From contig NC_081374.1 in NCBI RefSeq assembly GCF_030684315.1, positions 12,016,837-12,080,836 of the forward strand: 64,000 bases of DNA, given 5' to 3'. Shown in pieces: positions 1 through 64,000 of this stretch. Position 1 is the first letter of the stretch. Each line of letters opens with the position of its first letter. Under the pieces are notes generated by a model, which saw nothing but the letters and a program-made list of their open reading frames with translations, did no database searches and had not been told where the DNA came from. A program made the position numbers and the translations under genes. The DNA comes from Stegostoma tigrinum. Taxonomy: Eukaryota.

Positions 1-2504
1 GGACACCAAGATCTCTCTGCTCATCTGCACTACCAAGAATCTTACCATTAGCCCAGGACTCTGTATTCCTGTTACTCCTTCCAAAGTGAATCACCTCACA
101 CTTTTCTGCATTCAACTCCATTTGCCACCTCTCAGCCCAGCTCTGCAGCTTATCTACATCTCTCTGTCATCTGCAACGTCCTTCCACACTATCCACAACT
201 CCACTGACTTTAGTATCATCCGCAAATTTACTAACCCATCCTTCTACACCCTCATCCAGGTCATTTATAAAAATGACAAACAGCAGTGGCCCCAAAACAG
301 ATCCTTGTGGTATACCAGAAACTGAACTCCAGGATGAACATTTCCCATCAACCACTACCCTCTGACTTAGAACATAGAACATAGAAAAGTACAGCACAGT
401 ACAGGCCCTTTGGCCCACGATGTTGTGCCGTGGAATAATCCTAATCCAAAAGTAAAATAACCTCACCTACATTCCCCTCAATTCACTGCAGTCCATGTGC
501 ATGTCCAGCAGTCGCTGAAATGTCACTAATGACTCCGCTTCCATGACTACCACTGGCAAACTATTCCATGCGCTCACAACACTCTGGGTGAAGAACCTCC
601 CTCTGACATCTCTTCTATACCTTCCAACTAATACCTTAACACTATGACCCCTCATGGCAGTCAATCCTGCCCCGGGGAAAAGTCTCTGGCTATCAACTCT
701 ATCCATGCCTCTCATTACCTCGTACACCTCGATCAGGTCACCTCTCTTCCTCCTTCTCTCCAGAGAGAAAAGTCCGAGCTCAGTCAACCTCTCCTCGTAA
801 GACAAGCCCTCCAGTCCAGGCAGCCTCCTGGTAAACCTCTTTTGCACCCTCTCCATAGCCTCCACATCTTTCCTGTAATAGGGCGACCAGAACTGGACAC
901 AATATTCCAAGTGTGGTCTCAACAGATTTTGTAGAGCTGCAGCATAAACACGCGGCTCTTAAACTTGATCCCCTTGTCAATGAAATTCAAAACACCGTCT
1001 GCTTTCTTAACAACCTTATCCACCTGGGTGGCAACTAGGCTGACTGGTCTGTAATTTCCAGGGATTTCCCTATTCCCTCTCTTGAAAAGAGGAACAACGT
1101 TTGCCTCCCTCCAATCTTCCGGTATGACTCCCGTGGAGAGTGAGGAAGCAAAGATCTTTGGCAATGTCTTAGCAAACTCTTTTCTTGCTTCCCGGAGAAA
1201 CCTAGGATAAATCTGGTCTAGCCCTGGGGACTCATCAATCTTACTGTTCACTAAAATTTCCAGCACATCACCTTCCTCAGTCATGATCTGTTCAAGCCTG
1301 CCTTCCTGCTCCTCAAAGTTCTCATTCACAACAAGGTCCCTTTCCTTAGTGAAAACCAAAGAAAATAACTCATTTAGTGCTTCCCCTATCTGCTCAGACT
1401 CCATGCACAAGTTCCCTATGCTATCCCTGATTGGCCCTACCTTCTCCCTGATCATTCTCTTATTCCTCACGTATGAGTAAAATGCCTTCGGGTTCTCCCT
1501 CATCCTTCCTGCCAAGCCTTTTTCGTGCACCCTCCTGGCCCTCCTCAGTCCACTTTTGAGCTCCTTCCGAGCAAGCCTGTAATCCTCTAAAGCTGTGCTA
1601 GACCCTTGCTTCCTCCACCTTACGTAAACTGCCTTTTTCTTTTTGACAAGAAGCACTTCTGTACCCGTCATCCAAGGCTCCTTAATCTTACCCCTTCTTA
1701 CCTGTCTCAGAAGAACAAATTTACACATCACTCGCAACAACTGCTCCTTAAACAGTCTCCGCATGTCTGTTGTGCCCCTTCTGTGGAACAACTGCTCCCA
1801 ATCTGTACTTCCCAACTCCTGCCTGATAGCGTCATAATTTCCTTTTCCCCAGTTAAATATCTTCCCCTGGTAACTGCTCCTTTCCTTTTCCATGTCTTCT
1901 TGCAGCTAGCCAATTTCTGATCCAAACCGCTAAATCACCCTCAATCCCATGCCTCCGTATTCAATCACCTTTCCTTAGCCACTGACTCCATCCATCACCC
2001 TGTTCAACAGAGCCCTCATCCAACATGTTTTGAGTTCCACACTCAGCCATTCCCAAACCATCCCAATTGGACTTGAACCTTCCACCATACATCAACTTAA
2101 TCTCATCCAAATCTTTGCTCCAACTTTACATCTTTAAAGGTACGATAGAAATGCAAGTTACCTTGTTTGCAAACATTGATAGGGCAAGATTTTTTTTTAA
2201 ATGTGCAAACCAGCCTACTGGATCTAGAAAGATGTGAATCCATACTGCGCGGAAGAACAAATTGAAATATTGTCCCAGACATTAAAATTCAAATTAATTT
2301 GAATTGAAATGAACAGAATGAAATTCAAATTAAAACCTGACATTTTTAAAATAGCTTTCATTCCAACATTACATTATTTATAAAAATGCTTCTGTCTACA
2401 GCAAGCTACGTGTAAATGGCTCATTCTCAATGAAACCGCATTCAGTTTGGGCCCAGTCCATTAAATCCTCAACTAGAATCATGGTCATTGAGAAGTGTGA
2501 ATGA

Positions 2505-3612
2505 GAATTACACAATTCCTACAGTGCAGAAAGAGGCCATTGGGCCCATCAGGGTTACACTATCTCTGTCAAGAACATCCCACCAGACTGGAAATTCCAC
2601 TCAAGATAACAAAGTGTGGAGCTGGATGAACACAGCAGGCCAAGCAGCACCTCAGGAGCACCAAAGCTGACATTTCGGGCCTAGACCCTTCATCAGAAAA
2701 GGGGGATGGGGAGAGGATTCTGAAATAAATAGGGAGAGAGAGGGAGGCAGATCTAAGATGGACTGAGGAGAAGATAGGTGGAGAGGAGAGTATGGGTCGG
2801 GAGGTAGGGAAGGGATAGGTCAGTACACGGAGAACGGACAGGTCAAGGTGACGGAATGAGGTTAGTAGGTGGGAAATGGAGGTGTGGCTTGAGGTGGCAG
2901 TAGGGGATAAGTGAGAGGAAGAACAGGTCAGGCAGACAGGGGCGAGCTGTGCTGGTTTTGAGATGCAGTGGGAGGAGGGGAGATTTTGAAGCTGGTGAAG
3001 TCCACATTGATAACATTGGGCTGCAGGGTTCCCAAGTGGAATATGAGTTGCTGTTCCTGCAACCTACGGGTGGCATCATTATGGCACTGCAGGAGGCCCA
3101 GGATGGGCATGTCGTCGAAGGAATGGGAGGGGGAGTTAAAACGGTTCGCGACTGGGAGGTGCAGTTGTTTACTGCGAACCGAACGAGGGTGTTCTGCAAA
3201 GCAGTCCCCAAGCCTCCACTTGGTTTCCCCAATGCAGAAGAAGCCACACCGGGCACAGCAGATCCAGTATACTATATTGGCGGATGTGCAGGTGAACATA
3301 TGCTTGATGTGGAATGTCATCTTGGGGCCTGGGATGAGCATGAGGGAGGTGGTAGAATTCCACTCTATTCCCTTAACCCTACATATCTAATGACTAACCC
3401 ACCTGCACTACATAGCCTCTGAGCTCTCGGAAATTTGGCATGATCAATTCACAAACCTGCACATCAATGCAGCATCAGAGGAACCTGAAGCACCTTCTGG
3501 AAACCCATGCAGACACGGGCAGAATGTGCAAACTGCACAGTGTCTGACAAGGCTTCAGTTGAACCCAGGTCGCTGAGTCTGTGAGGCAACAGTGTTAACC
3601 ACTGAGACACTG
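2505..3612 (-). mobile_element. tRNA-derived V-SINE (HE1-like) split by the Penelope insertion; copies at ~14823..15930 and ~27140..28247
   Basis: V-domain-like GGAAACCCATGCAGACACGGGCAGAATGTGCAAACT and tRNA B-box-like TTGAACCC on the + reading; CR1-like tail at the left end. Confidence 0.75.
2603..3353 (-). mobile_element. Penelope-like element, GIY-YIG endonuclease end plus terminal repeat; copies at 14921..15671 and 27238..27988
   Basis: FTCTSANIVYWICCARCGFF(C/Y)IGETKWRLGD.FAEH..HFN-like motif..GTLQPNxINVDF; flanked by direct repeat AATTCCACTC. Confidence 0.88.
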
Positions 3613-3829
3613 GGCTGTCCATACTTGTGAAGTTGAGATGTGAAAAAAATGCTTCTACATTTGTTGCACGCTTTGATGTTCATTGTGAATTGACACTGTA
3701 AGAAAAATATGTGAATATTTTCAAGGGGGACGTGTGACAGAAATCCATGAATGTACAAAGAGACAAAGTGTTAATTATTTCCATCTGCACATTGGAGTTT
3801 GGTGTGTCAATGGAATGACAGATAGAAAT

Positions 3830-4005
3830 GATTCAGGCAGGTTGAACAGTAACATTTCAAAATCATTCCGATAGATACATGGATGGGAGAGGTTTAGAGG
3901 GATATGGACGAAATGCCAGGAATTGGAACGAGCTGGGGATGCACCATGGTCAGTATGGACCAGTTTGTGCTGAAGGGCCAGTTTCCATGCTGCCTTAGTC
4001 TATGA
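3830..4005 (+). mobile_element. Decayed CR1 3' end fragment (also in units X and Y)
   Basis: acatttcaaa..gatagatacatggatgggagaggtttagagggatatgg..gctgaagggccagtttccatgctg resembles the CR1 3' terminus. Confidence 0.65.
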
Positions 4006-6035
4006 ATATATTACTTTATTCTCAAGGGCTGGAAGAGGAATTATCGTTTAAACTGTGCTCTCAACTGGAGCCATAGCTCTTACAGCTCAGAACATGTCTA
4101 TGACAGAGTATTGTATCCGCTCAAAGCTTCTGGGTTAAGAATTATCCGCACATCTCAGGCCTCATCTCAACATCCTCCCCGACCCGAAAACCAATCCACC
4201 GGTTTTAATCAGGGCCTGCTAGACACCTGGGATTGGCCTCCTCTATCACTGGTAAAAGCCCCGAGCCTGTGGAGAAAGCCCTTTGGCAAACCACAAACCA
4301 TACCTACAGGCATTGTAACGCTGTGCGGGCAGCCATTGCCTACAGCTCATTAAAGAGATAGAACTGGGTCACCTGCAGCAATATGTCTGCAGCTACTGAC
4401 AGAAATGTTCCGTGGAGACACATTCTGGAAAGACAGGGAGGGGACAGTTTTCTTAGAGCCCACATCACTGTTAATAAACTGGACATTGTGGGTGGAGAAC
4501 TCTTGTGTCATTCAAGGCTGTTCTGAGAGTTTTCAGAACGAGCCCTTTGCTCACCGTCTCTGAGAGGGTAACCTCCTGGGACAGGTTCGTGTACACATTG
4601 TGGTGTATCACTGCACAATTCCAGAGCAAATGGAATGTGTGTACTGATGACGGAGGGGTTTTGAGGCAGGTTCAGTTCATACAATGGTTTGTCTCAGAAA
4701 AGCAGGCTTTTGTCAACTGCCAAGTGCCCATCTCACGGGATATGGCTTTGAATCTGAGCATGTTTTAATACTGAGTGGCTTTTAAAAAGTGCTGGCTGCC
4801 CATCGACCAGAGCGTGGCATTAACACTAAGCAAGTCACTTCAGAGGATCTCTGGCAATTTGGTCAGACATTCTACACTTTGTTAAAAAGAACTGCATTCC
4901 CTGTTTCATCACAGTCTAATGATAAGTCTCATTATATTTTTCCAGCTGTTTCTACAATGCCCATGTCATTCAGGGTCTGGCAGTTCCCTGCTCTCTATTT
5001 CTGACCCTCAGACACTGACAACCTAATGTCAGAGGGTTTCATCCACATTGATGTAATAAACCCCAAATGTATCCAACTGTTCTACAGGACTTTACCCAAC
5101 GTACTGTTTCTGTTTCCCAGACAGAGCATTGCGATGGTCCTCACTGGTTCAGTCTCTGGGTAACAACTCCAGTGACTCTCCTTCTATATTAAGCATTAAG
5201 GTGGGAACACTGCCTTCAGCATTGTGGGTGGGGGTTAGCAGAGTTGGTGCAGGGTGTCAGCCCCTTTGACCTTCTCAAAGGTGAAACCCAGTATGATTCA
5301 CCAGGCTCACTCATCATCAACCACGTCCTGGGAACCACAAAGCCCCATGTCAGGCAGTTCACCAGAGGGAACCTCACCTTGGAATTGAACTCACCCCCCA
5401 GTTACTCAATCACAGCTCACTTCTCCCAGAATTGTCTCTCTGTCAGCAGAGACCTTTTTCTGCCTGAAATCAGCATCATTACTTGCTTACTTGACTCTTA
5501 TAGAAATGGAGCAGAGAGTGCCGATCTCCTGCAATCCAGGAGTTCACAATAATTGACACAATAATTATTCTGCACTCTCAATAGGAGGCACATTCTGCAA
5601 ACAAAAATTCAAAACAAATCAATGTTTAACTGCACGATGAATTTTCACACATAAATCTGCATTTGTCATGAACTGTTTGTTGGAATTTTCTAACATGGGA
5701 GAATTAGACAGTTTTCATTCACCTGAGAATTCAGTCTAAATACTGAGCTTCAGTCACTGCTATCTGTACAACTGACTCTTGAAATGTCGTGATTTCAGAA
5801 ATTTTTTATTCATTCATTGAAAATTAGTTGAGTACTTCTGTTAAGCATAGCTGACAGGACAAACATTTCTTCAGGGTTAATTTGCATCAAGTGGCAGACT
5901 GTAGTTTCAGAAGTTGGCTTCCTATATCCTCTTCCTCATTTACATTCTTGTAGACATTGTATTACTCGTTTATTTCAGTGTGAGAAACAAGAGCTGTGTG
6001 ACTGACATCAAGAGCTGATCTTTGTGAATAAAACA

Positions 6036-6072
6036 ATGTGGACTTTGATTCTTCTGATTTGTTCCATTCCCG
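6036..6072 (+). other. Duplicated exon 1 (leader), distal copy; orphan or alternative first exon
   Basis: Identical to 30671..30707 including the GTGAGT donor; the following intron is cut at 7245. Confidence 0.88.
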
Positions 6073-9000
6073 GTGAGTGACCATCTGAGTTGTTAATTTC
6101 AATAACTAATACTTATTAAAGTCTCCCGTCTGGTTTATACAGTATAGAGGTGTTTACATATTTGGAGATATGTAAAAAAACAAAGGAACATCATGTTGAC
6201 ACAGCAGGTAACATCTTTATTGCTGTGACAAATGCCTGAGAATTTGATTCATTCTCCAGCACATTCTCACAAACCCAAACAGGTTCATCATCAACCTGCA
6301 AATTCTTTCAATGTGCTCATGGCGGGGAGCAAGTGTGGATGAAATTCCAGGTCAGATTTATCCAGCGCAGTGTGTTTCCTCTCAAATACTGTCTCAGGAC
6401 AGTAATCTTTTCCAGGAAGAACAAACTGCAGAAATCTGATGCACCATGTGCTTTACGAAAGCCTTTGAAGTTCAAATGAAAAATGTAAAAATACATGAAC
6501 AACGTCAGGAAATATTATATCTTCTTCTGAATATATGATAATGTCATGGGACATAGTTACCAAATACTTTACAGCTGCATTAGTCATTATCAATAAAATG
6601 AAAAAGGAGAGCAGAACATTTTTTTATAGTGATTCAAACAGCATAAACAATTGAACTCGTCCAAAATTTTTCATTTTCAATGTACACTGAAAGCTGGTGT
6701 GGAAGTCAGCCTTCAAACAAAAGATCTTGGGTTTTGATTTCATTCTTTTTTTACTCTTATGACAATTCATTAAATACTGTTTTGCAAGGTGCTGTCACAA
6801 AAGTAGGTGGTTGGATTATATATCTTCCCATAAAAAGCTTTTTTCCTTTCAGTCATTAACTTTAACTGAGTTGCTGATGGTGTTTTTTGCCCTTCACTTA
6901 TAACTTTAAAATCTATCACTGCAATAAAATTATTGTTCAGTATTGTCACTTCCCCTTCATTGATGATCAAGCAAATTTGAAACACAAAATATTAAAATTC
7001 CAAGGGATGGAGCTCAATGAAGTGTTAGAGGAGAACCTTCTGCAACAGTTTGAGACTCAACCTCATCAATTTCATGCAGAATACCTGACGGACAGTAAAC
7101 TGAAGCGTGCCTCTGTGTGTTCAGAAATCCTCTTTGTTTCGAGGCTTCCTCTTTCCAATAAGAACTCTAATCCATGACTTCCATCAGCTTTAACCATTTA
7201 TGCATTTTCTACCTTTTGCATTTCCTTTCAACTGCCTCATTTATTGAATGGCGCAGATTTGTTCCAATGTCTTATGTCTTCACCTATTTCTGCTGTCACC
7301 TGATCACCAGCACAACTACAGGGATACATTAACTCTCTGTGATCCAATGATCTTCGATGTGTACAAGCAGCATTGATATGTATTAGTTTTCCAGAACATG
7401 TGTAACAGCCAATGGGGAAGGAGGAGTGTGATCTGGACATAGCTCCAGTTCATTTCAAGTTATCTTCAGTTCATTGCCATGTCCAGAATTCAATTCAAAA
7501 CTAACGAGAAAACGAAGGCATCAGACTCTGTCTCAGTGTTTCTGATGTTTCTTTCCAGTTCCTCATTGAATGTGATACTCTCAGCTCGACCAATTGGGAA
7601 AGTAAAGATTTTCTGCACCTGTGCCACTGGCTGGAAGTTTACATCTTGAGAAAATATTGACTAACTATCTCACATCGGATATTTGTTTCGTCAATCCTGT
7701 ATGAGAAAAGAAATCTTGTCATAAGATGATTTTGGATTAATGTAGTTGAAAAAGAACAAAAACCTGAAATGATCGCTGTAATCACAAATTGTAATCAGAG
7801 ATGAGAACTGCAGACACTGGAGATTCCAAGAACACAAGGTGCAGAGCTGAATGAGCACTGCAGGACAAGCAGCATCTTAGGAGCAGGAAAGCGAGGTCGA
7901 GCCCCGAACCATCAGCTTTCCTACTCCTGAGATGCTGCTTGGCCTGCTGTGTTCATCCTTGTTATTTCACATGATGTGTTTCACTTTTATACGGGATAGA
8001 TCAATGTATATTTTTGAGAATGGGAGAATATCACAAAGAAAGAGGAAATTGGTGGAATTTTTCCCTCCCTGGAACAATCAGGGAAATTACAAGAAGTTGG
8101 GAAAATATGCCAATCATGAAAGAATCAGAACTTCTCATCAAGAAAATATTTTACAATTTTCTCCTCAGGTGTATGAATGGCATCTTCAGAATCTCGCTAC
8201 TGAGTTGAGACCATCTTATTTCCATGTATTTGTGCTTCGTTATGAGCCCAACTCTCACCACGTTTTCACCATTTCCAATTGTTCTCTTCCACCCGGGAAA
8301 TACACAGTGCAAATTCCCAATATGTTATTCACAGCAGCTTACTGGCAGGTACTACTCACTGATTGCTTGTCCCAAACCTCGCCAAGACTTCTTCTGTCTT
8401 CACCACAACGTCCCTGCACACTCCCTGGAGACAATCCTCCTCCACTCTATATCCACTCAAGTCATCATGAGCACAGCATCAGCCTTCCTTGCAGCATCAG
8501 AACTCCCCTCGCTCCAGCGCTACCACCACTTGAATTTGGAGCTCACGGACAATTGTTTGCAGGCTGCCAGCCTCAGTGCTTTACATTGCTTTTAAACACA
8601 GAGCCCTGTCATTGTAAGCCGCAGCCTGCCAGACTCTGGGAGCTGCATTGCATTGTACCACAGAGTTCAAAGTTGGCAACTTGTCACGGTGGGAGGCACT
8701 GAGCAGGAAGGGAGTGGGCATCTCACTCTATGGCACAATGCCTAGTCAGTGTCACTCTGACAATACTGGTCAGTACGTCATGTGGCAAATACAGTGATGT
8801 GTTTCAATGAAATTGCCATGTCTTAAAGTGAAAGTGGAGTAGTGCCGAGTGGGGTGATTGGGGACTGTGGGGAATCTGGGGCTGACTCCACAATCAGTCC
8901 AGATGCTCATTCAATTCCAGTCCATGATCAGTCTGTGCCAGCTCTGACCAGACTCTGGGGATCTAGGGCCTTGTGTTCCAGGCACTGGGCCTCACTAATG

Positions 9001-9424
9001 CAAGTGTATCCAGCCCAGGGATTATAGAGGGCTCAGTTTGGGAGCTTGGAGATATCAGTTACTGTACTGGGCCACTTTTATTGGAACTCTGCTGCCGAGT
9101 CAGTCCACATTGTTGTGGGAGTAGGCGATGACTTAATTGGGAATGGATTTATCAGGGCCAAGTCTATGGAAGCCAGAGGGAAATGATCAAATCAAGTCTG
9201 GGCTAGGCTCGATTGGACTGTGTCACTGAGAGAATGATGACAGTGAGTAAAGGCAATTCAAGTTAAAAGAGTATTACAAGTGTAAAATAGACAGAGTAGG
9301 ATTTCCGGTCATCACAATTACATGCCTACAGTCAGAAGATGTTCTTCCAGCTTGAAGACATGAAAATCTTACAGTATTAGACAGGATGTACATTGTATGT
9401 TTGGGTAATAAAATCATGTCCATC

Positions 9425-9772
9425 AAGTCATATAGTCATAAAATGCAAAGTTAGATCCTCCAGTCCAACTCGTCCCCCTCAAACACACATCCCAATCTGA
9501 CCTGGTCCCATTTGTCAGCTTTGGCCCCACATACCTCCAAACCTCTCCTACTCATATACCCATCCAGATGCCTTTTATATGCTGTAATTGTATCAGCATT
9601 CACCACTTTGTCTGGCAGCTCATTGCTTAAATGCACTACCCTCTGTGTGAAAAGGTTACTCCTCAGTTATTTTGTTAAATCTTTTCCCATTCACCTTTGA
9701 CCGCTGCCCTTTGTTTGTGGACTCCCACACCAGGGAAAAAGACCCGGGCTATTCAGCCTGTCCAAGCCCTCA
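9425..9772 (-). mobile_element. CR1 3' end fragment; copy at ~21744..22091
   Basis: Peptide NELPDKVVNADTITAYKRHLDGYM is typical of the CR1 ORF2 C-terminus. Confidence 0.75.
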
Positions 9773-10329
9773 TTTCAATTAGTTTATTTCCGATAGACAT
9801 GTGTAATAATGTGGAATGTAGACAATGTGAATACTGTTGGGTACCGGTATGGGTGAGCTCATATCTAACAGTTTGTTTTGGATATTATTATTTACAGAAA
9901 GCATTGTACGGAAGCTCGTTAGTTGTATGAATCAGATAAAGTCTTGTTGCCATTTGAAAGATGTGATCTGCTTGTCATTTTTTCATATATACAGCTTCAA
10001 TGCCTGCATTAGTAAATATTTAAACAAAGAAACCTGACTCTGCTCCTGTCCAAAGAGGAAATACCACATAAGATCACCCTTTTGGGGGGCTCTCATAGAA
10101 CATCGGAAGTGCCAGAGAGCAGCAGGAGGTGAGGTTTTCCCAGGTCACTGTCACTTTAGCCTGTACTTGGTGTGGGTTCAGGGCCAATAAGGACACTGAA
10201 TTGTAGGCCTGAGAGGGGATAGTCTGCAATGTGCAAGGGATCCTCTTCATTGCGAAGGAGATGCCTATCATAGTGACTTACTGCCAGAATTCTACACCCC
10301 CAATAAATCTCAATGTCTTTGGTTGTGCA

Positions 10330-11060
10330 GATTACATTTGGATGAGGTTATACAGCTCGGACATTCTCACGGTGTTATGACAGCGACCACAGTTGCCCTG
10401 AATTTTCTTGCCAATTTTCAAGGACCAACTGGACAGCTGTATGGCACCTCCAACTCTGACACACAAATGCAGACCAGCTGTCTCTGCTGCCGTTTTCTCC
10501 AGATCGCATCTGTTCATATGTTTCCCCGAGCTGTGACACAGATAGTATCTCCGTCCAGGAAGGGGAATATTCCACCACCACTGGCTTCCCCCAGGGACAG
10601 GATGCTATAAGCTGCACCCACACTGCTTTCAGAATGTCCCCCGCACTAACTTGCAAATCTCAACAACAGGAAAGACTCCACCTCCATCAAGGCACACGTT
10701 GGGTGTAACCATCGATGCCAGGTTTTGGAGGTGGGTCATTGATATCCTGGGGGCTCCCACAATGTGCAGATAGTCGAGCGGTCACTGGGTCCTGCTTCTT
10801 CCCAATATTCTCAGGACATACAGGAATGGCTGCTGGGAGACAGGAAGAGCCCTCCTGAAACTTGGCTGATGGCATTTTTATCAAACCCATAGACTGATAC
10901 AGTATGAAGATACAATGCTGCTCCTGCTTCCACCAGGGCCACTGTGGAACAGACCATAGGGCTCATTAAGATGGGGTTTTGATGCCTAGAATTCTTCAGC
11001 GTGACCTTGCAGCTTTGCCCAGAATGTCTCCCCCATCAGTATGGCTGCTGGGGCCCTCAC
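10330..11060 (+). mobile_element. Decayed PIF/Harbinger transposase; copy at ~22650..23380
   Basis: Ordered motifs TVALNFLA, QGQDAISCTH (GAIDCTH-like), NNRKDSTSI (NRKGFHSI-like) and RYNAAPASTRATVEQTIGLIKMGF*CL, with stops and frameshifts. Confidence 0.72.
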
Positions 11061-11659
11061 AGATGGAGCTGACAAAGATTGTTGGAGGGGGGCAGTGGGA
11101 TGTCCCACATCCAGGTGAAATGGGGTGGGGGTCATATTCGGGCTCACTGTCACTGACTGGAACTTCTGCAGTGGCTCTGCATCCCAGGCAGGAAGGAAAT
11201 GGAGAGACCAGACATCACTGGAGTGTCCTGAGGGGAAACATTGAGGGATTTTCTGTGAGGGTCCTCCTCTCTATGGGTGCCTCCTGACACCATCCTGTCA
11301 CTTTGAGAGGAAGGGGAACCTGGAGTGATGTCAATAGCCACGTCACACTCTCACCTCCTCAGTGACGCTGAACACCCACGGCCTCAGCAATGGAGTGTCG
11401 GTCCGTGTTCATATCCAGCAGACACTGAGTGGACTGGACCTGAGTCTGAGAGACACCCGCCCACCTCTCCAAGGGGATGGTCAGACACATCGCCTGGGAC
11501 TGATAGTGTTGGCTTATTCCTCCATTCTTTGATCCAGTTTAACAGCTGCCCCTGACATACCTACCTGCTGTGCTTGTGCCCGTCAGTGCATGTTCACAAA
11601 GTCAGTAAGATTAAAGCTGACAATTCTGAAGATTGAAACCATTGTCTTTGGTCACACCA

Positions 11660-14279
11660 CATAGAACATAGAACGTAACAGCACAGTACAGGTCATTCAG
11701 CTCTCAATGTTTCACCGGCCTATGAAACCAATCTGAAGCCGAACTAGCCTACACTATTCCATTATTATCCATATATTTATCCAATGACCATTTAGATGCC
11801 CTTAAAGTTGGCGAGTCTATTACAGTTGCAGGCTGGGCATTACACGCCCTTACTTCTTTCTGAGTAAAGAACCTACCTCTGACATCAGTCCTGTAGCTAC
11901 CACCCCTCAATTTAAAGCTATGTCCCCTTGCGCTAGCCATCACCATCAGAGGAAAAAGCCTCTCACTGTCCCCCTATCTAATCCTCTGATCATCTTATAT
12001 ATCTCTATTAAGTCGCCGCTTAACCTTCTTCTCTCCAATGAAAACAACCTCAAGCCCCTCAACCTTTCCTCATAGGACATTCACTCCATACCAAGCAACA
12101 TCCTCTGCACCCTTTCCAATGCTTCCACATCCTTCCGAGAATGCGGCGACCAGAACTGTAAGCAATATTCCAGTGTAGCCGCATCAGAGTTTTATGCAGC
12201 TGCAACATTACCTCATGGCTCAGAAACTCAATCCCTCTACCAATAAAACTTAGTACATCATACACCTTCCTAACCACCCTATCAACCAGGGTGGCAACTT
12301 TCAGGGATCTATGCACATGGACACCAAGATCTCTCTGCTCATCTGCACTACCAAGAATCTTACCATTAGCCCAGGACTCTGTATTCCTGTTACTCCTTCC
12401 AAAGTGAATCACCTCACACTTTTCTGCATTCAACTCCATTTGCCACCTCTCAGCCCAGCTCTGCAGCTTATCTACATCTCTCTGTCATCTGCAACGTCCT
12501 TCCACACTATCCACAACTCCACTGACTTTAGTATCATCCGCAAATTTACTAACCCATCCTTCTACACCCTCATCCAGGTCATTTATAAAAATGACAAACA
12601 GCAGTGGCCCCAAAACAGATCCTTGTGGTATACCAGAAACTGAACTCCAGGATGAACATTTCCCATCAACCACTACCCTCTGACTTAGAACATAGAACAT
12701 AGAAAAGTACAGCACAGTACAGGCCCTTTGGCCCACGATGTTGTGCCGTGGAATAATCCTAATCCAAAAGTAAAATAACCTCACCTACATTCCCCTCAAT
12801 TCACTGCAGTCCATGTGCATGTCCAGCAGTCGCTGAAATGTCACTAATGACTCCGCTTCCATGACTACCACTGGCAAACTATTCCATGCGCTCACAACAC
12901 TCTGGGTGAAGAACCTCCCTCTGACATCTCTTCTATACCTTCCAACTAATACCTTAACACTATGACCCCTCATGGCAGTCAATCCTGCCCCGGGGAAAAG
13001 TCTCTGGCTATCAACTCTATCCATGCCTCTCATTACCTCGTACACCTCGATCAGGTCACCTCTCTTCCTCCTTCTCTCCAGAGAGAAAAGTCCGAGCTCA
13101 GTCAACCTCTCCTCGTAAGACAAGCCCTCCAGTCCAGGCAGCCTCCTGGTAAACCTCTTTTGCACCCTCTCCATAGCCTCCACATCTTTCCTGTAATAGG
13201 GCGACCAGAACTGGACACAATATTCCAAGTGTGGTCTCAACAGATTTTGTAGAGCTGCAGCATAAACACGCGGCTCTTAAACTTGATCCCCTTGTCAATG
13301 AAATTCAAAACACCGTCTGCTTTCTTAACAACCTTATCCACCTGGGTGGCAACTAGGCTGACTGGTCTGTAATTTCCAGGGATTTCCCTATTCCCTCTCT
13401 TGAAAAGAGGAACAACGTTTGCCTCCCTCCAATCTTCCGGTATGACTCCCGTGGAGAGTGAGGAAGCAAAGATCTTTGGCAATGTCTTAGCAAACTCTTT
13501 TCTTGCTTCCCGGAGAAACCTAGGATAAATCTGGTCTAGCCCTGGGGACTCATCAATCTTACTGTTCACTAAAATTTCCAGCACATCACCTTCCTCAGTC
13601 ATGATCTGTTCAAGCCTGCCTTCCTGCTCCTCAAAGTTCTCATTCACAACAAGGTCCCTTTCCTTAGTGAAAACCAAAGAAAATAACTCATTTAGTGCTT
13701 CCCCTATCTGCTCAGACTCCATGCACAAGTTCCCTATGCTATCCCTGATTGGCCCTACCTTCTCCCTGATCATTCTCTTATTCCTCACGTATGAGTAAAA
13801 TGCCTTCGGGTTCTCCCTCATCCTTCCTGCCAAGCCTTTTTCGTGCACCCTCCTGGCCCTCCTCAGTCCACTTTTGAGCTCCTTCCGAGCAAGCCTGTAA
13901 TCCTCTAAAGCTGTGCTAGACCCTTGCTTCCTCCACCTTACGTAAACTGCCTTTTTCTTTTTGACAAGAAGCACTTCTGTACCCGTCATCCAAGGCTCCT
14001 TAATCTTACCCCTTCTTACCTGTCTCAGAAGAACAAATTTACACATCACTCGCAACAACTGCTCCTTAAACAGTCTCCGCATGTCTGTTGTGCCCCTTCT
14101 GTGGAACAACTGCTCCCAATCTGTACTTCCCAACTCCTGCCTGATAGCGTCATAATTTCCTTTTCCCCAGTTAAATATCTTCCCCTGGTAACTGCTCCTT
14201 TCCTTTTCCATGTCTTCTTGCAGCTAGCCAATTTCTGATCCAAACCGCTAAATCACCCTCAATCCCATGCCTCCGTATT
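11660..14279 (-). mobile_element. CR1 LINE host (5'-truncated RT/3' end), split by a second CR1; copies at 1..1961 (partial) and 23979..26598
   Basis: [35 protein letters not shown] motifs, CR1 C-terminal peptides and a CATAGAA-repeat tail at 11660. Its 5' remainder (IRRHGIEGDLAVWIRNWLAARR) is at 14212..14279. Confidence 0.9.
12687..14210 (-). mobile_element. Nested CR1 LINE with RT core deleted; copies at 369..1892 and 25006..26529
   Basis: ORF2 peptides NPKAFYSYV, IPEDWREANVVPLFKRG, NYRPVSL and RPHLEYCVQFWSP; own AGAACAT-repeat tail; putative TSD TGACTT/TGTCTT. Confidence 0.9.
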
Positions 14280-17200
14280 CAATCACCTTTCCTTAGCCAC
14301 TGACTCCATCCATCACCCTGTTCAACAGAGCCCTCATCCAACATGTTTTGAGTTCCACACTCAGCCATTCCCAAACCATCCCAATTGGACTTGAACCTTC
14401 CACCATACATCAACTTAATCTCATCCAAATCTTTGCTCCAACTTTACATCTTTAAAGGTACGATAGAAATGCAAGTTACCTTGTTTGCAAACATTGATAG
14501 GGCAAGATTTTTTTTTAAATGTGCAAACCAGCCTACTGGATCTAGAAAGATGTGAATCCATACTGCGCGGAAGAACAAATTGAAATATTGTCCCAGACAT
14601 TAAAATTCAAATTAATTTGAATTGAAATGAACAGAATGAAATTCAAATTAAAACCTGACATTTTTAAAATAGCTTTCATTCCAACATTACATTATTTATA
14701 AAAATGCTTCTGTCTACAGCAAGCTACGTGTAAATGGCTCATTCTCAATGAAACCGCATTCAGTTTGGGCCCAGTCCATTAAATCCTCAACTAGAATCAT
14801 GGTCATTGAGAAGTGTGAATGAGAATTACACAATTCCTACAGTGCAGAAAGAGGCCATTGGGCCCATCAGGGTTACACTATCTCTGTCAAGAACATCCCA
14901 CCAGACTGGAAATTCCACTCAAGATAACAAAGTGTGGAGCTGGATGAACACAGCAGGCCAAGCAGCACCTCAGGAGCACCAAAGCTGACATTTCGGGCCT
15001 AGACCCTTCATCAGAAAAGGGGGATGGGGAGAGGATTCTGAAATAAATAGGGAGAGAGAGGGAGGCAGATCTAAGATGGACTGAGGAGAAGATAGGTGGA
15101 GAGGAGAGTATGGGTCGGGAGGTAGGGAAGGGATAGGTCAGTACACGGAGAACGGACAGGTCAAGGTGACGGAATGAGGTTAGTAGGTGGGAAATGGAGG
15201 TGTGGCTTGAGGTGGCAGTAGGGGATAAGTGAGAGGAAGAACAGGTCAGGCAGACAGGGGCGAGCTGTGCTGGTTTTGAGATGCAGTGGGAGGAGGGGAG
15301 ATTTTGAAGCTGGTGAAGTCCACATTGATAACATTGGGCTGCAGGGTTCCCAAGTGGAATATGAGTTGCTGTTCCTGCAACCTACGGGTGGCATCATTAT
15401 GGCACTGCAGGAGGCCCAGGATGGGCATGTCGTCGAAGGAATGGGAGGGGGAGTTAAAACGGTTCGCGACTGGGAGGTGCAGTTGTTTACTGCGAACCGA
15501 ACGAGGGTGTTCTGCAAAGCAGTCCCCAAGCCTCCACTTGGTTTCCCCAATGCAGAAGAAGCCACACCGGGCACAGCAGATCCAGTATACTATATTGGCG
15601 GATGTGCAGGTGAACATATGCTTGATGTGGAATGTCATCTTGGGGCCTGGGATGAGCATGAGGGAGGTGGTAGAATTCCACTCTATTCCCTTAACCCTAC
15701 ATATCTAATGACTAACCCACCTGCACTACATAGCCTCTGAGCTCTCGGAAATTTGGCATGATCAATTCACAAACCTGCACATCAATGCAGCATCAGAGGA
15801 ACCTGAAGCACCTTCTGGAAACCCATGCAGACACGGGCAGAATGTGCAAACTGCACAGTGTCTGACAAGGCTTCAGTTGAACCCAGGTCGCTGAGTCTGT
15901 GAGGCAACAGTGTTAACCACTGAGACACTGGGCTGTCCATACTTGTGAAGTTGAGATGTGAAAAAAATGCTTCTACATTTGTTGCACGCTTTGATGTTCA
16001 TTGTGAATTGACACTGTAAGAAAAATATGTGAATATTTTCAAGGGGGACGTGTGACAGAAATCCATGAATGTACAAAGAGACAAAGTGTTAATTATTTCC
16101 ATCTGCACATTGGAGTTTGGTGTGTCAATGGAATGACAGATAGAAATGATTCAGGCAGGTTGAACAGTAACATTTCAAAATCATTCCGATAGATACATGG
16201 ATGGGAGAGGTTTAGAGGGATATGGACGAAATGCCAGGAATTGGAACGAGCTGGGGATGCACCATGGTCAGTATGGACCAGTTTGTGCTGAAGGGCCAGT
16301 TTCCATGCTGCCTTAGTCTATGAATATATTACTTTATTCTCAAGGGCTGGAAGAGGAATTATCGTTTAAACTGTGCTCTCAACTGGAGCCATAGCTCTTA
16401 CAGCTCAGAACATGTCTATGACAGAGTATTGTATCCGCTCAAAGCTTCTGGGTTAAGAATTATCCGCACATCTCAGGCCTCATCTCAACATCCTCCCCGA
16501 CCCGAAAACCAATCCACCGGTTTTAATCAGGGCCTGCTAGACACCTGGGATTGGCCTCCTCTATCACTGGTAAAAGCCCCGAGCCTGTGGAGAAAGCCCT
16601 TTGGCAAACCACAAACCATACCTACAGGCATTGTAACGCTGTGCGGGCAGCCATTGCCTACAGCTCATTAAAGAGATAGAACTGGGTCACCTGCAGCAAT
16701 ATGTCTGCAGCTACTGACAGAAATGTTCCGTGGAGACACATTCTGGAAAGACAGGGAGGGGACAGTTTTCTTAGAGCCCACATCACTGTTAATAAACTGG
16801 ACATTGTGGGTGGAGAACTCTTGTGTCATTCAAGGCTGTTCTGAGAGTTTTCAGAACGAGCCCTTTGCTCACCGTCTCTGAGAGGGTAACCTCCTGGGAC
16901 AGGTTCGTGTACACATTGTGGTGTATCACTGCACAATTCCAGAGCAAATGGAATGTGTGTACTGATGACGGAGGGGTTTTGAGGCAGGTTCAGTTCATAC
17001 AATGGTTTGTCTCAGAAAAGCAGGCTTTTGTCAACTGCCAAGTGCCCATCTCACGGGATATGGCTTTGAATCTGAGCATGTTTTAATACTGAGTGGCTTT
17101 TAAAAAGTGCTGGCTGCCCATCAACCAGAGCGTGGCATTAACACTAAGCAAGTCACTTCAGAGGATCTCTGGCAATTTGGTCAGACATTCTACACTTTGT

Positions 17201-18353
17201 TAAAAAGAACTGCATTCCCTGTTTCATCACAGTCTAATGATAAGTCTCATTATATTTTTCCAGCTGTTTCTACAATGCCCATGTCATTCAGGGTCTGGCA
17301 GTTCCCTGCTCTCTATTTCTGACCCTCAGACACTGACAACCTAATGTCAGAGGGTTTCATCCACATTGATGTAATAAACCCCAAATGTATCCAACTGTTC
17401 TACAGGACTTTACCCAACGTACTGTTTCTGTTTCCCAGACAGAGCATTGCGATGGTCCTCACTGGTTCAGTCTCTGGGTAACAACTCCAGTGACTCTCCT
17501 TCTATATTAAGCATTAAGGTGGGAACACTGCCTTCAGCATTGTGGGTGGGGGTTAGCAGAGTTGGTGCAGGGTGTCAGCCCCTTTGACCTTCTCAAAGGT
17601 GAAACCCAGTATGATTCACCAGGCTCACTCATCATCAACCACGTCCTGGGAACCACAAAGCCCCATGTCAGGCAGTTCACCAGAGGGAACCTCACCTTGG
17701 AATTGAACTCACCCCCCAGTTACTCAATCACAGCTCACTTCTCCCAGAATTGTCTCTCTGTCAGCAGAGACCTTTTTCTGCCTGAAATCAGCATCATTAC
17801 TTGCTTACTTGACTCTTATAGAAATGGAGCAGAGAGTGCCGATCTCCTGCAATCCAGGAGTTCACAATAATTGACACAATAATTATTCTGCACTCTCAAT
17901 AGGAGGCACATTCTGCAAACAAAAATTCAAAACAAATCAATGTTTAACTGCACGATGAATTTTCACACATAAATCTGCATTTGTCATGAACTGTTTGTTG
18001 GAATTTTCTAACATGGGAGAATTAGACAGTTTTCATTCACCTGAGAATTCAGTCTAAATACTGAGCTTCAGTCACTGCTATCTGTACAACTGACTCTTGA
18101 AATGTCGTGATTTCAGAAATTTTTTATTCATTCATTGAAAATTAGTTGAGTACTTCTGTTAAGCATAGCTGACAGGACAAACATTTCTTCAGGGTTAATT
18201 TGCATCAAGTGGCAGACTGTAGTTTCAGAAGTTGGCTTCCTATATCCTCTTCCTCATTTACATTCTTGTAGACATTGTATTACTCGTTTATTTCAGTGTG
18301 AGAAACAAGAGCTGTGTGACTGACATCAAGAGCTGATCTTTGTGAATAAAACA

Positions 18354-18390
18354 ATGTGGACTTTGATTCTTCTGATTTGTTCCATTCCCG
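18354..18390 (+). other. Duplicated exon 1 (leader), middle copy; orphan or alternative first exon
   Basis: Identical to 30671..30707 including the donor; the following intron is cut at 19563. Confidence 0.88.
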
Positions 18391-21300
18391 GTGAGTGACC
18401 ATCTGAGTTGTTAATTTCAATAACTAATACTTATTAAAGTCTCCCGTCTGGTTTATACAGTATAGAGGTGTTTACATATTTGGAGATATGTAAAAAAACA
18501 AAGGAACATCATGTTGACACAGCAGGTAACATCTTTATTGCTGTGACAAATGCCTGAGAATTTGATTCATTCTCCAGCACATTCTCACAAACCCAAACAG
18601 GTTCATCATCAACCTGCAAATTCTTTCAATGTGCTCATGGCGGGGAGCAAGTGTGGATGAAATTCCAGGTCAGATTTATCCAGCGCAGTGTGTTTCCTCT
18701 CAAATACTGTCTCAGGACAGTAATCTTTTCCAGGAAGAACAAACTGCAGAAATCTGATGCACCATGTGCTTTACGAAAGCCTTTGAAGTTCAAATGAAAA
18801 ATGTAAAAATACATGAACAACGTCAGGAAATATTATATCTTCTTCTGAATATATGATAATGTCATGGGACATAGTTACCAAATACTTTACAGCTGCATTA
18901 GTCATTATCAATAAAATGAAAAAGGAGAGCAGAACATTTTTTTATAGTGATTCAAACAGCATAAACAATTGAACTCGTCCAAAATTTTTCATTTTCAATG
19001 TACACTGAAAGCTGGTGTGGAAGTCAGCCTTCAAACAAAAGATCTTGGGTTTTGATTTCATTCTTTTTTTACTCTTATGACAATTCATTAAATACTGTTT
19101 TGCAAGGTGCTGTCACAAAAGTAGGTGGTTGGATTATATATCTTCCCATAAAAAGCTTTTTTCCTTTCAGTCATTAACTTTAACTGAGTTGCTGATGGTG
19201 TTTTTTGCCCTTCACTTATAACTTTAAAATCTATCACTGCAATAAAATTATTGTTCAGTATTGTCACTTCCCCTTCATTGATGATCAAGCAAATTTGAAA
19301 CACAAAATATTAAAATTCCAAGGGATGGAGCTCAATGAAGTGTTAGAGGAGAACCTTCTGCAACAGTTTGAGACTCAACCTCATCAATTTCATGCAGAAT
19401 ACCTGACGGACAGTAAACTGAAGCGTGCCTCTGTGTGTTCAGAAATCCTCTTTGTTTCGAGGCTTCCTCTTTCCAATAAGAACTCTAATCCATGACTTCC
19501 ATCAGCTTTAACCATTTATGCATTTTCTACCTTTTGCATTTCCTTTCAACTGCCTCATTTATTGAATGGCGCAGATTTGTTCCAATGTCTTATGTCTTCA
19601 CCTATTTCTGCTGTCACCTGATCACCAGCACAACTACAGGGATACATTAACTCTCTGTGATCCAATGATCTTCGATGTGTACAAGCAGCATTGATATGTA
19701 TTAGTTTTCCAGAACATGTGTAACAGCCAATGGGGAAGGAGGAGTGTGATCTGGACATAGCTCCAGTTCATTTCAAGTTATCTTCAGTTCATTGCCATGT
19801 CCAGAATTCAATTCAAAACTAACGAGAAAACGAAGGCATCAGACTCTGTCTCAGTGTTTCTGATGTTTCTTTCCAGTTCCTCATTGAATGTGATACTCTC
19901 AGCTCGACCAATTGGGAAAGTAAAGATTTTCTGCACCTGTGCCACTGGCTGGAAGTTTACATCTTGAGAAAATATTGACTAACTATCTCACATCGGATAT
20001 TTGTTTCGTCAATCCTGTATGAGAAAAGAAATCTTGTCATAAGATGATTTTGGATTAATGTAGTTGAAAAAGAACAAAAACCTGAAATGATCGCTGTAAT
20101 CACAAATTGTAATCAGAGATGAGAACTGCAGACACTGGAGACTCCAAGATAACAAGGTGCAGAGCTGAATGAGCACTGCAGGACAAGCAGCATCTTAGGA
20201 GCAGGAAAGCGAGGTCGAGCCCCGAACCATCAGCTTTCCTACTCCTGAGATGCTGCTTGGCCTGCTGTGTTCATCCTTGTTATTTCACATGATGTGTTTC
20301 ACTTTTATACAGGATAGATCAATGTATATTTTTGAGAATGGGAGACTATCACAAAGAAAGAGGAAAGTGGGTGGAATTTAAACCTCCCTGGAACAATCAG
20401 GGAAATTACTAGAAGTTGGGAAAATATGCCAATCATGAAAGAATCAGAACTTCTCATCAAGAAAATATTTTACAATTTTCTCCTCAGGTGTATGAATGGC
20501 GTCTTCAGAATCTCGCTACTGAGTTGAGACCATCTTATTTCCATGTATTTGTGCTTCGTTATGAGCCCAACCCTCACCACGTTTTCACCATTTCCAATTG
20601 TTCTCTTCCACCCGGGAAATACACAGTGCAAATTCCCAATATGTTATTCACAGCAGCTTACTGGCAGGTACTACTCACTGATTGCTTGTCCCAAACCTCG
20701 CCAAGACTTCTTCTGTCTTCACCACAACGTCCCTGCACACTCCCTGGAGACAATCCTCCTCCACTCTATATCCACTCAAGTCATCATGAGCACAGCATCA
20801 GCCTTCCTTGCAGCATCAGAACTCCCCTCGCTCCAGCGCTCCCACCACTTGAATTTGGAGCTCACGGACAATTGTTTGCAGGCTGCCAGCCTCAGTGCTT
20901 TACATTGCTTTTAAACACAGAGCCCTGTCATTGGAAGCCGCGGCCTGCCAGACTCTGGGAGCTGCATTGCATTGTACCACAGAGTTCAAAGTTGGCAACT
21001 TGTCACGGTGGGAGGCACTGAGCAGGAAGGGAGTGGGCATCTCACTCTATGGCACAATGCCAAGTCAGTGTCACTCTGACAATACTGGTCAGTACGTCAT
21101 GTGGCAAAGACAGTGATGTGTTTCAATGAAATTGCCATGTCTTAAAGTGAAAGTGGAGTAGTGCCGAGTGGGGTGATTGGGGACTATGGGGAATCTGGGG
21201 CTGACGCCACAATCAGTCCAGATGCTCATTCAATTCCAGTCCATGATCAGTCTGTGCCAGCTCTGGCCAGACTCTGGGGATCTAGGGCCTTGTGTTCCAG

Positions 21301-24300
21301 GCACTGGGCCTCACTAATGCAAGTGTATCCAGCCCAGGGATTACAGAGGGCTCAGTTTGGGAGCTTGGAGATATAAGTTACTGTACTGGGCCACTTTTAT
21401 TGGAACTCTCCTGCCGAGTCAGTCCACATTGTTGTGGGAGTAGGCGATGACTTAATTGGGAATGGATTTATCAGGGCCAAGTCTATGGAAGCCAGAGGGA
21501 AATGATCAAATCAAGTCTGGGCTAGGCTCGATTGGACTGTGTCATTGAGAGAATGATGACAGTGAGTAAAGGCAGTTCAAGTTAAAAGAGTATTACAAGT
21601 GTAAAATAGACAGAGTAGGATTTCCGGTCATCACAATTACATGCCTACAGTCAGAAGATGTTCTTCCAGCTTGAAGACATGAAAATCTTACAGTATTAGA
21701 CAGGATGTACATTGTATGTTTGGGTAATAAAATCATGTCCATCAAGTCATATAGTCATAAAATGCAAAGTTAGATCCTCCAGTCCAACTCGTCCCCCTCA
21801 AACACACATCCCAATCTGACCTGGTCCCATTTGTCAGCTTTGGCCCCACATACCTCCAAACCTCTCCTACTCACATACCCATCCAGATGCCTTTTATATG
21901 CTGTAATTGTATCAGCATTCACCACTTTGTCTGGCAGCTCATTGCTTAAATGCACTACCCACTGTGTGAAAAGGTTACTCCTCAGTTATTTTGTTAAATC
22001 TTTTCCCATTCACCTTTGACCGCTGCCCTTTGTTTGTGGACTCCCACATCAGGGAAAAAGACCCGGGCTATTCAGCCTGTCCAAGCCCTCATTTCAATTA
22101 GTTTATTTCCGATAGACATGTGTAATAATGTGGAATGTAGACAATGTGAATACTGTTGGGTACCGGTACGGGTGAGCTCATATCTAACAGTTTGTTTTGG
22201 ATATTATTATTTACAGAAAGCATTGTACGGAAGCTCGTTAGTTGTATGAATCAGATAAAGTCTTGTTGCCATTTGAAAGATGTGATCTGCTTGTCATTTT
22301 TTCATATATACAGCTTCAATGCCTGCATTAGTAAATATTTAAACAAAGAAACCTGACTCTGCTCCTGTCCAAAGAGGAAATTCCACATAAGATCACCCTT
22401 TTGGGGGGCTCTCATAGAACATCGGAAGTGCCAGAGAGCAGCAGGAGGTGAGGTTTTCCCAGGTCACTGTCACTTTAGCCTGTACTTGGTGTGGGTTCAG
22501 GGCCAATAAGGACACTGAATTGTAGGCCTGAGAGGGGATAGTCTGCAATGTGCAAGGGATCCTCTTCATTGCGAAGGAGATGCCTATCATAGTGACTTAC
22601 TGCCAGAATTCTACACCCCCAATAAATCTCAATGTCTTTGGTTGTGCAGATTACATTTGGATGAGGTTATACAGCTCGGACATTCTCACGGTGTTATGAC
22701 AGCGACAACAGTTGCCCTGAATTTTCTTGCCAATTTTCAAGGACCAACTGGACAGCTGTATGGCACCTCCAACTCTGACACACAAATGCAGACCAGCTGT
22801 CTCTGCTGCCGTTTTCTCCAGATCACATCTGCTCATATGTTTCCCCGAGCTGTGACACAGATAGTATCTCCGTCCAGGAAGGGGAATATTCCACCACCAC
22901 TGGCTTCCCCCAGGGACAGGATACTATAAGCTGCACCCACACTGCTTTCAGAATGTCCCCAGCACTAACTTGCAAATCTCAACAACAGGAAAGACTCCAC
23001 CTCCATCAAGGCACACGTTGGGTGTAACCATCGATGCCAGGTTTTGGAGGTGGGTCATTGATATCCTGGGGGCTCCCACAATGTGCAGATAGTCGAGCGG
23101 TCACTGGGTCCTGCTTCTTCCCAATATTCTCAGGACATACAGGAATGGCTGCTGGGAGACAGGAAGAGCCCTCCTGAAACTTGGCTGATGGCATTTTTAT
23201 CAAACCCATAGACTGATACAGTATGAAGATATAATGCTGCTCCTGCTTCCACCAGGGCCACTGTGGAACAGACCATAGGGCTCGTTAAGATGGGGTTTTG
23301 ATGCCTAGAATTCTTCAGCGTGACCTTGCAGCTTTGCCCAGAATGTCTCCCCCATCAGTATGGCTGCTGGGGCCCTCACAGATGGAGCTGACAAAGATTG
23401 TTGGAGGGGGGCAGTGGGATGTCCCACATCCAGGTGAAATGGGGTGGGGGTCATATTCGGGCTCACTGTCACTGACTGGAACTTCTGCAGTGGCTCTGCA
23501 TCCCAGGCAGGAAGGAAATGGAGAGACCAGACATCACTGGAGTGTCCTGAGGAGAAACATCGAGGGATTTTCTGTGAGGGTCCTCCTCTCTATGGGTGCC
23601 TCCTGACACCATCCTGTCACTTTGAGAGGAAGGGGAACCTGGAGTGATGTCAATAGCCACGTCACACTCTCACCTCCTCAGTGACGCTGAACACCCACGG
23701 CCTCAGCAATGGAGTGTCGGTCCGTGTTCATATCCAGCAGACACTGAGTGGACTGGACCTGAGTCTGAGAGACACCCGCCCACCTCTCCAAGGGGATGGT
23801 CAGACACATCGCCTGGGACTGATAGTGTTGGCTTATTCCTCCATTCTTTGTTCCAGTTTAACAGCTGCCCCTGACATACCTACCTGCTGTGCTTGTGCCC
23901 GTCAGTGCATGTTCACAAAGTCAGTAAGATTAAAGCTGACAATTCTGAAGATTGAAACCATTGTCTTTGGTCACACCACATAGAACATAGAACGTAACAG
24001 CGCAGTACAGGTCATTCGGCTCTCAATGTTTCACCGGCCTATGAAACCAATCTGAAGCCGAACTAGCCTACACTATTCCATTATTATCCATATATTTATC
24101 CAATGACCATTTAGATGCCCTTAAAGTTGGCGAGTCTATTACAGTTGCAGGCTGGGCATTACACGCCCTTACTTCTTTCTGAGCAAAGAACCTACCTCTG
24201 ACATCAGTCCTGTAGCTACCACCCCTCAATTCAAAGCTATGTCCCCTTGTGCTAGACATCACCATCAGAGGAAAAAGCCACTCACTGTCCCCCTATCTAA

Positions 24301-27300
24301 TCCTCTGATCATCTTATATATCTCTATTAAGTCTCCGCTTAACCTTCTTCTCTCCAATGAAAACAACCTCAAGCCCCTCAACCTTTCCTCATAGGACATT
24401 CACTCCATACCAAGCAACATCCTCTGCACCCTTTCCAATGCTTCCACATCCTTCCTATAATGCGGCGACCAGAACTGTAAGCAATATTCCAGTGTAGCCG
24501 CATCAGAGTTTTATGCAGCTGCAACATTACCTCATGGCTCAGAAACTCAATCCCTCTACCAATAAAACTTAGTACATCATACACCTTCCTAACCACCCGA
24601 TCAACCAGGGTGGCAACTTTCAGGGATCTATGCACATGGACACCAAGATCTCTCTGCTCATCTGCACTACCAAGAATCTTACCATTAGCCCAGGACTCTG
24701 TATTCCTGTTACTCCTTCCAAAGTGAATCACCTCACACTTTTCTGCATTCAACTCCATTTGCCACCTCTCAGCCCAGCTCTGCAGCTTATCTACATCTCT
24801 CTGTCATCTGCAACGTCCTTCCACACTATCCACAACTCCACTGACTTTAGTATCATCCGCAAATTTACTAACCCATCCTTCTACACCCTCATCCAGGTCA
24901 TTTATAAAAATGACAAACAGCAGTGGCCCCAAAACAGATCCTTGTGGTATACCAGAAACTGAACTCCAGGATGAACATTTCCCATCAACCACTACCCTCT
25001 GACTTAGAACATAGAACATAGAAAAGTACAGCACAGTACAGGCCCTTTGGCCCACGATGTTGTGCCGTGGAATAATCCTAATCCAAAAGTAAAATAACCT
25101 CACCTACATTCCCCTCAATTCACTGCAGTCCATGTGCATGTCCAGCAGTCGCTGAAATGTCACTAATGACTCCGCTTCCATGACTACCACTGGCAAACTA
25201 TTCCATGCGCTCACAACACTCTGGGTGAAGAACCTCCCTCTGACATCTCTTCTATACCTTCCAACTAATACCTTAACACTATGACCCCTCATGGCAGTCA
25301 ATCCTGCCCCGGGGAAAAGTCTCTGGCTATCAACTCTATCCATGCCTCTCATTACCTCGTACACCTCGATCAGGTCACCTCTCTTCCTCCTTCTCTGCAG
25401 AGAGAAAAGTCCGAGCTCAGTCAACCTCTCCTCGTAAGACAAGCCCTCCAGTCCAGGCAGCCTCCTGGTAAACCTCTTTTGCACCCTCTCCATAGCCTCC
25501 ACATCTTTCCTGTAATAGGGCGACCAGAACTGGACACAATATTCCAAGTGTGGTCTCAACAGATTTTGTAGAGCTGCAGCATAAACACGCGGCTCTTAAA
25601 CTTGATCCCCTTGTCAATGAAATTCAAAACACCGTCTGCTTTCTTAACAACCTTATCCACCTGGGTGGCAACTAGGCTGACTGGTCTGTAATTTCCAGGG
25701 ATTTCCCTATTCCCTCTCTTGAAAAGAGGAACAACGTTTGCCTCCCTCCAATCTTCTGGTATGACTCCCGTGGAGAGTGAGGAAGCAAAGATCTTTGGCA
25801 GTGGCTGAGCAAACTCTTTTCTTGCTTCCTGGAGAAACCTAGGATAAATCTGGTCTAGCCCTGGGGACTCATCAATCTTAATGTTCACTAAAATTTCCAG
25901 CACATCACCTTCCTCAGTCATGATCTGTTCAAGCCTGTCTTCCTGCTCCTCAAAGTTCTCATTCACAACAAGGTCCCTTTCCTTCGTGAAAACCAAAGAA
26001 AATAATTCATTTAGGGCTTCCCCTATCTGCTCAGACTCCATGCTCAAGTTCCCTATGCTATCCCTGATTGGCCCTACCTTCTCCCTGATCATTCTCTTAT
26101 TCCTCACGTATGAGTAAAATGCCTTCGGGTTCTCCCTCATCCTTCCTGCCAAGCCTTTTTCGTGTCCCCTCCTGGCCCTCCTCATTCCACTTTTGAGCTC
26201 CTTCCGAGCAAGCCTGTAATCCTCCAAAGCTGTGCTAGACCCTTACTTCCTCCACCTTATGTAAACTGCCTTTTACTTTTTGACGAGAAGCACTTCTGTA
26301 CCCGTCATCCAAGGCTCCTTAATCTTACCCCTTCTTACCTGTCTCAGAAGAACAAATTTATACATCACTCGCAACAACTGCTCCTTAAACAGTCTCCGCA
26401 TGTCTGTTGTGCCCCTTCTGTGGAACAACTGCTCCCAATCTGTACTTCCCAACTCCTGCCTGATAGCGTCATAATTTCCTTTTCCCCAGTTAAATATCTT
26501 CCCCTGGTAACTGCTCCTTTCCTTTTCCATGTCTTCTTGCAGCTAGCCAATTTCTGATTCAAACCGCTAAATCACCCTCAATCCCATGCCTCTGTATTCA
26601 ATCACCTTTCCTTAGCCACTGACTCCATCCATCTCCCTGTTCAACAGAGCCCTCATCCGACATGTTTTGAGTTCCACACTCAGTCATTCCCATACCATCC
26701 AAGCTGGACTTAAACCTTCCACCATACATCAACTTAATCTCATCCAAATCTTTCCTCCAACTTTACATCTTTAAAGGTACGATAGAAATGCAAGTTACCT
26801 TGTTTGCAAACATTGATAGGGCAAGATTTTTTTTAATGTGCAAACCAGCCTACTGGATCTAGAAAGATGTGAATCCATACTGCGCGGAAGAACAAATTGA
26901 AATATTGTCCCAGACATTAAAATTCAAATTAATTTGAATTGAAATGAACAGATTGAAATTCAAATTAAAACCTGACATTTTTAAAATAGCTTTCATTCCA
27001 ACATTACATTATTTATAAAAATGCTTCTGTCTACAGCAAGCTACGTGTAAATGGCTCATTCTCATTGAAACCGCATTCAGTTTGGGCCCAGTCCATTAAA
27101 TCCTCAACTAGAATCATGGTCATTGAGAAGTGTGAATGAGAATTACACAATTCCTACAGTGCAGAAAGAGGCCATTGGGCCCATCAGGGCTTCACTATCT
27201 CTGTCAAGAGCATCCCACCAGACTGAGAATTCCACTCAAGATAACAAAGTGTGGAGCTGGATGAACACAGCAGGCCAAGCAGCACCTCAGGAGCACCAAA

Positions 27301-30300
27301 GCTGACATTTCGGGCCTAGACCCTTCATCAGAAAAGGGGGATGGGGAGAGGATTCTGAAATAAATAGGGAGAGAGAGGGAGGCAGATCTAAGATGGACTG
27401 AGGAGAAGATAGGTGGAGAGGAGAGTATGGGTCGGGAGGTAGGGAGGGGATAGGTCAGTACACGGAGAACGGACAGGTCAAGGGGACGGAATGAGGTTAG
27501 TAGGTGGGAAATGGAGGTGTGGCTTGAGGTGGCAGTAGGGGATAAGTGAGAGGAAGAACAGGTCAGGCAGACAGGGGCGAGCTGTGCTGGTTTTGAGATG
27601 CAGTGGGAGGAGGGGAGATTTTGAAGCTGGTGAAGTCGACATTGATACCATTGGGCTGCAGGGTTCCCAAGTGGAATATGAGTTGCTGTTCCTGCAACCT
27701 CCGGGTGGCATCATTATGGCACTGCAGGAGGCCCAGGATGGACATGTCGTCGAAGGAATGGGAGGGGGAGTTAAAACGGTTCGCGACTGGGAGGTGCAGT
27801 TGTTTACTGCGAACCGAGCGAGGGTGTTCTGCAAAGCGGTCCCCAAGCCTCCACTTGGTTTCCCCAATGTAGAAGAAGCCACACCGGGCACAGCAGATCC
27901 AGTATACTATATTGGCGGATGTGCATGTGAACATATGCTTGATGTGGAATGTCATCTTGGGGCCTGGGATGAGCATGAGGGAGGTGGTAGAATTCCGCTC
28001 TATTCCCTTAACCCTACATATCTAATGACTAACCCACCTGCACTACACAGCCTCTGAGCTCTCGGAAATTTGGCATGATCAATTCACAAACCTGCACATC
28101 AATGCAGCATCAGAGGAACCTGAAGCACCTTCTGGAAACCCATGCAGACACGGGCAGAATGTGCAAACTGCACAGTGTCTGACAAGGCTTCAGTTGAACC
28201 CAGGTCACTGAGTCTGTGAGGCAACAGTGTTAACCATTGAGACACTGGGCTGTCCATACTTGTGAAGTTGAGATGTGAAAAAAATGCTTCTACATTTGTT
28301 GCATGCTTTGATGTTCATTGTGAATTGACACTGTAAGAAAAATATGTGAATATTTTCAAGGGGGACGTGTGACAGAAATCCATGAATGTACAAAGAGACA
28401 AAGTGTTAATTATTTCCATCTGCACATTGGAGTTTGGTGTGTCAATGGAATGACAGAGAGAAATGATTCAGGCAGGTTGAACAGTAACATTTAAAAATCA
28501 TTCCGATAGATACATGGATGGGAGAGGTTTAGAGGGATATGGACGAAATGCCAGGAATTGGAACGAGCTGGGGATGCACCATGGTCAGTATGGACCAGTT
28601 TGTGCTGAAGGGCCAGTTTCCATGCTGCCTTCGTCTATGAATATAGAACTTTATTCTCAAGGGCTGGAAGAGGAATTATCGTTTAAACTGTGCTCTCAAC
28701 TGGAGCCATAGGTCTTACAGCTCAGAACATGTCTATGACAGAGTATTGTATCCGCTCAATGCTTCTGGGTTAAGAATTTTCCACACATTTCAGGCCTCAT
28801 CTCAACATCCTCCCCGACCCGAAAACCAATCCACCGGTTTTAATCAGGGCCTGCTAGACACCTGGGATTGGCCTCCTCTATCACTGGTAAAAGCCCCGAG
28901 CCTGTGGAGAAAGCCCTTTGGCAAACCACAAACCATACCTACAGGCATTGTAACGCTGTGCGGGCAGCCATTGCCTACAGCTCATTAAAGAGATAGAACT
29001 GGGTCACCTGCAGCAATATGTCTGCAGCTACTGACAAAAATGTTCCGTGGAGACACATTCTGGAAAGACAGGGAGGGGACAGTTTTCTTAGAGCCCACAT
29101 CACTGTTAATAAGCTGGACATTGTGGGTGGAGCACTCTTGTGTCATTCAAGGCTGTTCTGAGAGTTTTCAGAACGAGCCCTTTGCTCACCGTCTCTGAGA
29201 GGGTAACCTCCTGGGACAGGTTCGTGCACACATTGTGGTGTATCACTGCACAATTCCAGAGCAAATGGAATGTGTGTACTGATGACGGAGGGGTTTTGAG
29301 GCAGGTTCAGTTCATACAATGGTTTGTCTCAGAAAAGCAGGCTTTTGTCAACTGCCAAGTGCCCATCTCACGGGATATGGCTTTGAATCTGAGCATGTTT
29401 TAATACTGAGTGGCTTTTAAAAAGTGCCGGCTGCCCATCGACCAGAGCGTGGCATTAACACTGAGCAAGTCACTTCAGAGGATCTCTGGCAATTTGGTCA
29501 GACATTCTACACTTTGTTAAAAAGAGCTGCATTCCCTGTTTCATCACAGTCTAATGATAAGTCTCATTATATTTTTCCAGTTGTTTCTACAATGCCCATG
29601 TCATTCAGGGTCTGGCAGTTCCCTGCTCTCTATTTCTGACCCTCAGACACTGACAACCTAATGTCAGAGGGTTTCATCCACAATGATGTAATAACCCCCA
29701 AATGTTTCCAACTGTTCTACAGGAGATTACCCGATGTACTGTTTCTGTTTCCCAGACAGAGCATTGCGATGGTCCTCACTGGTTCAGTCTCTGGGTAACA
29801 ACTCCAGTGACTCTCCTTCTATATTAAACATTAAGGTGGGAGCACTGCCTTCAGCATTGTGGGTGGGGGTTAGCAGAGTTGGTGCAGGGTGTCAGCCCCT
29901 TTGACCTTCTCAAAGGTGAAACCCAATATGATTCACCAGGCTCACTCATCATCAACCACGTCCTGGGAACCACAAAGCCCCATGTCAGGCAGTTCACCAG
30001 AGGGAACCTCACCTTGGAATTGAACTCACCCCCCAGTTACTCAATCACAGCTCACTTCTCCCAGAATTGTCTCTCTGTCAGCAGAGACCTTTTTCTGCCT
30101 GAAATCAGCCTCATTACTTGCTTACTTGACTCTTATAGAAATGGAGCAGAGAGTGCCGATCTCTTGCAATCCAGGAGTTCACAATAATTGACACAATAAT
30201 TATTCTGCACTCTCAATAGGAGGCACATTCTGCAAACAAAAATTCAAAACAAATCAATGTTTAACTGCACGATGAATTTTCACACATAAATCTGCATTTG

Positions 30301-30512
30301 TCATAAACTGTTTGTTGGAATTTTCTAACATGGGAGAATTAGACAGTTTTCATTCACCTGAGAATTCAGTCTAAATACTGAGCTTCAGTCACTGCTATCT
30401 GTACAACTGACTCTTGAAATGTCGTGATTTCAGAAATTTTTTATTCATTCATTGAAAATTAGTTGAGTTCTTCTGTTAAGCATAGCTGACAGCACAAAAA
30501 TTTCTTCAGGGT

Positions 30513-30575
30513 TAATTTGCATCAAGTGACAGACTGTAGTTTCAGAAGTTGGCTTCCTATATCCTCTTCCTCATT
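30513..30575 (+). promoter_or_regulatory. Putative proximal promoter motifs: octamer ATTTGCAT (30515..30522) and Ets/PU.1-like GAGGAA on the - strand (30566..30575); copies at 5878..5940 and 18196..18258
   Basis: Exact octamer within TAATTTGCAT ~150 bp upstream of the ATG, plus two CTTCCT cores. Motif match only. Confidence 0.5.
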
Positions 30576-30670
30576 TACATTCTTGTAGACATTGTATTAC
30601 TCATTTACTTCAGTGTGAGAAACAAGAGCTGTGTGACTGACATCAAGAGCTGATCTTTGTGAATAAAACA

Positions 30671-30707
30671 ATGTGGACTTTGATTCTTCTGATTTGTTCC
30701 ATTCCCG
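30671..30707 (+). CDS. Exon 1, signal peptide MWTLILLICSIP (copy contiguous with the rest of the gene)
   Basis: ACAATGT start context, hydrophobic 12 codons plus G, strong donor G|GTGAGT, phase 1 typical of IgSF leader exons. Confidence 0.88.
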
Positions 30708-33700
30708 GTGAGTGACCATCTGAGTTGTTAATTTCAATAACTAATACTTATTAAAGTCTCCCGTCTGGTTTATACAGTATAGAGGTGTTTACATATTTGG
30801 AGACATGTAAAAAAACAAAGGAACATCATGTTGACACAGCAGGTAACATCTTTATTGCTGTGACAAATGCCTGAGAATTTGATTCATTCTCCAGCACATT
30901 CTCACAAACCCAAACAGGTTCATCATCAACCTGCAAATTCTTTCAATGTGCTCATGGCGGGGAGCAAGTGTGGATGAAATTCCAGGTCAGATTTATCCAG
31001 CGCAGTGTGTTTCCTCTCAAATACTGTCTCAGGACAGTAACCTTTTCCAGGAAGAACAAACTGCAGAAATCTGATGCACCATGTGCTTTACGAAAGCCTT
31101 TGAAGTTCAAATGAAAAATGTAAAAATACATGAACAACGTCAGGAAATATTATATCTTCTTCTGAATATATGATAATGTCATGGGACATAGTTAACAAAT
31201 ACTTTACAGCTGCATTAGTCATTATCAATAAAATGAAAAAGGAGAGCAGAACATTTTTTTATCGTGATTCAAACAGCATAAACAATTGAACTCATCCAAA
31301 ATTTTTCATTTTCAATATACACTGAAAACTGGTGTGGAAGTCAGCCTTCAAACAAAAGATCTTGGGTTTTGATTTCATTCTTTTTTTACTCTTATGACAA
31401 TTCATTAAATACTGTTTTGCAAGGTGCTGTCACAAAAGTAGGTGGTTGGATTATATATCTTCCCATAAAAAGCTTTTTTCCTTTCAGTCATTAACTTTAA
31501 CTGAGTTGCTGATGGTATATTTTGCCCTTCACTTACAACTTTAAAATCTATCACTGCAATAAAATTATTGTTCAGTATTGCCACTTCCCCTTCATTGATG
31601 ATCAAGCAAATTTGAAACACAAAATATTAAAATTCCAAGGGATGGAGCTCAATGAAGTGTTAGAGGAAAACCTTCTGCAACAGTTTGAGACTCAACCTCA
31701 TCAATTTCATGCAGAATACCTGACGGACAGTAAACTGAAGCGTGCCTCTGTGTGTTCAGAAATCCTCTTTGTTTCGAGGCTTCCTCTTTCCAATAAGAAC
31801 TCTAATCCATGACTTCCATCAGCTTTAACCATTTATGCATTTTCTACCTTTTGCATTTCCTTTCAACTGCCTCATTTATTTTAAAATCTTTTCTATCATT
31901 TCAGTCGAGAACTGTTCCCCACAGAAAGAACCTATCTCCCAAAAAGACTGATCGCCTCGTGTCTTTTGAAGTAAACTCTACCCAGTCATCAACAGGCTGT
32001 TCCCGTTCCACTCCAGGACACAATGTGACAGCAATTCAAACATTTTCTCATGAAGTATCTCTCCGGGACAATCAGTAAATTGCTTCTGTTATTTCACTCT
32101 GCTTTAAAATGACAACAATGTTTCATTACAGATAATCCTGACTTTCCTGCCCTCAAGTTTCTGCACGTTCCTCATACAGTGCGGAAACTGGCCATTCAGC
32201 CCAACAAGAAGTCACTACAATCCTCTGAAGACCATCCCACCCAGACCCATTACCTGACCCTATTACTGTAGGCCGGTGTTTCCCATGGCTCATGCATCTA
32301 ACCTCCTCATCCTTGAATATTATGGACACATTAACATGACTAATCCGCTGAACTTGCACCTTTTTGGACTGGTGGTTGAAACAGGAGGGACCAATGGAAA
32401 CCCATGCAGACATGGAGGGAATGTGCAAGCTTCACACACATTCGTGATCATCCAAGATTGGAAAAGGAACAGAGTCCCTGGCGCTGTGAGGCATCAGTGC
32501 AAACCACTGAGCCACTGTGTCACCAGTGATCAAGCTTCACACTGGTGAACCGTTTGTTGCGCAACTTCAAATCTCTTCATTATGTCCTTGAGGGCTTTCA
32601 TAACCTTCCTGTGTCACCTGTTGGATCTGCCCCTCACAACCTGAAAATTCAGCCCCTGTGCCCACCATGAGCCGACACACCAGCCCCCCCATCCCTCCCT
32701 GGCTGAAAGCCTCACTCTCTGGTCAGAACAAGGACACTCCAGACCCTGTAGCTTCCTTCACACTCATCCCCAGCTGACTCCAATCCAGGCCTGTCACTCA
32801 GACTGCTCTCCAGGACGGCAAGATCTCGATGATGCCACACACAATAGAGTTCAAGCCCACAGCGTGTAACAGAAGGCCAATTTCAAGATTGATCCAAAAC
32901 TCGACCAATGGGGAAACGCTGTTTAAATTATTCCCTGTGAATCTGGAAAACCCTGAGGGCCTGATAAAGGTTTATATTAATGATTACCTTCATCATAAAT
33001 TGGATAGAATGGAACTGATTACAATGTAACTGAAAATGAAAAGCACTTCTTTAGAAATTTCCAAATCTCTGAAATATTTTCTCCTCAGTTTCAGATGCTT
33101 TATGGGCAGAGAGATCCTTGACGGGAATTTTGGGAAGAGCGATCACAATACATTGCCACTATGAAGCACAGTGGTACCAGTCACACATTAAATATTGGTG
33201 TCACGGATGGACTCGTCAGTGTAATGTTATAGCAGCAACAAACTGGGCAAATGGGAGAATATCAATCACTGATAACAAAGCACAAGGAATATTTCTTGTT
33301 ACAATGAAGAACCTTCAATGGGGAGATGCAGGATGGTACAGCTGTGGGATTGACGCTCCAGGACTTGACCCAATGTTTTATGTACAGCTGCACATCTCAG
33401 AAGGTACATATGTCTCACTGATATTATTTCAATTTTTAATTCTGCTGATATCTCTGATCAAATCTTTATCCAGGAGACAAGATAACATAGTGTTGGAGGG
33501 TATTTGATTTTTTGATGGCAGCCGATTTCTCAACAATTGTTTCTTTCCCACAGAAGCTGTCTCTACTCCTAAACTTCAGTTTTTGTCACAACCAAATGTC
33601 TCATGTTCTGGGGGCTCGGTCACCATCTCCTGTGAATCTGCCCGGGGATCCCTCCCCATTCATTACACATGGTATGAGAGCTCATCTCAAAACTCAAAGA

Positions 33701-36700
33701 TCTCTGGCACCAATAAACTGGATCTACATTGTCAATCCTTCACACAGCAACATCATCAGTATTACTGCACAGCCTCAAATACTCAGGGAACAAAATCCAG
33801 TGAAATTGTTCATGTGTCAGTCAACAATGTAACAGAGAAGAACTGCAGTTACACTGTGAAAATCAAGAGCACCGGTAAGTGTGAAGCAAACAATGTGATT
33901 TTTTTTGCTGAATGTCCGTTCAAACTAGAGTCTTTTTGTCTCACTCTCTAAGGCTGTAATTATTAAAACTCACACTATTTTTTTTCATTGCCAGTTCTGA
34001 ACAAAACCATCGATCCGCATTGTCCTTCAAAAATGAGCAGGTACATAAAATATTCCCCACATCATGCATAAACACTGTGCAATCTCCAGTAATCCACAAA
34101 AATTAAAATAGTTTTAGATTGATGAACAATTTGAATTTTTCTATCAGATGCAATTATCAAACTCAGTGCATGACAGTTGTGTCCAGATTTTGGACACACT
34201 TCGGGTATGGATTGGAGATGAGTTGTACAAATGAAATATATGAAAGTATTGACTGCAGGCATTTCCTGATATACTCTCGTGTTTGAGCTGTCAGAGAAGG
34301 AGCAGGTCAGCATCAAGTAGCAATGATACACATAAACTGTATTTGTAACTATCAGCAGCGGCTCATGTGGCTGCTCTCTAACATTGGTCTCAAACATGCT
34401 GTGTGTTCATGTTCCCCTTCGGGGCTAAAATGCAAGTGGATACCACTGCCCAGCAGAGAGAGGGAATGCTGTGCTCTTGCAGCTGAGACAGTGTCCATGA
34501 GCTAATAAACTGAGAACCTGTTCACCCTTTGGGTATGGCATCATTTGTAAACTGTTTGCAGAATGGGGGTTTTCCTGATGTCGAAGCAAGCATTCATTCC
34601 TCAAACAATATTGCTAAAAACAGCCAGATTTTTGTCAGAATTACTTCAAAGCTTTTCGCTGCATTTAAATTAACTTCGACACATTGCTGCATTACAATGG
34701 TATGCTTGTTTCAACAAAGCACTTCATCAAATGTGAATTGTTTTGGGGTCTCCTCAGATCCTGTAAGGCACTATTTAGTTCATTAATGTCCTTTCAGGAA
34801 GGAAACATGCTGCTCTTTCCAGCTCTGGTCTGCATGTGACTCCAGCAATGTGCTTGCTTCTTAACTGCCCTCTTTAAAAGGCCTGACAGCCAATCAGTCA
34901 GGGGTAATTCAGAATGGGCAGCAAACACTTTCCAATAAAGTATAAACAATAAAAAATTTAACAATTTAGCTCTTGCAGAAATGGCTCACTTAAAATACAC
35001 TTAAGCCATGTTGTGTCTGTACTCCAGGGAGATGGGGAACCTCATTTGTCTGCCTCATGGACCCTAATACTTCAGCCAATGGGAAATCACTGGCAGGTTA
35101 TGTGTCTGTGGGGGGTTCACTTTATTCCTGACAGTTCAGAAAACTGACACTAAGAGAGTGGAATTAACCAAAGCCAACATCAGCAAATGGCAGCTCCATG
35201 TGAAACTCATGGTTTTAAACAATTCCGATACCTGTGTTGTAGTTTCCAGCCCAAACCCTTTAACAAACCCATTTCTAACACATCAACTCTCAGATTTGAG
35301 AAAGAAAGTCAACAAGATTGTCTGTGTGTGCAACCACAGAACATGGGAGAGATACTGATCCAAAGCTTTCACATCAGTTTTTACTGTGGAGTGCTTGGCA
35401 ATGAACCGGGCCAAGTGTCAGACCTGTTGGTCGGGGCATTTTGGCATAAGCGAACATAACTCTGTTACTTTTATAGTAGTCATGAAAAAGGATAGGCACA
35501 TAAAGCAGAGCTGGGTAACATAAAATGGGAACAGATGTTGTGAGGGAAGAACACGACTGAAATGTGGAGATTGGTCAAGAAATGCAGACTGTGTGCACTC
35601 AATATGTTTGTCCCTCTCAGGCAGGGAAGCTGCGGTGAGTGAGGGAGCCTTGGTTCTCAAGAGAGGTCGAATGACTGGTTAAGAGGAAGAAGGATGCTTA
35701 TGTAAGGTTTAGGAAAAGAGGAACGAAAAAGGCTCAGGAGGGATACAAGTTATCCAGGAAGGAGCTGAAGAAAGAGCACGGGAGAGCTATAAGGGGGCAT
35801 GAGGAAACCTCAGCAGTTAGGATCAAACAAACTCCAAAGATTTTTACACGTATGTGAGGAATAAGAGAATGACCAGAGTAAGATCAGGCCGATCAAGGAT
35901 TGTAAAGGGAATTTGTGTGCGGAGCCTGAAGAGACAGGAGAGGTACTTAATGAATACATTTCTTTGGTATTCACAACTGAGAGGGACCTAACTGTAGGGG
36001 AGAGCAGTGAGCAGCCTCAGGGGACTTCCCCTCCCCCGACTGCATCCCGAAGCCCAGCTCGTGCCCTCCCCCCCACTGCATTCCAAAGCCCAGCTCGTCC
36101 CCTGCCCCCCCACTGCATCCCAAAACCAGCCCAGCTCATCCCCGCCTGCCTAACCTGTTCTTCCTCTCACCTATCCCCTCCTCCCACCTCAAGCCGCACC
36201 ACCATTTCCTACCTACGAACCTCACCCCGCCCCCCTTGACCTGTCCATCTTCCCTGGACTGACCTATACCCTCCCTATCTCCCCACATATACTCTCCTCT
36301 CCACCTATCTTCTTTTCTCTCCATCTTCGGTCTGCCTCCCCCTCTCTCCCTATTTATTTCAGAACCCTCACCCCATCCTCCTCTCTGATGAAGGGTCTAG
36401 GCCCGAAACGTCAGTTTTTAAGCTCCTGAGATGCTGCTTGGCCTGCTGTGTTCATCCAGCTCCACACTTTGGTGTCTTGGATTCTCCAGCATCTGCAGTT
36501 CCCATTATGTCTGATCATGATATTCAAAGTAGTGCTCAGTTACAAGAGGTGTACTTCAACAATCTGTTCTGAGTCCTCTTCTATTTGTGATTTTGGTAAA
36601 TGATTTGGATGTTGGAGTGGAAGGGTGGATGAGTAAATTCACGAACGATGTAATGGTGGTTTGGGTTGTAGATAATGTGGAGGGATCTTCCAGGTTCCAA

Positions 36701-39700
36701 AGGGACTTTGATAGGATGCAGAGCTGGGCTGAGAAGTGGCAGATGGATTTTAACCCTGACAAGTGTGAGGTGATTCATTTTGAAAGGACAAATTTGAAAT
36801 CAGAATACAGGGTTAACGGAAAGATTCTTGGCAATGTGGAGGAGCAGAGAGATCTCAGGCTTCAGGTCCACAGTTCCCGTAAAGCTGCCACCCAGGTGGG
36901 TAGAGTTGTTAAGAAGGCGTATGGTATGTTCGCTTTCATTCATAGAGGGATTCAAGAGTTCAAGAGCCATTAAGCTGGGCTCCACCTGTACAAAACCCTC
37001 TTTCAGCTACATTTGGAGTATTGTGTCCAGTTCTGGTCGCCTCATTACAGGAAAGATGTGGAAGATTTGGAAAAGGTGCAGAGGAGATTTACCAGGATGT
37101 GACCTGGAATGAAGGGAAGGTCTTATGAGGAAAAGTTGAGAGAGCTAGGGCTTTTCTCTTTCAAAAGACGAAGAATGAGAGGTGACTTGATGAAAGTGTA
37201 TGAAATGATCAGAGGTATAGAAAGAGTGAACAGCCAGAGACTTTTTCCTCGGGTGAAGGCAGCTATTACGAGGGGCCATTTTTTTAAAGTGAGTGGAGGT
37301 AGATATAGGGGAGACGACAGAGGAAGGCCCTTTACTCAGAGTGTGGTGGGGGCCTACAATGCATTGCTGGAGAGGGTAGTGGAGTCAGCCTCATTTGGAG
37401 CATTTAAGCGGCAATTGGATAGGCATATGTATGATAGTATAAGGCAGGGGTCGAGGTTAGATGGGCCTGAGGTTTAGGGTAAAAGTTAGACACAGCACTG
37501 TGGGCCAATGGCCCTGTACTGTGCTGTACAGTTCTATGTACTATGTTCTCGAAACACACGGTTGTTGGGGAACTTGGGGATATAAATATTGATGGCTTGA
37601 TAACTGTCCACATTACAAAAGAGGAAGTGCTGAAGGTCTTAAAAAACACAAAGGTGAATAAATTGGTGGTCCCTGATTAAGCATGTCCCAGGATATTGTG
37701 GGAAGTTAGTGAAGAAATTGAGGGATCCCTTGTGGAGATATGTGTCTCATCCACAGTCACAGGTGCAGTGCCTGAGGACTGGAGGCTGGCTAATGATGAG
37801 CCTTTATTTAAGCAAGGCTATAATGGGAAGCGTGGGAACTATAGGCCTGTGAGCCTGGCATCAGTGACGGGTAAGTTGCTGGAGCGGATTCTGAGAGATA
37901 GGATTTATATGCAATTGAAGCGGGAAGGGCTGTTTAGGGTGAATCAGTATCACTTTGTGTGTGTGAAGTGTACCTTACAAACTTGTTTGAGATTTTTGAG
38001 AATGAAACCAACAAGATTGATGAGGACAGAGTAGTAGATGTTGTCTACATGGGCTTTAGTAACAAGGTTCCTCATGGTCAACTAATTAGTAAAGTTAGAT
38101 CTCATTGGATTGAGGGTGATCTTGCCAAATGGAACAAAATTGGTTTGACAGCAGGAGACAGGGTGTGGTGCTGGAGGGTTTATTTTGGACGGGAGGCCTG
38201 TGACCAGCGAAGTTGCACATGCATCAGTATAATTTAGGTCAACGATTTGGATGAGAATTTAGGAGGCAGGGTTAGAAAATTTTCAGGTGACACCAAAATT
38301 GGTGGTAAAGTCGACCATTAAGAAGAACATCTAAGATTACAAAGGGATCTTGATCAATTGGGCCAATGAGCTGAGGAGTGGCACACAGTTTTTAATTTTG
38401 AAAAATGTACGATATTACATTTTGGTAAAACAAATAAGGGCAGGACTTACGTAATTCTTGATAGTGGCCTGGGTAGTGTTGTCGAAATGAGAGATCTAGA
38501 AGTTCCGTTTGATAATTCTTTAAAATTTGCATCACAAGTAGACATGGTGGTTGAGATGGTATTTAACTGTTTTGCCTTCATTGCTCAGACCATTGAGTAC
38601 AGGATTTGGAACATCGTGTTGAGCTTGTACAGGATTTTGGTGAGGTTACTTTTGGTGTCCTGTGTACAGTTCTAGTCACCCTGCTGTAGGAAGGTAAATG
38701 TTATGTTGAAGCAGCTTCAGAAGAGATTTAACAGAATGTTACTAGAACTGGATGGTTTCAGTTATAAGAATAGATGAGAAAGGCTGGGGCTTTTTCCACA
38801 AGGCTTTTTTATAATTCATTTATTGGATGAGGGTGTCGCTGACCAGGAAGCATTTATTACCCATCTCTAAATGCTCCGAGGGCAGTTCAGAGTCAACCAC
38901 GTTGCTGTGGGTCTGGAGTCACATGTCGGCCTGAACAGATAAGGATGGCAGTTTGCTTCCCTAAAGGACGTTACTGAACCAGATGGGTTTTTCCTGACAA
39001 TCGACAATGGATTCAGAGTCATCATTAGACTCTTAATTCCAGATATTTATTCAATTCAAATTCCACCATTTGCAATGGCAGGATTTGAAGCCTCGTCCCT
39101 AGATCATAATCTGGGTCCCTGGATTAACAATCCAGCAATAATACCACAAGGGAATTGCCTCTCCCAGAGTGTAGGTTGAGTTGTAAATTTATAAAGGCTT
39201 ATAAAGTCATGAGGGGCATACATGAGATGAATAGCAAAGGTCTTTTTCCCGAGGATGGGGGAGTTCAATTGAGAGGGAATGTTTTTAAGATGAGAGAAGA
39301 AAGATTTAAAAGGGACCTGAGGGACAACTATTCACACAGGGGTTATTTCATGTGGGGACAGGGGCACAACTAATGAATGGACAGTTACAACAATTAAAAG
39401 ATGAAAAGGAAAGGTTTGGTAGGAAATGGGCCAAATGCAGACGAGTGGGACTAGTTCAATTTGAGAAACTTAGGCAACATTGACGTGTTGAACCAAAGGG
39501 TCTGTTTCCGTGCTGTATGACTCAATGACTCTGTAAAATTATCGGTAGAATTAGGTCATTTACAGGTGTCATTGTGATCAGAGAAGGGGAAATAATGATA
39601 TCACACAGGCTTTTTGTACAAGTAATGAGCTTCCATTTGTTCATGATGTTCTCTTGGATAATTACAAGTGAAAATGAGGTGAATTTGAACATCATTCCCT

Positions 39701-42700
39701 TCTTTCAACAGAACAGAGATATATTTGTAACATTTCTTCAACAATACCACCAACGACTACATATTCCCCAAATGCAAATCGAATTTCTTCTCCCAGTCAA
39801 ACTCCAACCTCAGCAGACAATCTGTCTGAAAGGTATGATGTTCTTTGTTTTGAATCCATGTTCGAAATTAACAACTTGTTCAACAATTTTGGCCAAACGA
39901 GTGAAAGTCATCTGTTATTTTGGAAATGAAAATGGTGCTGGGTTTATATCAGGCTGCTATGTTAGTTTTCATTGAAGGTCCAATTGTTTTTGAAAAGTAC
40001 AATTGGAGAACATACTTTCTATTTTGCTGACGTTCAGACTGCATTGCTCATCTTCATTACTTCACCATTAAACCACATGGAGTGTGATGCACTGTGCTTG
40101 CCAAACCTACCTTGCTGCTGTGTGTCCTGGAGTGTGATATCAGGGCAGGTTCATTCCTGCTGGTGAAAAGAAAGATTTGAGGTGATATATCTGCACAGTG
40201 ACAGGGAGCTTTCAGTGTAAGTCTTTCGCATCAACTCCAATTTCGCGTGGTGGCCCACAGCGCCAGGGACCCGGGTTCAATTTTACACCTGCGTAATTGT
40301 GTGTATGTAGTTTGCACATTCTCCCCTTGCGCGTGTGTGTTTCCTCTGTGTGCTCGGGTTTTCATTCCACAGTCCAAAGATGTGCACTTTAGGTGGATTG
40401 GCCTTGGCAAATACTTCTGATTGTACATGTATTTGTCGGCTATTTGGATTAGCCATGGGACATTGGGGAGGAGTGTTGCGTCTCTTTGGATGCTCTTTGG
40501 ACGGTCCATGAAGTCTTGATGGGCCGAATGGTCTGTTTCCACACTGTAGAGATTCTGTGATTCTATGATCTATATGTCAGTTGTGAAAATTTATGTAAAT
40601 AAAGATCATCAGAATCTAATATCCATTTTTGAAACTGTTGTTGCTGAGTTTCAATGGGCATCTGGTGCTGTTTTATTCCATTTTTACTCAGTCAAATTTA
40701 CTAACTTTAAAAAGGTTCAGTGGTGGTACGTTTACCTTCTTTCCCAACGGTTGTGAGCTCACTTCTCCTTCAGAGACTTGGGCACGTTATCAATGCTGAG
40801 CCCCCAGTGCAGTACTGAGAGAGTGCCACAATGTGGTGGCACTGCCTTCCCTCTGTGATCAATCCAGGCCCCAGCTGCCCCTCTCAGGGGAATGTGGTAG
40901 ATCTCTTGGCGAAATTCATAGAAGAGCAGGGCCATTCTCCGTGGAGACCTGGGCAATGTGTTCCCTTTACCAATTCCAAATTACATCTTCATACATCTAA
41001 TTATTGTTTCTGGGAGCATGCTATGAGCAAATTGAATACCATGTTTGCCATTGCAACATTTAATATAAGTATTACACTCCCTGCAGTACTTTCAGACGTC
41101 CTGAGGTGATGAAAGTCTTTCTTAATATATTTCTTGCATTAAATGGCCAAGAATCAATTGTGAACAAACACTTTTCTATTCTCTCTATCACAGTCTGATT
41201 TACATTGTACTCGGTGTGCTGGGGGCCATTCTGGTTGTTTTTGCTGTGTCTCTATTTTTGTACCTGAGGCAAATGGACAAGGGTGAGTTTTGATTTCTCT
41301 TCAATCATTTCATTGTATCCCAATAGCTTGCAATTGGATATAAATAGTGTATCAGAATTAGATCTTCTGATGGCTAGACAGCTGACATTCCAGTACAGTC
41401 AGGAGCTGCATGTGGAGACTCTGAAGATTCTCCATTGTAGCAGATACTGAAGGAATTCCCCAGAAGATTGAATGTTTATTTTTATTCATTCACGGGATGA
41501 GGGCATCACTGGCATTTATTGCCCATCCCTAATTTCCCAGAGAGCAGTTAAGAGTCAACCACATTGCTGTGGGACTGGAGTCACATGTAGGCCAGACCAG
41601 GTAAGGATAGCAGTTTCATTCCCTGAAGGACATTGGTAAATCTGATGGGTTTTTCCTGACAATCGATTCATGATCATTATTAGATTCATAATTCCAGATA
41701 TTTATTGAATTCAAATTCCACCATCTGCTACGGCAGGATTTGAACCTGGGATATCCAGAATATTATGTGGGTCTCTAGGTTTACAGTCCAGTGGCCATAC
41801 CACTAGGCCATCACCTTCCCAATAGACAATTCCTCAACACTTGGGCCATCCATTTATTTCAGAGAATGCCAATGAAATTAAGTAAAATTGTTATTCAGTG
41901 AAAGTAAAGTGAATAAGTACATGGCCTAACTTCTGAGTAACTATTCAGCTGACCCCGGACTTACATCATATGGTCTGAACTATACTTTCGCAAGACTCCT
42001 TACAGCCCTCACTCCCTTGTTGGGAATCATGGGTGCAATGGTGATGAATGTATTCCAGTACATATTCATACACACTGCAATTCATGTTCAGCTTAAAGAT
42101 TTTAAACATTGAACACTCTTGTTAAATTTGCTTGAATGATTGTATTTTGATGTTTCAGGTATATTCTGCATCATGCATCAACAAAGAGATAAGACTTTTA
42201 ATGATGACCTGGTAAGGATAATGAATATTAACTTGCTGAATACAGGTTAGAAAGTTGCAGAAAAGGGATTTACAGCACAGAAATTAGTAATTCAGTCCAG
42301 CTGTTGCTCTTATGCTCCACACAAGACTTCTCCCACTCCTCTTCATCAACGTCCAACTCCAGTCTTCTTTACATGTTTATTAAGTTATCTCTTAAATAAA
42401 ACAATACAACTTGACTCAACTCTTCCATTGGAAAGAAGTAGAGAATTCAGGAGAAAGCTTGTTATCTGAAAAGTGTCAAAATGTGGAACCTATTACCATG
42501 AGGGGTCCATGAGGCAAATAGAATAATTCCATGTAGAAGGGCAGCTGGATAAGCACATGAGTGTGAAATGAATACCATTTGTTGATGAGATTGGATGAAA
42601 ATGGGAGGAGGAGGCTCAGTAGGAGAATTACTACAGTACAGGTTTGAATTGTCTATTTTGCACTGTAAATAATTTTTAATATCTTCTGACACTGTATATA

Positions 42701-43102
42701 GATTAGTAATAATCATGAAATCACTTTCTCTTTGTAAAAGCACAAATCATGATTGAAGTGAATCAAAAATACATTTTTTTTCAATTTTAGGAATTGGCAT
42801 CAGTGGAAAAGAACATGGTATACGCAAACATAAACCACATTCAAACGAACACAGCAAACAGACAGAGAGAGAGAAGGGACAATCTGAAAAATGATGAAAT
42901 CATGTATTCAGCATTGGAATTTCAAAAGAAATCTTCATCAGTGAGAGGTGGGCTGGCAAGGCACACAGTTGACAACTCAAACAGTGTCATCTACAGTGAC
43001 CTCAATTTACCAAACCAGCCACTAAAGGGGAATAAGAAAGCCCCACGACTCATTCCTGCTCAGGGATCTGAAACGGCAGTTTATGCTGATATTGGAATTT
43101 AG
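30671..43102 (+). CDS. 7-exon inhibitory Ig-superfamily receptor, CD300/pIgR (CMRF35/MDIR)-like, 415 aa: join(30671..30707,33089..33403,33554..33874,39712..39832,41194..41282,42159..42211,42791..43102)
   Basis: Hand-spliced: six GT-AG introns with phases 1,1,1,2,1,0; total 1248 nt = 415 codons plus TAG, no internal stop. Domain order: signal peptide, IgV, IgC2, stalk, TM, Tyr-motif tail. Confidence 0.9.
32165..32522 (-). mobile_element. V-SINE in intron 1
   Basis: GGAAACCCATGCAGACATGGAGGGAATGTGCAAGCT core; ends in ..ccactgagccactgtg, like the other copies. Confidence 0.7.
33089..33403 (+). CDS. Exon 2, V-type Ig domain of the CD300/pIgR/TREM type
   Basis: Acceptor ttttctcctcag, donor G|GTACAT. 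Translation VSDALWAERSLTGILGRAITIHCHY..KYWCHGWTRQC..GRISITDN..FLVTMKNLQWGDAGWYSCG..ISE shows B-strand Cys, KYWC plus an extra Cys, and DxGxYxC. Confidence 0.93.
33554..33874 (+). CDS. Exon 3, C2-type Ig domain, FCRL/PECAM/allergin-like
   Basis: Acceptor ttctttcccacag, donor G|GTAAGT. Translation EAVSTPKL..GGSVTISCESARGSLPIHYTWY..QYYCTASN..KSSEIVHVSV; the CE-x-x-RGS-x-PI-x-Y motif resembles FCRL domains. Confidence 0.9.
35630..36010 (+). mobile_element. CR1 ORF2 fragment in intron 3
   Basis: FYTYVRNKRM and CAEPEETGEVLNEYISLVFTTERDL are homologous to the 919..1893 ORF. Confidence 0.8.
36011..36512 (+). mobile_element. Penelope-like terminal repeat fragment, with a ~35-bp unit repeated three times near its start
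   Basis: Reverse-complement similarity to 2603..3000; carries the hammerhead motif. Confidence 0.82.
36383..36414 (+). ncRNA. Minimal hammerhead ribozyme motif in a Penelope terminal repeat
   Basis: CT-CTGATGA-A-GGGT(CTAG)GCCC-GAAAC-GTC-AG: intact core, stem II, palindromic ACGT stem III and GUC cleavage triplet. Confidence 0.7.
36513..37548 (+). mobile_element. CR1 RT C-terminus and 3' end
   Basis: VNDLDVGVEGWMSKF, WAEKWQMDFNPDKCEVIHF and RRRMRGDL; tail ttctatgtactatgttct. Confidence 0.9.
37549..39533 (+). mobile_element. Older decayed CR1 ORF2 to 3' end, interrupted by a SINE
   Basis: VPEDWRLAN, GNYRPVSLASVTGKLLERILRD and VDVVYMGFS, with multiple stops and frameshifts. Confidence 0.85.
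38805..39155 (-). mobile_element. SINE of a second family; related copies at ~41478..41820 and ~54440..54572 (truncated)
   Basis: Shared core gggcagtt.agagtcaaccac.ttgctgtgggtctggagtcacatgt and B-box-like GGATTTGAA; the tail resembles the LINE end at 52300..52460. Confidence 0.7.
39712..39832 (+). CDS. Exon 4, Ser/Thr/Pro-rich stalk
   Basis: Acceptor ttcccttctttcaacag, donor AG|GTATGA. EQRYICNISSTIPPTTTYSPNANRISSPSQTPTSADNLSE; phase 1 in and phase 2 out fits both neighbours. Confidence 0.82.
40244..40565 (+). mobile_element. V-SINE
   Basis: gggacccgggttcaat B-box, gtttgcacattctcccc V-domain and a CR1-like tail. Confidence 0.78.
40720..41110 (+). mobile_element. Deu-domain SINE (AmnSINE1/SacSINE1-like); copy at ~53680..54070
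   Basis: ccagtgcagtactgagagagtg..ggccccagctgcccctctcagg..gaagagcaggg resembles the recalled Deu domain. Confidence 0.65.
41194..41282 (+). CDS. Exon 5, transmembrane segment without a charged residue
   Basis: Acceptor ttttctattctctctatcacag, donor G|GTGAGT. SLIYIVLGVLGAILVVFAVSLFLYLRQMDK. Confidence 0.9.
42159..42211 (+). CDS. Exon 6, short juxtamembrane cytoplasmic exon
   Basis: Acceptor tgtttcag, donor CTG|GTAAGG. GIFCIMHQQRDKTFNDDL; converts phase 1 to phase 0, as needed to reach exon 7 in frame. Confidence 0.8.
42791..43102 (+). CDS. Exon 7, cytoplasmic tail with MVYANI, IMYSAL, VIYSDL and AVYADI
   Basis: Acceptor tttttttcaattttag; in frame with ORF 42794..43102. IMYSAL and VIYSDL match the ITIM consensus (S/I/V/L)xYxx(I/V/L); the other two are ITIM-like. 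Confidence 0.9.
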   Translation, partial: ELASVEKNMVYANINHIQTNTANRQRERRDNLKNDEIMYSALEFQKKSSSVRGGLARHTVDNSNSVIYSDLNLPNQPLKGNKKAPRLIPAQGSETAVYADIGI

Positions 43103-44402
43103 GAAAAACATGATGAGATGTTTGTACTGCTCATTGTTTCTTCTTACTTTGCAATGCAGTTATTTTAAATTTCATCTATTGTCAGCTTCCCGCAAATTTA
43201 GTTTGTCCAGCTCCTTCAGATTTGTTCCCTACAATTCCATACTCCTTCCAGTTTGTTTTCCTCAGCAAATGGAATCAATTTACCTTCAGTTCCTGAGTCC
43301 AGGTCACTCATATAAATTAGGAAGAGTAGAATACCAAGGTGTTTGGCAACACAATCAGTCCCCATTTCCCCTTTTCCCCTAACTCCACCTTCTGATCACA
43401 GATTCCAGGTTCAAACCCCGCTCCTAGAGCTCAGTTCAAAAACCAAGCTTCAGACCCAACATGGTTCGGTTGGATACTAATAATCGTGTGTAAAAAACCA
43501 AACTTGAAAAGGGAACATCAATTTTTACAGCACAAGAAGGGGGTGCCAATTTGTTTGGATCGTGGCTGACATGGAGATGCAGCAGGGACTGTTAACCATC
43601 AATTTAGCTGATTAAACTCAGACCAGGCAAGCATGCTCTGACTAATTAAGTGAATTAATTAATGAATAGCAGTTTGCAAGATCCTCTCTCTGAGATGTCA
43701 GGATATATTCATTTAATGCAGAAGGGGCCCAGTGTGGGAATGTGTGTGGCTTCTAGCATGCACAAATGAATTACCCTGCAAGCCCAATGGATCATCTGAC
43801 ATTGGTTTCTGAGCACAAACAGAACTCTTCAATAAACATTGTTCAATAGCAGAATCATGTCTGATGTTGGATGTGGCAGTCTGGGATTACAGTATGGGCC
43901 AGTTAACGTGATTGGCTCACTCCTGACCTGCAGTGTTGTCTGATATCATCAGCCAAATGTTCAGATGTACAGTCCATACACTCGGCATCACACCGACATT
44001 AAAGATAATATTCCACAGTATTACAGGATTATGAGAATTGGGAAATTGAACTGTTTGGACATTATTGGAGTGAAGAGGGATCTTAGAAGTGATTTCTTGA
44101 AAAATATGAAAAGTCAAGGCAAACTTTTTTTTACTGTGTACTGGAAAAGTTAATAATTTTGCGAAATATACAACTTAAAGCTTTTAAAAGAGGTAAAATA
44201 TTGTACTTATGGCCTAAATGATTTAACAAACTTAAAGAGAAATCCTCAGGCCTATGCTGTTGTCCTGATTCATCCTATCCAAAAAACCTCTGCTCAGCTG
44301 TGGTATCTTATGCTCTCTGTGTGTGAATTTGTGTTTGAGATTAGGAGGATGTAGTTTAGTTGCTCACTGTTCTGGCAACTGATAAAAGAAAAGATTTGTT
44401 TT

Positions 44403-44408
44403 AATAAA
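44403..44408 (+). terminator. Candidate polyadenylation signal AATAAA (copy at 56075..56080)
   Basis: Followed by T/GT-rich sequence and conserved in the duplicate, unlike the AATAAA at 43831. Confidence 0.4.
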
Positions 44409-45060
44409 CAATTTATTTGTATGTTGAAGAAATTAAGGGGAAGTCTGTTTTGTTTATAATAACTTTTATAAATAGGAACGCCTAAACCATTTTGGTGACT
44501 ATATGAAATATTTAAACCTTCTGGTATTGTTTGTGGCACAGTGGGATTTTATTAACTGTACATTTTCCCATCAGAATTGTAACAAATGTTGCTGAGGTAA
44601 GAGGCCCCACTGCCAGGCACATGGGTCATGATGGACAGGTTCTAGTGATGGACTGGAGTGGTCAAAATCAGAAGGCACATGACACCAGATAATAGTCCAA
44701 CTGGTTTATTCCAAATCACAAGCTTTCACAGTACTGCTCCTTCATCAGGTGAAGGCACCTGACAAAGGAGGAGTGTTCTGAAACCGAGAGGTACAGTCTT
44801 CACTGCCCAGAGGCAGTAGGGCTGGAGATGGGAAGTGAACTTTATTAGAAAGGATGGTGGTGCCCCTAACCCAGTGCCTTCCCCACCCTTGTTTGGATTT
44901 GGATCTCAGCAGGAAAGTCCAACGTCCAACTCCAACAGTCCACCGCCCATTGAGACCCCTAAGTGCTCATTCAAGTTTCAAGTGCTCTTTCAGCTCCAGG
45001 CAGGACAAGAAAGAACCAGCCTATCAGACTGGGGTTATCTCTTCTGTCATCTGCCACCTG

Positions 45061-45062
<2 letters not shown>

Positions 45063-45100
<38 letters not shown>
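45063..45100. repeat. (TG)19 microsatellite
   Basis: Direct reading. Confidence 0.97.
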
Positions 45101-45102
<2 letters not shown>

Positions 45103-46009
45103 CATAACCTATTTCTGGTCTAAGGAGTAAACAAGTTGTAGTTTATTTCATTCCTGCAATTATTTACAGATTCGATTAATAGGCTCAACATTATAACAAA
45201 CATTGTTGGGATGGAAAAACCTGAGGTCTGAGACACACTAGATCCTGCTTTACTCTCTCAGCTCAAGGCACCATCAAGGTGTGTGGTGCTTATTGTATTC
45301 AATCAAGTACTGAGCCCTTCAACCCCATTCAGGCCCAAATACAAGATTAACTATTGAGGAAAGCTGTTAGTTTTACTGATAATGGGTAAGGTCTCTTGAT
45401 CCACTGAGAATTATAGCACACATCACATTCCCAGTGCTCCGTACTCCCTCTCTCCATTACCTTCAACCTAAAAGACCCGACCTCTCCCTGGATGATCCTT
45501 TGTACTGAGAGGGCTGGGGGGTGTCATTGTCCTGTCAACAGACAAGACCTTCCCCATGACACTGCCAGCTTCTGATTGGCCAGGAGCTCTCAACAGCTGG
45601 GACATTCTTACCCTGGTTCCGAATTCCAGCAGAAAGCCCACCAGGAGCCAATCAGCCGTCTGAAAACCAGATAACTCAAAAGGATTTCGCACTCTTACAG
45701 AATGTGGCATTCTCTCCTGTAAATGCTCCTATTAAACATGAACTTAATTTGAAACTGAGACTTTCCTGCCTCTTTACCACATATTTCTCAACTTTAATTA
45801 TTCCAATGGGTTCTGTTATTTTCTATGATTAGATTTGAAACTTGTGTTTGTGGAGAGTCAATGAAGCAGTTTCTTAAAAAAAATCTGAACTCTGTCTCAG
45901 TGAGTCACATGGGAGCAGAATTAACTCAGAAAATTAATCCATTCATTGTCAAATATTAGAGGTTTTTTATGTTGATTTTAACATGGTTCTGAACAAAAGA
46001 AACTTCATT

Positions 46010-46370
46010 CTGTGTCAGGACTAGACAGGGTAAGCGCAAAAAAGATGTTCCCAACGATCAGAGCATCCACAAACAGGCTGCAGCCTAAGGATAGGACTAG
46101 GCCATTTTGTAGGGAGATGAGGAGAAATGACTTCACTCAGACAATGCCGAACTTTTGGAATTTTCTGCTACAGAAAGCAGCTCAGATCAAAACATTGAAG
46201 ATTTCAGGAAGGAGTTAGGTATCGTTCTAATGGTTAAAGGGATCGAAGGGCATGACGAGAAAGTAGGAACGGGGACTGAGTTGGATAATCGGCCACGATT
46301 GCATTGAATGAAGGAGCAGGCTTGAGGGGCTTAATGGCCTATTCCCACCCCTATATTCTACATTTCTAAA
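46010..46370 (+). mobile_element. CR1 3' fragment; truncated copy at ~59217..59434
   Basis: GLDRVSAKKMFP..FCREMRRNDFTQ..FWNFL peptide. Confidence 0.72.
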
Positions 46371-46550
46371 CAGATATTTCATTTGAAGGTGAAATTAAAA
46401 ATAACATAACATTCTCATTTGGGGACAGAAAGGTACAAAGGCTGGGAAGGTGGCAATTTAGGTGAGAGGATGATCTTGGCAGCGGTCCAAGAACCCTGAA
46501 TGCCAAGCCCATCAGGTGCGTGGATGTGGCTTGGCATTAACTGTTTGGGT

Positions 46551-48245
46551 TGCAAACAGAAGTTGCTGGCAAATTTCAGCAGGTCTGGCAACATCTGTGG
46601 AAAGAAAGCAGAGTCAAAGGTTCAAGTCCAGTGACTCTTCATCAGAACTGATAACAGCTGGGAATAAGTTGTATTTCTGCTGAGGACGTGGTTGGTGGGG
46701 CAGGGAGAGGGGAGGGGATAGGTGGAGATGGAGCCTTGAGACAGAGATATGAAAGAGGAGAGGCAGAGCATCCCCATTCCACCATCAACCTCCTCCACCT
46801 GGTTGAGATAATCCTCACTTTGAACAACTTCTCCTTCAACTCCTCTCAGTTACTTGCTGCCGGAGGCAAGTACAGTTTTAACAAACATTTGGACAGGTAC
46901 ATGAATGGGTTAGGTATAGAGACTCAATTCAGGCAAATGGGACTAAATTAATTGTGAAATCTGGGTGGCATGGACAACTTGGACCAAGGAGCCTGTTTCT
47001 GTGCTGTAGACCTCTACGACTCTGTGACTGTCTGACTCTTCAGGTCAAAGGTGTGGATATGGCTACTCACATAGGCAGCAGGTATGTTGGTCTCTTTGTG
47101 GGGTACGTGGAACATTCCTTGTACAATCCTACTCCCATCACAGCCCTTTCCCCGTTATGTCAATGATATCATCAGTGTTGCTTCCCTCTCTCATCCAGAA
47201 TTTGACAACTTGATCAATTTCATTTCCAATTTTCATCCTGCTCTCACCTTCATCTGATCTACTTAGGACTCCTCCCTTCCCTTCCTCAACATCTCTCTTT
47301 CTGTTTCTGTGGATAGCCTGGTCACCAATATCCTTTATAAACTCACTGACTCCCACAGTTATCTCAACTATGCATTCTCACACACTGCTTCTTGTACAGA
47401 CTTTATTCCCTTCTCCCTGTATTTCTGTCTCCGTCTCTGTCTCAACGATGCCTGTTCTAGAACAGGATGCAAGAAATATCCACATTCTTTCATCAGCCCA
47501 AGGATTTCCCAGCACCATGGTTGATAATGCCCGCCAACCCATGTCCTACCCAACTTCCACACTTCTGCCCTCGCTCATTCTCTTCCCTCCTACAGCAACA
47601 ATAGCGTCCCCCTCATCCTAACCAACCATCCCTCCAGCATCCACATCCAAAGGATCATAAGTCACCATTTCTTTCATCTCCAATGGGATACCACCACCAG
47701 ACACATATTCCCCTCCACTCCATTGTCAGCTTTTCACAGGGACCATTCCCTCCAGGGCAGCCTGGTCCACTCCTCCTCCACTTCCAACACCCCCACAGCA
47801 CCTTCCTACGTAATCACAGAAGATGTAATACCTGCCCGTTTATTTCCTCCCTCCTCACTACTCAAGGTGAAGCAGCAATGTACCTGCACTTCACACAAAC
47901 TAGTTTACTGTGTTCTCTGCTCACTATGTGGACTCCTTTACACTGGGGAGATGAAACGCATACTGGGCAAGCACTTTTCACAATGTCTATGCTATGTCTG
48001 ACAATGACTCCAAGCTTCCGTTGCCCACCACTTCAACACATTTCCGTGTTCTCTGGCCAACATTTCCGTCATAGACTTCTACCTCCACCCACCTCCGCCA
48101 CCCTCCCCACCTTGCCTACAGCATAGCTACCACTTTTTCCAAGCTGCTATCAGTTCAGCTGAAGAGTCACTGGATGTGAAATATTCAGTCTGCTTTTTTC
48201 CCAAAGAAACTTCCAGACCCGCCTCGATTCGGCAGCAATTTTGGC
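46551..48245 (+). mobile_element. Penelope-like element (inverted 5' terminal piece, RT, GIY-YIG, terminal repeat); copy at ~59436..61045
   Basis: LVEIILTLNNFSFNSS, LQVKGVDMATHIG, RYVNDI (YIDD-like), YKLTDSHSYL and VYCVLCSLCGLLYTGE; a CR1-tail fragment is inserted at ~46870..47030. Confidence 0.85.
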
Positions 48246-49369
48246 AGCTGGTGGCTCGTCCTCTATCACTGATAACAGCACTGGTCTGTCATGGGCATCA
48301 AGTTTAAAGGCTTTTTTGCTGGTGCCCCTACCTCTGGGATAGAAAGTTCATCTTCAGCGATGTATCTAGATAAGTTGTTAAGAAATATTTTCCTTTTTAG
48401 AAAAGAGGATTTGGGCCTGTCAATTCGAGTTTGAGTTGGTTCCATCTAATTTGGATCAATTGTTTTATTTATTTAAATGATAGAAAGGAGCGTTGGTGGC
48501 TGCTCTGAGTGTACACAGCAGTTGTCTCCAGAAACAGCTTCCAGGCAGGTACCACCACCAGTGTAGGATCAAGGGACCGAAATGGCCCTTCCTCACGACT
48601 TTTTAAATTCCACAAGATCCTTCCAAGGTGAATGTACATTGCCCTGTCCTTCCAATGTGAAATTTTCTCCCAATTCGGTATTTTGCAAATGAAATCCTTC
48701 ATTTATTCTCTTGTCTGCGAGCAGAAATTTTGAATTTTATTTTGCACTGGCTGATGCTGAACTTCGCAGTAACTCTGGAGCTCTGAGATTGTTATATCTA
48801 GAAAAAATTGAAATAATTCCACTTACGGGGTCCCCAGACACTTGTGTGGATCAACCTCCAAATTGCTTAGAGGCATGAGCGACCTCAACAGCTTACTAAA
48901 GTACAACAAAAGTTTCTGATACCCTGCTCCACATAGAAGAAGTTGGTTTACTGCTTGCTTATTTTTAGCTAAAATAGGAAGGAATTTATATTTGTCGAGG
49001 AAAAGCAGAAATTACTGCATCATTTTGCAGAACTAAGAAGCTGAAAGGCCAACCTCAATTCTTGCATCTATGAGGCTATTTTTGAATCAAATTAAATATC
49101 TCCAATGGCTTTTGTGAAACACAAATGACAACCATATCAGTGTGTCACACTGATGTGCAAAATGTTGCACAGTTATATTGAATTGATATAGAACACGATT
49201 TGAACCTCAGCTGGAGCATTGTGTACTGTTCAGGGCCCTGTACCTTAGGAAGTATGTCAATGTATTTTAAAGAATGCAGAAGAGGTTTCTGAGAATTTTT
49301 CCAGGGATGAGATGCTTGAGAAATGGAGATAGTTTGGATAAGGAGGGCTTGGACGAGGGAAGAATAAAT

Positions 49370-50860
49370 GGAGGAGAAACAGAAAAAAGCTGGGGAAACT
49401 CAATGGGTCTGGCAACATCTGTGGAGAGAAGCAGAGTTAGCATTTTGGGTTCAGTGTCCTATCTTCAGAATTAATGGCTAAGAAAGGGTTAATATATATG
49501 AAGACAGGGGAGAAGAGTAAACAATCGATGCATATGGAACCCAGAGAGAGAAACAGCTGGGCAGACAAAGGAATGGATAAAGGCGAGTCAGGTAGAAAGA
49601 AAAGCTGCCAATAGGAGCTATTAATGGGTGAACATGGGGTGTCTGTATTGAGGGCAGACCATGTGCTGAGTGCTGAGGAGATGGGTAAAGGACATGGAAG
49701 AAGGTGCTCAGGGCCTAAAATTACTGAATTTGATATTTAATCCTAAAGGCTACAGGATTCCCAAGTGGAAAATGAGATGCTGCTCTCCCAATTTGCACTG
49801 ACCCTCACTGGAGCAGGCCTTAGGCAGACATGTTGACCATTGGTGTGTTGAAGTGTCAGGCAACCAGTAGCGCAGAGCCATTTTTGAATGTAGGTGTTCT
49901 GCAAAGTGATCACCCAGTCTGCACTCCATTTCACCAACGTTGAGGAAATGAGCAGGGAATACTGAAACTAGATTGAGTGGAGTGCAGCTAAATTTCTGCT
50001 TTACCTGGAAGGTGTGTCTGGGGCGTTGGATAATGAGGATGGAGGAAGTAAACAGGCAGGTGTTACACCTTCTGTGATTGCAGCGGTAAGTGAGTGCGTG
50101 GGAGTGGTAGGAATGGAAGAAGTGGACCAGAGTGTCGTGCAGAATGCTGACAAGTGAGGGGAGGGGAATATGTGTCTGGTGATGGCATTCCATAGGAGGT
50201 GGCAGAAATGATGACTCATGATCCTCTGGATGTTGGTGGGATGGTAGGTGAGGAAAATTGGGACACTATCGCTGCTGTGGGAGGGAAGATAGGGGCTGAG
50301 GGCTGAAATGCAGGAGATGGTTTGGATTCAGCTGAGGACCCTGTCACTACAATGATGGGGAATCCTGTGTTGAGGAAGAAAGTGAACATTTCCCTGTGTT
50401 GAGGAAGAAAGTGAACATTTCAGAGGCACCATTTGACAAAGTTGGCCTCCTCAGGATAGATATGAGAGAGATGGAGAAACTGAGAGAACAGGTTTGTGTC
50501 TTTACTGGAAGCAAGGTTTGAGGATGTATTGGCAGGTAACTGTGGGAGTCAGTGGGTTGATGGAGATATTGGTGGTCAACCTATTCCCAGAAATGGAAAC
50601 AAAGATGTCAAGGGAGGGAAGAGAGGAGCCTGAAGTGTACCAGGTAAGTTGAGAGCAGGCTGGAAATTAGGAGCAAAATTGGCCAAGTTTCCCAATTTTG
50701 AATGAGATAGTGAGAGTGCACTGATGATGTCATTGATGAACCAGGGAAAGAGTTGTGGCTGGAGTCCAGGGTAGGACTAGAACAAGGAATATTCTAGGTA
50801 TCCCACAAAGAGACTGGCACAACTGGGGCTTATACAGGGACCCAAGTCAACACCTTTGAT
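49370..50860 (-). mobile_element. Penelope-like element inserted in a decayed CR1 (flanks ~49190..49350 and ~50860..51130)
   Basis: YRCNHRRCNTC, TFQVKQKFSCT and VGEMECRLGDHFAEHL; includes a 29-bp tandem duplication at 50364..50421. Confidence 0.82.
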
Positions 50861-53800
50861 CTGAAGAGAAATTTGGTAGAGGTTTCTAAAATTGTCAAGG
50901 TGGAGTCAGGACAGAAAAGCCAAGGAGAAATTGTCAGTGCTCATAAATGGATTGAAAACCAGAGGGCCCACTTTTGAAAAGTTTCCAAAAGAAGCAATTG
51001 CCATGTAAGAAGGAAGTTTTTCACTCAGCTCGAAGATGGGGTGTGGAATGCACTGCCTAGTTGTGTGTTGGTGGAATGTTCAACTGAGACAGCCAGGGCA
51101 TGAGATGATTTTCTAATTGGAAACAATAGCGCTGAATCATCCCAGGGCCTGAATGTCCCAGGCTATGGCTAAAATTTTGGGAAATTTGGGTGAGATGTCC
51201 AATGAGGCCCTTCTCAACATCAAGACCAAAAAGCTGCATTTCCTAAATAAGTGTAGGATGGTGACAAGAGATTCCCAGTAGTGACTTGGTGAGAGATATA
51301 TTATCTCCTTATTATGACTTAATCTTGCTTCACAAAATATCGTCTCCAATTCTCCCACTTGCAGGATAGAAACTAGACCCTGAGAATTTCTCACATGACT
51401 GTCAGTGTGCTAATCTGATTGCCACTTACTCCTCCAGACCTCTGTCTCGGATATACAGTTGTCAGTATCTCAGGGCATTCTCCTCGGGCAGTGAGCAGCA
51501 AAGGATGTTGACATATCACACCTACCAACCTCTCTGCATCTTCATGGCACATCTCCAATCCACTTAAGGGCACTTCTGCACTTCAGTGCTGCCCTTTGGA
51601 GTGCACCAGTGTCTCTCATCACAAAGCTGCTGTGAGGACACTTTGTGCACAGGGAAAGGTACCCTGTGATTGGACAATGCTGCATCTCAAGGCTGATTGC
51701 TCACTCCCTCCTTCATCACTCTCTCACGTTGCTCCTACCTCAATGCGCACAGCATCCTTGCTTTGCGATGCCTTTTTGCACTTTGGTCCATCAGCTTTTA
51801 AGTCCTTTGGGCTCACTTCCGGCTTGCGTTGTACTTCGGTACAAACACGCAACTGGTTGTCAGCAGTCATTACCCAAGGGGGTTGGGGAGGGAATGTTGT
51901 TCTCTGGCACTGTGTTACATCAATGTTACCCCCGCAGCACGTGCCAGCCACATATGTACAAAGACACTGCACGTGTCACAAGTAAACTGCGACAACTTAC
52001 TACCGAATGAAAGCAGTCGTTAGTGAGGCCCAGGCTGCCATCCTTCACACTTTGAACAAATGGGTAAAATAATGCTCAGAGCGGTCCATCTGTAAGTAAA
52101 CAATTCCTGACAGTTCAACAGCTGGTAATTTCACTCTGGGTCATAAAGGCACAATCTATCGCATTTGCCATGTGCAGAATAGAAACGTTGACAGTGAAAA
52201 CTAAAATCTATCATCTTGGCTCAGTAGGTAGCAGTTTCACCTCTGAATCAAGAAGTTTATCAATTCAAGTTATCATCCAGAAATTGGACCCTTTGACATT
52301 CAATGGCTGGGACAAAGTCCTGGAACACCCTCCCCAACAAGAGTCTGGGTCTACTTACACCACATGGACTGCAGCATTTCAAGAAGGCAGCTCACCAATA
52401 CCTTCTCAAATACAACTAAGGATGAGCAATAAATGCTGACCCAGGCAGCACAGCACGTTTCCAATGAACTAATTAAAACAGGATGAAGCCCCGACTGAGA
52501 ATCTCAATGGAACATGAAAATGCCCCGTGATGCTTTTCAAAAAACTGGCAGGAGTTCTCCCTAAATCAACAGCTAAAAAACAGCAGGTGATCTGATCATT
52601 TAAATGTTGGGGAGAGATTACTGTTCACAAATGGTTGCAGTATTTCCCACGTTAGCTCATTGGCTGCAAAGCATTTGGGACTGGGAGGAAGTTTTTTTTA
52701 GCTATTAAAATCAAACAACAGCCCTCTAATTAGCTTTGAACTATATCACTGATCTAATTAGATATTTAATGGAAAACTGACGATTAAAACATCAATTTCT
52801 AAATTATTGTGCAGACTAAGTAGTCTGCAAATGAATTTGAACAAAAAAAAACAAATCTGAGTGGTTCGGCATCACAATGAAGCAATAAATTGGATCACAT
52901 TCTTCAACCATTAACTTTCATTCCTGACATGACACCAGAGTTCACAATAAAACCCCAGACCGTTGAGTCAAGGGGACGCTTTCCTAAAAATTGCAATGGA
53001 ACAATTATAACCTGTTCTTTCCTGAATGATGAACAAGCAAATGAGGACACCCACAATGTATATTTAGCTGTCTGTAACACATTCAAAGGAAGATAAAAAC
53101 ACAAAGGCACAACAGCCCTAGAAATAGGAAACAAAAACAAGAATTAGTCCAGTAGGTCTGGCAACATCTGTGGAGAGAAAGCAGAATTAATGTTTTGAGT
53201 CCAGTGACCCTTCTTCGAAACTGAAAGCAGCTGGGAAGATGTCATCTATATGCTGAAGATGGGAGAGATGGGTGGGGAAAGGAATGAGTCGATAGCTGGT
53301 GATGGTGCTCAGAGAGAGAGAGAGAGAAAGAGAAATGGCATTTAGGGAGACAGAGGAACGCATGGTAATATGCCAGGGAGAAAGAAAAGCTGAGAAATGG
53401 AAAGTGTAGAGTGGGGTTTGTTAAAGGGCATGGGAGAAGGTATTCAGGCTCTAAAATTATTCGAGTGGTGAATTTATCAGCCAAATGGCCTGTTTCTCAA
53501 CATTTGAGATTCTGTTATTCTATGATCTGTATGTCACTTGTGTAAATTTATGTAAATGAGGATCATCTGAATCTAATATCCATTGTTGAAACTATTGTTA
53601 CTGATTTTCAGTGGCAATCTGATGCTGTTTTATTCCATTTTTACTCAGTCAAATTTACCACATTTAAAAAAAGTTTAAGTGTTGGTACATTTATCTTCTA
53701 CACCAACGGTTGTGAGGTCACTTCTCCTTCAGAGACTTGGGCACGTTATCAATGCTGAGCCTCCAGTGCAGTACTGAGAGAGTGCCACAATGTGGTGGCA

Positions 53801-54154
53801 CTGCCTTCCCTCTGTGATCAATCCAGGCCCCAGCTGCCCCTCTCAGGGGAATCTGGCAGATCTCTTGGCGAAATTCATAGAAGAGCTGGGCCATTCTCCG
53901 TGGAGACCTGGGCAATGCCTTTCCTTTACCAATTCCAAATTACGTCTTCATGCATCTCATTGCCGTTTATTGAAGCACGCTGTGAGCAAATTGAATACCA
54001 TGCTTGCTATTGCGACATTTAATATAAGTATTACACTCCCTGCAGTACTTTTGGATGCCCTGAGGTCATAAAAGTCTTTCTTCATATGTTTCTTGCATCA
54101 AATGGCCAAGAATTGTGAACAAACACTGTCCCTTTTCTATTCTCTCTATCACAG

Positions 54155-54243
54155 TCTGATTTACATTGTACTCGGTGTGCTGGGGGCCATTCTGGTTGTT
54201 TTTGCTGTGTCTCTACTTTTGTACCTGAGGCAAATGGACAAGG
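54155..54243 (+). pseudogene. Duplicated TM exon with intact splice sites; gene fragment or alternative exon
   Basis: One difference in 89 nt from 41194..41282 (F>L); acceptor and G|GTGAGT donor retained; no ectodomain exons recognised in this copy. Confidence 0.85.
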
Positions 54244-54569
54244 GTGAGTTTTGATTTCCCTTCAATCTTTTCATTATATCTCAAAAACTTGCAGTTGGAT
54301 ATAAAGAGTGTATCAGGATTGGACATTCTGATGCCTAGACAGCTGACATTCCAGTTCAGTCAGGAGCTGTATGTGGAGACTCTGAAGATTCTCCATTGTA
54401 GCAGATACTGAAGGAATTCCCTGGAAAATTGAATGTTCATTTTTATTCATTCACAGGATGAAGGCATCGCTGTCTAGACAGCAATTATTGCCCATCCCTA
54501 ATTGCCCAGAGGGCAGTTAAGAGTCAACCACATTGCTGTGGGTCTGAAGTCACATGTCAGCCAGATCAG

Positions 54570-54688
54570 GTATCATCTACAGTGACCTCAATTTACCAAA
54601 CCAGCCACTAAAGGGGAATAAGAAAGCCCCACGACTCATTCCTGCTCAGGGATCTGAAACGGTAGTTTATGCTGATATTGGAATTTAG
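54570..54688 (+). pseudogene. Duplicated, 5'-truncated tail exon (IIYSDL..VVYADIGI*)
   Basis: 54573..54688 matches 42987..43102 with one difference (A>V). The segment equivalent to 41604..42986 (exon 6 and the exon 7 acceptor) is missing. Confidence 0.8.
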
Positions 54689-56345
54689 GAAAAACATGAT
54701 GAGATGTTTGTACTGCTCATTGTTTCTTCTTACTTTGCAATGCAGTTATTTTAAATTTCATCTATTGTCAGCTTCCCGCAAATTTAGTTTGTCCAGCTCC
54801 TTCAGATTTGCTCCGTACAATTCCATACTCCTTCCAGTTTGTTTTCCTCAGCAAATGGAATCAATTTACCTTCAGTTCCTGAGTCCAGGCCATTTGCATA
54901 AATTAGGAAGAGTAGAATACCAAGGTGTTTGGCAACACAATCAGTCCCCATTTCCCCTTTTCCCCTAACTCCACCTTCTGGATCACAGATTCCAGGTTCA
55001 AACCCCGCTCCTGGGACTAAGTTCAAAAATCAAGCTTCAGACCCAACATGGTTCTGTGGGATATTAATAATGGTGTGATACAGAACTTGTGCATTGCTAA
55101 AAAGAGGCAGAATGTCAAAGTTTTTCTTTCACTTCATTTGGACTGAGCCACAAAAAAAACAAACTTGAAAAGGGAATATCAATTTTTACAGCATAAGAAG
55201 AGTGTGCTAATTGTTTCGAGTGTGTTTGACATGGAGAGGCAACAGCAACTTTTAACCATCAATCTTAGCTGATTAAACTCAGACCTGGCAAGCATGCTCT
55301 GGCTAATTAAGGCTACATTGAAGACCAATTTGCATGATCCTCTCTCAGTTACAAATGTGAGATATCAGGATATATTCATTTTGCCCAGAAAGGGCCCAGT
55401 GTGGGAATGTGTGTGACTTCTTGCATGCACAAATTAATCACACTGCAAACCCAATGGATGATCTGAAATTGGTTCCCAGTGTGTTTCTTAGCACAAATGG
55501 AACTCTTCTGTAACAATGGTTCAGTAGCAGAATCATGTCTAATGTTGGATGTGGCAGTCTGGGAATATGGTATGGGCCAGTTAATGTGCCTGGCTCACTA
55601 CTGACCCGCAGTGTTTTCTGATATCGTCAGCCAAATGCTCAGATGTACAACCCATACACTTGGCATCACACCGAACTGGAAGGTAACATTCCACAATATT
55701 ACTGGATTATGAGAATTGTGAGATTGAACTGTTTGGGCATTATTGGACTGAAGAAGGATCTAACGTGATTTCTTGAAAAATGTCAAAAATCAAGCCAAAC
55801 TTTTTTTTACTGTGTACTGGAAAAGTTAATAATTTTGCGAAGTAGGCAAAAGCTTTTAAAAGAGGTAAAATATTGTACTTATGGCCTAAATGATTTAACA
55901 AACTTAAAGAGAAATCCTCAGGCCTATGCTGTTGTCCTGATTCATCCTATCCAAAAAACCTCTGCTCAGCTGTGGTATCTTATGCTCTCTGTGTGTGAAT
56001 TTGTGTTTGAGATTAGGAGGATGCAGTTTAGTTGCTCGCTGCTCTGCCAATTGATAAAAGAAAAGATTTGTTTTAATAAACAATTTATTTGTATGTCGAA
56101 GAAATTAAGGGGAAGTCTCTTTTGTTTATAATAACTATAATAAATAGGAACGCCTAAACCATTTTGGTGACTATATGAAATATTTAAACCTTCTGGTATT
56201 GTTTGTGGCACAGTGGGATTTTATTAACTGTACATTTTCCCATCAGAATTGTAACAAAAGTTGCTGAGGTAAGAGGCTCCACTGCCCGGCACATGGGTCA
56301 TGATGGGCATGTTCTAGTGATGGACTGGACTGGTTTATTCCAAAT

Positions 56346-56380
56346 CACAAGCTTTCAGAGCATTGCTCCTTCATCAGGTG
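56346..56380 (-). ncRNA. Minimal hammerhead ribozyme motif, second family; more decayed copy at 44717..44751
   Basis: - strand CAC-CTGATGA-A-GGAGC(AAT)GCTCT-GAAAG-CTT-GTG: stem I CAC/GTG, stem II and palindromic AGCT stem III. Confidence 0.62.
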
Positions 56381-56690
56381 AAGGCACCTGACAAAGGAGG
56401 AGTGTTCTGAAACCGAGAGGTACAGTATTCTCTGCCCAGAGGCAGTAGGGCTGGAGATGGGAAGTGAACTTTATTAGACAAGATGGTGGTGCCCCTAAGC
56501 CAGTGCCTTCCCCACCCTTGTTTGGATTTGGATCTCAGCAGGAAAGTCCAAGCTCCAACTCCAATTGTCCACTGCCCGTTGAGACCCCTAAGTGCTCATT
56601 CAAGCTTCACGAGCTCTTTCAGCTCCAGGCAGGGCAAGAAAGAACCAGCCTAACAGACTGGGGTTATCTCTTCTGTCATCTGCCACCTAC

Positions 56691-56693
<3 letters not shown>

Positions 56694-56734
<41 letters not shown>

Positions 56735-56766
56735 ACGTGTGTGTGCACATGTGAGTGTGTGTGTGC
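56694..56766. repeat. (TG)n microsatellite with an imperfect 3' part
   Basis: Direct reading. Confidence 0.95.
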
Positions 56767-57184
56767 ACTCCAATGAGATGTATCTTATAGAATAAGCAAA
56801 ATGTAATTTATTGCATTTCTGCAGCTGTTTAAAGGTTATAACAATGGGGTCCACATTTCTTTAAAGCCTGCTGGGAGATAACACAGCCTTAGTTCCTAAT
56901 TTACCTTCACACTGAGTCATTATAACATTATTTCAGCCAGTGATGCTAACGGCATTCAACTAAATATTAACCCTTTCATGCCCTTACATGCATGTGTCCA
57001 ACATCTCCTGCAAGTTATTTTTTGTGTATTATTGTTATATATTTGTTTGTAATTACATTTATCACTACCCAGCTCCCTCCAGAATGTTTGATTTCTCAAA
57101 TTCAGTTGCTTTTGAGGTTGTTATTTGCTATTCATAAGCATGAAGCAACTTCTGAAAAAGAAAGGAAGACAGCACCAGTCTATT

Positions 57185-57357
57185 CAAAGATAATGGGAAC
57201 TCCAAATGCTGGAGAATCCGAGATAACAAAGATACAAATAACAAAGATAACAAAGATAACATTTTCTGATGAAGGGTCTAGGCCCGAAACATCAGCTTTT
57301 GTGCTCCTGAGATGCTGCTTGGCCTACTGTGTTTATCCAGCTCCACACTTTGTTATC
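57185..57357 (+). mobile_element. Short non-autonomous Penelope-terminal derivative
   Basis: Two terminal pieces in opposite orientation around an AAGATAACA-like short repeat, with a hammerhead-like core. Confidence 0.7.
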
Positions 57358-57516
57358 GCCAGTCTAGGCAATCTCTCTTTGTAACTGAAACTCTCCAACC
57401 CAGGCATGCTGGTAAATCCCCTTTCCAGTACTGCCTCATTCCTCCAAAAATGTGGATTCCAGAACTGCACAAAATACTCCAGCTGTGGACATCATATCTC
57501 ATATATGTGTGGGTTC

Positions 57517-58229
57517 NNNNNNNNNNNNNNNNNNNNNNNNNNNNNNNNNNNNNNNNNNNNNNNNNNNNNNNNNNNNNNNNNNNNNNNNNNNNNNNNNNNN
57601 NNNNNNNNNNNNNNNNNNNNNNNNNNNNNNNNNNNNNNNNNNNNNNNNNNNNNNNNNNNNNNNNNNNNNNNNNNNNNNNNNNNNNNNNNNNNNNNNNNNN
57701 NNNNNNNNNNNNNNNNNNNNNNNNNNNNNNNNNNNNNNNNNNNNNNNNNNNNNNNNNNNNNNNNNNNNNNNNNNNNNNNNNNNNNNNNNNNNNNNNNNNN
57801 NNNNNNNNNNNNNNNNNNNNNNNNNNNNNNNNNNNNNNNNNNNNNNNNNNNNNNNNNNNNNNNNNNNNNNNNNNNNNNNNNNNNNNNNNNNNNNNNNNNN
57901 NNNNNNNNNNNNNNNNNNNNNNNNNNNNNNNNNNNNNNNNNNNNNNNNNNNNNNNNNNNNNNNNNNNNNNNNNNNNNNNNNNNNNNNNNNNNNNNNNNNN
58001 NNNNNNNNNNNNNNNNNNNNNNNNNNNNNNNNNNNNNNNNNNNNNNNNNNNNNNNNNNNNNNNNNNNNNNNNNNNNNNNNNNNNNNNNNNNNNNNNNNNN
58101 NNNNNNNNNNNNNNNNNNNNNNNNNNNNNNNNNNNNNNNNNNNNNNNNNNNNNNNNNNNNNNNNNNNNNNNNNNNNNNNNNNNNNNNNNNNNNNNNNNNN
58201 NNNNNNNNNNNNNNNNNNNNNNNNNNNNN
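57517..58229. other. Assembly gap, 713 N
   Basis: Run of N. Confidence 1.
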
Positions 58230-58319
58230 TGCGTGTGCGTGTGAGTGCGTGTGTGTGCGTATGAGTGTGCACATGTGCGTGTGCGTGTGAGTGCGTGTGT
58301 GTGCGTGTGTGTGTGTGTG
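58230..58319. repeat. Compound TG/CG microsatellite bordering the gap
   Basis: Direct reading. Confidence 0.93.
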
Positions 58320-61300
58320 AACATAGCCTACTACTGGTCTAAGGAGGAAACGAGTTGTCGTTTCTTTCATTCCTGCAATTATTTACAGATTTCATAAATA
58401 AGCTCAACATTACAACAAACACTGTTGGGACGAACAAACCTGAGGTCTGAGACACTCAACTCTCTCACCTCAAGGCACCATCAAGGTGTGTGGTGCACAT
58501 TGTGTTCAATCAAGTACTGAGCCCTTCAACCCCATTCAGGCCCAAATACAAGATTAACTATTGAGGAAAGCTGTTAGTTTTACTGATAATGGGTAAGGTC
58601 TCTTGATCCACTGAGAATTATAGCACACATCACATTCCCAGTGCTCCGTACTCCCTCTCTCCATTACCTTCAACCTGAAAGAGCCGACCTCTCCCTGGAT
58701 GATCCTTCATTCTGGGAGGCCTGGGGTGTGTCATTGTCCTGTCAACAGACTTGACCTTCCCCATGACACTGCCAGCTTCTGATTGGCCAGGAGCTCTCCA
58801 CAGCTGGGACATTCTTACCCTGGTTCCGAATTTCAGCAGAAAGCCCACCAGGAGCCAATCAGCCCTCTAAAAACTAGATAACTCAAAAGGATTTCGCACT
58901 CTTACAGAATGTAGCATTCTCTCCTGTAAATGCTCCTATTAAACATGAACTTAATTTGAAACTGAGACTTTCCTGCCTCTTTACCACATATTTCCCAACT
59001 TTCATGGTTACAGTAGGTTCTGTTATTTTCTACAATTAGATTTGAAACTTGTCTTTGTGGGGTGTCAATGAAGCAGTTTCTTTAAAAAATTCTGAACTTT
59101 GTCTCAAGGAGTCACATGGGAGCAGAATTAACTCAGGAAATTAATCCATTCATTGTCAAATATTAGAGATTTTTAATGTCGACTTTAACATGGCTTTTAA
59201 TAAAAGAAAATTTATTCTGTGTCAGGACTAGACATGGTAAATGCAAAAAAGATGTTCCCAATGATCAGAGCATCCGCAAACAGGCAGCAGCCGAAGGATA
59301 AGACTACGCCATTTTGTAGGCAGATGAGGAGAAATGACTTCACTCAGAAAATGCTGAACTTTTGGAATTCTCTGCGACAGAAAGCAGCTGAGTTCAAAAC
59401 ATTGAAAGATTTCAGAAAGGAGTATGATATCGTTAGATAACAGCTGGGAATAAGTTGTATTTCTGCTGAGGGCGTGGTTGGTGGGGCAGGGAGAGGGGAG
59501 GGGATAGGTGGAGATGGAGCCTTGAGACAGAGATATGAAAGAGGAGAGGCAGAGCATCCCCATTCCACCATCAACCTCCTCCACCTGGTTGAGCTAATCC
59601 TCACTTTGAACAACTTCTCCTTCAACTCCTCTCATTTACTTGCTGCCAGAGGCAAGTACAATTTTAACAAACGTTTGGACAGGTACTTGGATGGGTTAGG
59701 TATGGAGAACCAATGCAGGCAAATGGGACTAAATTAATTGTGAAAACTGGGTGGCATGGACAACTTGGACCAAGGAGCCTGTTTCTGTGCTGTAGACCTC
59801 TACGACTCTGTGACTGTCTGACTCTTCAGGTCAAAGGTGTGGATATGGCTACTCACACAGGCAGCAGGTATGTTGGTCTCTTTGTGGGGAACGTGGAACA
59901 TTCCTTGTACAATCCTACTCCCATCACAGCCCTTTCCCCGGTATGTCAATGATATCATTGGTGTTGCTTCTCTCTCTCATCCAGAATTTGACAACTTGAT
60001 CAATTTCATTTCCAATTTTCATCCTGCTCTCATCTTCATCTGATCTACTTAGGACTCCTCCCTCCCCTTCCTCAACATCTCTCTTTCTGTTTCTGTGGAT
60101 AACCTGGTCACCAATATCCTTTATAAACTCACTGACTCCCACAGTTACCTCAACTATGCATTCTCACACACTGCTTCCTGTACAGACTTTATTCCCTTCT
60201 CCCTGTATTTCTGTCTCCGTCTCTGTCTCAACGATGCCTGTTCTAGAACAGGATGCAAGAAATACCCACATTCTTTCATCAGCCCAAGGATTTCCCAGCA
60301 CCATGGTTGATAACGCCCCCAACCCATGTCCTACCCAACTTCCACACTTCTGCCCTCGCTCATTCTCTTTCCTCCTACAGCAACAGTAGCGTCCCCCTCA
60401 TCCTCACCAACCATCCCTCCAGCATCCACATCCAAAGGATCATAAGTCACCATTTCTTTCATCTGCAATGGGATGCCACCACCAGACACATATTCCCCTC
60501 CACTCCATTGTCAGCTTTTCACAGGGACCATTCCCTCCAGGGCAGCCTGGTCCACTCCTCCTCCACTCCCAACACCCCCACAGCACCTTCCCATGTAATC
60601 ACAGAAGGTGTAATACCTGCCCGTTTATTTCCTCCCTCCTCACTAATCTAGGTGAAGCAGCGATGTACCTGCACTTCACACAGTCTGGTTTACTGTGTTC
60701 GCTGCTCATAACTTGGTCTCCTTTATACTGGGGAGATGAAACACGTACTGGGCAAACACTTTTCAGAATGTCTATGCTATGTCTGACAATGACTCCAAGC
60801 TTCCGTTGCCCACCACTTCAACACATTTCCGTGTTCTCTGGCCAACATTTTTGTCACAGACTTCTACCTCCACCCAGCTCCGCCACCTCCCCACCTTGCC
60901 TACAGCATAGCTACCACTTTTTCCAATCTGCTCTCAGTTCAGCTGAAGAGTCACTGGATGTGAAATATTCAGTCTGCTTTTTTCCCAAAGAAACTTCCAG
61001 ATCTGCTGAGATTCAGCAGCAATTTCTGTTTAAGTTTCAGATCACCATCATCAGCTTCTTTGTTTCATTTGACCGTTAGGCGTGACTGTAATGCCTCCTT
61101 TGATAAATCCTCATTGGAGCTGGTGGCTCATCCTCCATCACTGGTAACAGGACAGGTCTGTCATGGGCATCAAGTTTAAAGGCTCTTTTGGTAGTGTCCC
61201 TACCTCTGGGATAGAAAGTTCATCTTCAGACATGTGCCTGGACAAGTTGTTAAGAAGTGCTTTCCTTTTTAGAAAAGAGGATTTGGACTTGTCCATTTGA

Positions 61301-62349
61301 GTTTGAGTTGTTTCAATGTAATTTGGGCCAATTGTTTTATTTATTTAAATGATGGGAAGGGAGGTTGGTGGCTGCTCTGAGTGTACACAGCAGTTGTCAC
61401 CAGAAACAGTTTCCAGGCGGGTACCACCACCAGTGTAGAATCAAGGGACCGAAATGGCCCTTCCTCGCGACTTTTTAAATGCTACAAGAACCTTCCAAGG
61501 TGAATGTACATTGCCCTGTACTTCCAATGTGAATTTTTCTCCCAATTCGGTATTTTGCAAATGAAATCCTTCATTTATTCTCTTGTCTGCGAGCAGAAAT
61601 TTTGAATTTTATTCTGCACTGGCTGATGCTGAACTTTGCAGTAACTCTGGAGCTCTGAGATTGTTATATCTAGAAAAAATTGAAATAATTCCACTTACAG
61701 GGTCCCCAGACACTTGTGTGGATCAACCTCCAAATTGCTTAGAGACATGAGCGACCTCAAGAGCTTAGTAAAGTACAACAAAAGTTTCTGATACCCTGCT
61801 CCACATAGAAGAAGTTATGTACAGTTGTTTTACTGCTTGCTTATTTTTAGCTAAAATAGGAAGAAACATACATTTGCACAGGAAAAGCAGAAATTCCTGC
61901 ATCACTTTGCAGAACTAAGAAGCTGAAAGGCCAACCTCAATTCCTGCGCCTTTGCGGTTATTTTTGAATCAATTTAAATATCTCCAATGGCTTTTGTGAA
62001 ACACAAGTGACAACTGTATTTTATAAAAGTGTGACGAGCTCATTCAAGCTTTTTTTATTTCCAGGCTTGACTATTCCAATGCAGCCAATCTCCAAGGTTC
62101 TGGCCTTGTCCTAATTTGCACAAAGTTTCATTTAACCATCACCCTTGTGCTAACTGGCCTACATAAGCTTACAGTTGAGTCAAAGGGAAGCTTTCCTCAA
62201 AATTGCAGCTGTAACAATTATAGCCCGTTCTCTCCTGAATGACGAATAAGCAAATGAGGACAGCCACAATGTATATTTAGCTGTCTGCAACCTCTGTATC
62301 ACATTGAAAGGAAGATAAAAACACAGAGATAGGCACAACAGCCCTAGGA

Positions 62350-63330
62350 ATTAGAAACAAAAACAGAAATTAGTGGAGAGACTCAGTAGGTCTGCCAGCA
62401 TCTGCAGAGAGAAAGCAGAATTAATGTTTTGAGCCCAGTGACCCTTCTTCGAAATTGACAGCAGCTGGGAAGATGTCATCTGTATGCTAAAGATGGGAGA
62501 GATGGGTGGGGAAAGGAGTGAGTGCGATAGGTGAAGATGGTGCTCAGAGAGTGGCAGAGAGAGAGAGAGAAAATGGTATTTAGGGAGACAGGGGGATGCA
62601 TGGTAATATGCCAGGGAGAAAGAAAAACTGATATATGGAACCACAAGTCAGTGAAAATTTGCTGGCTGTGTTGAAAGCTGACTGTGTCATGCCAGGGCCT
62701 GGTGTAGGGTGGGGTTTGGGTAAAGGGCATGAGAGAAGGTATTCAGGCTCTAAAATTATTGAAACTCACTACTGAATCCTGAAGGCTGCATCGTTAGCCA
62801 GTGGAAAATGAGATAAGATTCTTCAATCTTGCACTGAGCTTTAGTGGAGCACTGAGGCAAGCTTAAGAGAGACATATTGGCTGGAGAACATGGTGGAATG
62901 TTGAAGTGGCAGGCAACTCAAGGCCACTTAATGTATACTAAGTACGCCACTATGCAAAGCGGTCTCTCCCTCCGCATTTTGTCTCCCAGAGGAGACCACT
63001 TTGTGAGCAGCAAATGCAGTAGACTGGATTGTGTGAAGTGCATGTGTATCACTGATTCATTCAAAAGACCATTTCGGCACTTGGTTGGTGAGGAGGGAGC
63101 AAGTATATGGGTCGGTATTACACCTTCTATGATTGCAGCGGAAGTTGCCGTGGAGGTGTGGGGACATGTTGGAAGTGGAGGAAGGATGGACAAGGGTGTC
63201 CTGGAGGGAATAACCGTCATGAAATGCAGACAAGGGAGGGGGTGGGAATATGTGCCTGGTGGTGGCATCCCACTGGAGGTGGCAGAAATGGCAGCTTATG
63301 ACCCTGGAAATGTGTAGGATGGGGATGAAC
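62350..63330 (-). mobile_element. Penelope-like element; truncated counterpart at ~53120..53461
   Basis: CHFCHLQWDATTRHIFP and FRCNHRRCNT; terminal repeat similar to 46551..46700. Confidence 0.8.
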
Positions 63331-63499
63331 ATAAGTAAGGGATTTTGTCAAAATGTCCCCAATAAGTGTTTAAGCTACGTGATACCTCAAAGATTGCTGG
63401 GGAACCTATGGTCATTAAAAGACCCCTCAGAATAATCTGTTTTAGCTAGCAAAGTGGATAATCTCACATTTATCCACATTATACTGCATCTGCCATCCA

Positions 63500-64000
63500 T
63501 TACCATCCACCAGTAATTCAAGTGGACTTGCCACACAAACACAATAGCTTCAGGAACAGGTCAGAGACTAGCAATGCCGCAGGGAGTAATTCACCTCCTG
63601 ACTCCCCAGAGCCTATCCACCATCAACAAGGCACAAGTCAGGAGTGTGATGAAATACTCCCCATTTGCCTGGATGAGTGTAGCTCCAATAATGGCCAAGA
63701 ACTTAACACCACCCAGAACAAAGCAGCTCAGTTGATTGGCACCACATCCACAAAACTCCACTCCCTCCATCACTGACACAGTGTTGCAGCAGTGACCTAT
63801 CCCCAAGATGCGTGTGGAAATTCACCAAAATTGCTTCGATAGCACCTTCCAAACCCAAGACCACTTCCATCTCGAAGGACAAAGGCAGCAGATACCTGGG
63901 AACACCGCCACCTGCAAGTTCCCCTCCAAGCCACTCACCATCCTGACTTGGAAATATATCACCATTCAATCACTATCGCTGGGGAAAAGCCCTGCAATTC
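63500..64000 (+). mobile_element. CR1/L2-group LINE 3' region of another family; related 3' end at ~52300..52460
   Basis: LSTINKAQVRSVMKYSPFAWMS and LNTTQNKAAQLIG post-RT motifs. Confidence 0.7.

Follow-up and report, generated by a model that had tools for sequence, protein, structure and literature searches.

An intact MDIR2-type receptor gene of Stegostoma tigrinum, likely the inhibitory half of a receptor pair and predicted to bind phospholipid

Inhibitory receptors of the CD300 group are paired with activating relatives, and human FCGR2C is the product of an unequal crossover that placed the ectodomain of an inhibitory gene on the tail of an activating one. The modular domain immune-type receptor (MDIR) family of the clearnose skate was reportedly described by Cannon et al. 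in 2006 (PMID 16738934), a study cited in PMC3031540. In PMC3031540, skate MDIRs are a multigene family with both inhibitory (ITIM) and charged-transmembrane forms; that paper was the sole match in a literature search on MDIR whose scope mostly excludes subscription papers, and the synteny and bony-vertebrate points made below may already have been published.

The window analysed here is a stretch of 64,000 nt of Stegostoma tigrinum (GCF_030684315.1, NC_081374.1, positions 12,016,837 to 12,080,836, forward strand), and the gene within it comprises seven exons with 1248 nt of coding sequence, encoding 415 residues and a stop, with all six introns showing GT-AG ends and compatible phases. The exons all lie on the + strand, with exon 1 (30671-30707, phase 1) carrying the ATG and leader peptide, exon 2 (33089-33403) a CD300/pIgR-type V domain (D1) with an extra CC' cysteine pair and a CD300lf-like CDR3 Asp, and exon 3 (33554-33874) an MDIR-type C2 domain (D2) with extra cysteines at domain positions 17, 59, and 97. 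These are followed by a Ser/Thr/Pro-rich stalk with a conserved Cys at its start (exon 4, 39712-39832), an uncharged transmembrane (TM) segment (exon 5, 41194-41282; residues ~265-289), a cytoplasmic juxtamembrane exon (exon 6, 42159-42211), and the cytoplasmic tail with the stop (exon 7, 42791-43102). Pfam assigns D1 to V-set (E 1.8e-9) and D2 to Ig_3/Ig_2. Full-length shark and skate relatives of 408-417 aa align colinearly with the window protein at 44-72%, and the gene model is therefore not a chance construct, in agreement with the clean 415-aa spliced reading frame proposed in the initial annotation. The accompanying proposal to check junctions in reads was answered in part: read-based support covers introns 1 and 2 only and derives from a relative or paralog, with exon 1 joined to exon 2 (30707 to 33089) in two of four runs and exon 2 to exon 3 (33403 to 33554) in one of four, in contigs ~94% alike whose RNA nature is a guess; no RNA run containing this stretch itself was among those listed.

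The window protein matches skate MDIR2 (P0114, 416 aa) over its full length (residues 1-413 against 1-410, blastp E 1e-109), with 184 identities (44%), distributed as 59/105 in D1, 61/107 in D2, 15/30 in the TM, and 27/103 in the tail. The two proteins are alike in length, both run from a leader through V, C2, and stalk to an uncharged TM and a Tyr tail, and they have the motifs KYWCHGWTRQC and GLDP in common. This colinearity supports the earlier guess at an MDIR relative and, by the same token, removes the novelty that had been claimed, as the initial annotation had itself allowed for; the window gene is an ordinary member of the receptor family described in 2006. Of the four Tyr motifs in the window protein two are canonical ITIMs, whilst MDIR2 has three motifs, one of them canonical, and is without the Y323 motif. 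Skate MDIR3 and MDIR5 and a chimaera "MDIR2" (P0082, P0095, and P0277) are likewise built from V + C2 modules, with MDIR3 ending in a Tyr tail and MDIR5 in an Arg-TM of the kind described below for gene B; in both MDIR3 and MDIR5 the modules are repeated, whereas the window gene has a single V-C2 unit. Phylogenies constructed without mammalian CD300, pIgR, TREM, MILR1, C17orf99, or TMIGD3 sequences place D1, in a tree with two long branches, in a clade (starred) with skate MDIR2/3/5 domains (97/87), and group D2 with domains of the same three proteins at 94/93. Within these trees the domains of sharks fall into subclades apart from those of skates, consistent with expansion of the family by lineage, and because the family expands by species, one-to-one orthology with MDIR2 is not established. 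The full-length fold of a skate homologue was modelled at pLDDT 48, with an uninformative fold search. Overall, we consider with good confidence that the window gene is an intact MDIR2-type receptor, likely paired-inhibitory, with predicted phospholipid/Ca2+ binding and SH2 phosphatase recruitment.

D1 contains KYWC-x6-C, aligned to C36/C44 of CD300lf (the extra CC' disulfide), and the V domain claimed to be of CD300/pIgR type is borne out by this motif and the V-set assignment. The best single-domain matches of the family profile in the PDB are CD300lf (105.8 bits), CD300LF (90.5), and CD300A (79.8), with isolated pIgR D1 constructs scoring 63.0 and 58.4 bits, below the CD300 matches. In PMC6166816, ten positions are named for the Ca2+/phosphocholine pocket of CD300lf, and at seven of the ten so named D1 is identical (Y34, C36, R42, C44, G96, D98, and M100), with the remaining three changed (W89 to Ser, Q41 to a gap or Thr, and K94 to Pro). 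The CC' loop of D1 is one residue shorter than that of CD300lf. The pocket contribution of K94 in CD300lf is a backbone carbonyl. Amongst matched V loops of the family, the Asp equivalent to D98 is found in 146/232, and in all 18 of those matched in bony V-C2 proteins; it is missing from 82/232 family loops, so the family is not uniformly of the lipid type. The CDR1 stretch VNRH, the Ig-binding motif of pIgR D1, is absent from the window D1 in our alignments. With seven of the ten named pocket residues kept and this motif missing, a lipid is the more likely predicted ligand of D1 than an antibody, and of the two alternatives in the earlier "Ig- or lipid-binding" proposal it is the lipid side that is favoured by the predicted pocket and the Ig side that is disfavoured. 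As judged from these residues, we give about an even chance to the narrower prediction that the V domain binds phospholipid headgroups in a Ca2+-dependent manner.

The resemblance to mammalian CD300lf and CD300A spans the top single-domain D1 matches, the seven shared pocket residues, an uncharged TM with ITIMs, and the pairing with activating relatives, however CD300 proteins have a single V domain and no C2, in contrast to the V + C2 of the window protein. D2 carries CESARGSLPIHY, which follows the FCRL-type motif CE..RGS.PI.Y also present in the membrane-proximal domains of FCRL5, and its best PDB sequence match is FCRL5 (E 5.6e-7, one domain). The per-domain scores of FCRL5 (41-45 bits) are not above that of a lungfish CD22/SMP-like protein (46 bits), and in a tree of 93 columns and 50 rows (≤2 domains per protein, score ≥25), in which FCRL is represented by FCRL5-named or FCRL5-like mammalian domains only, D2 falls in a gnathostome-wide clade of its own (98/95), outside FCRL and with FCRL5 about as distant as CD22-like domains. 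The D2 model (pLDDT 91.7) yields generic C2-type matches, including CD22 (Z 8.9, rmsd 2.6, 84 aligned) and FCRLA (Z 7.6, rmsd 2.5, 78 aligned), with Foldseek returning no match at E ≤ 0.001, FCRL5 missing among the 50 matches listed in the fold search, and FCRL not singled out; the missing match counts neither for nor against FCRL. The description of D2 as an "FCRL-like C2" therefore holds for its best sequence match, but FCRL membership is rejected on the separate clade, with the three extra conserved cysteines a further difference from FCRL5. D2 likely acts as a disulfide-stiffened spacer.

All four tail tyrosines (Y323, Y351, Y380, and Y410) that had been read as motifs are present, however the strict ITIM pattern [ILVS]xYxx[ILV] is matched by Y351 and Y380 only, 29 residues apart. 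The uncharged TM and ITIM-type tail of the initial annotation stand with these two canonical motifs, and at least two canonical ITIMs occur in 15/17 long-tailed single V-C2 homologues. The tandem would recruit SH2 phosphatases, SHP-1/SHP-2 recruitment by Y351/Y380 being probable, and the window gene is likely an immune "brake" predicted to sense membrane lipids.

The surrounding cluster (C25:11.69-12.28 Mb) holds ~20 V exons and both Arg and uncharged TM types, with several V or C2 exons interrupted by stops. Within the window, 12.3-kb tandem units that are 98.6-99.3% alike occupy 1-31880 (+), each with the upstream region, leader exon, and first 1.2 kb of intron 1, leaving identical orphan leader exon copies at 6036-6072 (+) and 18354-18390 (+). 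A partial 3' duplicate at 53480-55077 (+) retains the TM exon (54155-54243) together with 39 codons from the end of the tail, without ectodomain or exon 6. Gene B, 48 kb upstream of the window gene and, like the tandem units, known from one assembly, has an open 294-aa frame with an Arg-TM and short tail, and is identical to the window gene at 312/312 nt of the V, 315/318 of the C2, and 114/117 of the stalk exon. It matches the window gene up to a likely crossover zone in intron 4 (40245-40412) and gene A from there on, with the zone lying within a repeat (40230-40570) that has 40 blastn matches in 981 kb. Gene B thus probably arose by unequal crossover in intron 4, by analogy with FCGR2C, which is an activating receptor formed by crossover with an inhibitory gene's ectodomain, but belongs to a different family; the gene B tail has an Arg-TM without its own ITAM. 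The genome contains two TCR_zetazeta-family adaptor loci, and it seems reasonably probable that gene B couples to an ITAM-bearing adaptor of the FcR-gamma/CD3-zeta type. The window gene would form the inhibitory partner in a receptor pair and gene B its activating twin, likely the same sensor end on an "accelerator" tail.

The combination of V and C2 is not an elasmobranch peculiarity, since the module is present in bony vertebrates, with 24 named species spread over ray-finned fish, amphibians, a turtle, and a gharial, and a shark-specific fusion is rejected; none of the 39 V-C2 matches, from a word-limited search seeded with activating forms, came from birds or mammals. Genes of the human 1p13.3 block surround the cluster, as judged from 36 flank exon candidates hand-picked from 340 scored, with Pfam matching 13 and not 23, and C25 also carries IL10 (17.94 Mb) and SARG (C1orf116; 18.68 Mb), 5.7-6.4 Mb from the cluster (11.7-12.3 Mb). 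The cluster thus does not lie between IL10 and C1orf116 on C25, unlike human FCMR-PIGR-FCAMR, which is flanked by these two genes. TTYH2 (Tweety) and SLC9A3R1 (EBP50_C), neighbours of human CD300, have no match on C25, with all Tweety and all EBP50_C matches, in which paralogs are not distinguished, on C26 and C27, a further difference from CD300. Tentatively, V-C2 may be an ancestral Ca2+/phospholipid sensor of jawed vertebrates, with an activating-type gene kept in ray-finned fish, amphibians, turtles, and crocodilians and not found in birds or mammals, a shark expansion into paired receptors that regenerated activating twins by FCGR2C-style crossover, and the cluster, with its human 1p13.3 genes on the IL10-C1orf116 chromosome, as the ancestral locus of pIgR/FCMR/FCAMR and TMIGD3 V domains.

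An inhibitory Fc receptor that corresponds in sharks to FCMR/pIgR or FCRL5 and binds IgM, IgW, or IgNAR through D1 or D2 would fit the highest summed PDB scores, which are those of multi-domain pIgR for D1 and FCRL5 for D2, and the contig shared with IL10 and C1orf116/SARG, the flanks of human FCMR-PIGR-FCAMR. We regard this as unlikely, with the missing CDR1 motif, the FCMR score of 32 bits against 106 for CD300lf, the position of D2 outside the FCRL clade, and the distance to IL10 and SARG all pointing away from it; identity as a pIgR orthologue is rejected. A pathogen or polymorphic protein as ligand, with a pathogen decoy targeting the inhibitory receptor and the activating twin as counter-measure, may by analogy with other paired receptors be entertained as a less improbable, though still rather doubtful, alternative. 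Fast gene turnover in the cluster, the clustering of inhibitory and activating ectodomains by species rather than signalling type, the identical twin V exon, and a virus that uses the CD300lf lipid pocket, as stated in PMC6166816, are all consistent with such a ligand, which would itself be compatible with a lipid self-ligand.

The RefSeq model P0001 of Stegostoma tigrinum (1304 aa) ends in exactly window residues 13-415, with upstream genes fused on, and so links the window gene to upstream copies in one long multi-domain receptor, for which MDIR3 and MDIR5 offer natural multi-module precedents. P0001 has a TM in its interior, two leaders, and stretches from between genes, whereas the window gene is complete with a leader exon of its own and a frame that stays open, with single V-C2 homologues of 408-417 aa in other species. 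The fused model is rejected, and we consider it very improbable that the window gene is either part of such a receptor or a recent silent duplicate.

The intact MDIR2-type gene replaces a RefSeq fusion of several genes with a corrected gene model, and adds a prediction at the level of residues, namely lipid binding by MDIR2-type receptors in the manner of CD300lf. The evidence indicates that the V-C2 module is older than the split between sharks and bony fish, and the window gene and gene B provide a clean test pair, with one V domain on an inhibitory and on an activating tail. If the synteny reading is true, the pIgR/CD300-type V-domain families would derive from one ancestral locus, and fish, amphibians, and reptiles would carry an unstudied conserved receptor.

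The seven exon positions proposed in the initial annotation for the receptor gene at window 30671–43102 (plus strand) hold, with all six introns GT-AG, matching phases, and a spliced frame of 415 aa. Pfam assigns V-set to the V domain (D1, exon 2) and Ig_3/Ig_2 to the C2 domain (D2, exon 3), the transmembrane segment (TM, exon 5) is uncharged, and the tail has four tyrosines: Y351 and Y380 form canonical ITIMs spaced 29 residues apart, and Y323 and Y410 depart from the ITIM pattern at the −2 position. The exon 1–2 junction is present in two of four runs and the exon 2–3 junction in one of four, in contigs of a relative or paralog (~94% alike) whose RNA status is presumed and which cover introns 1 and 2 only. 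The RefSeq model P0001 (named Stegostoma tigrinum, 1304 aa) carries exactly residues 13–415 of the window protein as its C-terminal part, fused to upstream genes, and contains a TM partway along and a second leader; the seven-exon model is more plausible than this fused one. Several long RefSeq models of the family, among them P0001 and P0014, have internal TMs or leaders and resemble fusions of adjacent genes. Intron 3 (over window 35.6–39.4 kb) and the tandem units described below are filled by open reading frames of decayed reverse transcriptase fragments, which we take to be LINE-type.

The suggestion that this protein is a relative of the skate MDIRs (modular domain immune-type receptors) is supported, with the window protein aligning to MDIR2 from leader to C-terminus with 184 identities (D1 59/105, D2 61/107, stalk 12/40, TM 15/30, and tail 27/103), and D1 falling within a starred clade alongside skate MDIR domains (97/87). 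D1 as a query retrieved 79 proteins, all but two of which (77) belong to sharks and rays, and a family-profile search recovered skate MDIR2, MDIR3, and MDIR5 by name. MDIRs are described, in PMC3031540, as activating and inhibitory multigene receptors with likeness to CD300, TREM, FCAR, and pIgR. From the end-to-end alignment, the D1 clade, and this description, the window gene is a real gene and a new MDIR2-type member of an already known family, rather than a demonstrated one-to-one ortholog. Homologs nearer over the full length than MDIR2 occur in bamboo shark (72%), horn shark (57%), and catshark (57%).

D2 had been called FCRL-like, and FCRL5 is indeed its top PDB sequence match. This stands as resemblance only and not as FCRL family membership, since shark and bony C2 domains form a clade of their own in a 50-row tree (98/95), approximately equidistant from FCRL5 and CD22-like domains. 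The predicted D2 model, a confident one (pLDDT 91.7), matches generic C2-type folds with no preference for FCRL. When 50% representatives were searched and rescored per domain, with names looked up for 20 proteins, the V-C2 receptors of bony vertebrates (54–63 bits) outscored FCRL5 (41–45 bits at best), and a CD22/SMP-like protein of lungfish (46 bits) scored on a par with FCRL5. The extra D2 cysteines at 17, 59, and 97 are kept in every bony-type row (26 of 26, one row without a name); among the remaining 54 rows, 17 is kept in 42, 97 in 51, and 59 in 54.

The V+C2 combination is ancient: it occurs in 25 named proteins, and the 24 species that have them are ray-finned fish, newts, caecilian, spadefoot, turtle, and gharial. 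An Arg-Trp TM like that of the shark activating forms terminates 18 of these 25, and none has a multi-ITIM tail. The branching of their C2 domains tracks that of the species, and the V domains of these proteins cluster with MDIR V domains (91/89, unstarred). No bird or mammal V+C2 protein occurred among the 39 matches of a limited search, a weak negative. Under widely varying automatic names, P0270, P0260, P0243, P0287, P0296, and others represent a V-C2 receptor, so far uncharacterised, that has an Arg-Trp TM and is shared by lineages from fish to turtle.

Among single-domain PDB entries, the family profile scores highest with CD300lf (105.8 bits), CD300LF, and CD300A, compared with 58–63 bits for isolated pIgR D1 constructs and 32 bits for FCMR. 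Of the CD300lf phosphocholine/Ca2+ site residues given in PMC6166816 (C36-C44, Y34, Q41, R42, W89, K94, G96, D98, and M100), 7/10 are identical in D1, with W89, Q41, and K94 differing. Asp occupies the D98 position in 146 of the 232 V loops matched in proteins from the D1 and family-profile searches, and in 18 of 18 from bony V-C2 proteins. In the PDB-match alignments, D1 lacks the CDR1 stretch seen in pIgR D1. The CD300lf-first ranking, shared pocket residues, Asp conservation, and missing CDR1 stretch together favour a lipid-type over an Ig ligand: a phospholipid-type ligand would be roughly an even prospect, and binding of Ig appears improbable.

The MDIR cluster spans about 11.69–12.28 Mb of contig C25, with V-C2 genes to the left, V-only genes to the right, and stops in several exons. 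Gene B (C25:11999391–12010844), 6 kb before the window and 48 kb upstream of the window gene, is an intact activating-type twin with an open 294-aa frame ending in an Arg-TM and short tail, and is identical to the window gene at 312/312 nt of V, 315/318 of C2, and 114/117 of stalk. Across 12,250 nt, as far as window 40412, it is 97.9% alike to the window gene, and from about 170 nt before that position it is 98.9% alike to the 3' end of gene A, with the overlap inside a repeat. Gene B is likely a chimera that arose when gene A and the window gene underwent unequal crossover, as FCGR2C is also the product of such an event. Another inhibitory gene, which lies on the minus strand, is near-identical to the window gene in TM (86/87) and tail (308/309), yet its C2 is only 86% alike, compared with 97% for the C2 exons of gene A, so that ectodomains and tails within the cluster have separate histories.

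Each of three 12.3 kb tandem units (window 1–31880) contains the upstream region together with a leader exon that is identical between units and has its GT donor. The two orphan leader exons could serve the window gene as additional first exons, or the near-identical units may be duplicates made in assembly. A partial duplicate (window 53480–55077) retains an intact TM exon, and a deletion has taken out its exon 6 along with the greater part of the tail, with duplicated sequence extending downstream to about 62.6 kb. The V-only genes (L011–L017 and L020, C25:12.09–12.28 Mb) are 30–42% alike to D1, with Arg-TM exons following two of them, and two V exons 4.6 kb apart in this region may belong to one receptor with two V domains, as in teleost pIgR or CD300-like proteins.

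To the left the cluster is bordered by a pair of G-alpha genes, G-alpha-t and G-alpha-i, and to the right by AHCYL1, a GST, and an AMP deaminase, with AHCYL1 the only flank gene assigned to a paralog by score (58.5 vs 49.2 bits). The G-alpha-t exon has GNAT3 as its top PDB match, and we infer from context that the gene is GNAT2. IL10 and SARG (C1orf116), which we take to be the human 1q32 flanks of FCMR-PIGR-FCAMR, share the cluster's contig at distances of 5.7 and 6.4 Mb, and Tweety and EBP50_C genes, presumably the human 17q25 neighbours of CD300, lie on other contigs. We take TMIGD3 to have a CD300-like domain. Table 1 of PMC9394163 groups GNAI3, GNAT2, AMPD2, GSTM, and AHCYL1 at human 1p13.3, with TMIGD3 further along. 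Beyond the G-alpha pair lies an exon of the CCD48 family (L093:9383–9541, C25:11.55 Mb), which is not among the 1p13.3 genes named above.

The genome holds two ITAM-adaptor TM loci, with TCR_zetazeta-family TM exons at L144 (C14:34.32 Mb) and L145 (C59:9.57 Mb), the latter presumably resembling FcR-gamma. PMC4016189 (2014) reported no FcR-gamma, pIgR, or FCRL homologs in sharks.

Within this known family, the points worth following are the activating twin with its identical ectodomain, the predicted lipid pocket, and the V-C2 module, for how deeply it is conserved and where it lies.
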